DNA of 64,000 nucleotides. It comes from Synechococcus sp. Its GTDB lineage: Bacteria > Cyanobacteriota > Cyanobacteriia > PCC-6307 > Cyanobiaceae. Made by a program: the position numbers and the translations under genes. Of this stretch, positions 1 to 64,000 are shown in pieces. The DNA lies in NCBI GenBank assembly GCA_047284725.1, contig JBJBEO010000001.1, positions 672,001 through 736,000 of the forward strand, written 5' to 3'. The first letter of the stretch is position 1. Each line of letters starts with the position of its first letter. The notes under the pieces were generated by a model, which saw only the letters and a list, made by a program, of their open reading frames with translations, did no database searches and was not told the origin of the DNA.

Positions 1-154
1 TGACATCAATACCGAGTTGACGCTTGGTGTCGTCATCAGAGAAGAGGGGCAGACCGAGATAGACGATCCGTTCTTTCAGCATCAGGGAGGGCAGATCCGG
101 CGGCGGCGTCCGCAACACCGTGGACTCTCCGTAGTAAGGAGCTGAGGTGGTCAT
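1..154 (-). CDS. clpR: Clp protease proteolytic subunit-like ClpR (5' part only; runs off the left edge)
   Basis: Manual translation from ATG at 154: MTTSAPYYGESTVLRTPPPDLPSLMLKERIVYLGLPLFSDDDTKRQLGIDV, which resembles the cyanobacterial ClpR N-terminus. Confidence 0.8.
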   Translation of the reverse strand, partial: MTTSAPYYGESTVLRTPPPDLPSLMLKERIVYLGLPLFSDDDTKRQLGIDV

Positions 155-185
155 CCGTGGAGCAATCCCCTTGCGTGGCAGGAGC

Positions 186-1346
186 CTAGCGGGGGTCTGA
201 GGGTGTGCGCCCGTCTGTTTTGTTCGATTTGGACCCTTTTGACTGATTGTCCCGGCCGTTCTTGCCGGCTTTGGTTTGTTTGCCGTCATCCAGTCGTGCA
301 AACACCATCCGGCCGGTGGGGGTTTGCAGGGTTCCGGTCACAACAACAGGGTGGCGGCTGCCAATCAGAGAACGGGCGTCATCCACCACCACCATCGTGC
401 CGTCTTCCAGGTATCCCACCCCCTGGCTCTTCTCCTTGCCTTCGCGCACGATCTTGAGTTTGAGTTCATCGCCCGGTTGCACCTCAGGGCGCAGGGCAAT
501 CACCAGCTCACTCAGGTTCATCACCTTCAGGCTTTTCACCTGCGCCACCTGGGCCAGGTTGAAATCGGCGGTCACCAAGGTGCCGCCGGTGTCTTCGGTG
601 AGTTGCAACAGACGATCGTCGGTACCTGCGCCGTCGTAGCGGGTGGTGTTGATCACCAATCGGCGGTTGTAGTGCTCACGCAACTCGGTCAGCAGCTTGA
701 GGCCGCGGCGACCCTTGCCTCGTTTTTCCAAGTTGGTGGAATCAGCAAGTTGCTGCATCTCGTCGATCACGGTCTGGGCCACGATCACCTTTCCTTCCAG
801 CAGGCCACAGCCCAGCATTCCCCGAATACGGCCATCGATGATCACGCTGGTGTCGAGGATTTTGGCGGTGGCCGGCGTGAGGACCCCATCGGCCACGAGC
901 AACGCTTCCGTGGAAGTGGGGTTGAACAAGCGCAGCAGCGTGCGCCCATGCACTTCAGCAAGGTTGTAGCCCAAGACTCCGAAGAAGCCATTGCTCACCA
1001 CAGCAGCCAGCGGTTTGACCAGGGCAGAGCCCCCGGCGAGTGGTAACAGCAAGATCGGAGCCAGCAACAGGTTGGCCACCAACAGGCCAAGGATCAGGCC
1101 CACCGCGCGGCTGACCAGCAGGTCGGTGGGCATGGTGCGCACCTGGCGCATCAGTTGCTGGCGCAGTCGGCGGAACACCAACCCTGCGACGATGCCGATC
1201 ACCGCTCCACCGGCTGTGAGGCCCCAGCGCACCAGTTCAACATCAGTGCCTTCGTCCAGCAGCTCCTGGGGCAGAAGGTGAACGCCCATCCATCCGGTGG
1301 CCGCCCCGGAGATCAGGAACAGAATCAGGATGAGCGGTTCAACCAT
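186..1346 (-). CDS. PIN/TRAM domain membrane protein (YacL/Ycf81-like)
   Basis: N-terminal TM helices, PIN motif ILDTSVIIDGRI, TRAM region GVGYLEDGTMVVV; start taken at MVEPLIL. Confidence 0.9.
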   Translation of the reverse strand: MVEPLILILFLISGAATGWMGVHLLPQELLDEGTDVELVRWGLTAGGAVIGIVAGLVFRRLRQQLMRQVRTMPTDLLVSRAVGLILGLLVANLLLAPILLLPLAGGSALVKPLAAVVSNGFFGVLGYNLAEVHGRTLLRLFNPTSTEALLVADGVLTPATAKILDTSVIIDGRIRGMLGCGLLEGKVIVAQTVIDEMQQLADSTNLEKRGKGRRGLKLLTELREHYNRRLVINTTRYDGAGTDDRLLQLTEDTGGTLVTADFNLAQVAQVKSLKVMNLSELVIALRPEVQPGDELKLKIVREGKEKSQGVGYLEDGTMVVVDDARSLIGSRHPVVVTGTLQTPTGRMVFARLDDGKQTKAGKNGRDNQSKGSKSNKTDGRTPSDPR

Positions 1347-1416
1347 GGTTCGGCTTGTGGCAGCCCATCCCAGCTGCAGGCAGCATGCACCATCTTCCAA
1401 CGATTGGCCTGGGCTG

Positions 1417-2661
1417 ATGTCCGCACCGCGCAGCGCCTATGTGCATATCCCCTTCTGCCATCGGCGCTGTTTCTACTGTGATTTTGCTGTTGTTCCCCTC
1501 GGTGACAGGGCTGGTGGGGGGCTAGGGCCCGGAAGCAGCTCGATTGCGACTTATCTCGAGCAGCTCCATACCGAGATCGCCCTGTCGCCCCAAGGCCCTC
1601 CCTTGGCTACGGTCTATATCGGCGGCGGCACGCCATCCCTGCTGACGCCGCAACAGATCAGCGCCGTGCTGCAGAGCTTAAAGCGGCAGTTTGGCTTTCA
1701 GCAGGGGGCGGAAGTCACGCTGGAGATGGATCCGGCCAGTTTTGATCTTCTGACTCTTCAGGCCTTGTGCGCCGTCGGCATCAATCGCGTCAGCCTGGGG
1801 GGGCAGAGCTTTGACGACAGGGTGCTGGAATCCCTCGGTCGTCGGCACCGGTGCCACGATCTGCAGCAGTGCTGTGCGTGGTTGGATCAGGCCTGCCGCG
1901 ATGGCGGCCTGCGGAGTTGGAGCCTTGATCTGATCCGCAATCTTCCCTCCCAGACCCAGCCCCAATGGCTGGAACAGTTGGAGCTGGCGTTGGCCTCCAA
2001 GGCCCCCCACCTGTCGATTTACGACCTGACGGTGGAGCCAGGCACGGTGTTTGCCTGGCGGCAGCGCCGTGGTGAGTTGTCCTTGCCTGACGATGACCAG
2101 GCCGCAGCCTTGATGGCCTCCACCAGTGAACGTCTGGGACGGGCAGGGTTTTGTCGTTATGAAATCTCCAATTACGCCTGGCCCGGCCATGCGTCACGTC
2201 ACAACCGCGTCTACTGGAGCGGTGCGGGCTGGTGGGGATTTGGTCTGGGCGCCACCAGCGCGCCCTGGGGACAACGGCATGCGCGACCGCGTACACGGGA
2301 GAGCTACAGCCAGTGGCTGCGTCAGCAACACAGCCAGGTGGATGCTTCCCTCGATGCCACAACGGCCACAGCACTTCCTCTTGATGACCGGTTGCTGGTG
2401 GGTTTACGCCGCCATGAAGGGGTGAATCTGAAGGAGCAGGCGCTTGCCTCTGGTTGGAGTCAGAGCGTCTGTGATCGCTTCCTGCCCGCCCTGGAGCAGC
2501 GGTGGCAGCCCGCCATCCAGCACGGTCTCCTGCTGCATGAGGGGAACCGCTGGCGGCTGACGGATCCGAAGGGAATGGCCCTCAGCAATCAGGTGCTGGT
2601 GGAGCTGGTGTGCTGGTGGGAGATGCTTCCGGCTGACGTTGCCGGCCCACCCAGCCCCTGA
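1417..2661 (+). CDS. hemW: Radical SAM heme chaperone HemW (HemN-like)
   Basis: [14 protein letters not shown] (CxxxCxxC), GGGTPS, YEISNYA and HNRVYW motifs; start at MSAPRS. Confidence 0.88.
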
Positions 2662-3400
2662 GGGCCTCAACGCAGAGCTGACGCCCTGGGATGAGGGCCG
2701 GGCTGAAGGGCGGCTGTTGAGGGGTCAGACCGAGCAGGTCAGCGGTGACGCGCACTTGGCCATCGCACCCCGTGCCAGCTCCGATGCCAATGACCGGAAT
2801 CTCAAGCATCTGCTGCAACGCAGCTGCCAGTTCTGCGGGAATGTGCTCCAGCACCAGCGAGAAGCAACCTTTGGCCTGCAACTCCAGGGCCTGCCGTTTG
2901 AGTTTGTCCTGGCTTTGTGGATCGAGGGCCTGGCGCTTGTATCCGAGGCGATGCACCGCCTGGGGCGTGAGGCCCAGGTGCCCCATCACCGGAATTCCCA
3001 TCCGCACGAGCCGGTCGATCACGGCGAGGACTTCCGGTTCTGCTCCCTCGAGCTTCACGGCAGCGGCGCCCGAGTTCTTCAACAGTGTGCCTGCGGCTGC
3101 AACCGCCCGATCGGTCCCGCACTGATAGCTGAGAAATGGAAGATCAACGATCACCAAGGGCTGTTCGGCGATGGGGCCTTGGAATCCGCGGCACACAGCC
3201 TGAGTGTGCAGCAGCATCTGCTCCAGGGTCACCGGCAGGGTGGTGGCATGGCCCAGCACCACCATCGCCAGGGAGTCGCCCACCAGCACCACATCAGCGC
3301 CAGCCTCCTGCACCAGTGAGGCGGAGAGGCTGTCCCAGGCGGTCAACACGGTGATCAGCCGACCGGACTGCTTGAAGCGGGTGAGATCAGCAGGACGCAT
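2582..3400 (-). CDS. panB: 3-methyl-2-oxobutanoate hydroxymethyltransferase
   Basis: [19 protein letters not shown] and IGIGAG motifs. Confidence 0.96.
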
Positions 3401-3444
3401 CAGCCTCCCCAGGCCTGCGGGGGTCCATTGCTAGCATTACGGTC

Positions 3445-3540
3445 GACTCGGACCCATGCGGTCCAGACGCCCAAACCTGGTCAGGACCGGAAGGGAGCAG
3501 CCACACGGGATGCTCTGGGCAGGCGTGGACTCCGGGTCAC
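3445..3540 (+). ncRNA. ffs: Signal recognition particle 4.5S RNA
   Basis: Conserved domain IV sequence GGTCAGGACCGGAAGGGAGCAGCC within a long hairpin with complementary ends; TAGCAT -10-like box at 3432. Confidence 0.93.
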
Positions 3541-3566
3541 CACATTCCCAACGGGCGGTTCGGATG

Positions 3567-3613
3567 GCTGCCATTAAAAAGACCAGTCAACGACTGGGCT
3601 TTTTAATGGCAGC
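3567..3613. terminator. Long bidirectional hairpin between convergent ffs and ftsZ
   Basis: GCTGCCATTAAAAAG-ACCAGTC-AAC-GACTGGG-CTTTTTAATGGCAGC inverted repeat containing A/T tracts. Confidence 0.75.
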
Positions 3614-3628
3614 AGAGTCTCGTGAACG

Positions 3629-4786
3629 TCAGTCGTTGCTCGACTCAGCGCGCATCTGGCGCTGGCGCAGAAATTCGGGAATGCGAGCGCCGGCATCGTT
3701 GCTCTCCGGTGCCGTGAAGGTCATCCCGGTGGGGCGGCTGCTGGAACGCTCGCTGCGGTAGGGCTGGCCGTTCTCGAAGCCTGTGGCGATCACGGTCACG
3801 TGGATCTCACCTTCGAGGCGTTCGTCGACCACGGCGCCGACAATGATGTTGGCTTCGGGATCCACCACGTCGTAAATCACCTCGGAAGCGGAGGTCATGT
3901 CTTCGAGCGTCATGTCGCGGCCGCCGCTGATGTTGATCACACAGCCTTTGGCGCCATCAATGCGCGCTGCCTCCAGAAGGGGGCTGTTGATGGCACTCTG
4001 CGCCGCTTCGATGGCCCTGGAACGTCCAGACCCGACGCCGATGCCCAGCAAGGCCGTGCCTGCTTCCGTCATCACCGAGCGCACATCGGCGAAGTCAACG
4101 TTCACCAGGCCAGGGCAGGTGATGATGTCGCTGATGCCTTTTACGCCCATGCGCAGCACATCGTCAGCGCTGCGGAAGGCTTCCTGCAGTGGGGCACTTC
4201 CGATCGCATCACGGAGACGATCGTTGGGGATCACGATCAGGGTGTCGACATGCTCTGCAAGCCGAGCAATGCCTTCATCCGCCTGACGCATGCGCCTGCG
4301 CCCCTCAAATCCGAAGGGTTTGGTGACGATGCCAACGGTGAGAGCACCACTTTCCTTGGCGACTTCGGCCACGACGGGGGCTGCACCGGTGCCGGTGCCT
4401 CCACCCATGCCAGCCGCAATGAACACCAGATCGGTTCCCTGAAGAGCCTGCTGCAGATCAGCGCGGGATTCTTCAGCTGCTTTCTGGCCGATGCTGGGAT
4501 TGCCGCCCGCACCCAGACCGCGGGTGAGGGTCTGTCCCAGCTGAACGCGATTGTGGGATGACGATTGCAGGAGCGCCTGGGCGTCGGTGTTGAGCACGCT
4601 GTAGCCCACGCCTTCGAGGTCGCTCTGAATCATGCGGTTGACGGCATTGCTGCCGCCGCCACCAACACCAATCACTTCAATGCGAGCCGTCTGGCTCGGA
4701 AGGATGCCACTGGCCTCTGGTGCCTCATTGGGGGAGGGGGGCATCATCGTCATCGTTGAAGCCTTGCCGTTGAGCTGTGGCTGCAT
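3629..4786 (-). CDS. ftsZ: Cell division protein FtsZ (start may be a downstream Met near 4753)
   Basis: [10 protein letters not shown], tubulin signature GGGTGTG, NVDFADV, C-terminal IPEFLR. Confidence 0.98.
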
Positions 4787-4860
4787 TATGTCGGTGCGGG
4801 ATGCAATTCCCGTTCAGTTTGCACACCCTTGTTGATCCCTCACGGAACCGCAACAGAGCG

Positions 4861-5691
4861 TCAGCGTTCGCTCGCTTTGGCTGCAGTCGGTGATGGTGTC
4901 GGTGGGAGGTGAAGTTCTGGCTTGGCTGGATCGCTGAGATCGATGCTGCTGCCAGGCTGACGTTTCAGTGGAGCCGGCAGGCTTCGGCTCAGTTGACGCA
5001 GGGTGGTGAGTTGTTGTTCGAGTAGCCCGTGATCAACGCCTAATTCAATGAGGCCGAGACTGGTCGTTGTGATGCTGATGCTCCCATCGGCAGCAATGCT
5101 GATCGTTTGCAGCGGGCTTCCGAGTTGATCGCGCTGCTCAAGGAGAAGCGCCAGGATCGGTTGCTGTGCGGGCGTCCAGCCCTTCACCTGGATGCTGGTT
5201 TCCGGTTGTTCGCCGTGAGCCAGGGCGGCATGGGCCATCCAGTGACCGAGACCATCAACCATGCCCTGCTCGGGGCCATTGCTCCCTAGCCGGCTGGCAG
5301 AGGCCAGGGGGCGCCGGTCTTCCAGGTTCACGATGAGACCGGGCGGAAGCAGCCTGCGTTGCACGCTGACCGCCTGAACCGGGAGCTGTTTCAGCAGGGT
5401 TTCTTCCATCTGGCTCGGCTGCAGGCCGAGTAAACGAAGCGGGAATTGCAGTGCCGCGGCTTCGATCACGGCGTCCCTGCCGAGTCGCTGGCTCCCTGCA
5501 ACCGCCACCTGCTGCTGGCTGCGGAGTGTCCATCCCTGCGCCAGCAGAACCCATCCCAGGCCGGTGGCGGTTGCCGTGAGAGCGCCGAATCGCCACAGCA
5601 GCACAAGACGCTCCCGTCGGCGTTCCTGCCGAAGCCGGCGACGGCGTTCAACTCCTGGGGGGCGAGGGGTGGTGGTCGCGCTGCTGCTCAC
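4861..5691 (-). CDS. ftsQ: Cell division protein FtsQ/DivIB
   Basis: Arg-rich N-terminus, single TM helix, POTRA-like region, IDLSDP C-terminus; lies directly upstream of ftsZ. Confidence 0.85.
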   Translation of the reverse strand: MSSSATTTPRPPGVERRRRLRQERRRERLVLLWRFGALTATATGLGWVLLAQGWTLRSQQQVAVAGSQRLGRDAVIEAAALQFPLRLLGLQPSQMEETLLKQLPVQAVSVQRRLLPPGLIVNLEDRRPLASASRLGSNGPEQGMVDGLGHWMAHAALAHGEQPETSIQVKGWTPAQQPILALLLEQRDQLGSPLQTISIAADGSISITTTSLGLIELGVDHGLLEQQLTTLRQLSRSLPAPLKRQPGSSIDLSDPAKPELHLPPTPSPTAAKASER

Positions 5692-6098
5692 AGATCACAA
5701 CGGGCTTTGGACATCAGTTGATCGATCCAGTTGCGGGCGCGATCAGCGTCAGAGAAGGGCACATCCATCTGTTGGTTCCCTCCGATCAGCCGAAGACGGC
5801 ACTGGCCCTGGGATTCACTGGCCAGGGGGGCTTCTCCAGAAGCAAGGGCCATCAGCTCCACAAGCTCAAGGGTTTTGATCTCGAAAGCGCCCTGTTGCTC
5901 GAATTTTCCGGCTGAGAAACGACTCCACGTGAGCTCCCCGTCCTTCACACGGGCGGCTCCGCAGCCATCAAGTTTGGCCAGTTCCGATCCTTCTGACCAG
6001 GCGCGAAACAGTGTCTGGCGACGACGCTCCAGCCACCCCAGTGCAGCCAGCAACACAAACACCAGCAGGAGCGGAAACCAGAGCAGGCCGTGGAGCAT
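5688..6098 (-). CDS. Conserved hypothetical membrane-anchored protein
   Basis: Start MLHGLLWFPLLLVF (TM helix); overlaps the ftsQ start by 4 bp within the ddl-ftsQ-ftsZ run. Confidence 0.75.
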   Translation of the reverse strand: MLHGLLWFPLLLVFVLLAALGWLERRRQTLFRAWSEGSELAKLDGCGAARVKDGELTWSRFSAGKFEQQGAFEIKTLELVELMALASGEAPLASESQGQCRLRLIGGNQQMDVPFSDADRARNWIDQLMSKARCDL

Positions 6099-6130
6099 GG
6101 AACAACCTGAATCAAGTGCAGAGAGGATCC

Positions 6131-7192
6131 TTATTCTCGCGCGCTGTCCACGAGCTGCGCCACCAGTTGCTGCAGGTTGATGCCACTTGCGTTCCAGAGC
6201 ATGGGGTACATGCTGAGAGAGGTGAAACCTGGCAGGGTGTTGATCTCGTTGATCCAGATCCGGTCGTTGGTGGCGTCGTAGAAGAAATCCACTCGGGCCA
6301 TCCCTTCCACACACAGGGCGCGGCACGCCTCGAGTGCCATGGTTTGGATTTGTTGCTGGAGGACATCGCTGATCGGTGCGGGGATCAGGGTCTGACTGAG
6401 ACCGTCGCTGTATTTGGTGGTGTAGTCGTACCAGTCCGCATCAAATCGGATCTCACCGACCACTGAGGCCTTCATGTGTTGTTTGCCCAGCACAGCGCAT
6501 TCCAGTTCTCTGGCCTGAACGCCCTGTTCCACCACGATGCGGTGGTCGAGCTGCGCAGCCTCGTTAAGCCCAGTAATCAGCTGGTCACGGTTGCGGGCTT
6601 TGCTGATCCCAACAGAGGACCCCAGATTGGCCGGCTTCACGAAGCAGGGGTAGCCGAGTTCCGTTTCAATCCTCTTGACCAAGGCCTGGTGTCGATCTGG
6701 AGCGGCGAGGTCGGCTGCATTCAGGCCTACGTAGGGCACCTGCGCGAGCCCAGCAGCGGCAAAGGCCGCTTTCATCGCCAGTTTGTCCATGGCGACGGCT
6801 GATCCAAGCACTCCTGCCCCCACAAAGGGCTTGCCCATCAAGGTGAACAACCCTTGAACCGTGCCGTCTTCCCCATTGGGGCCATGCAACACCGGGTACC
6901 AGACATCAACGGATTCGGCGCCATCCGGAAGGGCCTGAAAGCTGGCCGGCGGCAGAGGTTGGGGCAGGCTCTGCTCCTCGCCAGCCCTTCCGTTGGCAAG
7001 GATGGAGCGGGCGACTGTTTCACCCCACCAGCGGCCCTGCTGATCGATGTACAGGGGCAGAACGCTGAAGCGTTCACGGTTTGTCCCTGATTCCAGGGCG
7101 CCGACCACGGTCACGGCCGAACGGATCGAAACCGCATGCTCGCCAGAGGCACCGCCGAATACAAGGCCGATGCGAACGGAGGCTGGGGGCAT
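6131..7192 (-). CDS. ddl: D-alanine--D-alanine ligase
   Basis: [30 protein letters not shown] and EINTLPG motifs. Confidence 0.97.
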
Positions 7193-7227
7193 GGCAGGCA
7201 GACAGCCGGGCGTGAGCGCCAAAGGTA

Positions 7228-8628
7228 TCAGTCGTGGATCGGTGTGCCACTGAGGGAGAAGGAGCGCACGGCATCGATGCGCACCGTCACCAGATCCCCT
7301 GGTTGGTAAGTGCGGCCATCCTCGGTTTCAGCACTGAAGAAAGTGAGTCGGTTGGTGCGGGTGCGGCCCATCAGCTGAGAGGTGTCTTTGGGGTTGATGC
7401 CTTCGGCCAACACCTCTTCCAGGCGCCCTGCATAACGCGTGTTGCGTTCCTTGGCACAGCGCTCCACCAGCGCATTGATCTCCTGAAGGCGCTCCACCTT
7501 CACCGCTTCAGGGAGTTGGTTGTCCCAGTCGGCGGCTGGGGTGTTGGGACGCGGGGAATAGGCCGCAGTGTTCACCTGATCGAAGCCGATCTCGTCGATC
7601 AGCTGAAGAGTCCGCCTGTACTGGGCATCGGTTTCGCCGGGGAAGGCGACGATCACATCGGCACTCAGGGAAGCATCGGGCATGCGCTCGCGGATCCGAT
7701 CGATGATCCGTCGATAACGCTCCACCGTGTATCCCCGAGCCATCGCCCGCAGCACATCGTTATCACCGCTTTGGAAGGGGATATGAAAGTGCTCGCACAC
7801 CTTGGGAAGGTCGGCGCAGGCGTCGATCAGGCGTTCGGTGAAATAGCGCGGATGGCTCGTGGCAAAGCGAATCCGTTCCAGTCCCTCCACGTCATGAACC
7901 TGATGGAGCAGATCGGTGAGGGTGTGCTGCCGCCGTCCCTCTGCTGTGATGCCGGGCAGATCGCGTCCATAGGCGTCGATGTTCTGACCGAGCAGGGTGA
8001 TTTCCTTGAACCCCTGCGCGGCCAGGCCTTCCATCTCGAGGCGGATGGCCTCTGGTTGTCGCGATTGCTCCTTGCCGCGCACGGAGGGCACCACGCAGTA
8101 GGTGCAACGCTCATTGCAGCCGTAAATCACATTGACCCAGCCGCAGATGCTGCTGTCCCGGCGGGCTGTGGTGATGTCTTCAAGGATGTGGTGCTCTTCT
8201 GTGGCGACCACCTGCTGGCCCGCCTCGACCTGGTTGAGCAGCGTCTCCAGGCGGTTGGCGTGTTGCGGCCCCATCACCAGGTCGAGCTCGGGCACCCGGC
8301 GCAGGAGAGACTCGCCCTCCTGTTGGGCCACACAACCCGCCACCACCAACGTGAGATTGGGGTTGGTGTGTTTGCGCTGGGCCTGGCGACCCAGGTAGCT
8401 GTACACCTTCTGTTCAGCGTTGTCGCGGATGGTGCAGGTGTTGTAGAGCACCAGATCGGCGTCGAGCTCCGCGGTCGCCTCCCGGTAGCCCATGGCTTCG
8501 AGGATTCCAGCCATGCGTTCGGAATCCGCCTTGTTCATCTGGCAACCGAAAGTGGTGATCCAGTAGCTGCCGCGGCTGTTGGCAGTGGCCGCCTCAGCGG
8601 TGGAAGTGGGTGAAGCGGAAACGACCAA
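7228..8628 (-). CDS. miaB: tRNA-2-methylthio-N6-dimethylallyladenosine synthase
   Basis: [21 protein letters not shown] radical SAM motif, C-terminal TRAM domain. Confidence 0.97.
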
Positions 8629-8722
8629 GGCTGTCAGCGGTTCGGGGTCCGGTGATGAAGTGCTCTAAGCAGTGTCGGTCACGACGGGGCTGTGTCAGTT
8701 TGAGGATCGGTGCACTGTCGGC

Positions 8723-9805
8723 ATGGTTTGGAGCCTGCGTCGATTTCCTCTCACCAAAGCGGTTCCCCTGGCGATCAGCCGCGGCACGACGGCACGGGTT
8801 GAACATCTCGAGCTCAGTTTCAGTTCGGAAGGAATCACCGGGCGCGGCGAAGCGGGGGGGCTGGACACGGGGCATCGCAGCTACACCATCGATGGGATTG
8901 AAGTCGAGTTGCACGCTCTCCTTCCAGCGCTTGAGGCGGTTGATCCCCTGAATCGACAGGTGCTCTTGCTCCTGCTGAATGCACTGTCACCTCCTGCAAG
9001 GTGTGCTGTCGACCTGGCTCTCTGGGACTGGTGGGGGCAGCGTCTCGGGCAGCCGCTTTGGCGACTCTGGGGGCTGGATGGCACGCGGCGCGTCTCGACC
9101 AGTGTCACCTTGGGGCTCGGGTCTGTGGAGCAGGTGCTGGCGCGGTTGGAGCGCTGGTGGGAGCAGCTGCCGGCAACGCGCATCAAGTTGAAGCTGGGCA
9201 GCCCGGATGGTCTTCACCACGACCGCCAGTTGTTGCTGGCGGTGGCGGATGCCCTTGCCCAACGCCAGCAGCAGGAGCAGCAGGTTTTGGAGTTGCAGGT
9301 GGATGCCAACGGCGGCTGGACGGTGGATCAGGCGATTGAGATGGTCACGGATCTGATGCGCGCCGATGTGGTGCTGCTGGAGCAGCCGCTCCCGGCGCGA
9401 GTGGAGCCTGAGCGCGATACCGCTGGGTTTGCAGCGCTTCACCCCAAGTGCCCTTTGCCGTTGGTGGCGGATGAGAGCTGCTGGGGATTGGGGGATGTGC
9501 TTCGGCTTGCGCCTTATGTGGATGGGGTGAATCTCAAATTGCTGAAAACCGGTGGGCTGAGCGAAGCCCTGTTGATGGCCCAGGTGGCACAGCGGTTGGG
9601 TCTCGACCTGATGGTGGGGTGTTATTCCGACAGTGGCCTTCTGAATGGGGCGGCAGCCCACCTCCTCCCACTGATCCGCTGGCCTGATCTCGACAGTCAT
9701 CTCAACCTGAGGGATGACCCGTTTGCAGGCTTGCCGATGCACGCCGATCAGCAGTGGGCGCCGGTAGGTGCAGGCCTGGGGATTGCGTTGCGGGAGTCCC
9801 TCTGA
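8723..9805 (+). CDS. Dipeptide epimerase / enolase superfamily (L-Ala-D/L-Glu epimerase, DgcA-like)
   Basis: KLKLG, VDANGGW, EQPL, ADES and NLKLLKTGG motifs. Confidence 0.88.
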   Translation: MVWSLRRFPLTKAVPLAISRGTTARVEHLELSFSSEGITGRGEAGGLDTGHRSYTIDGIEVELHALLPALEAVDPLNRQVLLLLLNALSPPARCAVDLALWDWWGQRLGQPLWRLWGLDGTRRVSTSVTLGLGSVEQVLARLERWWEQLPATRIKLKLGSPDGLHHDRQLLLAVADALAQRQQQEQQVLELQVDANGGWTVDQAIEMVTDLMRADVVLLEQPLPARVEPERDTAGFAALHPKCPLPLVADESCWGLGDVLRLAPYVDGVNLKLLKTGGLSEALLMAQVAQRLGLDLMVGCYSDSGLLNGAAAHLLPLIRWPDLDSHLNLRDDPFAGLPMHADQQWAPVGAGLGIALRESL

Positions 9806-10866
9806 TGCTGACCGGGGCTGATCGCGTTGTACTCCTCCAGCATGGTGGTCTGGATTCGCTCACGGGGAAGACGGGGCTGGCAATGTTGCGACATCGCCGT
9901 GGCCCGATTGTTGCGGTGATCGACCCTGTCCATGCCGGCGTCAATCTGGAGGAGCTCACGGGCATTCCCCGGTCGATTCCAGTCGTGGCTGATCTGCAGC
10001 AGGCACTGGCCTATGAGCCTGAGGTGGCGGTGATTGGCCTGGCGCCTTCGGGTGGTTTGTTGCCTGAGCCTCTGCGCCTCGATGCCCTTGCGGCCCTGCA
10101 GTCAGGCCTGTCCTTGGCCAGTGGCCTCCATACCCGCCTAGGAAGAGATCCCGTCTTCGCTGCGGCCTGCCAGCCCGGTCGCTGGATCTGGGACCTGCGC
10201 CAGGAGCCAGCTGGTTTGAGGGTGGCGGAGGGGAGGTCGGCCGCGTTGCCCTGCCAGCGTGTCTTGGCCATGGGAACCGATATGGCGGTGGGCAAGATGA
10301 GTGCCTGCCTGGCCCTTCGGGATGCTGCAGAACGGGAAGGGGTGGCTTGCGATTTTGTCGGCACTGGTCAGGCTGGAATCCTGATCAGTGGCTCCGGTGT
10401 TCCCCTCGATGCGGTGCGGGTGGATTACGCCGCGGGTGCGGTGGAGGCTGCGGTGATCGCCGCGGGCCTGGCCCTGCCTGCCGACGGCCTCCTGCTCGTG
10501 GAAGGACAGGGCTCCCTCTGTCATCCAGGCTCCACAGCGACCTTGCCGTTGCTGCGTGGGTCTCAGCCCACCGCTTTGATGCTGGTGCATCGCGCCGGTC
10601 AAACCACGATCAATCGCCTCCCAACGGTGCCTCTGCCGCCGCTGATTGATTTGGTGCAACTGTGTGAGGATCTGGCTTCGATCGGTCGGCCATCCGATGC
10701 AGGCCCCCGCCCAAGAGTGGAGGTCGTTGCCGTGAATACGGCACAGATGAGTGCCGATGAAGCGGTCAGAGTGCTGCAGGCAACAGAAGATGAACTGAAC
10801 CTGCCTTGCTGCGACCCGATCAGAGATGGGGCCGAGAAGCTGTTGAAACGATTGAGATCGACGTGA
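9805..10866 (+). CDS. DUF1611 family protein (DgcN-like P-loop protein)
   Basis: GTDMAVGKM, GTGQAGILI and VEGQGSL motifs; TGATG coupling to the epimerase gene. Confidence 0.88.
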   Translation: MLTGADRVVLLQHGGLDSLTGKTGLAMLRHRRGPIVAVIDPVHAGVNLEELTGIPRSIPVVADLQQALAYEPEVAVIGLAPSGGLLPEPLRLDALAALQSGLSLASGLHTRLGRDPVFAAACQPGRWIWDLRQEPAGLRVAEGRSAALPCQRVLAMGTDMAVGKMSACLALRDAAEREGVACDFVGTGQAGILISGSGVPLDAVRVDYAAGAVEAAVIAAGLALPADGLLLVEGQGSLCHPGSTATLPLLRGSQPTALMLVHRAGQTTINRLPTVPLPPLIDLVQLCEDLASIGRPSDAGPRPRVEVVAVNTAQMSADEAVRVLQATEDELNLPCCDPIRDGAEKLLKRLRST

Positions 10867-10888
10867 TGGTCATCGATCTGGGAAAAAG

Positions 10889-10962
10889 GGCGAGCGAGGG
10901 GATTCGAACCCCCGAATAGCGGCGCCACAAGCCGCTGCCTTAACCACTTGGCGACGCCCGCC
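10889..10962 (-). tRNA. tRNA-His(GUG)
   Basis: Reverse complement (G)GCGGGCGTCGCCAAGTGGTTAAGGCAGCGGCTTGTGGCGCCGCTATTCGGGGGTTCGAATCCCCTCGCTCGCC; anticodon GTG; G-1 is encoded, full CCA is not. Confidence 0.97.
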
Positions 10963-11433
10963 GCGTCGTTCAGAATCTACCAACTCGCCGCCGGTCCCCT
11001 GCGATCCGCTCTGTCCAAATCGCGCCAGCACCCCTGGGCTTCTGTGTCGGCTGGTGTTGCGTTGGCAGGCACCGCGGCGGTGTTGGCGCTGACCAATCCA
11101 TCCATGGCTGACTACCAGGCTTATGCCGGTGGTGAGTTGGTGGAGCTTGCCACCGAGGAACTGTGTGGAACGAGCGGTCTGCCCATGCTGCTGCGACTCT
11201 GGATTCAAGATTGCCCAGCGCTGATTGCAGCTCAGCAAACAAGTCTGGCCGCTTTGGCCGGCCAGATGAGCACGCGTCTGAATCTTGGCGTGGTCAGTGT
11301 GTTCACCACCGAAGTGGGCGGCCAAACGATCCTGCCAGCCCTGCGTCTCCCCCGTTATCGGGTCACAACCCTCGGAGTGGCCGGCCAGTTCCTACCGATC
11401 GACTCCAGGTCTGTTCAGACTGATACAGAGTGA
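10948..11433 (+). CDS. DUF4359-like protein (true start probably downstream of the tRNA)
   Basis: TM segment then LALTNPS..DYQAYAG, two Cys, C-terminal TLGVAGQF. Confidence 0.7.
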   Translation: MATPAASFRIYQLAAGPLRSALSKSRQHPWASVSAGVALAGTAAVLALTNPSMADYQAYAGGELVELATEELCGTSGLPMLLRLWIQDCPALIAAQQTSLAALAGQMSTRLNLGVVSVFTTEVGGQTILPALRLPRYRVTTLGVAGQFLPIDSRSVQTDTE

Positions 11434-12713
11434 AGACAAGCGCCAGCGGCCTGATTCAGGCCTGGGCTCCCAAGGGATTGATTGAAATCCCTTTTGGCCA
11501 GTCGTTCTCGACTGTGGTGGCTGCCGATGGTCTGGTGGCGGTTTCGCTGGCCTGGCGAGACGGGGTGATTCACAGCATCGAACCGTTGCCTGTCGAGGTT
11601 GCGTCGCCGTCCTGCTTGCTGATGCCCCGATTGGTGGAGCCCCATGCTCACCTCGACAAGGCCTTCAGCTGGCCTGAGGCTCCTAACCATGCCGGCACCT
11701 ATGCCGGGGCCATGGCCGCCAACTTCAGTGAACATCAGACCCGCACAGGGGCGGTCGTGGAGCAGCGGGCTGAGCGGGCCCTCGCGCTGGCATTGCGCCA
11801 TGGCTATCGCGCCATCCGCAGTCATGTCGACAGCCTTGGTCCTGGAGCGGCGTGCAGTTGGCAGGCTTTGCTGGATGTGCAGCAGCGTTGGCGGGGGCGT
11901 CTCGACCTGCAGCTGGTGGCGTTGCTCCCTGTGGAGTACTGGTCGTCGGCGGAGGGAGAGCTGTTGGCGCAGAAGGTCGCCTCCCAGGGTGGATTGCTGG
12001 GAGGCGTGTTGGGGCCGCCGTGCCAAGGGCGGCAATCCCGTGAGGCTGTGCGTCGCATGCTTCGACTGGCTGATCGACTCGACTGCGGCATCGACTTGCA
12101 TCTCGATGAAGCGCAGAGCGGCCCGGCTGAAGGGATGGCCGTTCTGTTGCGTGCCTTGGATCAAACCCCGGTGACTGTTCCGATCACCTGCAGCCATGCC
12201 AGCAGCCTTTCGCTGTTGTCACCTTCGCGCTTGGAGCGTCTGATGACGCGGATGCTTCACCACCAGCTGCAGGTGGTGGCGTTGCCCCTCACCAATGGAT
12301 GGTTGCTGGGGCGCGAGCAGGGCCGTACGCCGCTGATTCGTCCTCTCGCTCCGATTCATCAGTTGCAACGGGCCGGCCTGCGCGTTGCCGTTGGTGGCGA
12401 CAACGTGCAAGACCCCTGGTATCCGGGCGGCAATTTCGATCCTCTGATGCTGATGGCCCAGGCTCTTTCTCTCGCCCACCTGGCTCCCTGGGATCGCCTT
12501 GGTTTGATGCCCTTCACCACCGAAGCAGCGCGTCTTCTGGCTCTTCCCTGGGATGGTGTCCTGCGGATCGGTGCTCCAGCAGATTTGCTGCTGCTTCAGG
12601 CAAGCAGTTGGTCAGAAGCGCTGGCGCTCGTTCCTCCACGGCAAGTCGTCGTAGCTGGGGTTGCGCAGACAGGCCCTGGCAGCGCTGAAATCCTCCACAC
12701 TGATCCCTCGTAG
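11430..12713 (+). CDS. codA: Cytosine deaminase-like amidohydrolase
   Basis: EPHAHLDK, RSHVD, DLHLDE and GGDNVQDPWYP motifs. Confidence 0.85.
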   Translation: MKTSASGLIQAWAPKGLIEIPFGQSFSTVVAADGLVAVSLAWRDGVIHSIEPLPVEVASPSCLLMPRLVEPHAHLDKAFSWPEAPNHAGTYAGAMAANFSEHQTRTGAVVEQRAERALALALRHGYRAIRSHVDSLGPGAACSWQALLDVQQRWRGRLDLQLVALLPVEYWSSAEGELLAQKVASQGGLLGGVLGPPCQGRQSREAVRRMLRLADRLDCGIDLHLDEAQSGPAEGMAVLLRALDQTPVTVPITCSHASSLSLLSPSRLERLMTRMLHHQLQVVALPLTNGWLLGREQGRTPLIRPLAPIHQLQRAGLRVAVGGDNVQDPWYPGGNFDPLMLMAQALSLAHLAPWDRLGLMPFTTEAARLLALPWDGVLRIGAPADLLLLQASSWSEALALVPPRQVVVAGVAQTGPGSAEILHTDPS

Positions 12714-12725
12714 GCGGCTTGGGTC

Positions 12726-14078
12726 ATGGAACACTCTGCACAGGTGCTGCAGGACCTCCGTGAGGTGTTGGCTGCCGTGCCGGAGTTGGAGTTGCTCACC
12801 CAGTCCGCTGATCTCGAGCGCTACTCCCGCGACGCCTACGCGTATTCCCCGGTGCTGGAGACGTGCTTTCAGGATTGCCGAGCGGAGTTGGTGGTGCGTC
12901 CGCATTCCATCCCTGCTGTGATCGCCGTTGCCGCCGCCTGTGCTCGCATGCATGTGCCGCTGACGCTTCGAGGCTCTGGAACGGGAAATTACGGCCAGTG
13001 CGTGCCCTTGAAAGCCGGGGTGGTGATGTTGATGAGCGAGCTGCGCGCTGTGCGCAGCCTTGATGGGCAGACCGGTGTCGTTGAGGTGGAATGTGGTTGC
13101 CTGCTCAAGGATCTCGACCGTGCTCTGGCTGAGCAGAATCGGCAATTGCGGTTGATGCCCAGCACCTGGCGCAGCGCCAGTGTGGGTGGATTCATCGCCG
13201 GTGGATCGGGTGGAATCGGCTCTGTGCGGTGGGGCTTCCTCCGTGATCCCGGCCATCTGCTGGCCCTCGAGGTGGTGACTTTGGAGGAGGAGCCCCGCCT
13301 CCTTCGCCTGGAGGCGAGCGAGGCTGAAGCGCTGAACCATGCCTATGGCACCAACGGCATCATCACCGCCCTCACCCTGACGACTGCTCCTCGGGTGGCT
13401 TGGCAGGAGGTGTGCATCGATTGTGATGACTGGGGAACGGCCGTTGCTCTGGCTCAGCGCTGTCAGCAGGCAGCGGTGGATTTGTTCCTCTGTACGGTCC
13501 TGGAGGCCTCGATCGTGGCCGGTTTGCCCGCCTGGAGTGGCATGGCACGGGGGCGTCATCGGCTGTTGCTGCTGGTCAGCCCTGATGGAGTGAGCACGGT
13601 GAAACGCATCGCTGCGGCTTCACGAGCAGAGGCGTGTTGCCTCGGGGCGGAGAATTCCCAGCGCGGCCATGGTCTGCGCGAACTGAGCTGGAATCACACC
13701 ACCTTGCACATGCGCCAGCAGGATCCGGGTTGGACGTATCTGCAGATGCTGTTGCCCCAACCCGAGCTGGAGGCGATGCAGGCGCTTTCACAGCGATGGG
13801 GAGACACGTTGCTTTGGCATCTTGAAGGGGTGCGCCACGCCGGTGGTGCCCGTCTGGCGGCCATCCCTCTGGTGCGTTGGCAAGGCGAACAGGCTCTCCA
13901 AGCCTTGATCAACCAGTGCCGTGAGCTGGGGGCCGTGATCTTCAACCCCCACGTGATCACCGTTGAAGAAGGTGGATTGGGGATTGTTGATGGTGATCAG
14001 GTGGCAGCCAAGCAACGCCATGACCCCGCTGGACTCTTGAATCCCGGCAAGCTTCTCGGATGGCCTGGTGAGGCCTGA
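12726..14078 (+). CDS. FAD-binding oxidoreductase (GlcD-like FAD-linked oxidase)
   Basis: RGSGTGNYGQ, GGFIAGGSGG, YGTNGIIT and DPAGLLNPGK motifs. Confidence 0.85.
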   Translation: MEHSAQVLQDLREVLAAVPELELLTQSADLERYSRDAYAYSPVLETCFQDCRAELVVRPHSIPAVIAVAAACARMHVPLTLRGSGTGNYGQCVPLKAGVVMLMSELRAVRSLDGQTGVVEVECGCLLKDLDRALAEQNRQLRLMPSTWRSASVGGFIAGGSGGIGSVRWGFLRDPGHLLALEVVTLEEEPRLLRLEASEAEALNHAYGTNGIITALTLTTAPRVAWQEVCIDCDDWGTAVALAQRCQQAAVDLFLCTVLEASIVAGLPAWSGMARGRHRLLLLVSPDGVSTVKRIAAASRAEACCLGAENSQRGHGLRELSWNHTTLHMRQQDPGWTYLQMLLPQPELEAMQALSQRWGDTLLWHLEGVRHAGGARLAAIPLVRWQGEQALQALINQCRELGAVIFNPHVITVEEGGLGIVDGDQVAAKQRHDPAGLLNPGKLLGWPGEA

Positions 14079-14083
14079 CATGC

Positions 14084-14647
14084 CTAGCAACCAAGACTGT
14101 CGCGGGTCGCCATGCCTGTGTGGGCATTGATGCCCTCGGCATCGCGGCAGAGACGAACGACATCGTCGCGATCCAAGAGGGCTTCGCTGAAGTCAGCCCC
14201 TTCGATTTGCGCACCGGCAAAACTGCTGCCTGAGGCAATCACGCCATTCAGCTGTGCGTTGCGCAGATCCGTGCCGCTGAAATCAGCACGATCCATCAGG
14301 GCATCGGAGAGGTCGGCTCCGTGGAAATCAGCATCCGCGAAGGCTCCCTGGGTGAAGATCGCCCCATGAAGGTCTGCGCCAGAGAAGTTGGCTCCCCTGC
14401 CGACGGCGCCAGCAAAGGATGTGTTGCTCAAGGCCTGATCGTGGAAATCTGCATTGGTTTGATTCGTCAAGGTGTAATCCACCCGTTCCTGGAACAGCGC
14501 TTTGTCTTGCAGGCCAAAGCCATTGGACGTGTCGAGGGCTGCTGCCGGTTGGAGGCTGCTCCATGGACTGAGTGCCATGGTCAAGGCGACCAAGATGGCG
14601 CCAAGCCAGCGTTTGAGAGCTGTGAGTCGCATGGGGGAGGAGGCCAT
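14084..14647 (-). CDS. Secreted/lumenal pentapeptide repeat protein
   Basis: Signal-peptide-like N-terminus and A(D/N)(F/L)xx repeats; start uncertain (14647 or 14632). Confidence 0.9.
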   Translation of the reverse strand: MASSPMRLTALKRWLGAILVALTMALSPWSSLQPAAALDTSNGFGLQDKALFQERVDYTLTNQTNADFHDQALSNTSFAGAVGRGANFSGADLHGAIFTQGAFADADFHGADLSDALMDRADFSGTDLRNAQLNGVIASGSSFAGAQIEGADFSEALLDRDDVVRLCRDAEGINAHTGMATRDSLGC

Positions 14648-14785
14648 GGCGATGGACGTATGTCGATCATCACTCTGCCGGGCATGGGCCTGCTGCAGCG
14701 CTGACGTTGCGATCACGGTGTGGATCACCTGGGTAACTGGCCTGGTGGGAGGGTTGCGCCATCAGGTTCGATGGCTATTTTTATT

Positions 14786-14878
14786 GTGTGAGGAGTTGAA
14801 CTCTTCAGTGGAGTGGAAACAAGGCAACACGCCCACATGAGTTCATGAAAAGCCCTGCCTTCGGCGGGGCTTTTTTTT
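14786..14878 (+). ncRNA. yfr2: Yfr2-family small RNA
   Basis: 5' GTGTGAGGAG; stem TGAACTC/GAGTTCA with GTGG/CCAC closing a GGAAACAAGGCAACAC apical region; intrinsic terminator GCCCTGCC-TTC-GGCGGGGC-T8; TATTTT just upstream. Confidence 0.82.
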
Positions 14879-14933
14879 CTGGATCAGTGCTCGCAGATTG
14901 CGGAAAAACACAGCACACAACCAACGACAGCGC

Positions 14934-15002
14934 AAAAAAAGGGGCCTGACGGCCCCTCGGGGGGTGTGAGGAGACCAACTTCGTGTGAGGAGAGTTGATC
15001 CA
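14934..15002 (-). ncRNA. Yfr1/Yfr10-like small RNA with two CUCCUCACAC motifs
   Basis: Reverse complement GATCAACT-CTCCTCACACGA-AGTTGGTC-TCCTCACAC-CCCCCGA-GGGGCC-GTCA-GGCCCC-T7: 5' hairpin, motif linker, terminator. Confidence 0.75.
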
Positions 15003-15042
15003 CCCCATTGCTAGCCCCCTTTGCAGCACTTTGGGTGGCTAG

Positions 15043-16314
15043 TTACATCAGGTCATTGATCAGGGGCAGGGCTGGACCTGGTTGGAGTGTGTTCTGCTTC
15101 AGCAGGTGGCCAATCAGGTACAAGGAACCTGCGATGACCGGAGCAGCGGCAGGCCATCCCTGCTGCTCCAGGCATCTCAACACCTGTTCCACGGCATCGC
15201 TCTCTGGGCAGGGTGGCTGGATTGCTGGCAGAGCATGAAGCTGACCGGCCCACGAGGCGTCTGATCGAACCAATTGAGCGCGGGTCCAGCTGCGGTGGCC
15301 CGGTACGGGCACGATCCAGGCCTGATCTTGAGGCTTCAGCAAAGACCGCAGCATCGCCGGCGCTTGCTTGTGGGCCTGAATCCCCAGGATCCAGGTGATG
15401 CCAGTGGATTGGTGGGGCCAGTGATGGCGTTCCCTCGCCAGGGCGTCTGCCGCTGGTGGGTTATGGGCTCCATCGATCAACACAGGCTTGGTCTGCCATT
15501 GCGTGCTTTGAAGACGCCCTGGCCATCGGGCTGCGGCAAGACCCTCGCGAATGCTGGTGTCGGTGATGCTCCAACCCAGGCGGCCAACCTGTTCCAACAC
15601 GGCTTTGGCCACAGCGGCGTTGCTGCGTTGCACATTGCCGGCAAGTCCCAGGTGCCAGCTGCTGTCAAGGGGATCGACCCAGTACAGCTGAGCCCCCTTC
15701 TGCGCACATTCCTGTGCAAACACTGCGGACACTTCGTTCACCTGGTGACCGCTGATCACCGTGGCCCCAGGCGTGATCGCGGCTGCTTTTTCCCGTGCGA
15801 CTGCCGTCAAACTGTTTCCCAGGTGTTCGCAGTGGTCGAGTCCGATCGACGCCACAGCAAGGATCGGACGATTGGAATGGGCTGTGGTGGCATCGAGTCG
15901 GCCACCGAGGCCTGCCTCCAGCACGAGCCACTCCAGCTTTGCCTGCTCGAAATGCACGAGGGCTGCCGTCATCAGACGTTCGAAGGGGGTGAGGACCTCG
16001 CTCTCGGCCAGTGGTTGCAAATCTTCCAGGCGCTGACGAAGCTCCTCGCTGCTGATCTGAGTGGAGCCAACGCGGATGCGTTCGGTCCAGTCCATCAGGT
16101 GTGGAGAGGTGGTGATGCCGCTGCGGATGCCGGCATGCACCATGGCGCTGTGGACGAAGCTGGCGATCGAGCCTTTGCCATTGGTCCCCACCACCTGGAC
16201 GGCCGGCACCGACTTGCACGGATGGTGGAGAGCGTTCAGGGCCCGTTGCATGCGTTCCAGGCTGAGATCCATGCCCCGTTGCTCAAACGGAGGCAGAAGA
16301 TCGCTGAAGTTCAT
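15043..16314 (-). CDS. folC: Folylpolyglutamate synthase/dihydrofolate synthase
   Basis: VVGTNGKGS, TSPHL, EAGLGGRLDAT, WPGRLQ and DGAHN motifs; start MNFSDL overlaps the argD stop. Confidence 0.95.
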   Translation of the reverse strand: MNFSDLLPPFEQRGMDLSLERMQRALNALHHPCKSVPAVQVVGTNGKGSIASFVHSAMVHAGIRSGITTSPHLMDWTERIRVGSTQISSEELRQRLEDLQPLAESEVLTPFERLMTAALVHFEQAKLEWLVLEAGLGGRLDATTAHSNRPILAVASIGLDHCEHLGNSLTAVAREKAAAITPGATVISGHQVNEVSAVFAQECAQKGAQLYWVDPLDSSWHLGLAGNVQRSNAAVAKAVLEQVGRLGWSITDTSIREGLAAARWPGRLQSTQWQTKPVLIDGAHNPPAADALARERHHWPHQSTGITWILGIQAHKQAPAMLRSLLKPQDQAWIVPVPGHRSWTRAQLVRSDASWAGQLHALPAIQPPCPESDAVEQVLRCLEQQGWPAAAPVIAGSLYLIGHLLKQNTLQPGPALPLINDLM

Positions 16315-17495
16315 GCGCTCAGGCTTGCCAGGGCGGCATCCAGTCGTTCGAGCAAGATGTTCACTTCCCGGCGTGAGATCACCAGGGGGGGCACCATCCG
16401 CACCACCTTGGGGCCCGCTGGTACCAGCAACAAGCGGTGGTTCAGGGCTGCTTTCACGACATCGAGGGCTGCCAGGGGGGCGTCGTCCTTTAGCACCACC
16501 CCTTGCAGTAGCCCCCAGCCTCGCACCGCCATCAGCATCTGGGGATAGCGCTCCACCAGGGTCTTCAGGCCGAGTCGCAATTGATCGCCACGCTGTTGAA
16601 CGTTGTCGAGCAGGTTGCGGCGTTGGAGTTCGCACGCAACGGTGAGGCCGGCTCGGCAGGCGAAAGGGTTGCCGCCAAAGGTGCTCGCGTGGTCACCGGG
16701 AACAAAGTGATCCGCCTTCGTTTTCACCAGCAGAGCACCGATCGCATGGCCTCCTCCAAGGCCCTTCGCGAGGGTGAAGGCGTCGGGTTCAACTCCGAGT
16801 TGTTCGTACCCCCACAGGCTGCCGCTCCTGCCCATGCCCACCTGCACTTCATCAAAGATCAGCAGGATGTTGCGGTCGTCACAGTGCCGGCGGATTGCGC
16901 GAAACACGGCGGGATTGCCGGGATTTACACCGCCTTCGCCCTGGAGAGGCTCGATCAGCACTGCCGCGACGCGAGGCCCATTCGCTTCCATGCGATTGAG
17001 CAGGGTCTCGAACGAGGAAAGATCGTTGTAAGTGAACGTCTCGAACCCTGCAACCATCGGTTCAAAGCCTTGGTGGTAGCGGGGTTGCCCTGTGGCGCTG
17101 ACCGCCGCGAGGGTGCGGCCATGAAAGCTGGCTTGAGCCGTGAGAATCACCGGACGGTCGATGCTTCGCACGGTGTGGCCATGCTTGCGTGCCAACTTGA
17201 TTGCGGCTTCGTTGGCTTCCGCTCCGGAATTGCAGAAAAAAACGCTGTCGGCACAGCTGTGATGCACAAGCCAGCTGGCCAGTTCGATCTGTTCAGGAAT
17301 CTCATAGAGATTCGAGACGTGCTGAAGACGGCGCAGCTGTCGCGTGAGGGCTTGTCTCATCGCAGCATCGCTGTGCCCCAGTGTGCAGGTGGCAATCCCT
17401 GCCACAGCATCGAGATATCGGGTGCCTTTCTCGTCCTTGACCCAGCAGCCTCTGCCTCGGGTGAGGGTGAGGGGAAAACGCCCGTAGGTCCCCAT
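16311..17495 (-). CDS. argD: Acetylornithine aminotransferase
   Basis: FCNSGAEANEAAIKLAR, FHGRT, IFDEVQVGMGRSG, AKGLGGG and STFGGNP motifs; start MGTYG just downstream of the tRNA. Confidence 0.93.
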   Translation of the reverse strand: MGTYGRFPLTLTRGRGCWVKDEKGTRYLDAVAGIATCTLGHSDAAMRQALTRQLRRLQHVSNLYEIPEQIELASWLVHHSCADSVFFCNSGAEANEAAIKLARKHGHTVRSIDRPVILTAQASFHGRTLAAVSATGQPRYHQGFEPMVAGFETFTYNDLSSFETLLNRMEANGPRVAAVLIEPLQGEGGVNPGNPAVFRAIRRHCDDRNILLIFDEVQVGMGRSGSLWGYEQLGVEPDAFTLAKGLGGGHAIGALLVKTKADHFVPGDHASTFGGNPFACRAGLTVACELQRRNLLDNVQQRGDQLRLGLKTLVERYPQMLMAVRGWGLLQGVVLKDDAPLAALDVVKAALNHRLLLVPAGPKVVRMVPPLVISRREVNILLERLDAALASLSA

Positions 17496-17508
17496 GACGG
17501 CGTCGGGA

Positions 17509-17591
17509 TGGGAGCCGGGGGACTTGAACCCCCAAGACCAGTGGCCGGCTGATTTTGAGTCAGCTGCGTCTACCAATTCCGCCAGGCTCCC
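17509..17591 (-). tRNA. tRNA-Leu(CAA)
   Basis: Reverse complement begins GGGAGCCTGGCGGAATTGGTAGACGCAGCTGACTCAAAATCAGCC and ends GGTTCAAGTCCCC..GGCTCCCA; anticodon CAA, long variable arm. Confidence 0.96.
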
Positions 17592-17648
17592 ACGGCTCCA
17601 ATTTTATGCGACAACTGACAGCTGCCGGCCGTTGTCTTGGGGCTGTTG

Positions 17649-18965
17649 TTAAAGCGGTGCCCCCTCGGCCGAGCCACAGCGCTCGAGTTGGGCTCCCGTG
17701 GCCGTGAGTTTGGCCTCAATCGCGTCGTAACCCCTGTCGAGATGGTTGAGACCCGACACCTTGCTCGTGCCTCGGGCAATCAGAGCGGCCAGCACCATGG
17801 CTGCTGCGGCTCGCAGATCGCTGCCTGTCACGGGTGCTGCGCTGAGCTGAGACACGCCTTCCACGACAGCGGTGTTGCCCTGCAGGCGAATGGAGGCGCC
17901 CATGCGTTGCAGCTCAGCGACGTGTTGCATGCGGTTCTCGTAAATCTTTTCGGTGATCACGCTGGTGCCCTTGGCCGTCGTTAGAAGCGCCATGAAGGGA
18001 GCTTGAAGATCGGTGGGAAAGCCTGGGAAGGGTTGGGTCGTGATGTCGACGCCGCAGATTTCACCCGGTGTGATTGTGATGCCGTCCTCCTCGATCTCGA
18101 GCTTGCAGCCGCAGTCGCGAAGCTTCTGAAGCACGGCGCTGAGGTGCTCAGGAATGACCGGGGCAACCCGCATCGGTGAACGGGTAATGGCTGCAGCAAG
18201 CAGAAAGGTGCCGGCTTCGATGCGATCGGGAATGACCGGATAGCGGCACTCCTGCAGTGTGTCGACGCCTTCGATCGTGATGGTGGGCCCGCCTGCACCA
18301 CTGATGCGTGCCCCCATGGTGTTGAGCAGGTTGGCGAGATCCTGAACCTCAGGTTCCTGGGCGGCGTTTTCGATCACGCTGGTGCCTTCTGCCAGAACGG
18401 CCGCCATCAGAATCGTTTCTGTGGCCCCAACGCTTGGGCAGTCGAGAACGATGGAGGCCCCTTGAAGTCGGCGGCTGCTCCCGGGAACGGCAGCGGACAC
18501 AACCCCATGTTCCACATTGACGACGGCTCCGAGGGCCTTCAGCCCTCGGATGTGTTCCACAACGGGTCGAGCACCAATCCTGCATCCGCCGGGGAGGGGC
18601 ACCTTGGCTTGGCCAAGGCGACCGAGCAAAGGCCCGATGGCAAAGAAACTGGCTCGCAGTCCATTCACCAATTCATAGGGAGGTTCGCCATGGCGAAGCT
18701 CGCTGGCATTGATGTGAACCGTTTCATGGCTGCGGACCACATCCACGCCAAGGGCCGTGAGAATGTCAGCCATCCCGTCAATGTCGGTGAGCTGAGGCAC
18801 GTTGGTGAGGGTGACCGGCTTATCGCTGAGGAGAGCGGCGGTCATCAGCACCAGGGCTGAATTCTTGGCGCCACTCACGCGCAGTTCGCCAAGGAGGCGT
18901 TTTCCTCCAGTGACCTCCAGATGCGGCTTGAGAATCTCCTGAGACACAGGCGCCACAGCCGGCAT
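17649..18965 (-). CDS. murA: UDP-N-acetylglucosamine 1-carboxyvinyltransferase
   Basis: SGAKNS, LPGGCRIGARP, PDRIEAGT and FPGFPTDLQ motifs. Confidence 0.98.
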   Translation of the reverse strand: MPAVAPVSQEILKPHLEVTGGKRLLGELRVSGAKNSALVLMTAALLSDKPVTLTNVPQLTDIDGMADILTALGVDVVRSHETVHINASELRHGEPPYELVNGLRASFFAIGPLLGRLGQAKVPLPGGCRIGARPVVEHIRGLKALGAVVNVEHGVVSAAVPGSSRRLQGASIVLDCPSVGATETILMAAVLAEGTSVIENAAQEPEVQDLANLLNTMGARISGAGGPTITIEGVDTLQECRYPVIPDRIEAGTFLLAAAITRSPMRVAPVIPEHLSAVLQKLRDCGCKLEIEEDGITITPGEICGVDITTQPFPGFPTDLQAPFMALLTTAKGTSVITEKIYENRMQHVAELQRMGASIRLQGNTAVVEGVSQLSAAPVTGSDLRAAAAMVLAALIARGTSKVSGLNHLDRGYDAIEAKLTATGAQLERCGSAEGAPL

Positions 18966-19124
18966 GGCAGAGCAGAGGGTGAGATTAGTTCACATTTTTA
19001 CAAGCGTGTCTGAGACTGTCTAGACGGCCGGCCCTCAAACTGGATCGATCGGTTTGAAGGTTCATCCCGTGGGTAGGGGTGGTCGATGGCTTAAGGTCAT
19101 GCACGTCGCGATGGCGACACGCCA

Positions 19125-19208
19125 GCGGATGTGGCGGAATTGGTAGACGCGCTAGTTTCAGGTACTAGTGGCAGCAATGTCGTGGGAGTTCAAGTCTCCC
19201 CATCCGCA
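19125..19208 (+). tRNA. tRNA-Leu(CAG)
   Basis: GCGGATGTGGCGGAATTGGTAGACGCGCTAGTTTCAGGTACTAGTGGCAGCAATGTCGTGGGAGTTCAAGTCTCCCCATCCGCA; anticodon CAG. Confidence 0.96.
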
Positions 19209-19245
19209 CTACTTTGAAGGGGTCATCAACGACGTTGTCCCCATC

Positions 19246-19494
19246 ATGATTGTTTTAAAGATCTCCAATTCTTCGGAGGTTGTGGCTTCGAAGGTGGGGA
19301 AGTTTCTGGAATTTCTGACTCCGGATTCAATCGACGCTGCAGCTGTGGAAGACCAGGTGATCAAGAAGCTGGTTGAAAACCTCACGGCTGAAGGCATCAA
19401 AGGTGAAATCGCAGCGGTGAAAGGTCTCGACCTGGATGGACAGGAGCTCAGTCTTCATGACGGTATGAAGGTGCGAAAGCACACATCCTTCTGA
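19246..19494 (+). CDS. Conserved hypothetical protein (82 aa)
   Basis: MIVLKISNSSEVVASKVGKFLE...; typical coding composition; start placed after the tRNA. Confidence 0.8.
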   Translation: MIVLKISNSSEVVASKVGKFLEFLTPDSIDAAAVEDQVIKKLVENLTAEGIKGEIAAVKGLDLDGQELSLHDGMKVRKHTSF

Positions 19495-19511
19495 TTCTCT
19501 CGGGCTGAACC

Positions 19512-20369
19512 GTGGAGCAGCCAATCATCACCAGCCGTCGCAATCCTCTGGTCAGGCGTCTGCGGGCTTTGGCGGCCCGTAAGGGGCGTGACCAGGAGGG
19601 CCTGCTTCTGCTGGAAGGGACGCATCTGGTGCAGGAATTGGTTGCTCTCTTGCAGCATCAGCAGGATGTCTTGGACCTGGTTGCCACGCCTGCATGGATG
19701 GATGCCCATGCGGCCTTGCTGGCCCGTTTTGCCTGCGCACCACGGCTTCAGCTGGTGAGTGAGGAGGTTCTTCAGGCGGCTCTCACCACGGTTCACCCCG
19801 ATGGAGTGGCCGCTTTGATTTCCTTGAGCTGTCTGCCAACGCTGCCGACGGATCCCACGTTTGTCTTGGCGCTCGATCGTCTTCAGGATCCTGGCAACCT
19901 CGGGACTCTCATTCGCACAGCCCTTGCTGCTGACGTCGATCTGCTCTGGCAAGGCTCAGGAGCGGATCCTTTGAGTCCCAAGGTGGTGCGAAGCTCCGCT
20001 GGAGCGGTGCTGCGCCTCCCCCATCAGCGTTTTGGCCCTTCGGAACAGGATGGGGTCGGTGAACTCCGTCAAGCTCTGCTGCAGGCACGTGACCGAGGCC
20101 TGCAGGTCGTCGCCACCCTGGTGCCCGGGGCCGGCGCTCCCGTGCCGGTCTGTCCTTACTGGGAGCTCGACTGGACGCGGCCCACCGTTTTGGTGCTTGG
20201 CAATGAAGGCAGGGGCTTGCACCCAGATCTGCTGGCCTGTTGCAGCCATGGCGCCACTCTTCCCCACAGCTCGGCTGTGGAGTCGTTGAATGTGGCATCT
20301 GCGGCCGTTCCTCTCCTCCTGGAGCGGCGAAGGGCGACAATGGCCGCTACCTCGCAGCAGTCCGGGTGA
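19512..20369 (+). CDS. TrmH/SpoU family RNA methyltransferase
   Basis: LQDPGNLGTLIRTA, VLGNEGRG and ESLNVA motifs. Confidence 0.93.
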   Translation: MEQPIITSRRNPLVRRLRALAARKGRDQEGLLLLEGTHLVQELVALLQHQQDVLDLVATPAWMDAHAALLARFACAPRLQLVSEEVLQAALTTVHPDGVAALISLSCLPTLPTDPTFVLALDRLQDPGNLGTLIRTALAADVDLLWQGSGADPLSPKVVRSSAGAVLRLPHQRFGPSEQDGVGELRQALLQARDRGLQVVATLVPGAGAPVPVCPYWELDWTRPTVLVLGNEGRGLHPDLLACCSHGATLPHSSAVESLNVASAAVPLLLERRRATMAATSQQSG

Positions 20370-21808
20370 GCGACGCCAGTTTCGACTTCGATGTGATCGT
20401 GATCGGTGCAGGCTATGGCGGCTTCGATGCCGCCAAGCATGCCGCTGATCATGGTCTGAAGGTGGCGATCATCGAGTCCCGCGATATGGGCGGGACTTGT
20501 GTGAATCGTGGTTGCGTGCCTTCCAAGGCTCTGTTGGCGGCCAGTGGTCGCGTGCGCGAACTGGCTGATGCAGAGCATCTTCAGGGCTTTGGCATTCATT
20601 CCGCTCCCGTGCGTTTCGAGCGCCAGAAGATCGCCGACCATGCCAACCAGCTGGTGGCCACGATCCGCAGCAACCTCACCAAGACCCTCGAGCGGTCTGG
20701 AGTGACGATCATTCGCGGTCAGGGTCGCCTGGAAGGCCTTCAAAAGGTTGGTGTGCGTGAGATCAGTGGCGTTGATCGCGTGCTCAGCGCCCGCGATGTG
20801 ATCCTGGCCACGGGTTCAGATCCCTTTGTTCCGCCTGGGATCGAGACCGACGGGCGCAGTGTGTTCACCAGTGATGAAGCGGTGAATCTGGAATGGCTGC
20901 CGCGCTGGATCGCCATTATCGGCAGTGGCTACATCGGGCTTGAATTTGCCGACGTTTACACAGCTCTGGGGTGTGAGGTCACCATGATCGAGGCCCTTGA
21001 TCGGGTGATGCCAACCTTTGATCCCGACATCGCCAAGTTGGCCGCTCGCAAGTTGATCGATGGCCGCGACATCGATGCCCGTTCAGGGGTGCTGGCCAAG
21101 TCGATCCAACCAGGTGCACCCGTTCAGATCGAGTTGGTCGATATGCAGACCAAGGAGCCGGTGGAAACCCTTGAAGTGGATGCTGTGCTCGTGGCCACAG
21201 GGCGGGTGCCCAGCAGTAAAGACCTCAACCTTGAGGCCCTTGGTATTGAGACCAACCGTGGCTTTGTGCCGATCGACGACAGCATGCGGGTGCTTGTGAA
21301 CGGTGAGCCCGTTCCCAATCTTTGGGCGGTTGGTGATGTCACCGGGAAGCTGATGCTCGCCCACACTGCCGCTGCTCAGGGCACCGTGGCGGTCGACAAC
21401 ATCCTTGGCCATCACCGCCAGATTGATTACCGCAGCATTCCCGCAGCGACGTTCACCCACCCTGAGATCAGTTCGGTGGGCCTGAGTGAAGTCGATGCCA
21501 GGCAACTGGCGACCGACCAGGGCTTTGAACTCGGGGTGGTGCGCAGCTATTTCAAGGCCAATTCCAAGGCGCTGGCAGAACTGGAGAGCGAGGGCCTGAT
21601 GAAGTTGCTGTTCAACAAAGTCTCAGGCGAGGTGCTGGGGGCGCACATCTACGGCCTCCATGCCGCTGATCTGATTCAAGAGGTGGCGAATGCAGTGGCT
21701 CGCCGTCAGAGCGTGCGTCAGCTCTCCACTGAAGTGCACACCCATCCCACCCTCAGTGAGGTGGTCGAAGTGGCCTACAAGCAGGCTGCTCACGCCCTGG
21801 CCGCCTGA
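20366..21808 (+). CDS. lpdA: Dihydrolipoyl dehydrogenase
   Basis: [25 protein letters not shown] and HPTLSE motifs; GTG start overlaps the upstream stop. Confidence 0.97.
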
Positions 21809-21819
21809 GGAGACGAGTG

Positions 21820-22704
21820 ATGCAGATCCGCCGCAGACCTCCGAATCCCAAGGTGAAAGTTGCTCACCTGGAGTACGCCATCCCCCATGAGGAGGGAGAG
21901 CCCCGCAACATCCTTGAAAAAATCGTCTGGGAAAAGGACCGCGAGGTGGCGAAAGCGCGTGAGCGTATGCCGTTGCAGCAGCTCAAGGCCAAGGTCGCTG
22001 GATTGCCACCAGCCAGAGACTTCCTCGCTGCTCTGCGTGGGGCGACCACCACGCCGGCTGTGATTGCTGAGGTGAAGAAAGCCAGCCCCAGCAAGGGTGT
22101 GATTCGCGAGGACTTTGATCCGGTTGCGATCGCCAAGGCCTACGCCAAGGCTGGAGCCAGCTGCTTATCGGTGCTCACCGACAAGAGCTTCTTTCAGGGA
22201 GGCTTTGATGTGCTGGTGGAGGTGCGCGATGCAGTGGCGTTGCCTCTGCTGTGCAAAGACTTCATCCTGACCCCTTACCAGCTCTATCAGGCCAGGGCTG
22301 CAGGGGCTGATGCGGCCTTGCTGATCGCTGCAATTCTCACGGATCAGGATCTCTCCTACCTCAGCAAAGTGGCCAAATCCCTTGATTTGACTGTTCTGGT
22401 TGAGGTTCACGATGCAGAGGAGCTGGAGCGGGTGCTCAACGTGGGTGGCTTCCCGTTGATTGGGATCAACAATCGTGATCTCACCACGTTTGAAACAGAC
22501 CTTGGCACCACCGAGCGTCTGATGGAACAGTTCGCATCCCGTCTGGACGAGCAGGGTGCCCTGTTGGTGAGTGAATCGGGACTGTTCCTGCGCAGTGATC
22601 TTGATCGTGTTCAGAGGGCTGGTGCTGGGGCCGTGCTGGTGGGTGAAGCGCTGATGCGTCAGGACGACGTGGAAGCAGGGTTGCGCAGCCTGATAGGAGG
22701 CTGA
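21820..22704 (+). CDS. trpC: Indole-3-glycerol phosphate synthase
   Basis: [29 protein letters not shown] and VSESG motifs. Confidence 0.97.
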
Positions 22705-22771
22705 GCCGCTGACGGTTGAGACGTGCCATGCGTTCACGTCAGGTTGGTCTTGCCCAGGCTTGCATCAGCAG

Positions 22772-22803
22772 AAAAACAAGCCCCCGCTTCGGTGGGGGCT
22801 TGT
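22772..22803 (-). terminator. Rho-independent terminator downstream of sodB
   Basis: On the minus strand AAGCCCCCAC-CGAA-GCGGGGGCTT-GTTTTT. Confidence 0.75.
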
Positions 22804-22823
22804 GAATGCTTCGAAAGAGATCT

Positions 22824-23423
22824 TCAGGCGGCAGCGAGGTTGGCGGCAACGAAGTCCCAGTTGACCAGCTTGTCGAGATAGGTGGTCATGTAGTCGGGCC
22901 GACGATTCTGATAGTCGAGGTAGTAGGCGTGCTCCCAAACATCCATGGTGAGCAGAGCCTTCTGGCCGTGGGCGAGGGGAAGATCCGCGTTGGCGGTCTT
23001 GGTGACCTTCAGTGTGCCGTTGTCGAGCACCAACCAGGCCCAGCCACTGCCGAACTGGGTCGCACCTGCAGTCTTGAACTGTTCAACAAAGGCGTCGTAG
23101 CTGCCGAAATCGGAGTTGATCTTGTCCAGCAGAGCGCCGCTGGGCTGGCCACCGCCACCGGGCTTCATGCACTGCCAGTAGAAGCTGTGGTTCCACACCT
23201 GAGCGGCGTTGTTGAACACACCAGCCTTGCTTGCGTCGCCGGCCACGGCGCTGATGGTGTCTTCGAGGCTCTTGCCATCGAGATCCGTGCCTTCAACCGC
23301 CTTGTTCAGGTTGGTGACGTAGGCATTGTGGTGCTTGCCGTGGTGAAACTCGAGCGTGGAACGGGAGATATGGGGCTCCAGCGCATCGATGGCGTAGGGA
23401 AGCTGGGGAAGGGTATGGGCCAT
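22824..23423 (-). CDS. sodB: Fe superoxide dismutase
   Basis: [16 protein letters not shown] (Fe-type AAQ), FGSGWAWL and DVWEHAYY motifs. Confidence 0.95.
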
Positions 23424-23488
23424 GAAGGAGGCGGATCAGCGGCGGGATCCTAACGAGAGCTCCGCCGCGAAGGGCCAGGAGGGCTGGA

Positions 23489-24109
23489 TCAGCCCTTCAC
23501 CTCCAACAGTTCCACTTCAAAGATGAGGGTGGCATTGGGGGGAATGACGCCTCCGGCACCACGGGCGCCGTAGCCAAGGTCGGGGGGGATCACCAGCTTG
23601 CGCTTACCCCCGACTTTCATGCCCTGCACCCCTTCGTCCCAGCCTTTGATCACCCGTCCAGCGCCAAGGGGGAAGCTGAAGGGCTGACCGCGGTCGTAGC
23701 TGGCATCGAATTGGCTGCCATCGTCAAGGGTGCCGCGGTAGTGGACCACCACGGTCTGGCCTGCACTGGCTTCATCACCGGTGCCGACCTCAAGGTCGGT
23801 GTACTGAAGACCACTGTCTGTGATCTGGGGTTTGTCAACGGTCATCGGACCTCCTAAAGCTGATGCATCGGCCTGAAGAGTCTCGGTTGCCATCGCGAAC
23901 AGGGTGGGGTTGGAGTCTTCCGGGTCGAGTTCCATGGGAGACGATGCCAGGGCCTCGGCAGTGGCCCCGCTGCGGGCCATCACTGGAACGGCAGTCGTGC
24001 CGCTGGTGGGTTGAGCAGCAACCACAGTGGAAGGGGCCACAATTTGGCTGACAAGAGCCACGAGAAGGCAGGTCACGCAGACTGCGGTACTGATCAGGAT
24101 GTCGCGCAC
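23489..24109 (-). CDS. FKBP-type peptidyl-prolyl cis-trans isomerase
   Basis: [23 protein letters not shown] and [14 protein letters not shown] motifs; GTG start inferred. Confidence 0.93.
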
Positions 24110-24147
24110 GTCGTTCGGCGTCGGAATTCGGCGCGATTCTGGCAGGT

Positions 24148-24480
24148 TCATTCCAGTCGCTCCCGCTGCTGGCGGACTTGCTGTTCGAGGCGATCGATGC
24201 GACCGCGCAATTCGTCGAGCTCCTTCTGACTGGCCAAACCCAGATCCTGAAGCAGATTGTCGCGGTTGCGCTCCAGATTTCTTCCCATCTGCTGTTCCAG
24301 CTCAGGCGTTTCACCCTTCAGGGCTTTGAGGACATCGTCGACGAGGGCCGAGGCGTGACTGGCATCCAGACGTCCGCTACTCACCCATTCCTGGGTGACG
24401 TAGCGGAGCCGATCGGCCACCAGGGTGGTGGTGCCGAGGCCTCGCAGAAGCAACTGCTGCAAGGGGTTGGCGCTCTCCAT
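24148..24480 (-). CDS. Phasin-like conserved hypothetical protein
   Basis: [16 protein letters not shown]...[20 protein letters not shown]; real 3' part of the 363-aa ORF. Confidence 0.75.
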
Positions 24481-24535
24481 GACCGAGCATTGGGTACGGA
24501 TGTTCACAGGATGACTGGATCCCATGTCGGTGACC

Positions 24536-26038
24536 ATGGGCCATGAGCGATCGTTGGCTTGGCTGCAGGGATGCGCGGGCGGTGCCCTTGCGGGGCTGGC
24601 GCTCAGCGCTCCGGCTTGGTGTCCTTCTGGGCCATGGTTGATGCTGCCTGCGCTGGCTTTGCTCTGGGCCCTCACCTGTTGCCCAGCGGCTGCGGCGCTG
24701 TGGGGCGTGCTCGCTGTCTTGATCAGCCATCGCTGGTTGTTGGCGCTGCATCCCCTCACCTGGGTCGGGGTGCCGGCCCCTCTGAGTCTGCCGGTGGCGA
24801 TCGGTGTGTGGTTGATCTGTGGCCTTGTGGCTGCCGGTCTCGTCGGTGGCTGGGCCTGGCTCGCGGGCCGCTGTGATCCACGACGATGGAGCTCGATGCT
24901 GGTGCTCGCCTGTCTGTGGGGTGGCGCTGAGGTGGTCCTTGCCGGTTCGCCCTTGTTTTGGATCGGAGTGGGCGGAAGTCTTTTGCCGATCGATCCCTTT
25001 TGGGCTGGGTTGGCTCGCTGGTGCGGTGCCGGAGGCTTGGCAGCGATGCAGTTGGTCGCAGGCTGGTGGATCTGGCGCCTGGCGCGGTTGCGCGGTCGGG
25101 GGCGCCAGCGTTGGCTTGCCCTTGGGTTGCTGGTTTTGATTCTTCTGCATGGCCTGGGAGGCCGGGCCTTGATGCCAGTGGCCAATTCCAAACCTGAATC
25201 GCACTCCCCTCCCAGGCGAGTGGCCCTGTGGCAGCCCATGGTGCCGACCCGTGAAAAATTCCAGCCGGAGCAACAGCAGCGGCTTGCTGCAGGCTTTCAG
25301 TCAGCGTTGCTTTCGGCGCAGGACGCTGATGCTGACTGGTTGGTCGCCCCCGAGGGGACGTTGCCCCTCGAAACACGGTTGCTCGAGGCGGCTCCTGTCC
25401 CCTTGCTCAGCGGCGGGTTCCGCTGGGTAAGGGGGCAGCAGCGTAGTGCCCTGTTGCTGGTCAAGGCCGGCCAGCGCTTGCCCTCGCAGGCTCTAGACAA
25501 ACATCGTCTCGTTCCTCTGGGGGAATGGATTCCCACGTGGCTGTCGGCGTTGCCGGGGTTGTCGGCTGTGGGAGGAATCGAGCCCGGGGACGCATCGCGC
25601 CTCTGGCAGTGGTCTGGCCTCCCCCCGGCCGCCGTGGCCATCTGCTACGAGCTCAGCGATGGGGCGGCGTTGGCACAGGCCGTTCAAGACGGTGCGCAGT
25701 GGTTGCTGGCGATCGCCAACCTCGACCCTTATCCGCAGCTCCTGCAGCGTCAGTTTCTTGCCCTTGCGCAGCTTCGCAGCGTCGAAACGGCTCGGCCATT
25801 GCTGTGTGCGGCCAACTCCGGACCGACTGCATCCGTGTCGGCGCAAGGGATCGTGCTGGACCAACTCGCACAGATGCAGAGCGGTCTGCTGCTCACTGCC
25901 CTGCAGCCGCACATCGAACACTCCTTCTATGTGCGTTGGGGTGATCGTCCGTTGTGGATGGTCTTGATGGTCGCTGCCTTGTGTCGTTGTCGCTCCTGGT
26001 TGACGCGGCAAGTGCAGCGGTTTGGGCGATCACGCTGA
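24536..26038 (+). CDS. lnt: Apolipoprotein N-acyltransferase
   Basis: Multiple TM helices; nitrilase-fold triad motifs PEG, KHRLVPLGEW and ICYE. Confidence 0.9.
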   Translation: MGHERSLAWLQGCAGGALAGLALSAPAWCPSGPWLMLPALALLWALTCCPAAAALWGVLAVLISHRWLLALHPLTWVGVPAPLSLPVAIGVWLICGLVAAGLVGGWAWLAGRCDPRRWSSMLVLACLWGGAEVVLAGSPLFWIGVGGSLLPIDPFWAGLARWCGAGGLAAMQLVAGWWIWRLARLRGRGRQRWLALGLLVLILLHGLGGRALMPVANSKPESHSPPRRVALWQPMVPTREKFQPEQQQRLAAGFQSALLSAQDADADWLVAPEGTLPLETRLLEAAPVPLLSGGFRWVRGQQRSALLLVKAGQRLPSQALDKHRLVPLGEWIPTWLSALPGLSAVGGIEPGDASRLWQWSGLPPAAVAICYELSDGAALAQAVQDGAQWLLAIANLDPYPQLLQRQFLALAQLRSVETARPLLCAANSGPTASVSAQGIVLDQLAQMQSGLLLTALQPHIEHSFYVRWGDRPLWMVLMVAALCRCRSWLTRQVQRFGRSR

Positions 26039-26053
26039 CGGATCGACAAGGAA

Positions 26054-28099
26054 TTAGATGTCAATCACCATTTGGTCTCTCCCTGAGTGTTTGGCTTGGT
26101 AGCAGGCAACGTCGGCTCGATGCATGATGTCGTCGATCGTGCCGTGGTCGAGGTTGCTTGCATTGAGGGAAAGAAGGCCAATGCTCGCCGTGACCCTGTA
26201 ATTGTTGTCGTGAAAGGTGATTGCTAAATCTCTGATTTCTCTCAGAAGCTTCTCGCCAATCAGTTGTGCATTTGCAGCGGGACAGTCTTTCAGAATGATG
26301 GCAAATTCATCGCCGCCAATACGCCCTGCAATGTCGTTCTTTCGGATCGTCTCGGTGAGGGTGTTGCAGATCTGGATGAGGACAGCATCTCCAGCCTGAT
26401 GGCCCTCATGGTCGTTGATTGGTTTGAAATGGTCGAGGTCGAGGTAGAGCAGGCAATTGTGGGTTTGATTCCGGCGTGATTCTTCGATCGCTTCCTCAAG
26501 TGCGGTGTGGAAGCCGCGACGATTGAGTAAATCAGTGAGGGGATCATGAACAGCCTGGATTCTGCTGAGTTTTGCCTGGGTCGATTCCTCCTGGTCTCTG
26601 GCTGTGACCACGAGCAGAAAAGCCTGGCCAATCATCGCTGTTAAAGCGAAGATGAGAAGAAGCTGTTGAGGATGATTGGAGAGCCTTGACTGGATGGCTT
26701 TTTCAGACGGTTCGAGGGCCAGCTGCCAGACGGCTCCTGCGTAGGGAATGGATGTTGAGACGATCCAGTCTTTTGCAATATTGTCTGCTCTGCCATAGGT
26801 GGCCAGCGGTTGATTGTCGTCTGTTGTCAGTGTCCACTGAATGAAGTTGGTTGTCGGTAAATCGCGACTGAAGGTGGAGCGCAGCATGTCTCCCATGCGT
26901 AAAACGCCAACGGCAAACCCTTGGAGTGTTCCGTCGTCATTGCGTGTGGGATCCAGAATGAGAACCCCTTGCTGACTGCCTTGTTCCTGAACAAGCTCGA
27001 TCGGGCTGGTAACCTGCAGCGAATTGGAGAGCTCCGCTGCTCGAATAGCTATCGCTCGCGAGTGATTGGAGAGGATGTCATACCCCAGGGCTGCTTGATT
27101 GGGTTCTTTCGGCTCGATCAGTGAAACCGGGATATAGCGTTGACGCTGTCTGGCTCTGATCAGCGAGCCATTGTCACTTCTTTCTGTGATCTGAAAGTCC
27201 TTGGAGTTGGTTTCCTGGAGTCGCTGTTTCTCGAAGCTGTCCCGCTTTTCTTGTGTGACGATCGGATTCCAGGACAGGCCGTGGAGTCCTGGATAGCGTT
27301 CGAAGACCTCGCTGGTGAATGAATGAAATTCCTCGGGGGAAACGTACTCGGAAGACAATTCAAATCTGCGCAACGAGTCGATGATTTCGCTGTATCTTTC
27401 CAGGTTGTTTGTCAGGGCTTGGCTGGTTTCTGCTGCTGTTGTTTTGATGCTGGACAATGCTTTTTGCTGATCGATCGTGATGGCCTGTGAAAAGGCGATC
27501 TGTGTGAGAAGTGCAAGGACGATTGAAGGGATCGCAATCTTGCATCGGCGCCCTTCCCACGCTGTGCTCATCTCAGGGAGAAGCATCAGTGTGATTGGCG
27601 TCATCACAACAACTCCCATGACATTGCCAGCCCACTCGCTGAAGACGGCGCTGAGGAGCTGTTCAGGGATCAGAACCTGATACGCCTTGATGGCGATGGC
27701 GCTGACCGAGCTTCCCACGAGGCAGCTGAGCGGCCCAGTGGCGAGGAGGAAGGAGATGATTTCTTTTGCTCGTCGCAGCTTTGGGATGGAACCACTGATG
27801 CGTCGACCGAGGCTGGCAGCCACCGTTGTTTGCAGGGTGACACCGAGGGCTAGAACAAAAGCCAGTGAAGGAGTGGCCGGGTGGAGAAAGAGGTTGAGCA
27901 GGAAGGAAGCCAGCCAGACTGCGGGAAGCAGGCCCACACCGTCGGCAATTACCAGGGCAACGGCGACCCCTGAGGCAGGCCAGAACGGATAGGCGTGACC
28001 GATGGCAGGCAGCAGCTCAATGCTCAACCAATTGAGCAGAAGCGTTCCTGCTATTAAGACAATCGAGCGCTTGACAAGATGGAGGGTCTTCCTGCTCAC
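26054..28099 (-). CDS. Membrane sensor diguanylate cyclase (MASE1-CHASE-GGDEF)
   Basis: MASE1-like FWPASGVAVA and WAGNVMGVVVMTP; CHASE-like AALGYDILS and PIELVQE; HDPLTDLLNRR, DLDHFKPIND, RKND I-site, GGDEF, ADVACYQAKHSGRD. Confidence 0.92.
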   Translation of the reverse strand: MSRKTLHLVKRSIVLIAGTLLLNWLSIELLPAIGHAYPFWPASGVAVALVIADGVGLLPAVWLASFLLNLFLHPATPSLAFVLALGVTLQTTVAASLGRRISGSIPKLRRAKEIISFLLATGPLSCLVGSSVSAIAIKAYQVLIPEQLLSAVFSEWAGNVMGVVVMTPITLMLLPEMSTAWEGRRCKIAIPSIVLALLTQIAFSQAITIDQQKALSSIKTTAAETSQALTNNLERYSEIIDSLRRFELSSEYVSPEEFHSFTSEVFERYPGLHGLSWNPIVTQEKRDSFEKQRLQETNSKDFQITERSDNGSLIRARQRQRYIPVSLIEPKEPNQAALGYDILSNHSRAIAIRAAELSNSLQVTSPIELVQEQGSQQGVLILDPTRNDDGTLQGFAVGVLRMGDMLRSTFSRDLPTTNFIQWTLTTDDNQPLATYGRADNIAKDWIVSTSIPYAGAVWQLALEPSEKAIQSRLSNHPQQLLLIFALTAMIGQAFLLVVTARDQEESTQAKLSRIQAVHDPLTDLLNRRGFHTALEEAIEESRRNQTHNCLLYLDLDHFKPINDHEGHQAGDAVLIQICNTLTETIRKNDIAGRIGGDEFAIILKDCPAANAQLIGEKLLREIRDLAITFHDNNYRVTASIGLLSLNASNLDHGTIDDIMHRADVACYQAKHSGRDQMVIDI

Positions 28100-28196
28100 A
28101 CTCCCATGCCTCTGAGAGGAATCTCGTCTAGATTCCTAGTTTGACAATCCTCCGCTGAATCAGCCTCTGGTTGTCCAGGATTGTGGATCAGCGCAT

Positions 28197-29414
28197 TCAG
28201 GCTGTCGTGCTCGTTCTGTCTTCTTTCTGAATCAGGCCTCCTCCCAGCACCTTGTCTCCTTTGTAGAAAACGGCCGCTTGTCCTGGTGTCAGTGAAAACT
28301 GGGCCTCATCAAAGTGCAGACGGCAACGATGGGGTCGGCCTCCCGTGCAGTCAGTGTCGGTGGCTTGAACAGGGGTGAGCCATGCGCCAACAGGTTCACT
28401 GCGATAGCGCACTTGGACCTCCACCCGTTGACGTTCCCCCAGGCACGGTGGAGCGACTGACACCCAGTTAACGGCGCCCACCAGGCAATGGTCGGTGCCC
28501 GCTTCAGCCCGGGTGGCCACCACCACTTGATTCAGGGCTGCATCCAGACGGATGACGTGCAGCGGTTCCCTCCAGGCCACTCCAAGGCCTTTGCGCTGGC
28601 CGATGGTGAAGTGCTCAATGCCGTCGTGCTGTCCCACCACCGTGCCATCGAGCAGCACGATCTCACCATTGCGAGCAGGCAGGTAAGTGTCGAGAAAGGC
28701 CCGCATCGAGCCGTGGTGGTCAGCGAGGCAGAGGTCCTGGCTTTCGGGCTTCTTGGCTGTTCTCAGCCCGAATCGTTCCGCTTCAAGTCGTGTATCGGGC
28801 TTGGTGAGTTCGCCCAGGGGAAACACCAGGCGGCCGAGGGCTTCCTGCGGCAGGTCGTAGAGGAAATAGCTCTGGTCTTTGCGGCGGTCCAGTCCCCGCA
28901 GCAACTGATGGCGACCGTTCTCGCTCCGGTCGCCATGGCGAACCCGGGCGTAGTGGCCGGTGGCAATGCGCGCGATGCTGCGTTCCTGCTCAGCCCAAGC
29001 CAGCATCGGACCGAATTTCACCTCCCGATTGCAACGGGAGCAGGGCAAAGGGGTGACACCATCGGCATAGCCCTGCACCAGAAAGTCAACGATCTGCTCT
29101 TTGAAATGTTCGCGGAAGTCCACCACGTGGTGGGGCACGCCAAGCTGCTCGCAGATTCCGGCTGCATCCACCAGGCCTTCAGCGCAGCAAGCCCCCTTCC
29201 CACTCATCAGCCAGAGGGTCAGTCCTTCCACTTGCCAGCCCGCCTCCACCAGCAGGGCGGCGGTCAGGGAGCTGTCGACACCGCCCGAGAGACCCACAGC
29301 CACGTGGTGCTCGCCTGGCCACTGACGCAACCGTTCGAGGGTCTGTTGGCCTGCCACGGTCGCAGGCGTGTTGGTGGCAGGTGTGCTGGTGATGGAGGCC
29401 GGTCGACTCGACAT
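28197..29414 (-). CDS. mnmA: tRNA-specific 2-thiouridylase
   Basis: SGGVDS, PCSRCN, ATGHYA, KDQSYFL, ESQDLC and TPGQAAVFY motifs; start near MSSRP (the 899-aa ORF includes an antisense shadow of nnr). Confidence 0.95.
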
Positions 29415-29477
29415 GGTGGGTTCTGGCGGCATGGGCGGCACCGCTGGATCTCTCCATAGTGAGGTCCCGGCGGTTCT

Positions 29478-31067
29478 GTGGTGTCTTGGCCCCCTGTTGA
29501 CTCCGACCATTGCCTCGTGAGTACGGCCGAAATGGCGGCTCTCGAACAGGAGTGGTTGGCCAGTGGTCTGCCCGTCCCCGCTTTGATGGAGAAGGTGGGG
29601 TTGGCGATGGCGGCCTGGTGTTTGGCCAGGCCCCAGCTGTTGACCGATGGAGTGCTGGTGTTGGTGGGGCCTGGCCACAACGGCGGCGATGGTTTGGTGG
29701 TGGCCCGTGAGCTGGCCCAGGCGGGGGTGAGGGTCCGTTTTTGGTGTCCTTTGCCCCTGCGTCAGGCGTTGACCCAGGAGCACCATCGCCATCTTCAGTG
29801 GCTGGGCATGGCTGAACTGACCGATCCCCCCGACCCCAACAGCCCCGAGTTGTGGCTGGAGGCCTTGTTCGGTTTGGGGCAGAAGCGGCCGCTGCCAGCC
29901 TCGTTGGCATCGCTTTTGCGCCAGCGTCAGCAGCTCCGACCTGGTCGCCTGGTGAGCGTGGATTTGCCGGCGGGCCTTGATGGTGACTGCGGCCGACCCT
30001 TCGAGGGAGGAGCCGCTGTGGCCTGCGCCACCCTCACCGTGGGGTTGATCAAGCGCGGCCTGGTGCAGGACGCCGCCCTGGAGCATGTCGGCGCCCTGCA
30101 TCGGATTGAGGCCGGTGTTCCCCAGCGCTTGTTGGCAGGCCTGGGTGAGCGCCCTGTGCTTCAGGTGAGCGGCGACGATCTGCTTTCTCTGCCCTGGCCC
30201 AGGCCCCACAGGGCGGCGATGAAATACCAGCGCGGACGCCTGCTGGTGATGGCTGGAAGCGAGCGGTACCGCGGTGCAGCCTTTCTGGTGCTGGAGGGCG
30301 CTTTGGCCAGTGGTGCCGGAAGTGTGCGGGCTGCTCTGCCCAAGGATCTGGCTGCGGCCATTTGGCAACAATTGCCCGAAGTCGTGCTGGAGGCTGCCTT
30401 GCCAGCGCCGGCGGCCGCCGGCCTGGACTGGGGGGGGTGGCTGCATCGAGACGCCCTGACCCGGCTGGATGCTGTGTTGCTGGGGCCTGGAATCGGCGTG
30501 GCTGCTGGCCTGTGGGAGGCCCAGGCTGAGCCCTTGCTGTCCTTCCCCGGTTTGCTGGTGCTTGATGCTGATGGCTTGAATCAGTTGGCCGCATCGTCCG
30601 TCGGTTGGCGGTGGCTTCTTGCGCGATCGGGTCCGACCTGGATCACCCCCCATGCCGGAGAATTTGCACGGTTGTTTCCTGAATTCGATCTTGTTCAACC
30701 GCTTGAGGCGGCAAGACGCGCCGCCGATTGCAGTGGTGCTTATGTGGTGCTCAAGGGAGCCCACAGCGTGGTGGCAGCGCCTGGGAGGGCTCTGCATCAA
30801 CTGATCAGTGGTCACCCAAGGACGGCGCGGACTGGTCTTGGCGATGTGCTGGCTGGGTTCGTCGCTGGCTGGGGGGCTCAGGTGATGGCAGCTCAAGAGC
30901 CGGAGGGCATGGGTTCTGGCAGTGCCTGGCTGGGTGAAGCACTCAGCGCAGCGGTTTTATTGCATGGTGAAGCGGCCCGTACCTCCCATCAGGGTTCGAC
31001 AGCCCGGGATGTTGTGCGTCGCTTGGCGGAGTTGGTGGTGGAAGCGTCTGACGGGGGCGATGGCTGA
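29478..31067 (+). CDS. nnr: Bifunctional NAD(P)H-hydrate epimerase/dehydratase (YjeF/Nnr)
   Basis: [35 protein letters not shown] and GLGDVLAG motifs. Confidence 0.92.
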
Positions 31068-31226
31068 AACAGCCTGCAAACACTCAGAACGCTGTGATTT
31101 GCAACAAATGTGTTGTGGCGTTTGTGTCGATTTCGTCGCATGAATCTGAAGGGTTGCTGAAAACACATCGCGACTTCGATTTTTCGTAGGAAAGTTGCTC
31201 CATCAATTGCCTAGTCGGAGATCACC

Positions 31227-32168
31227 ATGGCCTCTCTGGCAGCCTCTCTCGCAGACTCACAGCGACGTCGAAGTAGCGATCCGATCAGCTGGTACCTCGC
31301 CACGATCGGGCGGATTCCCCTTCTCACTCCCTCTGAGGAGATTGAACTGGGCAATCAGGTTCAAGTCATGATGACGCTCACAGAGGATGGCACGATCGCT
31401 CCTGATAGCGATCAGTTCAGCTCGAAAGACCGGCGCATGATCCGTGTTGGTCGTCGAGCCAAGGAACGAATGATGAAGGCCAACCTTCGCCTTGTGGTGA
31501 GTGTGGCCAAGAAGTACCAGGGCAAGGGTCTGGAGCTTTTGGATCTGATTCAGGAAGGGTCCCTGGGTCTAGAGCGGGCTGTTGAGAAATTCGATCCCAC
31601 CCGTGGTTATAAGTTTTCAACCTATGCCTTCTGGTGGATTCGCCAGAGCATGACCCGCGCCATTGCCTGTCAGTCGCGCACGATTCGCCTGCCGGTTCAT
31701 TTGAGTGAGCGGCTAACCACCATTCGCAAAGTGAGTCTTGATCTTGCTCACAAACTTGGTGCCATGCCTTCGCGCATAGAAATCGCTGAAGCGATGGATA
31801 TGCCCCTCGATGAGCTTGATTCGCTGCTGCGCCAGGCCCTCACCACCAGCAGTCTTGACGCCCCTGTGAATGGTGAGGAAGGCCGCAGCTTCCTGGGTGA
31901 TTTGATTGCTGACAGCTCCACCGATGAGCCCTTGGCGAAAGTGGAGCAGAGCATTTATCATGAGCAACTGGGACGCTGGCTCGGCCACCTCAGCGATCAG
32001 GAGCAACACGTGCTCAATCTGCGTTTTGGCCTGAATGGAAATGAACGGCACACTCTGGCGGAGATTGGGCGTCTGCTCGAGGTCTCGCGCGAGAGGGTGC
32101 GTCAGGTGGAGCTCAAGGCACTACGCAAGTTGCGCAATCTCACACGACGCATTCCTCCCCAGTTCTGA
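31227..32168 (+). CDS. Group 2 (RpoD-like) RNA polymerase sigma factor
   Basis: ANLRLVVSVAKKY, DLIQEG, KFSTYAFWWIRQ and SRERVRQVE motifs; lacks region 1.1. Confidence 0.95.
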   Translation: MASLAASLADSQRRRSSDPISWYLATIGRIPLLTPSEEIELGNQVQVMMTLTEDGTIAPDSDQFSSKDRRMIRVGRRAKERMMKANLRLVVSVAKKYQGKGLELLDLIQEGSLGLERAVEKFDPTRGYKFSTYAFWWIRQSMTRAIACQSRTIRLPVHLSERLTTIRKVSLDLAHKLGAMPSRIEIAEAMDMPLDELDSLLRQALTTSSLDAPVNGEEGRSFLGDLIADSSTDEPLAKVEQSIYHEQLGRWLGHLSDQEQHVLNLRFGLNGNERHTLAEIGRLLEVSRERVRQVELKALRKLRNLTRRIPPQF

Positions 32169-32178
32169 TCGGACCAAC

Positions 32179-32213
32179 CAAGAAGCTCGGCTTGTCTCAA
32201 GCCGAGCTTCTTG
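32179..32213. terminator. 16-bp perfect hairpin between the convergent sigma factor gene and pdhA
   Basis: CAAGAAGCTCGGCTTG-TCT-CAAGCCGAGCTTCTTG. Confidence 0.7.
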
Positions 32214-32246
32214 AAGAAGGTAATTGAGTGAGGGCTGGCGACTGAA

Positions 32247-33338
32247 TCAGTCTTCGGCCCAGATGTAGCGCGTGAGTTCAGCGCTGTCGGGTTCAGGGGC
32301 ACTGAGAGCGAATTCAACGCAGTCCTGGACCTCAGCATCGATTTCTTTTTCGATGGCACGCAGATCGTCGCTGCTCACCAGCCCCGCGGAGGTGAGATCA
32401 CGTTCGAGCGCTTTGATCGGATCGCGTTGCGCCCAGAACTGTTTCTCCTCTTCAGCTCTGAGCTCGTCGGGGTCGGCCAGGGAGTGACCTCGGAACCGGT
32501 AGGTGAGGCATTCGAGCAAGGTTGGACCTTCACCAGCCCGGGCTCGAGCAACGGCTCGCTCAGTGGCAGCGCGAACGGCCAGCACATCCATGCCGTCGAC
32601 CTCTTCTCCGGCCATGCCGAAGGCAGCTGCTTTGCGCCAGATCTCCGGTTCACTCGTGGCGCGGTTGTGGTCCATGCCAATGGCCCACTTGTTGTTCTCC
32701 ACCACAAAAATGATGGGCAGCTTCCAAAGCTGCGCCATGTTCAGGCATTCGTAAAACTGGCCGATGTTGCAGGTGCCATCGCCGAAGAAGGCTGCGGTCA
32801 CCGCATCACTGCTCGCTTCTCCGAGTGCATCACGTTTGTAGCGGCTGGTGAAGGCAGCACCGAGGGCCACAGGAATGCCTTCCCCGATGAAGGCGTAACC
32901 GCCAAGAAGATGATGATCCTTGGAGAAGAGGTGCATGGAACCGCCCCGGCCTTTGCTGCAACCGGTTTCTTTCCCGAACAGCTCGCTCATCACTTCCCTG
33001 GCGGGGACCCCTGCACTGAGAGCATGCACGTGATCGCGGTAGGTGCTGCAGAACCAGTCGTGCTGACGCTTCATGGCACCGATCACGCCGGTGCTCACCG
33101 CTTCCTGCCCGTTGTAGAGGTGCACGAAGCCAAACATCTTGCCTCGGTAATACATTTCGGCGCACTTGTCTTCGAAGCGTCGCCCCAGGGTCATGTCGCG
33201 ATAGAGGGCCAGACCGGTCTCGCGATCCACACTGGCGCGACTGACGGTGACCAGGCTGGAAAGTCGCTCAGCATGAGCACCGGTGAGGTTCGTGCCGGAC
33301 GGCTTCAGCTGGGTCTCCATTGCGATGTCCTGGCCCAT
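32247..33338 (-). CDS. pdhA: Pyruvate dehydrogenase E1 alpha subunit
   Basis: [24 protein letters not shown] and [11 protein letters not shown] motifs. Confidence 0.97.
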
Positions 33339-33445
33339 GACACGCCACTCATTGAGGACTGACTGTAAGGGTCAGAGGAGGATCGTTGGGCAAAAACCCT
33401 GATTCTGCCTACAGTCTGCTGCCAAAGGTTGGAACCGCAGACCAG

Positions 33446-35539
33446 GTGGAATTGCCGATTGATCATTTCCGCCTTCTGGGCGTAAGCCCCTCGTCGGTAG
33501 ACGAGACCATGCTTCGCACGCTTCAACTGCGCATTGACCGTCCGCCCGGTCAGGGGTTCACCCATGAAGCATTGCAGCAGCGGGCTGAGTTATTGCGGCT
33601 TTCGGCCGATCTGCTCACCGATCATCAGCGCCGAGCCGACTATGAGGCGGCACTGCTGAATCTGGGCCGTGAACATCCTGGTGAAACGGCTGGTTTGGAG
33701 CTGTCCTCCAGTCGGGAGGTGGCGGGTCTGATGTTGCTCTGGGAAGCCAGTGCTCCCCATGAGGCGTTCCAGTTGGCCCGGCAGGCGCTGCAGCCCCCTC
33801 AGGCTCCTGCCCTCGGCAGCAATCGTGAAGCCGATCTCACCCTCCTCGCTGCATTGTCTTGCCGCGATGCATCGCGGCAAGACCAGGAGGCCCGTCGTTA
33901 CGAGTCCGCGGCCGGACTGCTGATGGAGGGCCTGCAATTGCTTCAAAGGGTGGGCAAATTGCCCGATCAACGGCAGGCGATCGAGCAGGAGTTGCTCGCG
34001 CTCACGCCCTACCGCATCCTTGATCTGCTCAGTCGCGATCTGGCTGAGGAGAGCGCGCGCCAGCAAGGCCTGCAGATGCTGGATCAGTTGGTGGGCGAGC
34101 GGGGTGGCCTTGAGGGAAGTGGTCGGGCCATCGATGCTGAGGGCCTGAGTCAGGGCGAGTTCGAACTGTTCTTCCAGCAGATTCGCCGCTTCCTCACCGT
34201 GCAGGAGCAACTTGATCTTTACCAGCGCTGGCAACGCATCGGCTCCGTCGATGCGGCTTTCCTGGCGGTGATGGCTCTGACGGCTTCAGGCTTTTCGCGT
34301 CGCAAACCGGAGCGGCTGGATGAAGCGCGTCAGCGTCTTGATGCCTTGTCTCTTGCCGAGCTGGATCTCATGCCATTGCAGGGATGCCTTGACCTGTTGC
34401 TCGGCGATGTGGATCGCGCCCAAAGCAGGGTGACGTCGTCGTCGGATCCAGAGCTGCAGCAGTGGTTGCTCAAACACCCTGGCGATGACCTCGCAGCGCT
34501 CTGTGATTACTGTCGTGCCTGGCTTCGTCGCGACGTGTTGCCAGGATTCCGCGACGTGGATGCGGAGGCAGTTGATCTCGAGGCCTGGTTTGCCGATCGC
34601 GATGTACAGGCTTTCGTGGAACGGCTCGAGCGAATCGAGCACCGTCAGCGCAGCCAGGCAGATGGGGCTGCATGGGTGCCCGGCGCAGGTGAAGAGCCGT
34701 TCTCGGCCTTCCCTCTTGATTCGGATGGAACTATTCCACTCCCTGTGTTGGAGGAGGACGTCCCCCTCGATCAGGAGCTGGATGAAGTCGAAGATCCTGT
34801 GTCGTGGCGTGAGCGTCTGCGTAAGAGACTGGCTTCGCTTGCTCGGCCTCGATGGTCGATGCCGGCCCTCTCGCTCCCTCGGCCAGCGGTTGATCTGCGG
34901 GCCCTGCCTCCAGTCAGTCGCCCTGTCCTGATCGGGTCTGCCGCGTTGGCGGGTGTGGCGGTGCTCGTGGGTGTTTTCGGCCTGGTTGGATTGCGGCGTG
35001 AGGCTGCCTCCACCGCCGAGGCTGAATCGCCAACACAGCAGATCTCGGCTCCCGCAGAGCAGTCGTCCCCAGCATCAACTCCCGAGGCTCCGTTGCCTCA
35101 TGCCAAGTTGCAGCCCGCAAGCGACAGAACTCCTGTGGCCATGGTGCTGGAGGCCGATGAGCCTTCCCTGGAGCAACTCCAGGACCTGTTGCAGGCCTGG
35201 CTCAACCGTAAGGCGATCGTTCTGGCTGGTGGCTCTCTGCAGGAGGCTCGCCTTGCCGATGTGGCCCGTAGAGGTCTGCTCGCTCAGGTGCAGGAGGAAC
35301 GGGCCCGGGATGCGGCTGCTGGAACAACGCAGGTGGTCAAGGCGAGCATCACATCTGCAGACCTGGTGAGCCTTGCTGCCAATCGCATTGAACTGAGGGC
35401 TCAGGTGGCCTACAGCGATCAACGCCTTGATGCCGCCGGCAACGTGATTGACACCACTGCAGCTGGAACGTTGCCAGTCACCTATGTGCTCGGCCGGGAC
35501 GGCAAACGCTGGCGTCTCCATGCCTATGTCCCCAGCTGA
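33446..35539 (+). CDS. ftn2: Cell division protein Ftn2/ZipN (ARC6 homologue)
   Basis: MELPIDHFRLLGV J-like N-terminus, single TM helix, C-terminal IMS/DUF4101-like domain. Confidence 0.87.
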   Translation: MELPIDHFRLLGVSPSSVDETMLRTLQLRIDRPPGQGFTHEALQQRAELLRLSADLLTDHQRRADYEAALLNLGREHPGETAGLELSSSREVAGLMLLWEASAPHEAFQLARQALQPPQAPALGSNREADLTLLAALSCRDASRQDQEARRYESAAGLLMEGLQLLQRVGKLPDQRQAIEQELLALTPYRILDLLSRDLAEESARQQGLQMLDQLVGERGGLEGSGRAIDAEGLSQGEFELFFQQIRRFLTVQEQLDLYQRWQRIGSVDAAFLAVMALTASGFSRRKPERLDEARQRLDALSLAELDLMPLQGCLDLLLGDVDRAQSRVTSSSDPELQQWLLKHPGDDLAALCDYCRAWLRRDVLPGFRDVDAEAVDLEAWFADRDVQAFVERLERIEHRQRSQADGAAWVPGAGEEPFSAFPLDSDGTIPLPVLEEDVPLDQELDEVEDPVSWRERLRKRLASLARPRWSMPALSLPRPAVDLRALPPVSRPVLIGSAALAGVAVLVGVFGLVGLRREAASTAEAESPTQQISAPAEQSSPASTPEAPLPHAKLQPASDRTPVAMVLEADEPSLEQLQDLLQAWLNRKAIVLAGGSLQEARLADVARRGLLAQVQEERARDAAAGTTQVVKASITSADLVSLAANRIELRAQVAYSDQRLDAAGNVIDTTAAGTLPVTYVLGRDGKRWRLHAYVPS

Positions 35540-35668
35540 CGTTCTCCGGTTGGTGGGTCGCCCTGGGACGGCTTCAACGGACTGCAAGCCAATGGCATTG
35601 CCGCTGATTCGCAGGCATGAGGATGGCGGCTTTTAGCATCAACGCTTCACCGTCTACGGATCACTTCC

Positions 35669-37147
35669 ATGTTCGATGAGCTGTCAGCCCGCTTGGAAGA
35701 TGCGGTCAAGGGGCTGAGGGGTCAGGACAAGATCTCCGAAACCAACGTGGAGGGAGCCCTCAAAGAGGTGCGCCGCGCCTTGCTTGAGGCCGACGTGAGC
35801 CTGCCGGTGGTCAAGGACTTCGTGGCGGAGGTGCGTGAGAAAGCCGTTGGTGCTGAGGTGGTGCGCGGGGTGAGCCCCGACCAGAAGTTCATCCAGGTGG
35901 TGCACGAGCAACTGGTGGATGTGATGGGCGGCGGGAATGCGCCCCTCGCCAAGGCCCACCAGGCCCCCACGGTGGTTCTGATGGCTGGTCTGCAGGGCGC
36001 CGGAAAGACGACGGCGACTGCCAAGCTCGGTCTTCACCTCAAAGATCAGGGCCGCCGGGCCCTGATGGTGGGGGCCGACGTGTATCGCCCTGCGGCGATT
36101 GAGCAGCTGCGCACCCTCGGTGAACAGATAGGTGTTGATGTCTTCAGCCTCGGCGCTGAGGCCAAACCCGAAGACATTGCCGCCGCCGGTTTGGCGAAGG
36201 CCAGAGAGGGGGGGTACGACACCCTGCTGGTGGATACAGCTGGTCGTCTCCAGATCGATACCTCGATGATGGAGGAGATGGTGCGGATCCGTTCCGCCGT
36301 GCAGCCCGATGAGGTGCTGCTCGTGGTGGATTCGATGATCGGCCAGGAGGCGGCCGAGCTCACCCGCGCCTTCCATGACCAGGTGGGCATCACTGGAGCG
36401 GTGCTCACCAAGCTCGACGGCGATTCCCGTGGTGGTGCAGCCCTTTCCATCCGCAAGGTGAGCGGTCAGCCGATCAAGTTCATCGGTACCGGCGAGAAAG
36501 TGGAGGCGTTGCAGCCGTTTCATCCCGAGCGGATGGCCAGCCGCATCCTTGGCATGGGTGATGTGCTCACCCTGGTCGAGAAAGCCCAGAAGGAGGTGGA
36601 GCTCGCCGACGTCGAAAAGATGCAGAAAAAGCTGCAGGAGGCGTCGTTTGATTTTTCCGACTTTCTTCAGCAGATGCGCCTGATCAAGCGCATGGGCTCC
36701 CTGGGCGGGTTGATGAAAATGATCCCAGGCATGAACAAGCTCGACGACGGCATGCTCAAGCAGGGCGAGCAGCAGCTCAAGAAGATCGAGGCGATGATCG
36801 GTTCCATGACAGCAGCCGAGCGCACGCAGCCGGAGCTTCTGGCGGCCCAGCCGTCCCGTCGTCGTCGCATCGCCGCCGGTTGTGGCTACCAGCCCGCAGA
36901 TGTCGACAAGGTGCTGGCTGATTTCCAGAAAATGCGTGGCTTCATGCAGCAGATGACCCAAGGCGGTGGGATGCCCGGAATGGCAGGAGGCATGCCTGGG
37001 ATGCCCGGCATGGGTGGCTTCCCTGGCATGGGTGGTGGCATGCCCGGGATGGGCATGCCTGGCATGGGTGGTGGTGGTCCCCGTGGTGGTGGGGCGCCAC
37101 GCCGCCAGCGTCCGGTCAAGAAGAAGAAGGGGTTCGGTGACCTCTGA
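35669..37147 (+). CDS. ffh: Signal recognition particle protein
   Basis: [19 protein letters not shown] and RILGMGD motifs; Gly/Met-rich tail. Confidence 0.98.
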
Positions 37148-37223
37148 TAGGCAGCAGGGTATTGTTGCTGTTTGGCACGCGATTTTTGATCCGGGCCGAG
37201 TTCCATTACCTAGCAGCGCCACA

Positions 37224-37622
37224 ATGATCAAGCTCCGCCTGAAGCGGTTCGGTAAGAAGCGGGAAGCGAGCTTCCGTCTTGTGGCCTGCAACAGCACGTC
37301 CCGTCGTGACGGTCGCCCCTTGGAAGAGCTGGGCTTCTATAACCCCCGCACTAAGGAGACCCGTCTTGATGCAGAGGGTCTGCGCAACCGCTTGAGCCAG
37401 GGTGCTCAGCCCACCGATGCGGTGCGTTCTCTGCTTGAGAAGGGTGGTCTGCTCGAGAAGACCGTTCGTCCCGCCGAAGTGGTTGGCAAGCTCAAGCAAG
37501 CTGCTGCCCGTGAGGCTGCTGCCAAGCAGGCGGCCAAAGAGGCGGCTGAGGCCAAGGCTGCCGCTGCAGCAGAAGCTGCTGCTTCCGAAGGGGAAGCTGC
37601 TGAAGCCGCTCCTGAGGCCTGA
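37224..37622 (+). CDS. rpsP: 30S ribosomal protein S16
   Basis: [33 protein letters not shown]; Ala-rich C-terminal extension. Confidence 0.97.
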
Positions 37623-37630
37623 TCAGCCTG

Positions 37631-38647
37631 ATGGCCGAGGTTTCAGTTCCCGGCCGTTTCGTTTTTGATCTCCCCACTCCAGAAGCTGCTCTGGCCTTGG
37701 CCGGATCTTCTGAACAGACCCTGCGTCAGCTCGAAGCCCTTACAGGGGTTTCTTTGGTGATGCGGGGTCTTCAGCTTGAGATCACCGGTCGGCCGACTCA
37801 ACTGGAACGAGCCTCAGCGGTGGTTGAGTTGCTGCGTTCCCTCTGGGAGGGCGGTGAAACGGTTTCGCCCGTTGATCTGCAGGCAGCAATGCAGGCACTC
37901 GACACCGGCCGCAACCAGGACCACCAGGCGATGGGGCAACAGGTGCTGGCCCGCAGCCAGCGCGGCAACCTGTTGCGACCCCGCACCTTGCGCCAGAAGT
38001 CCTACGTCGAGGCGATGGAACGCCACGACCTCACCTTCGCTCTTGGCCCAGCTGGCACGGGTAAAACGTTTTTGGCCACAGTGCTGGCCGTGCGCATGCT
38101 CACCGAGCGCAAGGTGGAGCGGTTGATCCTCACGCGCCCAGCGGTGGAAGCCGGAGAGCGACTGGGCTTCCTACCCGGCGATCTCCAGCAGAAGGTGGAT
38201 CCTTATCTGCGCCCTCTTTATGACGCACTCCACTCCCTGCTTGGGCCAGAAAAAACCAGTGCCCTTCTAGAGAAAGGGGTGATTGAAGTGGCTCCTTTGG
38301 CTTACATGCGTGGCCGCACCTTGGCGGAAGCCTTCGTGATTCTCGACGAGGCACAAAACACCACCCCGGCCCAGATGCGCATGGTGCTCACCCGACTCGG
38401 TGAACGCTCTCGCATGGTGGTGACGGGAGATATCACCCAGGTGGATCTGCCGCCCGGCCAGCTCAGTGGTCTGGTGGAGGCATCGCAGGTGCTCGAAGGC
38501 GTTGAGGGGGTGGCGGTCTGCAAGCTCACCTCCGCCGATGTGGTGCGCCATCCCCTGGTGCAACGGGTGGTTGAGGCCTATGCGAAACGAGATAAGGCCA
38601 CCGGCGGCCCACCAGCTTCGATGCCAAGGCCGCGCCGGGCCTCTTGA
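37631..38647 (+). CDS. phoH: PhoH family ATPase
   Basis: GPAGTGKT, RPAVEAGERLGFLPGD, YMRGRT and LDEAQN motifs. Confidence 0.95.
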   Translation: MAEVSVPGRFVFDLPTPEAALALAGSSEQTLRQLEALTGVSLVMRGLQLEITGRPTQLERASAVVELLRSLWEGGETVSPVDLQAAMQALDTGRNQDHQAMGQQVLARSQRGNLLRPRTLRQKSYVEAMERHDLTFALGPAGTGKTFLATVLAVRMLTERKVERLILTRPAVEAGERLGFLPGDLQQKVDPYLRPLYDALHSLLGPEKTSALLEKGVIEVAPLAYMRGRTLAEAFVILDEAQNTTPAQMRMVLTRLGERSRMVVTGDITQVDLPPGQLSGLVEASQVLEGVEGVAVCKLTSADVVRHPLVQRVVEAYAKRDKATGGPPASMPRPRRAS

Positions 38648-38736
38648 TCCTGTCCCCTTGATGGGGAGATCCGCACCTGAGTTCTGTCCACAACCTTGTC
38701 AAGGCTGGCAAAGTGACCGTAGTGATCTGGGGCGAC

Positions 38737-39471
38737 ATGCCAGCCAGCAGCAATTTCCAGGAGGCCATCCGCGAGGCGCAGTCGAGCGCGCTTGTGGGGC
38801 CCAACGTAGTCAACAAGGCTCTCCCTTACGTCGGCGGAGGCATGGTGCTCACCGCCGGCGGCGTGCTGGGAGGCATGGCCACCATGGCTTCGATCGGTTA
38901 TTCAGCGTTCAACGGCCTGTCCCTGGTCGCGATCATTCCCTGGTTCATTCTTTTCTTCGTTGCCCAGAACGCAGCGAACAAGGCCAACAACGGCACGGCC
39001 CTGCCGTTGATGGCCACCTTCAGTCTGCTCACCGGTTTCACCATGACCGGTCTGGTGGTTCAGGCCATCGCCGTGGCGGGCGCTGCCTCGATCGGAATCG
39101 CCGCCCTTGCCACGGGCATCACATTTGCTGTGGCTTCCGTGTTCGGACGCCGCATGAGTGACAGCGTCGGCCAGGCACTCACCTCGGTGGTCAGACTCGG
39201 CTTGATCGGCTTGGTGATTGCGATGGTGTGCATCATGATTGCCGGTTTCTTCATCCCCGGCCTCTACGCAGCCACCAACCTCGCGATCGCTGGTTTCGGC
39301 ACGATCCTGTTTGTGGGTATGGCCTTCGTGGACTTCTACACGATGCCCCGAACGTATCGGGATGATCAGTATCTGTCGGGTGCCCTCGGCATGTACCTGA
39401 CCTACATCAACCTGTTCATCTTTGTGCTTCGTTTGATCATTGCCCTTCAGGGCGGCGGCCGCCGCGACTGA
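38737..39471 (+). CDS. Bax inhibitor-1/YccA family membrane protein
   Basis: About seven TM helices; C-terminal ALGMYLTYINLFIFVLRL. Confidence 0.9.
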   Translation: MPASSNFQEAIREAQSSALVGPNVVNKALPYVGGGMVLTAGGVLGGMATMASIGYSAFNGLSLVAIIPWFILFFVAQNAANKANNGTALPLMATFSLLTGFTMTGLVVQAIAVAGAASIGIAALATGITFAVASVFGRRMSDSVGQALTSVVRLGLIGLVIAMVCIMIAGFFIPGLYAATNLAIAGFGTILFVGMAFVDFYTMPRTYRDDQYLSGALGMYLTYINLFIFVLRLIIALQGGGRRD

Positions 39472-39506
39472 TCAGCTCGCTGCAATCAAGCGTTGTCAAC
39501 TCATGC

Positions 39507-39531
39507 ACCCCGGCCGAGGCCGGGGTTTTTT
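39507..39531 (+). terminator. Rho-independent terminator
   Basis: ACCCCGGCC-GA-GGCCGGGGT followed by a T-tract. Confidence 0.75.
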
Positions 39532-39541
39532 GTGCAGCTTG

Positions 39542-40060
39542 TCAGTCGGCCACCGCTTCAATCGCTGCATGGATCGCTGCTTTTTGCTCGGCGTTGTAGC
39601 CCCAGCGCTCCAGAAAACTCACGTCCTCTCCACGGTTATGGGCAGCCGCCTCCAACAAAGTCTCGAGGCGCTCCTTGACGTGCTGCGATTCGAGCTGGCG
39701 CAGCAGTTCCATGCAGCGTGTGTTGACCCGTTCGGAGCCAGCGGCTTGCGTGTCGTCACCACTGGCGCGGTGGTGCACAACCATGGCGGCACTCATGGCA
39801 AGGTTGCGTGCCATCAGGTCGACAACCCCATCTCCGGCCTCGCGCAATTTGTGAATCAGCGCCTCGGGTAAGCGATCCATCAAGGCACTGTCGCCGGCCA
39901 GGCTCACCACAAAAAAACCTCGGGCTCCATCGCGACTGGCCACCAATTCACCGACGCGGTCGGCCAGCACCTCATCACTGATCTCTTCGTCATCCCATTG
40001 CTTCAGCCATCCGGCGGCGAACTCCATCGCCTGCTGGAAACTGGGCTCAAGCATGGTCAT
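39542..40060 (-). CDS. Conserved hypothetical cyanobacterial protein
   Basis: 172-aa ORF containing DGARGFFV, NLAMSAAM and FLERWGY. Confidence 0.8.
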   Translation of the reverse strand: MTMLEPSFQQAMEFAAGWLKQWDDEEISDEVLADRVGELVASRDGARGFFVVSLAGDSALMDRLPEALIHKLREAGDGVVDLMARNLAMSAAMVVHHRASGDDTQAAGSERVNTRCMELLRQLESQHVKERLETLLEAAAHNRGEDVSFLERWGYNAEQKAAIHAAIEAVAD

Positions 40061-40138
40061 TGGTGGGATCCGGTAAGACTGATCAAGCCTATGGGCTGGT
40101 GAGCTGAGAGGCTGGAGTGAAGCGCTGAGAGCGGTGGG

Positions 40139-41086
40139 ATGGGTGAAACGGCTCCTGATCAGCCGGAGGTGTTCCGTTCCGGCTTTGTGGCGTTGATCGG
40201 TCGGCCCAACGTGGGCAAATCAACCCTGGTCAACCAACTGGTGGGCGACAAGGTTGCGATCACCTCGCCCGTGGCCCAAACCACCCGCAATCGCCTGCGA
40301 GCCATCCTCACCACGACAACGGCCCAGTTGATCCTGGTGGATACCCCTGGGATCCACAAACCCCATCACTTGCTCGGGGAGCGCCTGGTGCAGAGCGCCC
40401 GGGCGGCGATCGGGGAGGTGGATCAAGTGTTGTTGTTGCTGGAGGGGTGTGAGCAGCCAGGCAAGGGTGACGCCTTCATCGTCAACCTGCTTCAGCAGCA
40501 GCGCCTGCCGGTGCAAGTCGTGCTGAACAAGTGGGATCGGGTGCCTGTGGAGACGCGACCCGAAGCGGATGCGGCTTACCGCGAACTGCTCAGCGCGACC
40601 AATTGGCCGCTGCACCACTGCAGCGCGCTGAGCGGCGAAGGCTGCCCAGATCTGGTGGAGGCCATCAGTGCCCAGATGCCCGAAGGGCCGCAGCTCTATC
40701 CACCCGACATGGTGAGCGATCAGCCGGAACGGTTGCTGATGGCGGAGCTGATTCGCGAGCAGGTGTTGACCCACACCCGAGAAGAGGTGCCCCACAGCGT
40801 GGCGGTGCAGATCGAGCGGGTGGAAGACATGCCGTCGAAGGGCAAAGGCGCCAAACCCCGCACCGCCGTTCTGGCCACGGTGCTTGTGGAGCGTAAGAGT
40901 CAGAAGGGCATTCTGATCGGGAAAGGGGGCGCCATGCTCAAAACCATCGGCCAGGGGGCAAGGCTTCAAATGCAGACCTTGATTGATGGTCCTGTGTATC
41001 TGGAGTTGTTCGTGAAGGTGGTGCCCAATTGGCGTACCAGTGCTGCCAAGCTCAATGAACTCGGTTACAGCGAAGAGCGGATTTAA
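40139..41086 (+). CDS. era: GTPase Era
   Basis: GRPNVGKST, QTTR, DTPG, NKWD motifs; KH domain IGKGG. Confidence 0.97.
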   Translation: MGETAPDQPEVFRSGFVALIGRPNVGKSTLVNQLVGDKVAITSPVAQTTRNRLRAILTTTTAQLILVDTPGIHKPHHLLGERLVQSARAAIGEVDQVLLLLEGCEQPGKGDAFIVNLLQQQRLPVQVVLNKWDRVPVETRPEADAAYRELLSATNWPLHHCSALSGEGCPDLVEAISAQMPEGPQLYPPDMVSDQPERLLMAELIREQVLTHTREEVPHSVAVQIERVEDMPSKGKGAKPRTAVLATVLVERKSQKGILIGKGGAMLKTIGQGARLQMQTLIDGPVYLELFVKVVPNWRTSAAKLNELGYSEERI

Positions 41087-41262
41087 GGGCCGGTGAGTTT
41101 CCAGCGCACGGGCTGCCAGCGGCCAGCCGTGCAGGTGGCTGAGACCGTGCGTGATTGGACGACATGATTGGGTTTAGGCACCGCTGGCCACAGCTGTGAG
41201 CTGTTCTGCTGATGGTTCTGCCACCAGACAGGGTTAGAACTGAATCAAGAACGATTGTACTA

Positions 41263-41544
41263 ATGAGCGCAGGCTGCGAAGGGGGGCGAAGGTCACCCGA
41301 CAACATCATTCATGCAGAAGCCCGGTTTCTGGATGTCATGCCTGGGCAGTTTGTTTTGGTGCAGCAGTCGGCTGTGCAGAGCGATTGGTGGATGGGGCAG
41401 GTGGTGGGTTGCATGGGCAACGCCGACAAGGCGAGGGGAAGTGCGTGGTTTCAGATCGCCGATGTGGATGGTTGGGCAAAGCGTTGGGTGCAGGCCGACC
41501 AAGTGATCCACGTGGTGCATGGTTTGGATGGCTTGCTTGACTGA
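41263..41544 (+). CDS. DUF3104-like picocyanobacterial protein
   Basis: FLDVMPGQFVLV...WWMGQV...FQIADVDG..RWVQAD pattern. Confidence 0.7.
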   Translation: MSAGCEGGRRSPDNIIHAEARFLDVMPGQFVLVQQSAVQSDWWMGQVVGCMGNADKARGSAWFQIADVDGWAKRWVQADQVIHVVHGLDGLLD

Positions 41545-41618
41545 CGCAGCATTGCCAGCCTTCGAGAATGCCGACCCCTTCGGGGCAGGCCTACCGTTGC
41601 AATAGCGGTGGATTGGTG

Positions 41619-42041
41619 ATGACAGAGACAAACGATCGCCATCGATTGCAGACGTTCATCCCTTGGCTTGAAGCCAGGTTGCCGGTTGATCGCCGTTTCT
41701 ATGTGGTGATCACGGTGCTGTTCGGTCTCGTCGGCTACGCCTCAGGCGTCACGTTGCTGAGCCGGATCTCGCGGCCACCGGTCAACCTGGAGGAAAAGGC
41801 CCTCCCGCCCGTGGAAGGGGGGGCCAATCCGGTGCTGCCCCGCCCCGCTCCAGTCCAGTCTGAGGTCACCGCCAAGCCCGCGCTCCCCCCGGAGATCAAA
41901 TCGCCTGCGCCGGCTCTCGAGTTGAAACCTGCTCCGGTCCCCGATCGCTCCGAGTTCACCGAAGAGCAGAATTGCCTGATCTGGAAACGCACCTTCCCTG
42001 AGGCGGCGGCCAAGCTCAAGCCGGGTGATGCCTGTTACTGA
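41619..42041 (+). CDS. Hypothetical single-pass membrane protein with Pro-rich linker
   Basis: TM helix FYVVITVLFGLVGYASGV, Pro-rich stretch, C-terminal Cys pair. Confidence 0.65.
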   Translation: MTETNDRHRLQTFIPWLEARLPVDRRFYVVITVLFGLVGYASGVTLLSRISRPPVNLEEKALPPVEGGANPVLPRPAPVQSEVTAKPALPPEIKSPAPALELKPAPVPDRSEFTEEQNCLIWKRTFPEAAAKLKPGDACY

Positions 42042-42046
42042 AGTCT

Positions 42047-42547
42047 TTATGTCACCGGCATGGTGGGCAGCTGCTGCAGGGCGTCGGTGAAGCAGAGCCC
42101 CAGGGTGCAGAGTCCGATGCTGTGGCACTGGCACCAACGAACCAGGGCATTTTTTGTCAACGACATGGCTTGATCTGTGCCTGTGTCGCCATGGGTGGAG
42201 ACCGTTTTCAGGTTCACTTTCAGTTCTGTTCCGGGCTCCATCGTGAGCATGTCCGCATGCTCCTTGTGATCCCCATGCAGGCGAAGGTCACTGTCGCTGA
42301 AATCGAACAAGACACAAGCACCACCGGTGCTGATATCGATCAGGTCACTTGGAATCCAATGCGATTCATCTCCCTCACCGGGCTTTCCTCTCAATCCCAA
42401 GGTCACGTTCACCAGGCCGAGGGGAGTGAAGCGTTGGGCTTGGCGCTTCTCACAGCGGGGAGACGAAGGTTGTCCACGAACGGCCCGGCGCATGGTCATG
42501 GCACCGGAGGGGGATGGGTGCGTGTGGCGTGCTGAGGTGTGTGCCAT
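42047..42547 (-). CDS. Stand-alone PilZ domain protein (putative c-di-GMP receptor)
   Basis: RQAQR (RxxxR) and DISTGG (DxSxxG) motifs; VRWC and LGLCF C-terminal strands. Confidence 0.8.
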   Translation of the reverse strand: MAHTSARHTHPSPSGAMTMRRAVRGQPSSPRCEKRQAQRFTPLGLVNVTLGLRGKPGEGDESHWIPSDLIDISTGGACVLFDFSDSDLRLHGDHKEHADMLTMEPGTELKVNLKTVSTHGDTGTDQAMSLTKNALVRWCQCHSIGLCTLGLCFTDALQQLPTMPVT

Positions 42548-42681
42548 GGCGGGACGATCCAGGGGACAAACAGAAATTGAGACAGCTTTTCCTTTATTCC
42601 TTGTTCCGGTTTCTCTAATCTCTTGCCTTCAATGCTTGCTTGACTGGCATAGCGGTGAGCAAGGACTGAGAGAATGCAGAG

Positions 42682-43182
42682 ATGACAAATGCTTCAGCCT
42701 CCGCTGCAACACCGCCGCCGCCCGAGATGCCGTTCCCTCCCGACGGCCTGGATGGTTTTCTCGCCTTGTGCGAGGGGCGGTGGATGAGCTTGCGCAGCAC
42801 CTTTGCGCTGGATGAATCCGAAGACTGGCATCACAGTGAGCGGGGCGAGGTGGACCTGACCCACATCCCTCAGGACAGGGATCAGCATCGTTTGACTGTG
42901 GCTGATGCGTCAGGGAAGACCCTGGCGGCCCTCGTGTTCATTGCCGATGGTTCCGTTCAGCGCGACCAAAACGGACATGCATCGGGACAGTGGCAGTTGC
43001 GGGATGACGGTTGCCTTGAGCTGGAATTCCCCGCTGAAGACGGTGCTGTCGTGCAGGAGCGCATTTGGTTCACAAAGCCCAATCTGCGCCTGCGCAGCAC
43101 GACCTTGATGGATGGGGCAGGCACGCCCCTGCAAGCCAGTTTCTGCTCAGAGATCCGTCGGGTCGCGGCCCCGAACAGATAA
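42682..43182 (+). CDS. CpcS/CpeS family phycobiliprotein lyase
   Basis: GRWMSLRS, ERIWFTKPNLRLR and ASFCSEIRR motifs. Confidence 0.85.
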   Translation: MTNASASAATPPPPEMPFPPDGLDGFLALCEGRWMSLRSTFALDESEDWHHSERGEVDLTHIPQDRDQHRLTVADASGKTLAALVFIADGSVQRDQNGHASGQWQLRDDGCLELEFPAEDGAVVQERIWFTKPNLRLRSTTLMDGAGTPLQASFCSEIRRVAAPNR

Positions 43183-43187
43183 GCCCG

Positions 43188-43895
43188 ATGGCACCGTTTC
43201 GCCTCGATGTGCTCAGCCTGGCGCCTCAGGCATTTGCTCCTCTGCTGGAGCTCGGCGTGATTGGCAGGGCATTTGCCGCCGGCATTGCCGAGCTGCATCT
43301 GCACAACCCCCGTGACTACGCCACAGACAAGTACCGGAAGGTGGATGACATCCCCTACGGCGGTGGTGCCGGGATGGTGCTGAAGCCCGAGCCGGTGTAT
43401 GCCGCGTTTGAGGCGGTGCCCGTGCGTCCAAGGCGTCGGGTGTTGTTGATGAGCCCCCAGGGCCAACCGCTTCACCAAGCAGATCTGCAGCGCTGGGCTC
43501 AAAGCGTTGATCAATTGGTGTTCCTGTGCGGTCACTACGAAGGCTTCGATGAGCGCATTCGTCCCCTTGCGGATGAGGAAGTCTCGCTTGGCGATTTTGT
43601 TCTCACAGGCGGGGAGCTGCCAGCCATGACGATCATCAACGGTGTGGTGAGATTGCTGCCTGGCACGGTGGGCACTGCGGCCTCCCTTGTGGAGGAAAGC
43701 CACAGTGACCTGCTGCTGGAGCATCCCCACTACACCAGGCCTGCGGAATTTCGTGGCATGGCCGTGCCGCAGGTGCTGCGCAGTGGTGACCATGGCGCCA
43801 TTGATGGCTGGCGTCAGGGCCAGCGGGAACAGCGGACGGCTGAGCGCAGGCCTGATCTTTACGCCCGTTGGCAACAGCAGAAGATGCAGCCGTAG
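43188..43895 (+). CDS. trmD: tRNA (guanine37-N1)-methyltransferase
   Basis: VDDIPYGGGAGM, CGHYEGFDER, GDFVLTGGE and EHPHYTRP motifs. Confidence 0.97.
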   Translation: MAPFRLDVLSLAPQAFAPLLELGVIGRAFAAGIAELHLHNPRDYATDKYRKVDDIPYGGGAGMVLKPEPVYAAFEAVPVRPRRRVLLMSPQGQPLHQADLQRWAQSVDQLVFLCGHYEGFDERIRPLADEEVSLGDFVLTGGELPAMTIINGVVRLLPGTVGTAASLVEESHSDLLLEHPHYTRPAEFRGMAVPQVLRSGDHGAIDGWRQGQREQRTAERRPDLYARWQQQKMQP

Positions 43896-43982
43896 CCCTC
43901 AAGCTCAGGTCCTGCAGGGTGTGCTGGTCTGCACGCGTTGATGGCAGTCCCCGAGAATGGAGCCTGGTCCTGAAGGGATGGC

Positions 43983-44465
43983 ATGCAGCTCCGCATCGGC
44001 AACGGCTATGACATCCACCGACTCGTGCCAGGCAGGCCTTTGATTCTGGGCGGGCAGTTGCTGCAGCATCCCGATGGTCTTGGCCTCGATGGTCACAGTG
44101 ATGCAGACGTGCTGGTGCACGCGATCATGGATGCCCTGCTGGGTGCGTTGTCCCTGGGTGACATCGGCAAATATTTCCCCCCGGATGATCCTCGTTGGAA
44201 GGGGGCGGACAGCCTTGTGCTGCTGGAGCAGGTCGTGGCTCTGCTCGAGGATCGCGGTTGGCAGGTGGTGAATGTGGATTCCGTGGTGATCGCAGAGCGG
44301 CCCAAGCTCAAACCCCACATCGACGCGATGCGTGGCGCGATTGCGGCACGCATCGGCATCGCGCCGGAGCGGGTGGGTGTCAAGGCCACCACCAACGAAA
44401 AGCTCGGCCCCGAGGGGCATGAGGAAGGGATTTCCTGTCAGGCCGTGGCTTTGCTGCAATGTTGA
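43983..44465 (+). CDS. ispF: 2-C-methyl-D-erythritol 2,4-cyclodiphosphate synthase
   Basis: [20 protein letters not shown] and KATTNE motifs. Confidence 0.97.
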
Positions 44466-44902
44466 GGGGTGTCGTGTCCGCTCTGGCTAGGGTCTTGGGC
44501 CTTGTGCTGATCGTGGCGATGCTGCTGGCTGGCCATCCCGATGGGGCGATTGCGTCGGTTGAGAGTGCTGATGGGCAACGCGACGTTGTGGTGGTGGAGC
44601 ACCTGCGCATCAAGGTGCATGCCGAAGGTCGCCAAGCCTGGCTCCAGGCGGAGCAGGGCAGTTGGGAGCCTTGGCTGGCACAGCAGGATGGGTTCGTTGG
44701 TCGTGATCTGCTCTGGGATGCTGAGCGTGAAGAAGGTACCTTGTTGATTCGTTGGGCCAGCCGCGATCAGTGGAAAGCCATTCCCGAGCAGGAGGTGGCA
44801 ATGGTGCAGGCTCGTTTTGAAGAATTGGCGCGGGAGGCGACGGGGCTTCGCCAAGGCAATCCCTTCCCACTGGTGTTTGAAGGTGAGTTGGTGCCGCAGT
44901 GA
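44459..44902 (+). CDS. TIGR03792-like cyanobacterial protein (ABM-like)
   Basis: Signal/TM segment then [20 protein letters not shown] and [13 protein letters not shown]. Confidence 0.7.
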
Positions 44903-45606
44903 GTGATCACGCTTCGGAACGTGATCCGGCGCAGGATGTGCGTTTTGACTGGGACCGTGCCGCACGGATTGGTTTCCGTGAGGCGATCTGGGGTGAACAC
45001 AAGTCAGCTGAGCAGATCGCTTCGATCCTGCGCAGTTGTGCCCAACGGCAACAACTGGCGTTGGCCACCCGGTTGAGTGAGAGCAAAGCTGCAGTGGTGC
45101 GAACGTTGCTGGCCAGTGATGGCTGTGATGCCCAACTGCAATGGCATCCCTCGGCGGCTTGCCTCACCTGGGGGATCTTGCCTGATCTCGATGCGGTTGC
45201 GCCTGAGGTTGCCGTTTTGGGCGGTGGTACCAGCGACCTCAAGGTGGCGTCTGAGGCACAGCTGGCCTTGCGTTGCCATGGAGTGGCTGCCGAGTTGATT
45301 CTTGATGTGGGCGTCGCCGGGCTGCATCGCTTGCTGGAGCAGTTGCCTCACCTGAAGCCTCGGCGGGTGTTGATCGCTTGCGCTGGGATGGAGGGTGCCC
45401 TGCCCACGGTGCTGGCAGGGTTGGTGCCCCAGCCGGTGATCGGGGTGCCGGTGGCGGTGGGCTATGGCGTGAGTGCTGGGGGACGCACGGCGCTGGAGGG
45501 CATGTTGGCGAGCTGTGCTCCGGGGCTCACTGTGGTGAATATCGACAATGGCTATGGCGCCGCCATGGCGGCGCTGCGCATCTTGGCTCCTGCACTCCAG
45601 CATTGA
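44899..45606 (+). CDS. larB: LarB/CpmA (PurE-like) protein
   Basis: GGTSDL, DVGVAGLHRL, AGMEGALP and VVNIDNGYGAA motifs. Confidence 0.9.
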   Translation: MSDHASERDPAQDVRFDWDRAARIGFREAIWGEHKSAEQIASILRSCAQRQQLALATRLSESKAAVVRTLLASDGCDAQLQWHPSAACLTWGILPDLDAVAPEVAVLGGGTSDLKVASEAQLALRCHGVAAELILDVGVAGLHRLLEQLPHLKPRRVLIACAGMEGALPTVLAGLVPQPVIGVPVAVGYGVSAGGRTALEGMLASCAPGLTVVNIDNGYGAAMAALRILAPALQH

Positions 45607-45629
45607 CCCCTTTTGGCTGGCCTTTGGCG

Positions 45630-45950
45630 ATGGTGAGCGAAGAGCGTGAGACGAACGATCGATCGACCCCAAACCTGAGCCGTCTTGGCTCCATGGGATT
45701 GAAGCTTCAGGGCTGGCGATCGTTACTGATGATCTGGCTGGTGTGGCTGGGGTTGGGTGTTGATCGCAGCGTGGAGGAATGGATTGCAAGGGCGGATCAA
45801 GCCCTTTACTGCGCCAAGCGTAATGGTCGTAATTGCGTGGCATCGTGCCACGGGGTGTACGTGCCAAAGGGTGACGAGCCCACCAACGCAGATGGAGATG
45901 AATCTTCATCCCCCGAGCTTGAGCTCTTGCAGGGAGGCGTGGAGCCTTGA
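45630..45950 (+). pseudogene. GGDEF domain C-terminal remnant
   Basis: VEEWIARADQALYCAKRNGRNCV is the canonical GGDEF C-terminus, but no GG(D/E)EF or D-x-D-x-FK motif is present upstream. Confidence 0.65.
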
Positions 45951-45964
45951 GCTGGCTTGTGGGG

Positions 45965-46129
45965 TTAGTGCTTGGCCAGGAGCTCGGCTGTGGTGTGGCC
46001 AGTGTCCTTGAGGTCGAGGAGCTCCTCGACCCATAGCCGCATCGAGCGCGGTAAGCGTCCTTCCTGGTAGCGCATCAATGCTTCCATAAGCACAGGGGAA
46101 TTGATCCACTGAAGAGAGCGCCGGGCCAT
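45965..46129 (-). CDS. Small hypothetical protein (54 aa), not in the ORF track
   Basis: Manual translation MARRSLQWINSPVLMEALMRYQEGRLPRSMRLWVEELLDLKDTGHTTAELLAKH. Confidence 0.6.
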   Translation of the reverse strand: MARRSLQWINSPVLMEALMRYQEGRLPRSMRLWVEELLDLKDTGHTTAELLAKH

Positions 46130-46195
46130 GATTTCTGGCGGGTTGCGCGCACGATGGCCGGCTTCGCTTCGAGCCGCAACGGATCAACTCTGCAT

Positions 46196-46330
46196 TCAAT
46201 TGGTCGATTTCGAGCGGTTGCTCAGGCGCAGTAACTCCTGGCTGTGGTGAGGTTGCTCAACGGCTCGCAAGCGCACCACCAACTCCACGAGATCGCCCTC
46301 AGCCAATTCACCATTGGCTTTCCATTGCAT
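46196..46330 (-). CDS. Small hypothetical protein (44 aa)
   Basis: MQWKANGELAEGDLVELVVRLRAVEQPHHSQELLRLSNRSKSTN. Confidence 0.55.
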   Translation of the reverse strand: MQWKANGELAEGDLVELVVRLRAVEQPHHSQELLRLSNRSKSTN

Positions 46331-46465
46331 CGATCGTGGATCGGGGCGACAGACAGCAGCCAAGATGAAAAAACGCAATCCTCATAAGCTAAAGAGTGCT
46401 TCCCATGGCAACTGCCTTCAAATCTTTAACTGATCCGAAGATTGCTTGATACCAGCAATCCCAAT

Positions 46466-47440
46466 TTAAAGGTGCTGAAGATTGGGGTAAGCCGTTACCA
46501 GCTCTTCTGCGCTGAGCACATCGCCAGCGCCATCAGGCTGCCAGATCACTTCCAGGGCCATGAGGTCTGTGGATGAGGTGGAGCCCAGGATGCGCAGTGA
46601 CTCGCGAAGGCCATCATTGGTGTCGATCGGTTTGATCGTCACCGGGCGGCGGCTGGCTACCAGCACCGTGACGGCGATGAACTCGTTGGTCGCATCGGCA
46701 TCACCAACGGCCTGCAGTTCATTGTCTGCGCTGGTTTGACGGCCTCCCACATTGGTGGTGAGTTCCTCGCGCAATTTGCTGCGCTCCGTCATCGACAGCC
46801 GATTGAAGGTGGATTCGGCTGCATTGAAGGGAACGCTGCCGTTTTCGAGATTGGCGTACACCCAAAGCTCAGGCTGACGCAGCAGAGCCAGGGTGGTTTC
46901 CTGCAGCACGCGTTGAAGACCACTTGAGGAGCTTGTATCGGCAGTGGACGCCAGTCGACGCAGGTCTTCCTGCAGTGCCTTGGCGCCCGCCAGCAGACCG
47001 ATTTGCAGTTGCACCAGCGTCACTGGGCCACTGCTCAACGGCGCCTTCTGTTCATATCCCCCCATCGCGTTGCCGCCACCGCCGTTGCCCCGGACTGCAT
47101 TCACCAGAACCCCGGCGATCGCCATCACAGCAAACAACCCCAGCAGTCCTCCCATGCCGCCGAAGCCGAAGAAGGGAATGATGAAGGGAAACCCCATGCC
47201 CCCGCCGCCATAGCCGCGGCTGTAACCACCGCCGTAACCACGGCTGTACCCACCGCTGCGGGGCATGGAGGGGGCCCTGAAGCTGCCACCGCCAATACGG
47301 CCACCCCGCGCCGCGTAACTGGGATCCGGATGGATCAGAACCAACCCGGCGACCAGCATGGGGAGGAGGAGAGCCGACAACCCACGCCGCAATCTGTGGT
47401 TCCATCGGGGCTGGGGGAGGGAGATCGACGAACGCGTCAA
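46466..47440 (-). CDS. DUF1517 family membrane protein (FLAP1-like)
   Basis: AARGGRIGGGSF Gly-rich region, TM helix, LQETTLALLR, LEVIWQP and YPNL motifs. Confidence 0.88.
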   Translation of the reverse strand: MTRSSISLPQPRWNHRLRRGLSALLLPMLVAGLVLIHPDPSYAARGGRIGGGSFRAPSMPRSGGYSRGYGGGYSRGYGGGGMGFPFIIPFFGFGGMGGLLGLFAVMAIAGVLVNAVRGNGGGGNAMGGYEQKAPLSSGPVTLVQLQIGLLAGAKALQEDLRRLASTADTSSSSGLQRVLQETTLALLRQPELWVYANLENGSVPFNAAESTFNRLSMTERSKLREELTTNVGGRQTSADNELQAVGDADATNEFIAVTVLVASRRPVTIKPIDTNDGLRESLRILGSTSSTDLMALEVIWQPDGAGDVLSAEELVTAYPNLQHL

Positions 47441-47464
47441 CAGGGCGTAGCGATTCAGTCGACT

Positions 47465-47680
47465 CTAGGAACCACCACCGACGATGGTGACAATTTCCAG
47501 GCTGTCGCCGTTTTGCACGGTTTGGTCCTCCCAGCGGTCGGGGGTGAGGATTAATCCGTTGAACTCCACCACCACCAATTTGGGGTGATGCCCGAGCTCC
47601 CTCACCACGGCGCCCAGGGAGTTGGTGTTGACATCGAGGTGCCGCTGCTCGCCGTTGACCTGAAGTGTGAGGTTGGCCAT
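47465..47680 (-). CDS. thiS: Sulfur carrier protein ThiS
   Basis: VNGE, VVVEFNG, C-terminal EIVTIVGGG(S); adjacent to thiE. Confidence 0.93.
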   Translation of the reverse strand: MANLTLQVNGEQRHLDVNTNSLGAVVRELGHHPKLVVVEFNGLILTPDRWEDQTVQNGDSLEIVTIVGGGS

Positions 47681-47724
47681 AGAGCGATCGAAGCTTGGTG
47701 GAACAGAGAGCAGGTGGTTGTTGC

Positions 47725-48771
47725 CTAGACCAGTGCAGACAGCAGGGCGGTACTGGCGGCATGCGGATCATCCGCCGCCATGATCGCGCCCACCACCGCC
47801 ACCCGGGTCACCCCATGACTGCGGAGTTCAGGCACCTTTCCTGCGCTGATGCCGCCGATGGCGAACCAGGGAAGCTTGGCCTGATCAGCGGCCTGTCGAG
47901 CCCAGGCCAATCCCTGCGGTTGCTTGTCGGGTTTGGTGCCGGTGGCGTAGATCGGCCCCACACCGAGGTAGTCGCAGTCTTCCCGTTGGGCTTGAAGCAG
48001 TTGCTCCACAGTGTGGGTGCTGCGGCCCAGCAGGCGACCATCTCCGATCAGTTGGCGCGCTGCGTCTGTCGGCAGGTCGTCTTGACCCAGGTGCACGCCA
48101 TCGGCATCCACCAGCAGGGCCAGATCGATGCGGTCGTTGACGATGAACAGGGCCTGGTGGCGACGACAGAGATGGGCCAGTGCCTGGGCTTCCTTCAGGC
48201 GCTCGCGGTCGTGGCTTTGCTTGGCGCGGTATTGCACCAAGGTGACCCCGGCACGCAGGGCGGCTTCGACGCAATGGAGCGAGCCCTCGCCTGGGTCCGT
48301 GATCAGGCAGAGGCGCGCCTGGTCGAGGCGGCGGCATCGATCCTGGCGTTGCCCAGCCTGCAGGATCGTCACTTCCAGGTCGTAGAGCCCGTAGCGAATC
48401 GAGGCGGCGGTGGCCGCCAACTGGGGATCACGGTCGCGGCCAAATTCCTCCAGCACGCGCAATGCTTCCTGCACGCGGCCGCAATTGGCGGCCACCACCT
48501 GTTGGGGGTGGATGCGGTCCTGCTGGGCCGGATGGGCCATGCCGGCGGCGGTGTCGGTGGCGGTCGAGCGGGCCTGCTTGTAGTGATCGGCATGGCATCG
48601 GCCGAGTTGTTGGCGCCAATGCTTGAGCGATGCCACCAGATCGGCGTGATCGAGCCCGAATCGACACCAGTCTTCGACCACGCGCAGCCCTTCCCGCGCC
48701 CGATCGAGATTGGCATCGATCAGCCTGTCGACGCGTGCCTCGGCGTGGTGGGCGACAACCATCGGTTTCAT
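47725..48771 (-). CDS. thiE: Thiamine-phosphate synthase (cyanobacterial long form)
   Basis: DANLDRAREGLRV, NDRIDLA, GVHLGQDD and AIGGI motifs. Confidence 0.95.
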   Translation of the reverse strand: MKPMVVAHHAEARVDRLIDANLDRAREGLRVVEDWCRFGLDHADLVASLKHWRQQLGRCHADHYKQARSTATDTAAGMAHPAQQDRIHPQQVVAANCGRVQEALRVLEEFGRDRDPQLAATAASIRYGLYDLEVTILQAGQRQDRCRRLDQARLCLITDPGEGSLHCVEAALRAGVTLVQYRAKQSHDRERLKEAQALAHLCRRHQALFIVNDRIDLALLVDADGVHLGQDDLPTDAARQLIGDGRLLGRSTHTVEQLLQAQREDCDYLGVGPIYATGTKPDKQPQGLAWARQAADQAKLPWFAIGGISAGKVPELRSHGVTRVAVVGAIMAADDPHAASTALLSALV

Positions 48772-48807
48772 GGCAGTCTTGGCACAATCGCACGCACCTT
48801 TGCGGCC

Positions 48808-48930
48808 ATGGAGAACGGTGGATCCGACAGCCCGATGAAGGTGTTGGTCTGGGGAATTCTTCTGTTGGGGGGAATCGGTGTCTTCATCGTCTGGGGACTC
48901 ACGAACGCTTACCCGAGTTCAGTGCTCTGA
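48808..48930 (+). CDS. ndhQ: Probable NDH-1L small subunit NdhQ (40 aa)
   Basis: MENGGSDSPMKVLVWGILLLGGIGVFIVWGLTNAYPSSVL matches the NdhQ pattern as recalled (GxDSP, hydrophobic stretch, LG-x-I, W-x-L-xx-AY); single TM helix. Confidence 0.65.
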   Translation: MENGGSDSPMKVLVWGILLLGGIGVFIVWGLTNAYPSSVL

Positions 48931-49899
48931 GTTGCTCAGGATTGTGCGGGCTTTCTGAGCATCCAGGCCAATCTGGTGGCTGAGTTCGTCGAGGCCTGAG
49001 AAGCGTTGCTGCCCCCGCAGGCGCTCCACCGGCTCCACGGTGAGCACTTTGCCAACCAGATCCTGGCTTGTGTCGAGCAGATGCACCTCCACCGCTGAGG
49101 GCGAGAGGGGATCAACGGTGGGTTGAGGGCCCAGGTTCATGACCGCCGGCATGTGAGTGCTCTGGTCGCCCACTTGAGCCCAGGCGGCGTAGACCCCCAG
49201 ACCCGGCAGAAACTTGCGCCCATCCACTTCCAAATTGGCGGTGGGCCAACCGATGGTGTGCCCCAGTCCTCGCCCCTTCACCACCGTGCCACTGAAGCGA
49301 TAAGGCCGGCCCAGGAGTTGCTGTGCCGTTTCCAGATCACCTTCAGAGAGGGCCGCACGGATCCGGCTGCTGCTCATGGCTCCACTGGCATCCTCAAGAA
49401 TCGGCAACACCGTCACCTGCACGCCGGCCTGGCGGCAGAGGATTTGCAGGGTTTCTGTGGTACCCAGGCGACCTCGGCCAAAGCGAAAGTTGGCTCCCAC
49501 GGCAATGTGACGCGCCTGAAGGGTGTCGAGCAGCATCGTGCGCACGAACTGTTCCGCACTGAGCCGGGCCAGATCCTGATCAAAGGGCACCAGCACCAGC
49601 TGTTCAATGCCGAGCGGTTGGAGCAGAGAGAGCTTCTCCTCCGGCAGGTCTAGGCGCAGCCGGGCCTCACCGTGCAGCACCTCCCGAGGATGGGGCCAGA
49701 AACTCACCACCGTAGGCACACCTCCATGGGGCTCCTTGCACACCGCGTCGATCACGCGTCGGTGGCCGGCATGGAGGCCGTCAAAGCTGCCAAGGGCCAG
49801 CGCCGAGGGCGTGCGGGCCTGCTGTGGTGAGCAGAGAGGAATCAAGAGAGCCGTGCATCCGGCGGGTGTTGATGGCAAGTTTGGACGACTGCCGTTCAT
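48919..49899 (-). CDS. ribF: Riboflavin kinase/FAD synthetase (start may be TTG near 49848)
   Basis: GSFDGLHAGH, VGANFRFG, SSSRIR, GWPTAN and EVHLLD motifs. Confidence 0.96.
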   Translation of the reverse strand: MNGSRPNLPSTPAGCTALLIPLCSPQQARTPSALALGSFDGLHAGHRRVIDAVCKEPHGGVPTVVSFWPHPREVLHGEARLRLDLPEEKLSLLQPLGIEQLVLVPFDQDLARLSAEQFVRTMLLDTLQARHIAVGANFRFGRGRLGTTETLQILCRQAGVQVTVLPILEDASGAMSSSRIRAALSEGDLETAQQLLGRPYRFSGTVVKGRGLGHTIGWPTANLEVDGRKFLPGLGVYAAWAQVGDQSTHMPAVMNLGPQPTVDPLSPSAVEVHLLDTSQDLVGKVLTVEPVERLRGQQRFSGLDELSHQIGLDAQKARTILSNSEH

Positions 49900-49905
49900 T
49901 CGCGC

Positions 49906-50466
49906 ATGGCCGACCGTCTCGACCTCCAGTTGCTTTCCCTCGGGCTGAAGCGCATGGCCTGGATCCGCTTCTGGATTCAGACCGCCCTGGGCATCGTGGT
50001 GATGGGCGTGCTGGCTTTCAACAACGTCGGTGGCAGCCTCAGCCGCAATGCCGATCGGGCCCTGGGGCTGAGCCCAGGGCTCTCGCTCACCACCCTGTCA
50101 TTTCTGGTGCTGTTGTTCAGCCTCTGGCAAGGCTGGTTGGTTGTGCGTCTTGGGCGGGCTCTCGGCAGCAACGCAAAACCCAGTCGGGGAGAGGCCGCCC
50201 GCACGATCAAGCGGGGATTGATCGCGGATCTCCTGGGGCTGGTGTTTGCCGCAGTCGGCTACCAATCGTTAGCTGGAGCCCTGTTCGTGCAGGCCTCACA
50301 ACAGACGCCGGGCATCGCGATCGGCGGGTCAGGGATGCGGGAAAACCTGGCGATCACATCCCTGGAAATGCTCTCGGTGCTGAGCAACACCCAAGTGCTG
50401 TTTGCGCACCTGATCGGCCTGTTGTTCTCACTCTGGTTCTTGCAGAGGATCTACCGCGCGAAATGA
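49906..50466 (+). CDS. DUF3611 family membrane protein (Tic21-like)
   Basis: WIRFWIQTALG, several TM helices, NTQVLFAHLIGL. Confidence 0.85.
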   Translation: MADRLDLQLLSLGLKRMAWIRFWIQTALGIVVMGVLAFNNVGGSLSRNADRALGLSPGLSLTTLSFLVLLFSLWQGWLVVRLGRALGSNAKPSRGEAARTIKRGLIADLLGLVFAAVGYQSLAGALFVQASQQTPGIAIGGSGMRENLAITSLEMLSVLSNTQVLFAHLIGLLFSLWFLQRIYRAK

Positions 50467-50832
50467 TTTGATGCGTTCAGCTTTAGTTGGTCGTCAACCA
50501 GTGCCCAAAATTCCAGTGCCATTCCCTCATTTTGGCCTGGGATTAGAGGCGTTATGCCGACCGACGATGATTGAGCTCGATCGGGGCCTATAAATCCGGC
50601 CACGAACAAAACGCTGGTCCCGCGAGAATCAAACGAATCTCGAGCTATTTCATCGAAGGATCAAGAGCCCTGCATACAAGACACCCAACGATCAATTCAA
50701 CCCATATAAACGCGGCGACAAGATTCGCCCGCCAACCTTCAGGAAACTAAATATATCTAATCATAGCGTAGTTAAATTTTTTTTACCTGGAAAAAAAATC
50801 GCAATTGTTCAACTAGCTTGAATACGCGCTAC

Positions 50833-50876
50833 AAAGCAGTTGCGATTACAGCAAGATTTCCACTCGCAACTGTTTT
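50833..50876 (+). promoter_or_regulatory. 5'-UTR stem-loop upstream of the linker gene
   Basis: AAAGCAGTTGCGA-N18-TCGCAACTGTTTT, ending 27 nt before the ATG. Confidence 0.45.
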
Positions 50877-50903
50877 CGAGCGTTTCTAGCAATCCCGCTT
50901 TAA

Positions 50904-51842
50904 ATGAACGCTTCTCTCTCCCCCAAGTTCAGATTCGGCGCTGAGTCCAAAGCAGTCGATGTCAGCTTTTCTTCGCCGCAGAATCCTGTTGGGAAGAGGC
51001 AAGCTGCTTTAACGAATGCGGAGTATCTGAGGCAATCCTGCTCCCAGATGCAAATACCCGTCGGGCCTCGAGAGCATACTGAATGTCCTCATCGAGTGAC
51101 GTTTGATCGCTTTGCGCCATCCGACAGTGAAGCCCTGCGTGAGTGCATCAATGCTGCATACCGACAGGTTCTAGGCAATGCGCATGTCATGGATCATGAG
51201 CGCCTTGATTCGCTTGAGGCAGAATTGACCGATGGGCGCCTTTGTACACGTGAATTTATTCGTGGCCTTGCCAAAAGCGAATTATACAAAGCTCGTTATT
51301 TCTTCAAAGTCTCGGCGTATCGCGGTATTGAGCTGAATTTCAAGCATTTGCTAGGCCGACCGCCGCTTGATCAGCAAGAAATTGCAAGTGCGGCTTCAAT
51401 CCAATCCTCAAAGGGCTTCGACGCATTAATCGACTCAATAATCGATTCGGCAGAATACGCTGAAGTTTTTGGGGATCATGGCGTTCCATATGTCCGCTCA
51501 TTCACATCAGCCAGCGGAATGTCCATGCTCAACTTTGTTCGGATCGCGGCACTTGAGCAAAATTTTGCTAGCAGTGACCGATCGAAAGGAAACGACAGTT
51601 TGCTCCGTGCGAACCTCGCCTCCGGCGCACCCATGGCAATTGATGTGCCAACGGCATACGACTATGCCGAAATGTCTATGGCATGGGCAGGAGGCAAGCC
51701 ACCCGCAAATTACGAGAAGCTATGGCGTGGTCTTGCCCTCGTGGGTGGCGCTCACCTCGCTGGAATGTTGGTCAATGTGACGGCGCAAATGCTTGGAATC
51801 CACGGATTGGACCGCATTCCTGCCATGTTCCTGGGCCTCTGA
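50904..51842 (+). CDS. Phycobilisome rod linker, phycoerythrin (Mpe-like) type, with hydrophobic C-tail
   Basis: PBS linker domain (AAYRQVLGN, REFIRGLAKS, IELNFKHLLGRPP, DSAEYAEVFG..VPY); N-terminal extension with Cys (YLRQSC). Confidence 0.88.
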   Translation: MNASLSPKFRFGAESKAVDVSFSSPQNPVGKRQAALTNAEYLRQSCSQMQIPVGPREHTECPHRVTFDRFAPSDSEALRECINAAYRQVLGNAHVMDHERLDSLEAELTDGRLCTREFIRGLAKSELYKARYFFKVSAYRGIELNFKHLLGRPPLDQQEIASAASIQSSKGFDALIDSIIDSAEYAEVFGDHGVPYVRSFTSASGMSMLNFVRIAALEQNFASSDRSKGNDSLLRANLASGAPMAIDVPTAYDYAEMSMAWAGGKPPANYEKLWRGLALVGGAHLAGMLVNVTAQMLGIHGLDRIPAMFLGL

Positions 51843-51865
51843 CCTGGTCGATGTAGCGAATGTTC

Positions 51866-51893
51866 GGTACAAGCCATGCTGATGGCTTGTACC
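51866..51893. terminator. 12-bp perfect stem-loop 3' of the linker gene
   Basis: GGTACAAGCCAT-GCTG-ATGGCTTGTACC; no U-tract, so it may be a stabiliser rather than a terminator. Confidence 0.5.
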
Positions 51894-52087
51894 TAGGCAA
51901 ATTTAACGGCCAAGTCTATTCACTCCTTTTTGGCCACTACGGATGGATTTAAAGCGTTGAACTCCCCACCAGCTGCGGCTTTCAACGAATGCAAAGAGAC
52001 TCTCTGATGTGAATTTATTGAAGAACATCATTACTTTGAGGCGTCGTCAATCTCTCTTTTTCAAAGCATTAATTTCGACGGAGATGA

Positions 52088-52897
52088 TTAGCGCACCAGC
52101 TGATCGTTAAGTCTGAGTTGAGGGAGTCCGCTCAGTGGCCCCCGCCAGAACAATTCCGGCTGAATCGGCGTGAGCGACGGAGCATTGGTCTCGATCTGGG
52201 CCACATCGGTGGGCCAGTCCCGAGGTCCATCCCCTCCTGATTCCAAATCCACCACCGCCTCACCCGCGAGCCAGTAGTAGGTGCGGCCTCGGGGGTCCTG
52301 GCGGGGGCTGAACTGTTCGTCGTAGCGACGAACCGACAAGCGCGTCCAACGCAGCGGCCCCATGGTGTCGGGCCTGCAGGGCGGCAGGTTGAGATTGAGC
52401 AGCAGATTCTCCGGCCAACCGTCACGCAGCGCTGATTCGGCCACATCCAGGGCCAGCTCACCGGCGCCTTCGAACTGTCGCCACTGAAAACAGGCGCTAC
52501 TCACCGCCATGGCAGGGAGTCCCTCCAAGGTTCCCTCCATCGCCGCGGCCACCGTGCCCGAGCAGAACACATCCGTGCCGAGATTGGGACCGTGATTGAT
52601 GCCCGAGAGCACCAGATCAGGTGGAGTCTCCATCAGCTCGAACAGGGCCAGCTTCATGCAATCGGCTGGAGTGCCGCTGCAGGCCCAGGCCGTCACCCCC
52701 TGGCCAAACAACTGATCCGCCCGTTCAGCCCGAATCGGTTGCTGCAGGGTGAGGCCATGGCCGGTGGCGGAGCGTTCCTGATCCGGGCAGACAACGGACA
52801 CCTGATGGCCACGAGCAGCCGCTGCCAGGGCCAAAGCTTTGATGCCATCGGCAAACACGCCGTCGTCATTGCTAATCAGGATCCGCAGCGGGGCCAT
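52088..52897 (-). CDS. surE: 5'/3'-nucleotidase SurE
   Basis: [24 protein letters not shown] and [10 protein letters not shown] motifs. Confidence 0.97.
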
Positions 52898-52970
52898 GGC
52901 ATGCCGGAGGGGTCTGCAGGGAACCTAAGCGTCACGGCTGCCTACAGTCAGTCGCTGTGATCCCGAAGCC

Positions 52971-53978
52971 GTGAGCGCCACCGTGTCACTCCAGCAGCTC
53001 ACCGAGCAGTTGGAGGCCCTGGAAACAGAGGCTGCAGCTGAAATTGCCGCTGCGGCCGATGCTGAAGCCCTTGAACAACTTCGGGTCAGCCTGCTGGGCA
53101 AAAAAGGGCGTTTGTCTGCTGTGCTCGGAGCCATGGGCAAACTGCCTGGCAATGAGCGCCCGGTGGTGGGTCAACGCGCCAACGTGCTCAAAACCCAGGT
53201 GCAGGCCCTGATGAGTGAGCGCCTGCAGGCGGTGAAAGCGGCGGCTCTCGACGCCAAGATTGCTCGCGAAACCCTCGATGTGACGGCGGCGGCGTCCGGA
53301 GTGCCGGTCGGTCACCGTCATCCGTTGATCACCACCACCGAAGAAATCGTCGATCTTTTCTGCGGCCTGGGTTATCGGGTGGTGGAAGGGCCTGAGGTGG
53401 AAACCGACCACTACAACTTCACGGCACTCAACATCCCGCCCGATCACCCGGCACGGGACATGCAGGACACCTTCTACCTGAAGGACAACCTGCTGCTGCG
53501 AACCCACACCTCACCGGTGCAGATCCGACAGCTGGAGCAAAACCCTCCGCCGGTGCGCATCGTGGCCCCAGGCCGCGTCTATCGCCGTGATGCCGTTGAT
53601 GCCACCCATTCGCCTGTGTTCCATCAGGTGGAAGTGCTGGCGATCGATGAAGGGCTGGATTTCAGTCACCTGCGCGGCACGGTGATGGCCTTCCTCAAAG
53701 CCTTTTTCGGGGATCTGCCGGTGCGGTTCCGTGCCAGTTATTTCCCCTTCACCGAACCCTCCGCTGAGGTGGATGTGCAGTGGCGTGGCCGCTGGCTGGA
53801 GGTGATGGGTTGCGGCATGGTCGACCCGGCGGTGCTGGAGGGATTGGGTTTGGATCCTGAGCGTTACAGCGGTTTTGCGGCTGGCCTGGGTGTGGAGCGT
53901 TTCTGCATGGTGCGCCATGGCATCGATGACATTCGCCGGCTTTACACCAGCGATCTGCGTTTCCTGGAGCAGTTCTGA
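52971..53978 (+). CDS. pheS: Phenylalanine--tRNA ligase alpha subunit
   Basis: [28 protein letters not shown] and GLGVER motifs. Confidence 0.98.
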
Positions 53979-54058
53979 TCAGCGGTGCTCCGGCGGTGTC
54001 CTGGGCCCACCAGGCGCTGCCAAACCGGGGTTGGGGCTTCTCATAAACTGAAGCAGCA

Positions 54059-54991
54059 ATGATTCGGTCGCGATCGGTGCCCAAAGTTGGACTGATCGTC
54101 AATGACGGCAAGCCGCATGCGGTTGAGACGGCTCAGTTGATTCAGGCCCGCTTGGAGCGGGCGGGCCACGACGTGGTGAGGGCCAGCAGTGCCGGCGGCA
54201 TGGTGGGCTTCGCCAACCCTGACCAGCATCTGCGCATGCTGGGCTACAACGCCTGTGTGCCTGAGGGATTTGATTCCTCGATGGCGCTTGCCATCGTGCT
54301 GGGGGGTGACGGCACGGTGCTGTCGGCAGCGCGACAAACCTCGCCGGTGGGAGTGCCGATCCTCACGATCAACACCGGCCATCTCGGTTTTCTGGCGGAG
54401 GCCTATCTCGACAATCTTGATCAGGCTCTGGAGCAGGTTCTCACTGAGCAATGGACGATCGAAGAACGTGCCAACCTGGTGGTGAGTGTGATGCGTGGCG
54501 ATCAGCGTCGCTGGGAAGCCCTCTGTCTCAATGAGATGGCGCTGCATAGAGAACCGCTCACCAGCATGTGTCATTTCGAGATCGCCATCGGGCGCCATGC
54601 GCCGGTGGACATCTCTGCGGATGGGGTGATCCTGTCGACTCCGACGGGGTCCACGGCCTATGCCCTCAGTGCCGGCGGCCCTGTGATCACCCCCGATTGC
54701 CCCGTGCTGCAGCTCACGCCGATTGCCCCCCACTCACTGGCTTCAAGGGCTCTGGTGTTCAGCGATCAGGAGCCGGTGACCGTGTTTCCAGCTACCCCCG
54801 AGCGACTGATCATGGTGGTGGATGGCAGCGCCGGTTGTTACGTGTGGCCTGAAGATCGTGTGTTGATTCGCCGCAGTGATGACCCTGTCCGGTTTGTGCG
54901 TCTGGCTGACCATGAGTTTTTTCAGGTTCTGCGCAACAAGCTGGGATGGGGCCTGCCCCACGTGGCCAAGCCGGATGCCCCGAAAATCTGA
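54059..54991 (+). CDS. nadK: NAD(+) kinase
   Basis: LGGDGT, GHLGFL, NE and [15 protein letters not shown] motifs. Confidence 0.96.
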
Positions 54992-54997
54992 ACTGTC

Positions 54998-55681
54998 ATG
55001 TTGACGAATGCGGCGGTTTTGCTGGTGGGTGATCAGGCTGCCGCTCTGGCGCCGCGGTTGCAGTCGTCCGGTTACGCCACCCTGGATTGGAGTGCTGGTG
55101 CGGCAGCTCTTGCCCCCGATCCACAGTCACCCCCTCAGCTGGCGGTCGTGTCGACCGATCAGGCTGGATTGATTCCTCAGCTGCGCTCCCAGTTCGGGGC
55201 CATGCCGATCCTGCTGGATGTGGAGCACGACACCGTCGAAGGCCGGGAAGCCTGCCTCACTGCCGGTGCGAATGATTTCTGGTTGTCATCGCTGGGAATC
55301 AGTGACCTTCTTCAGCGCTTGCGCTTGCATCATTTGATCCATCAGAAAAGTCAGCACCGGAACCCCGAACTTCGGGTGGCGAATCTCTGTGTGGATCCCC
55401 GTTGCCGGCAGGTGCGTCGGGGCAGCCGCCCTGTGGAGCTGACGGCGCGGGAGTATGCCCTGTTGATGCTGCTGTTCAGTCGCGTCGGGCAGGTGGTGAG
55501 CCGCGAGCAGATTCTGGCGGATGTCTGGACTGGCGATCAGGCCACCTCCAGCAATGTGATTGAGGTCTACGTGCGTTACTTGCGGCAGAAGCTTGAGCAG
55601 GACGGAGAACCGCGCCTGATCCACACGATCCGCGGCCGCGGCTACAGCCTCAGCGACGGTCTTCCAGGAGGATTGCGCTGA
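54998..55681 (+). CDS. OmpR-family response regulator with atypical receiver (NblR-like)
   Basis: Winged helix LTAREYALL, SNVIEVYVRYLRQKLE, IHTIRGRGY; receiver lacks the acidic pocket and the conserved KP. Confidence 0.85.
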   Translation: MLTNAAVLLVGDQAAALAPRLQSSGYATLDWSAGAAALAPDPQSPPQLAVVSTDQAGLIPQLRSQFGAMPILLDVEHDTVEGREACLTAGANDFWLSSLGISDLLQRLRLHHLIHQKSQHRNPELRVANLCVDPRCRQVRRGSRPVELTAREYALLMLLFSRVGQVVSREQILADVWTGDQATSSNVIEVYVRYLRQKLEQDGEPRLIHTIRGRGYSLSDGLPGGLR

Positions 55682-56199
55682 TGGTGCGCTGGCGGCGCGG
55701 GGGCAGACGCCGTTCTTGGTGGGTGCTGCTTGGTGGTTTCTCGACCTTGCTGGCGTCTGGCCCCCTGGCAGCGGCTCCGAACGGAGTTCCGCCTCAGTTG
55801 TTACCGATTGAAGCCCGCTGGTGCATCCGCAAGACGGTGTGCATTGATCTGGAGGTGGCGGATGAGCCTGAGGAGCAGCGTCTCGGGCTGATGCAGCGGC
55901 CGGTTTTGCCCCCCATGCGGGGCATGTGGTTCCCCTTCGCGCGACCTCAGCCGTTGACGTTCTGGATGCATCGCTGCCTTGCCCCGCTTGACATGCTGTT
56001 TATCCGGGATCGGAAGTTGATTGCCATCCACGCGGATGTGCCGATCTGTCCGTCATTGCCATGTCCCAGTTATGGGGCCGATCCTGATGGAGACGGTCGG
56101 ATCGACCTGGCCGATGGTGTGATTGAACTCCGGGCTGGCGAGGCCATGCGCCTGGGATTGCAGGTGGGGGATGTGGTGACGATTGAGCCCACCTCTTAG
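55681..56199 (+). CDS. DUF192 family protein
   Basis: LEVAD..EQRLGLMQR, GMWF, FWM, PLDMLFI and VIELRAG motifs. Confidence 0.9.
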   Translation: MVRWRRGGRRRSWWVLLGGFSTLLASGPLAAAPNGVPPQLLPIEARWCIRKTVCIDLEVADEPEEQRLGLMQRPVLPPMRGMWFPFARPQPLTFWMHRCLAPLDMLFIRDRKLIAIHADVPICPSLPCPSYGADPDGDGRIDLADGVIELRAGEAMRLGLQVGDVVTIEPTS

Positions 56200-56202
56200 T
56201 GC

Positions 56203-58398
56203 TTAGTGCTGATCAAATTGGTACCAGGCTTCAAGCAACTGATAGGCCGCCTGAAGGTGCATCCAGACCTGTGGATCACCGCCTTGGTCAGGATGCCATC
56301 GTTTGACATTGCGTCGCCAGGTTTCTCTCACCACAGGCCAGGGGCTGCCAGGGGGAATGGCAAGGGCCTGGCAGGCCAGGTGGTATTGCTGACCCTGCTG
56401 ACGTCCTGGCTGGGTGGTCTCAGGCCACAGTGAGAGGTCAGAGCCCTGTCGCAGGGTCTTGAGGTTGGCGTTGGTCTTCTCCAGGCTGGTGCGCAGGCTG
56501 TCAATGCTGCGCTGGCACTGTCGTTGAAAGGTGTCGAGCTTGTGTTGGCTAGAGGCGAGCTGCTGGTTGATCGCCTTGGCGTTGCCCTCCAGTTTCGCCA
56601 GTGAGGCGTTGGTGCGTTGCGTCTGGGCTTGGCGTTGATCGTTGTGCTGGCTGAACTGGTCTGCCGCCTCCTTCAGCTGCCGTTGCAGGCCAGTCAAGGT
56701 CCGTTGTTGATCGTTGAGACCGGTTTTGGACTGCTGAGCCATGGTCTGAACGTCACGATCGAGCTTGTTCACTTCGGCGTTGCAGTTGGCCGTTGTCTGA
56801 TCACACAGCGCTTCCGCGCCGGTCATGACCTGCGTGAGATCCCGTTGGAACTGCTCGAGATCCAAGGCGATGACCTGAGCGGCATCTCGATCGGTGTTCG
56901 CGATCGTCACTGCTTTCGCCGAGTGCTCCGTGAAATTGGCTTGCAACTGGTTGAAGCGCAGGGTGGCACCTTCGATCTCGCTTTGGAGCCGGTCAACCTT
57001 TTGGGATAGATCGTTGGCAGTCTGCTGCCGCAGAGCATCGTGGGCTGCAATCGCTTGGGCATGGTCGCTGTTGCCTTGTTTGATGCGTTGTGCCAACACC
57101 TCGAGATGGTGTTGCTGATCGAGCTCTGCCTGTTGCAGTTGGCTCTGCAGCTCCTGGAGCCGTGCCTCGGCCCGCTCGGCGTCGATGAGGAGCTGGTGTT
57201 GCGAGGCCTGGGCCTTCTGCAGCGCATGCAGGTGGTCCTGTTGTTGTTGCTGCTGCGTGGTTTGCAGGCGTTCCAGCTCTTGGTCGAGCTGACGTTCCAG
57301 CTGCTGCAGAAGTTCTGTTTTGAGGGCGGATAACTGCTGGTGCTGATCCTTGGGCAGGGAGGCCTGCTGGCTGAGCAGGCTGTTGGTGGCGTGTTGAAGC
57401 TGTCTGGCTTGGTCTTGCAGCCGGGTGATCTCCCCATGGCTCTGCAGCATGTGGCGCTCAAGGGGCGAGGGCCTCGTCTCCCCATCGGCGTCGAGGCGAC
57501 GCTCTTCCAGCTCCTCGCGGAGAGTTGACTGGAGACTGTCGGCGGTCTGCTGCAGGGCCTCAGCAGCAGCCGGTGAACTGGCGCTGATCGCTTCGAGGGC
57601 TTGCTGCAGCTCCGCCTGCTTCTGTTGGTGTTGGTTGATGCTTTGTTTCAGCTCGCCAAGGCTCGCCTGTTGTTGTTGCGCCTGGTGCTGCCTTTGTTGC
57701 TGGGCTTGTCGCTGCTGCTCCAGCAAGACCTTGAGGTTTTTCTGGGCGGCTGCAAGCTGATCGACCTTGCTCTGCTGTTGGCGTTTCTGCTCCAGCCGGA
57801 GGTGGTTCGCCGTCTTGCGGGCATCGTCCTGCAGCGCTTGGAGTCGCTGGTGGATCTGGGCGCTGTGCTTCAGGGTCGTGGCTTCAAGCTGCTGATGGTC
57901 AGCCAATGCCTTCGCCAGGGCTTGCCTGAAATGTTCAAGCCCGTCGCCGTCGGCATTGAATGCCTCGGGTTGTTGGCTTTGTTGTTGTTGCAGGGCGTTG
58001 ATCTGCTGGATCAGCGTGTTGTTCTCGAGTTGACCACTGCTTAATTCGCTGTGGGCTCGTTCAAGAATCTCCGCTGTTTTTGCCTGCAACTGTGCGATTT
58101 TGCTCTGGCTTTGACGAACACTCTCATCGGAAGCAGTGAACGTTGCTCTCTGACTGACGACCCTGTTGTTGCGCTGCGTTTCTGGGCTTGTTTGCAGCAG
58201 CTTGGCGCCGATGCCGAAGAAGACAACAGGTGAGAGAAGGGCGAGGTAGGAGTCATTACGCAGTTGTTCATTGCCTTCGCGTTCCGCCTTATGCGCGTTG
58301 AAGACAATCACCACCAGCAGGATCAAGCCTGTGCCCAGGCTGAAAAGGGCAATTTTTCGCCTGCCATCAAGGCTGGGTTGGGGCTGCGGCGTGTCCAT
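56203..58398 (-). CDS. Membrane-anchored long coiled-coil protein with C-terminal J-domain
   Basis: Two N-terminal hydrophobic segments, long Gln/Leu-rich heptad region, C-terminal WRRNVKRWHPDQGGD..LQAAYQLL with HPD. Confidence 0.85.
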   Translation of the reverse strand: MDTPQPQPSLDGRRKIALFSLGTGLILLVVIVFNAHKAEREGNEQLRNDSYLALLSPVVFFGIGAKLLQTSPETQRNNRVVSQRATFTASDESVRQSQSKIAQLQAKTAEILERAHSELSSGQLENNTLIQQINALQQQQSQQPEAFNADGDGLEHFRQALAKALADHQQLEATTLKHSAQIHQRLQALQDDARKTANHLRLEQKRQQQSKVDQLAAAQKNLKVLLEQQRQAQQQRQHQAQQQQASLGELKQSINQHQQKQAELQQALEAISASSPAAAEALQQTADSLQSTLREELEERRLDADGETRPSPLERHMLQSHGEITRLQDQARQLQHATNSLLSQQASLPKDQHQQLSALKTELLQQLERQLDQELERLQTTQQQQQQDHLHALQKAQASQHQLLIDAERAEARLQELQSQLQQAELDQQHHLEVLAQRIKQGNSDHAQAIAAHDALRQQTANDLSQKVDRLQSEIEGATLRFNQLQANFTEHSAKAVTIANTDRDAAQVIALDLEQFQRDLTQVMTGAEALCDQTTANCNAEVNKLDRDVQTMAQQSKTGLNDQQRTLTGLQRQLKEAADQFSQHNDQRQAQTQRTNASLAKLEGNAKAINQQLASSQHKLDTFQRQCQRSIDSLRTSLEKTNANLKTLRQGSDLSLWPETTQPGRQQGQQYHLACQALAIPPGSPWPVVRETWRRNVKRWHPDQGGDPQVWMHLQAAYQLLEAWYQFDQH

Positions 58399-58513
58399 GG
58401 CCTGCAGGGGGTGGGAGTTGCCAGACCTTAGAAGTTGAGAAGCCGCTGAGTTGATATGTGTCGTTGTGCTGCGCCATCAGCGACCGAGAGGCCGCAGTTC
58501 GCTGAAGAGTCAG

Positions 58514-58639
58514 TCAGCTGAAAAATCCCTTGGATTGGAGAAACAGACCGATGGCGAGCAGGGGCCCAAAGCCTGCAATCAACAGGGTGATTTTGAGGCG
58601 CAGGGGAGACACCTGTTGTTCACTCTGTTTGAGGGGCAT
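58514..58639 (-). CDS. Small single-TM protein (41 aa), not in the ORF track
   Basis: Manual translation MPLKQSEQQVSPLRLKITLLIAGFGPLLAIGLFLQSKGFFS; starts 6 nt after the cbiET stop. Confidence 0.65.
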   Translation of the reverse strand: MPLKQSEQQVSPLRLKITLLIAGFGPLLAIGLFLQSKGFFS

Positions 58640-58645
58640 CGCGAC

Positions 58646-59980
58646 TTAAGACAAGGGTTTGTCTGAGTCTGACGGGTCGTTGTCGGATGCGGTGCCCTTC
58701 AACAGCAGCACCGGATTCATCGGTGCAAGGCGGGTGCCATCGCTGAGGGGTTGTCCTCGCCAGGCCTGGTGCTGGCTGACCTGCACCTTCAGCCCCGCCT
58801 GCTCCAGCAATGGACGAAGTTCGGACAAGGCTTCAACGGTGGCCAAGGGAATCACCACCACCCCTCCGGGGTTGAGCCGTTGCAGCACTGCATTGAGCAG
58901 GGCAGCGCGCTGTTTGCCGCCACCACCGATCAGCACCCGGTCGGCCCGCGCAAGAGCGGCTGGAAAGGAATGGTCATCCGTTGGATAGTCATCGGTTGGA
59001 TGGGCATTGGCCTCAAGCAGCCTGAGCACATCGCCCTCCAGCACGGCGGCAGGTTGCACCCCCAGGCGTTGAGCATTGGCTGCGATCAAGCGGGCACCTC
59101 CCCCCCGCTTTTCAACCGCGAGCAGTTGCAGTTCTGGTCTCAGGCGCAGGGCTTCCAGCCCAACGCTGCCGGTGCCGGCCCCCAGATCCCATAAAACGCC
59201 ACGGGCCGGCAGGTTCAGTTCGGCCAGGAGCTGGATGCGCATCTCCCGTTTGGTCATCAGGCCGGGCCGGTCGTCGTGTTGCAGAAAGAGGCCATCGTCG
59301 AGGCCAAACAGGGGCAAAGCGGCGGGTGTGGGATCAGGCGCGGGTTGCTCCAGCAGCACCACCAAATGCAGGGCGTTGAGATCGCTTGGCGTGGGGTCAG
59401 TGGGTTGCAGTTGCTGCACCCGCTCATCCGTGTGGCCGAGGGCTTCGCAAAGCCATAGGGCGTAGGCGGCTTCCAATCCGCTGGAGCGCAGGATCTGACG
59501 CACCTCATCCACCCCTCCCCGGCTGGGGTCGGTGAGCACCGCCAGCGATCGGGGGCGTTTCTGCAGGCAGCGGTGAAGGATGAGGGGGTCGCGGCCGTGC
59601 AGGCTGATCCACTCAGCGTTCTGCCAGGGCTGGCCCAGGCGTGCGAAGGCCAGCTGTAGGGAACTGGGCCCTGGATGGAAGCGCAGGTTGCTGCGACCGA
59701 CGCGTTCGATCAGGATCCTGCCGATGCCAAACCACAGCGGATCACCGCTGGCCAAGACCACTGCTGGCTGATCGGGCTCCAGTGCCAGCAGTGCCTCGCT
59801 GAGGGCAATCGGGTCGTCGCTGGCGATCAGGCGCAGATTGGCTGGGACTCCAGGCCACTGCTGCAGCGCACTGAGCATCCGTTTGGGTGCAGCCACAAGC
59901 TGGGCCTGCTGCACCAGCAGCTGACCCGATGGTGGAAGCGTGCCAGGGGCGCCAGCGTCGGTGCCGATCACGTCGATCAT
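58646..59980 (-). CDS. cbiET: Precorrin-6Y C5,15-methyltransferase (decarboxylating), CbiE/CbiT fusion
   Basis: LASGDPLWFGIG, SLHGR, MTKREMR and WDLGAGTGSVG motifs; start MIDVIG. Confidence 0.93.
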   Translation of the reverse strand: MIDVIGTDAGAPGTLPPSGQLLVQQAQLVAAPKRMLSALQQWPGVPANLRLIASDDPIALSEALLALEPDQPAVVLASGDPLWFGIGRILIERVGRSNLRFHPGPSSLQLAFARLGQPWQNAEWISLHGRDPLILHRCLQKRPRSLAVLTDPSRGGVDEVRQILRSSGLEAAYALWLCEALGHTDERVQQLQPTDPTPSDLNALHLVVLLEQPAPDPTPAALPLFGLDDGLFLQHDDRPGLMTKREMRIQLLAELNLPARGVLWDLGAGTGSVGLEALRLRPELQLLAVEKRGGGARLIAANAQRLGVQPAAVLEGDVLRLLEANAHPTDDYPTDDHSFPAALARADRVLIGGGGKQRAALLNAVLQRLNPGGVVVIPLATVEALSELRPLLEQAGLKVQVSQHQAWRGQPLSDGTRLAPMNPVLLLKGTASDNDPSDSDKPLS

Positions 59981-60106
59981 CAGGCCATTGTGCTGGCCTG
60001 GCGATCCAAGGCATTGCTGCCTTGGATGATCCCGATGGTGCGAAGTCCGGCTGAACATCGTCCTGTCGCCTGACGGCTCAGATCGTCGTGGCTAAGACCT
60101 CGATAC

Positions 60107-61234
60107 ATGCTTGTTTCGGCCATGACTGCGCCTCGTCGTTCGTTGCGTCATGTCTTTGTGCTGTTGGCGTCTGCCCTTGGAGCAGGGGGACTCTTGGCTT
60201 CCGCATCGCCCATGGCGATGGCCCAAGCCTCAGGAGCTGCATGCCCGAAGCCTGGTGTGGTGCAAACAGCAACATCGGTGACTCCGATCATCAAGGCGAA
60301 TTACGCGAGTGCTGAAACGGAAGTGATCCTTGCTGATTATGTGCGCAAGATTGCCAAGGGAACGTGCAGTGAGGGGGTCGGCGTCTTCCTGCACCAGCGC
60401 GCAGCGATGGATCCCAACGAGCGCACGATTCTGCGCCCCAATTTCGACACGCTGTACTCCTTTGCGGTTCTCGACCTCGAGAGTCCCGCCACAGTGGTTC
60501 TTCCTGAGACGGATCGCTACCAGATCCTCGAAGTGATCGATGAAGACCACTGGATTCCCTTGATCAGCGACAAACCAGGTCGTTACACCCTCACCAAGGA
60601 GTCGGTGGGCAGTCGCTACGCCTTTGCCTTTGTGCGCACCCAGGTGAATGTGCAGGATCCCGCTGACGTGAAAGCTGCAGGGGCTGTGCAGGATCAGATC
60701 CTGCTGAAGCAAGCCGAAAAGGGCAGCTTTGTGTCACCCAATCGCTATGAGATGCAGGAAATTCTCGATTTGCGTGCTGATTACAACGCGCGCCGGGAGC
60801 CTGAAGGTGTGACGTCAGAAATGGCCTTTGGCAAGAAAGGCGAACTCAGTGAGGAATTGCGCAATTTTGGCGTTGCTGTGGGCTGGGGTGGCCTGCCCAA
60901 GCAGGGAGCCGTTTATCCCTTCCCCAAGGTGGTGAACTCCACCGAGCCTCAGGTGTTGGTGCTGAAAGATGTGCCCATTGACCCTCGAGCGTTCTGGTCG
61001 GTGACGGTCTACGACAAGGAAGGGTTTGCTGTTGGTACGAGCTACAACGTCAACAGTGCTTTTGCGAAAGCGAATGATCAAGGTGAGTATGTAATTCACC
61101 TGGGTGGTGATCCAAGTCAAGACAATTACATGGATATCTACCCTGGGTGGAATGCTGCGGTGCGCATTTATTCACCGACTGAGGCCTATTTCAATGGCAG
61201 TTGGACTCCCCCTCAGTTTGAGTCTGCACAGTGA
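60107..61234 (+). CDS. Secreted DUF1254/DUF1214 protein (copy 1)
   Basis: Signal peptide; RPNFDTLYS, FWSVTVYD and GWNAAVRIYSP motifs. Confidence 0.85.
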   Translation: MLVSAMTAPRRSLRHVFVLLASALGAGGLLASASPMAMAQASGAACPKPGVVQTATSVTPIIKANYASAETEVILADYVRKIAKGTCSEGVGVFLHQRAAMDPNERTILRPNFDTLYSFAVLDLESPATVVLPETDRYQILEVIDEDHWIPLISDKPGRYTLTKESVGSRYAFAFVRTQVNVQDPADVKAAGAVQDQILLKQAEKGSFVSPNRYEMQEILDLRADYNARREPEGVTSEMAFGKKGELSEELRNFGVAVGWGGLPKQGAVYPFPKVVNSTEPQVLVLKDVPIDPRAFWSVTVYDKEGFAVGTSYNVNSAFAKANDQGEYVIHLGGDPSQDNYMDIYPGWNAAVRIYSPTEAYFNGSWTPPQFESAQ

Positions 61235-61317
61235 GCTTGGGCTGGGCCTGCGGAATGCGGGCCCTTCGCATGAATGGCCTTGATTGTTCTGTGTTGTTTG
61301 TCTGCTTAATGAGCTGA

Positions 61318-62453
61318 TGTTGCGTTCTTCGTTCTCTGCTGCTGCAAAAACATGCATGGCTGGTGGTTTGGCAGCCATAGGCTTTTTGCCATTGACTGTG
61401 CTCTCAGCCCCCTCAGCCCCCTCAGCCCCCTCAGCCCCCTCAGCCCCCTCAGCCCTGGCGACGGAATGCCCCAAGCCTGCGGTGGTGATTGAAAGTGATG
61501 CGGTCGTGCCGGTCACCAAGGCCAACTTTGCGGCTGCAGAAATGCAGACGGTGTTTGCCAAGTATGTCGCCAAAGTCGCGGCTGAAACCTGTACCGAGGG
61601 CATGGGCGTCATCTGGAATGATGGACAAACGGCGGACCCCAAAGACCGCACGGTGATTCGTATCAACTTCGACACTCTGTATTCCTGGTTGATTCTCGAT
61701 CTCACGACACCAGCGACATTCACACTTCCAGAAACCAATGGCCGCTATCAGAGTGCCATGGTGGTGAATGGTGAGGGGTATGTGTATGTGGAGAAGGAGC
61801 CTGGTGAGTACACCCTGACCCAAGATGAGGTTGGGAGCCGGACTGCTCTGGTGGCATTCCGTACCGGTGTCAATATTCAGGATCCAGATGATGTTGCCAA
61901 GGCACAGGCTCTGCAGGCCAAGTTGTCGGTGATGCAGGCAAAGACGGGTGAGTTTGTGCAAGCCAACCAATGGAACTTGGAGCAGACGCTGGCGCTCCGT
62001 GCTGATTACAACCAGGAGCGGAATGAGAAGGGTGTGAAGTCGGAATCACTCTTTGGTCGACCCGACAAAATTACCCCAGAGCAAAACAACATGGGCGTTG
62101 CTGTTGGGATTGGTGGCTTACCCAAGGAGGGTGCTGTGTATCTCTTCTATACACCCACCGCAACGGAACCTCAGACACTCACATTGAAAGATGTGCCCAA
62201 TGGTGATAATGCTTTCTGGTCGTTGACGGTCTACGACAAGGATGGCTTCCCCAGCGGAGATGCATTCAATCTCAACAGCGCTTTTGCCAAAAAGAATGCA
62301 AACGGTGAAGTGGTGATCAATTTGGGTGGCGAAGCCGGCCAGGAGAACCATCTCGATATTTACCCAGGCTGGAATGCCACGTTGAGGATTTATAACCCTA
62401 AGCCTGCCTACTTTGATGGCTCATGGGTGCGGCCTGAGCTTCAGTTGAACTAA
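61318..62453 (+). CDS. Secreted DUF1254/DUF1214 protein (copy 2, paralogue of copy 1)
   Basis: Signal peptide with SAP repeats; RINFDTLYS, FWSLTVYD and GWNATLRIYNP motifs. Confidence 0.85.
61403..61455 (+). repeat. 9-bp tandem repeat (CTCAGCCCC) x5.9 encoding SAP repeats
   Basis: Five perfect units plus 8 of 9 bases, read directly from the sequence. Confidence 0.95.
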
Positions 62454-62646
62454 ACGCAGGCTGCTTTTGAGTTCATCGGCTTCGTCGATGCTATGGAGCT
62501 TTGGTTCGCAGCGACACAACATCGTTGCGAGCTTTTGATGTGTGTTCATGCTTGATGTTGCTTCTGAGTTTTGCCCTTTTGGGATCATTGCGCATGGCCA
62601 TACTTTTGATGCATGTCTAGCTTTTAAATAACAGCGATTCTGGTGA

Positions 62647-64000
62647 ATGGTGACCACAGCATGGGTGAAGGGAGCGTCTAAGGGATTGTCTCTCTTGGCT
62701 CTTTCCGGGGTTTTGTTGGGGCTGCCATTACGGGCGCAAACGGCCGGGGGTGCTGTTCCCCGGGGGTACACCACGCCGATCCCGGAAGAGCTGTTAACGC
62801 CCGACCAGGTGAACACCAGTGTGGGAACGTTCCGTTTTTTCGATGGGATGCCGGATGCGGCCACGGTTGACACCAGCTTTGACAATCTCAAGTTCATCCG
62901 TGCTTATGAAACCTTCCTCACGTTGATGCCTGCTGCCAGCATTGAAATGCTGCGTGCTGGTCATGCCCGGATGGGGGCCGATGCCTACAACAAAGTGATG
63001 TTGCTGGCACCACTGAATTCCAATCCGTTGTTTCTCACCGGTAATACTGACACGGTGTATGGCTCGACCTTCTTCAATCTGAAGGAGACCGGTCCGATGG
63101 TGATCGAAATCCCGGCCGGGCTTGGTCCTGGAACCATCAACGATGCCTTTTTCAGGTTTGTGGCTGATACAGGTGCGCCTGGTCCAGACCGTGGCAAGGG
63201 CGGCAAATACCTGATTCTGGGCCCTGATGATGTGGAGCCGGTGAACACCGATGGCTACTTTATGTTCCGCTCTCCAAGTTACTCCAATTGGTTGATTCTG
63301 AGAGCCTTCCTTGATGATGAGGGCCAGCCTGACCAGGCTGTTGCGAATTACGAAGAAGGCCTCAAGCTCTACCCGCTTTCCTTAAAGGACAACCCTCCGC
63401 CAATGACGTTTATTCAGGGAGGGGAGGCAGTTTTTAATACGGTGCATGCCAATAACTTCCATTTTTTTGAAGAGTTAAATATCATGATTCAGAGGGAGCC
63501 GCTCAGCCTACTGGATCCCGAATTGCGAGGGCTTGCCTCGTCAATTGGTCTGGAAAAAGGAAAGCCTTTTGACCCAAGTGCCGAGGATCGCGCACTGCTG
63601 GAGGAGGCCGTGCAGGTGGGTGTTGCTTATGTGCGTTCCGACATGGGCAAACCTCGCAATTCTGATGTTTATTTCTATGAGGGCAAGCAATGGTTCACGC
63701 CGTTTGGTGGTGGCAGCCACGAATGGCTGATTGATGGCGGCAAAGGTGGTCGCAATCTCGACGCCCGCAACAATTTCTTCTGGGGTTACACCGTCAATAC
63801 GCCGGCCATGGTGCTGAAGATGGTCGGCGTTGGCTCCCAATATGGGGTGGTGGCCACGGATGCCAATGGTGCCTATCTCGATGGCAGCAAGACCTACAAA
63901 TTCACGGTTGATGCAGACGTCCCGGCCAAGGATTTCTGGTCGATGGTGGTCTATGACCCACAGACCCGTTCTGAGCTGCAGACGGATCAGCTGCTTCCCA
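62647..64000 (+). CDS. Secreted DUF1254/DUF1214 protein (copy 3, long type; runs off the right edge; absent from the ORF track)
   Basis: Manual translation MVTTAWVKGASKGLSLLALSGVLLGLPLRAQ...TPDQVNTSVGTFRFFDGMP...LTGNTDTVY...GPDRGKGGKYL...VPAKDFWSMVVYDPQTRS. Confidence 0.85.
   Translation, partial: MVTTAWVKGASKGLSLLALSGVLLGLPLRAQTAGGAVPRGYTTPIPEELLTPDQVNTSVGTFRFFDGMPDAATVDTSFDNLKFIRAYETFLTLMPAASIEMLRAGHARMGADAYNKVMLLAPLNSNPLFLTGNTDTVYGSTFFNLKETGPMVIEIPAGLGPGTINDAFFRFVADTGAPGPDRGKGGKYLILGPDDVEPVNTDGYFMFRSPSYSNWLILRAFLDDEGQPDQAVANYEEGLKLYPLSLKDNPPPMTFIQGGEAVFNTVHANNFHFFEELNIMIQREPLSLLDPELRGLASSIGLEKGKPFDPSAEDRALLEEAVQVGVAYVRSDMGKPRNSDVYFYEGKQWFTPFGGGSHEWLIDGGKGGRNLDARNNFFWGYTVNTPAMVLKMVGVGSQYGVVATDANGAYLDGSKTYKFTVDADVPAKDFWSMVVYDPQTRSELQTDQLLP

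Follow-up and report, generated by a model that had tools for sequence, protein, structure and literature searches.

To our knowledge, the interplay of Yfr1, Yfr2 and Yfr10 is the best-studied RNA-RNA antagonism in marine picocyanobacteria, with nearly all of the work done in Prochlorococcus MED4. The Yfr1 motif was seen upstream of Yfr2 and Yfr5 in MED4 by Voss et al. 2007 (PMC2190773). Steglich et al. 2008 (PMC2518516) named Yfr10, Yfr12 and Yfr18, which adjoin Yfr2, Yfr4 and Yfr5 on the same strand, described a joint Yfr10-Yfr2 precursor of 270 nt and suggested that pairing occurs with the 5' end of Yfr2. Lambrecht et al. 2019 (PMC6778093), who combined pull-down with GFP reporter, primer extension and RNase E assays, reported that Yfr2 of MED4 binds and blocks Yfr1 and Yfr10; Yfr2 relieves Yfr1 repression in the GFP reporter, and bound Yfr2 is protected from RNase E. 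The same paper places the Yfr10 homologues of high-light Prochlorococcus upstream of Yfr2 homologues, where proximity may enhance the interaction, assigns to MED4 Yfr10 its own set of several hundred targets, and records a Yfr10-like RNA detected by northern blot in Synechococcus WH8102. A probe for this WH8102 RNA gave one 2-mismatch match in the genus genomes, to unrelated coding-like sequence, and four exact matches in genome contigs, all of them non-cyanobacterial. The original prediction for the locus described below was of a Yfr2 RNA lying beside, and pairing with, an RNA that carries the complementary motif; such an arrangement is already in print for Prochlorococcus (PMC2190773, PMC2518516, PMC6778093). 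Its core inference, a small RNA and a complementary partner encoded as one small unit, holds as far as the sequence can indicate, as an instance of a published principle. For marine Synechococcus, neither an RNA with two motifs nor Yfr2 pairs on opposite strands were found described in the literature, a body of work in which subscription journals were thinly covered.

How does the Synechococcus locus compare with these systems? The genome is a single contig of 2,581,549 bases with 59.4% G+C, and the window, the whole 64,000-nt stretch of DNA that was analysed, comprises its positions 672001-736000 (coordinates are those of the window unless given as genome positions). The locus is the spacer between a pentapeptide-repeat protein gene (14084..14728, - strand; PF00805, 79.5 bits) and folC (15043..16260, - strand, stop at 15043; TIGR01499, 261.8 bits), and these are the two neighbours that had been named. 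The long folC frame has no match with Pfam alone, and a frame on the strand opposite folC (15274-16548) has no family match. The three + strand copies of GTGTGAGGAG are exact at 14786, 14964 and 14983, with no others in the 64-kb window; shuffled sequence contains a mean of 0.16 matches, and three were reached in 1 of 100 shuffles. Both strands of the whole genome together hold seven copies, three in this spacer, one within the canonical Yfr1 gene, another where a second Cyano-1 gene has its 5' end, and two elsewhere. Exact copies at genome positions 1054729 (+) and 1995893 (-) lie outside the window and outside every match to Cyano-1, Yfr1 or the R2 model described below. On the - strand CUCCUCACAC is read twice, 19 nt apart, as the double motif proposed for the - RNA. 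Moreover, a consensus scan detected both opposed terminators of the original prediction, at 14857-14870 (+) with a T run (T8) to 14878 and at 14958-14939 (-) with a T run down to 14934, and the predicted + and - RNAs do not overlap, their 3' ends being separated by ~55 nt.

The + strand gene (14786..14878) is a Yfr2 homologue. The Rfam Cyano-1 model (RF01701) matches 14782-14848 (+) over model positions 1-69 of 69 with 57.4 bits, above the gathering score of 41, which agrees with the family assignment made from the letters alone, and a terminator-like hairpin completes the gene. The RNA opens with GUGUGAGGAG as an unpaired 5' end, continues with a stem-loop whose loop is GGAAACAAGG, and closes with the terminator. 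GUGUGAGGAG is the anti-motif at the Yfr2 5' end (14786..14795, +), identified from sequence and motif count, and it falls among the first 14 positions of the Cyano-1 model, all of which are unpaired. The consensus alignment and the unpaired-probability track show the unpaired 5' GUGAGGAG and the GGAAACAAGG-type loop to be present in the + RNA, for which we infer a 5' start at ~14786. Comparison with the Yfr2 family of Prochlorococcus MED4 (Yfr2-5; RF01701) reveals no essential difference, as the 5' GUGAGGAG, the GGAAACAAGG loop and the terminator are the same and the family is multicopy here as well, with three matches in the genome, the two further ones scoring 44.9 and 37.3 bits.

The - strand gene (14934..15005) encodes a double-seed, Yfr10-like RNA that is delimited by a covariance model (R2, 87 bits at 14935-15005; the one member in this genome), the terminator, the minimum free energy (MFE) fold and covariation. 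Its 5' part is a hairpin, AUCAAC/GUUGGU, with CUCCUCACAC inside the loop (motif 1, 14983..14992, -, placed by fold and alignment). In its 3' part the other CUCCUCACAC lies in an unpaired linker ahead of the terminator (motif 2, 14964..14973, -), followed by a C run and a GC hairpin with a U7 terminator. Is this RNA an additional copy of yfr1, as had been proposed? The canonical Yfr1 gene was found where the original prediction placed it, at guaB-trxA, with an IMPDH gene on one side and a thioredoxin gene on the other (genome 882414-882473; RF01116, 61.4 bits), and it is the sole RF01116 gene found in the genome search. The - RNA, however, lies between folC and the pentapeptide gene and not at guaB-trxA, and no Rfam Yfr1 (RF01116) match occurs in 14650-15150 at E up to 10, a scan that gave only chance-level matches besides Cyano-1. 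Rfam Yfr10 (RF02362) likewise has 0 matches genome-wide at E <= 10. The absence of a covariance-model match had been named beforehand as grounds for refutation, and for the - RNA the Rfam check found neither Yfr1 nor Yfr10 at E up to 10. For this reason we regard the - RNA as a separate, genus-restricted family rather than an extra yfr1. What stands of the claim is that a - strand RNA displays the Yfr1 motif, in a conserved and structured gene with a covarying hairpin around motif 1.

The family seems related in design to both known RNA types, with motif 1 presented as in Yfr10 and motif 2 as in Yfr1. As in Yfr1 (RF01116), a ACUCCUCACAC-type motif is single-stranded between two stem-loops, here as UCUCCUCACAC with U and not A as its first base, and motif 2 together with the C run and GC terminator nearly matches the 3' half of the genome's own Yfr1. 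The - RNA differs from Yfr1 in its 5' hairpin, which itself bears a motif, and in the lack of guaB-trxA synteny; moreover, the R2 model gives canonical Yfr1 only 26 bits as against 87 for the - RNA. As in Yfr10 (Yfr10, Yfr12 and Yfr18 of MED4; RF02362), the Yfr1 motif sits in a loop atop a stem, motif 1 being exposed at the apex of a stem with covariation in 6 of its 7 pairs, which fits the definition of Yfr10 as worded in PMC6778093, and the gene is likewise encoded beside a Yfr2 homologue, ~55 nt from the Yfr2 3' end in this case. In contrast to Yfr10, the - RNA has a second, linker-borne motif and no RF02362 match at E up to 10, and it is encoded on the strand opposite Yfr2, whereas MED4 Yfr10 is described as lying upstream on the same strand and sharing a 270-nt precursor with Yfr2.

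Among 41 genus genomes, a DNA search recovered the complete cassette from a few and the Yfr2 portion from most. Homologues of the - RNA were located by scanning the fetched loci for an 8-nt core, the exact double 10-mer pattern being too strict (matches in 3 of 301 family genomes). Sixteen fetched loci contain two CUCCUCAC copies, 17-21 nt apart, followed on the same strand by an ACACC-type sequence and a terminator and preceded by a -10-like box, many of them also by a TTGACT- or TTGAAT-like box. Fifteen of these homologues were folded singly, with L034 left out as lacking a terminator, and in all 15 a 5' stem encloses motif 1, a terminator hairpin forms, and motif 2 lies between the two. In several MFE folds the motif edges are paired, that of motif 2 with an arbitrary 5' leader, a result that depends on the assumed 5' end. 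A MAFFT alignment of the 15 homologues placed the 5' stems wrongly, and model-guided alignments were used instead. The first covariance model was built from the six closest sequences with the structure given by hand, and R2 was rebuilt from 18 matches of that model. In the R2 alignment of 18 sequences, which was fitted to the model structure and is biased in favour of it, 96.1% of cells are standard pairs, changes on both sides occur in 12 of 14 pairs (6 of 7 per helix), and the observed covariation score was equalled by 0 of 500 shuffles; sliding the partner columns by 1-3 lowers pairing to 27-62%. The one loop motif is carried on clearly different stems (GAUCAAC/GUUGAUC, AGUUGG/CCAACU, GGCCAA/UUGGCU and GUCAA/UUGAC), at least three of the stem sequences around motif 1 being unrelated. 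Motif 2 is nearly invariant among homologues, and motif 1 is changed in a few copies to CUCAUCAC, CUUCUCAC or CUCCUGAC. The - RNA therefore belongs to a conserved structured family in which one CUCCUCAC occupies a covarying hairpin loop and the other is single-stranded before the terminator.

Within the genus, 38 of 46 genomes have an R2 match at E <= 0.001 and 8 have none, the best match reaches E <= 4e-12 in 35, and many genomes carry 3-6 copies. Three of the 46 have matches of 37-44 bits that extend over ~65 nt only and are presumed to be Yfr1 cross-matches. Under stricter filters (E <= 1e-7, completeness of at least 90%), a sample of 141 family genomes contained the family in 7 of 8 genomes of the genus and in 1 of 132 genomes from 35 other genera, at 45.6 bits, such that it is almost absent from the other genera sampled. 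Viral contigs gave no sign of phage-borne copies: 44 viral loci fit a loose double-motif pattern, and they lack the hairpin-terminator layout or lie in high-GC or coding-like contexts, with a best R2 score of 24.3 bits. Three viral contigs with 36% G+C (L091, L114 and L117) share an identical GUUU-CUCCUCAC-GGCG-AAAC followed by CUCCUCACAC, with no clear terminator and 24.3 bits, which is possibly a low-GC relative or chance.

The double-seed family is tightly linked to Yfr2. Linkage was assessed by an Rfam scan of the loci that hold the best R2 match of each of 30 genomes. Among these loci, which are the top scorers of a model trained on Yfr2-linked copies, 29 of 30 have a Cyano-1 gene above cut-off, the exception being L074, and 29 of 30 have two exact CUCCUCAC copies. 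The two genes stand head to head with 78-79 nt between the model 5' ends in 22 of the 29 linked loci; one further locus is head to head at 450 nt, and six, the window locus included, are tail to tail. Since the best loci favour the Yfr2-linked training copies, all R2 matches of at least 48 bits in five complete genomes were compared with all Cyano-1 matches. Fifteen of these 21 R2 matches stand head to head with Cyano-1 at 76-83 nt, four lie 322-451 nt from it and two are unlinked. The original prediction of a single cassette is thus upheld in that the two genes occur together in 29 of 30 best loci, while the tail-to-tail order on which it was based is a minority form (6 of 29).

All six tail-to-tail loci lie in the folC-pentapeptide spacer, and a seventh syntenic locus, L015, from a 78%-complete assembly, has Yfr2 only. 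In 5 of 5 other genomes of the genus, which have head-to-head pairs at other sites, folC adjoins the pentapeptide gene without the motif. Because the convergent loci are all found in one subclade and the spacer is empty in 5 of 5 of these other genomes, both genes were gained jointly at folC in that subclade. The tail-to-tail arrangement is accordingly an insertion that brought in both genes at once and is specific to the subclade, and the synteny check across the genus that had been suggested places the pair in this one syntenic spacer.

The Yfr2 5' end and both seeds of the - RNA are complementary in sequence, each seed being able to form ten perfect base pairs with it. The local duplex is -23.5 kcal/mol at site 1, where it is extended by GUUGA:UCAAC over a 2-nt bulge, and -21.1 kcal/mol at site 2. 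When the two RNAs are cofolded, it is motif 2 that pairs with the Yfr2 5' end, for a gain of -9.7 kcal/mol, and the gain for Yfr2 with canonical Yfr1 is larger, at -19.9 kcal/mol. The energy of the whole-length duplex is no better than that of shuffled sequences (322 of 500 as low), a measure that ignores intramolecular structure and is dominated by GC-rich terminators, and it was disregarded.

We hypothesize, with a probability of roughly 0.7, that the spacer holds two convergent sRNA genes, one for Yfr2 and one for a ~70-nt genus-restricted double-seed RNA, which would titrate each other as in MED4. The mechanism is carried over by analogy from Prochlorococcus MED4 as the most likely one, and we infer transcription, intracellular pairing of the RNAs and the effect on regulation. 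In this mechanism the Yfr2 5' end would pair with either seed of the - RNA, and such pairing would keep the seed-bearing RNA off its mRNA targets. The seed-bearing RNA would reciprocally occupy Yfr2, so that the ratio of the two RNAs would set the output. With its two seeds, a single molecule could bind a pair of Yfr2 RNAs, or a Yfr2 and an mRNA at once.

An alternative hypothesis is that the adjacency of the genes reflects shared history or transcriptional control with no dedicated sponge pair, such that the - RNA would act through its two seeds chiefly as an mRNA repressor, redundant with Yfr1, and each of the three Yfr2 copies would titrate it equally well. There are features of this genome that would allow for it: the seed of the - RNA is identical to that of canonical Yfr1, the anti-motif core is found in all three Yfr2 copies, and two of those three have no double-seed neighbour. 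Moreover, only about half of the 32 Cyano-1 genes above cut-off in the five complete genomes have an R2 partner, and the several hundred targets reported for MED4 Yfr10 (PMC6778093) are its own. However, 22 loci keep the same 78-79 nt spacing and both genes arrived jointly at folC, two observations that suggest selection acting on the pair as one unit, and the authors of the MED4 study suggest in PMC6778093 that proximity enhances the interaction. We consider the absence of a dedicated pair possible, if rather doubtful.

A second question is whether the - strand element is a gene in its own right, which brings in the control regions of the locus. The consensus scan found no sigma-70-type promoter on either strand. 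Read from the sequence, a putative -10-like TAGCAAT (15007..15013, -) lies upstream of the - RNA, within the 38-nt spacer past the folC stop, and takes the form TA-N4-T in homologues. From promoter-like sequence and terminators, transcript lengths of ~93 nt (+) and ~69-70 nt (-) are plausible. A third hairpin, absent from the original prediction and listed as terminator-like by the consensus scan, is a perfect inverted repeat with 6 bp arms, GCCATC-AGGTTC-GATGGC (14758..14775, +), that abuts the Yfr2 -10-like TATTTT (14776-14781); it could be an operator rather than a terminator. A similar TGCC-N6-GGCA is seen just upstream of the genome's second Yfr2 copy.

The cassette sequence is present in an RNA library. 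Contigs of metatranscriptome run X6, from which strand, transcript ends and abundance are not readable, cover 14843-14876, 14935-15002 and 14973-15069. The contig over 14935-15002 is joined to the Yfr2 terminator via a different 26-nt spacer and is therefore from a related strain. The contig over 14973-15069 (97 nt) has no differences and extends from the end of folC into the element, in a library that may contain DNA. Contigs of runs X1, X2 and X5 represent parts of the flanking genes only, and absent cover proves nothing.

The element could on this basis be read as a folC 3' UTR or terminator with two Yfr2-binding sites, through which Yfr2 would act on folC mRNA or from which an sRNA would be cut. 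Its start, ~38 nt past the folC stop on the same strand in 6 of 6 convergent loci, would suit such a tail, as would the poor -35 region of the - RNA in this genome and the 97-nt contig. However, contigs cannot reveal transcript ends, the family is found at many divergent loci with clear TTGACT- or TTGAAT-like -35 elements and a conserved -10-like box, that box is conserved in the convergent loci as well, and folC lacks such a tail in 5 of 5 other genus genomes. We therefore judge this reading unlikely. Still less credible, to the point that it can be set aside, is the proposal that the two downstream GTGTGAGGAG copies are decayed + strand Yfr2 5' fragments or a chance repeat with no - strand RNA: Yfr2 does begin with this motif at its 5' end and is encoded by several gene copies, but the hairpin and T run read as a terminator on the - strand only, neither a GGAAACA loop nor a Cyano-1 match follows the downstream copies, the - strand structure covaries, and the element is kept in 35 of 46 genus genomes.

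What is new here is a family of the Synechococcus genus that is missing from Rfam and presents two seeds in two structural contexts. It is coupled to Yfr2 in either a head-to-head order, with the distance fixed at 78-79 nt, or a tail-to-tail order, the pair at folC having been acquired jointly. One marine Synechococcus genus thus has its own Yfr2 partner family, with two seeds per molecule, strict physical coupling and two architectures. This adds detail to a known principle and establishes no new one. The locus offers a testable handle on stoichiometry (1:1 versus 2:1) and the role of gene proximity in sRNA-sRNA titration, and on how sRNA pairs move in genomes.

The head-to-head control regions of 78-79 nt (L050-L073) are of two sequence types with one palindrome each. 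The first palindrome, TGGCAC-TG-TGCCA, lies ~20-35 nt upstream of Yfr2, and the second, TCAGT-N7-ACTGA, lies ~40-57 nt upstream of Yfr2 and overlaps the partner's TTGACT -35 box on the other strand; the palindrome of these regions may be the published CGRE1 site. Could the two genes form a self-contained, relocatable switch? Such a switch would have the 78-79-nt control region in common, one regulator toggling both the double-seed RNA and Yfr2, the seeds acting as a 2:1 trap or as a bridge between Yfr2 and an mRNA, and a rewired copy at folC. The rationale for one regulator is the overlap between a palindrome and the seed RNA's -35 box, through which a single bound regulator could switch Yfr2 on and its antagonist off. 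If this were true, the folC copy, with its tail-to-tail order, would have been rewired and freed from the shared control. Taken as a whole, this extended model is tentative and on balance improbable.

Several minor observations accompany these loci. A cluster in genome G080 (L026, ~1674.6-1677.7 kb) has three R2 matches and two Cyano-1 genes within ~2 kb, with motif 1 lost from one hairpin copy, and genome G135 has two unlinked R2 copies 250 nt apart. A Glutamine-II riboswitch (L058, 354-413, -; genome G037) and the end of a cyanobacterial tmRNA gene (L068, 2977-3070, -; genome G286) each lie near a Yfr2 pair. The window itself also contains an SRP RNA gene and three tRNA genes, all ordinary, at 3445-3541 (+), 10889-10961 (-), 17509-17591 (-) and 19125-19208 (+).
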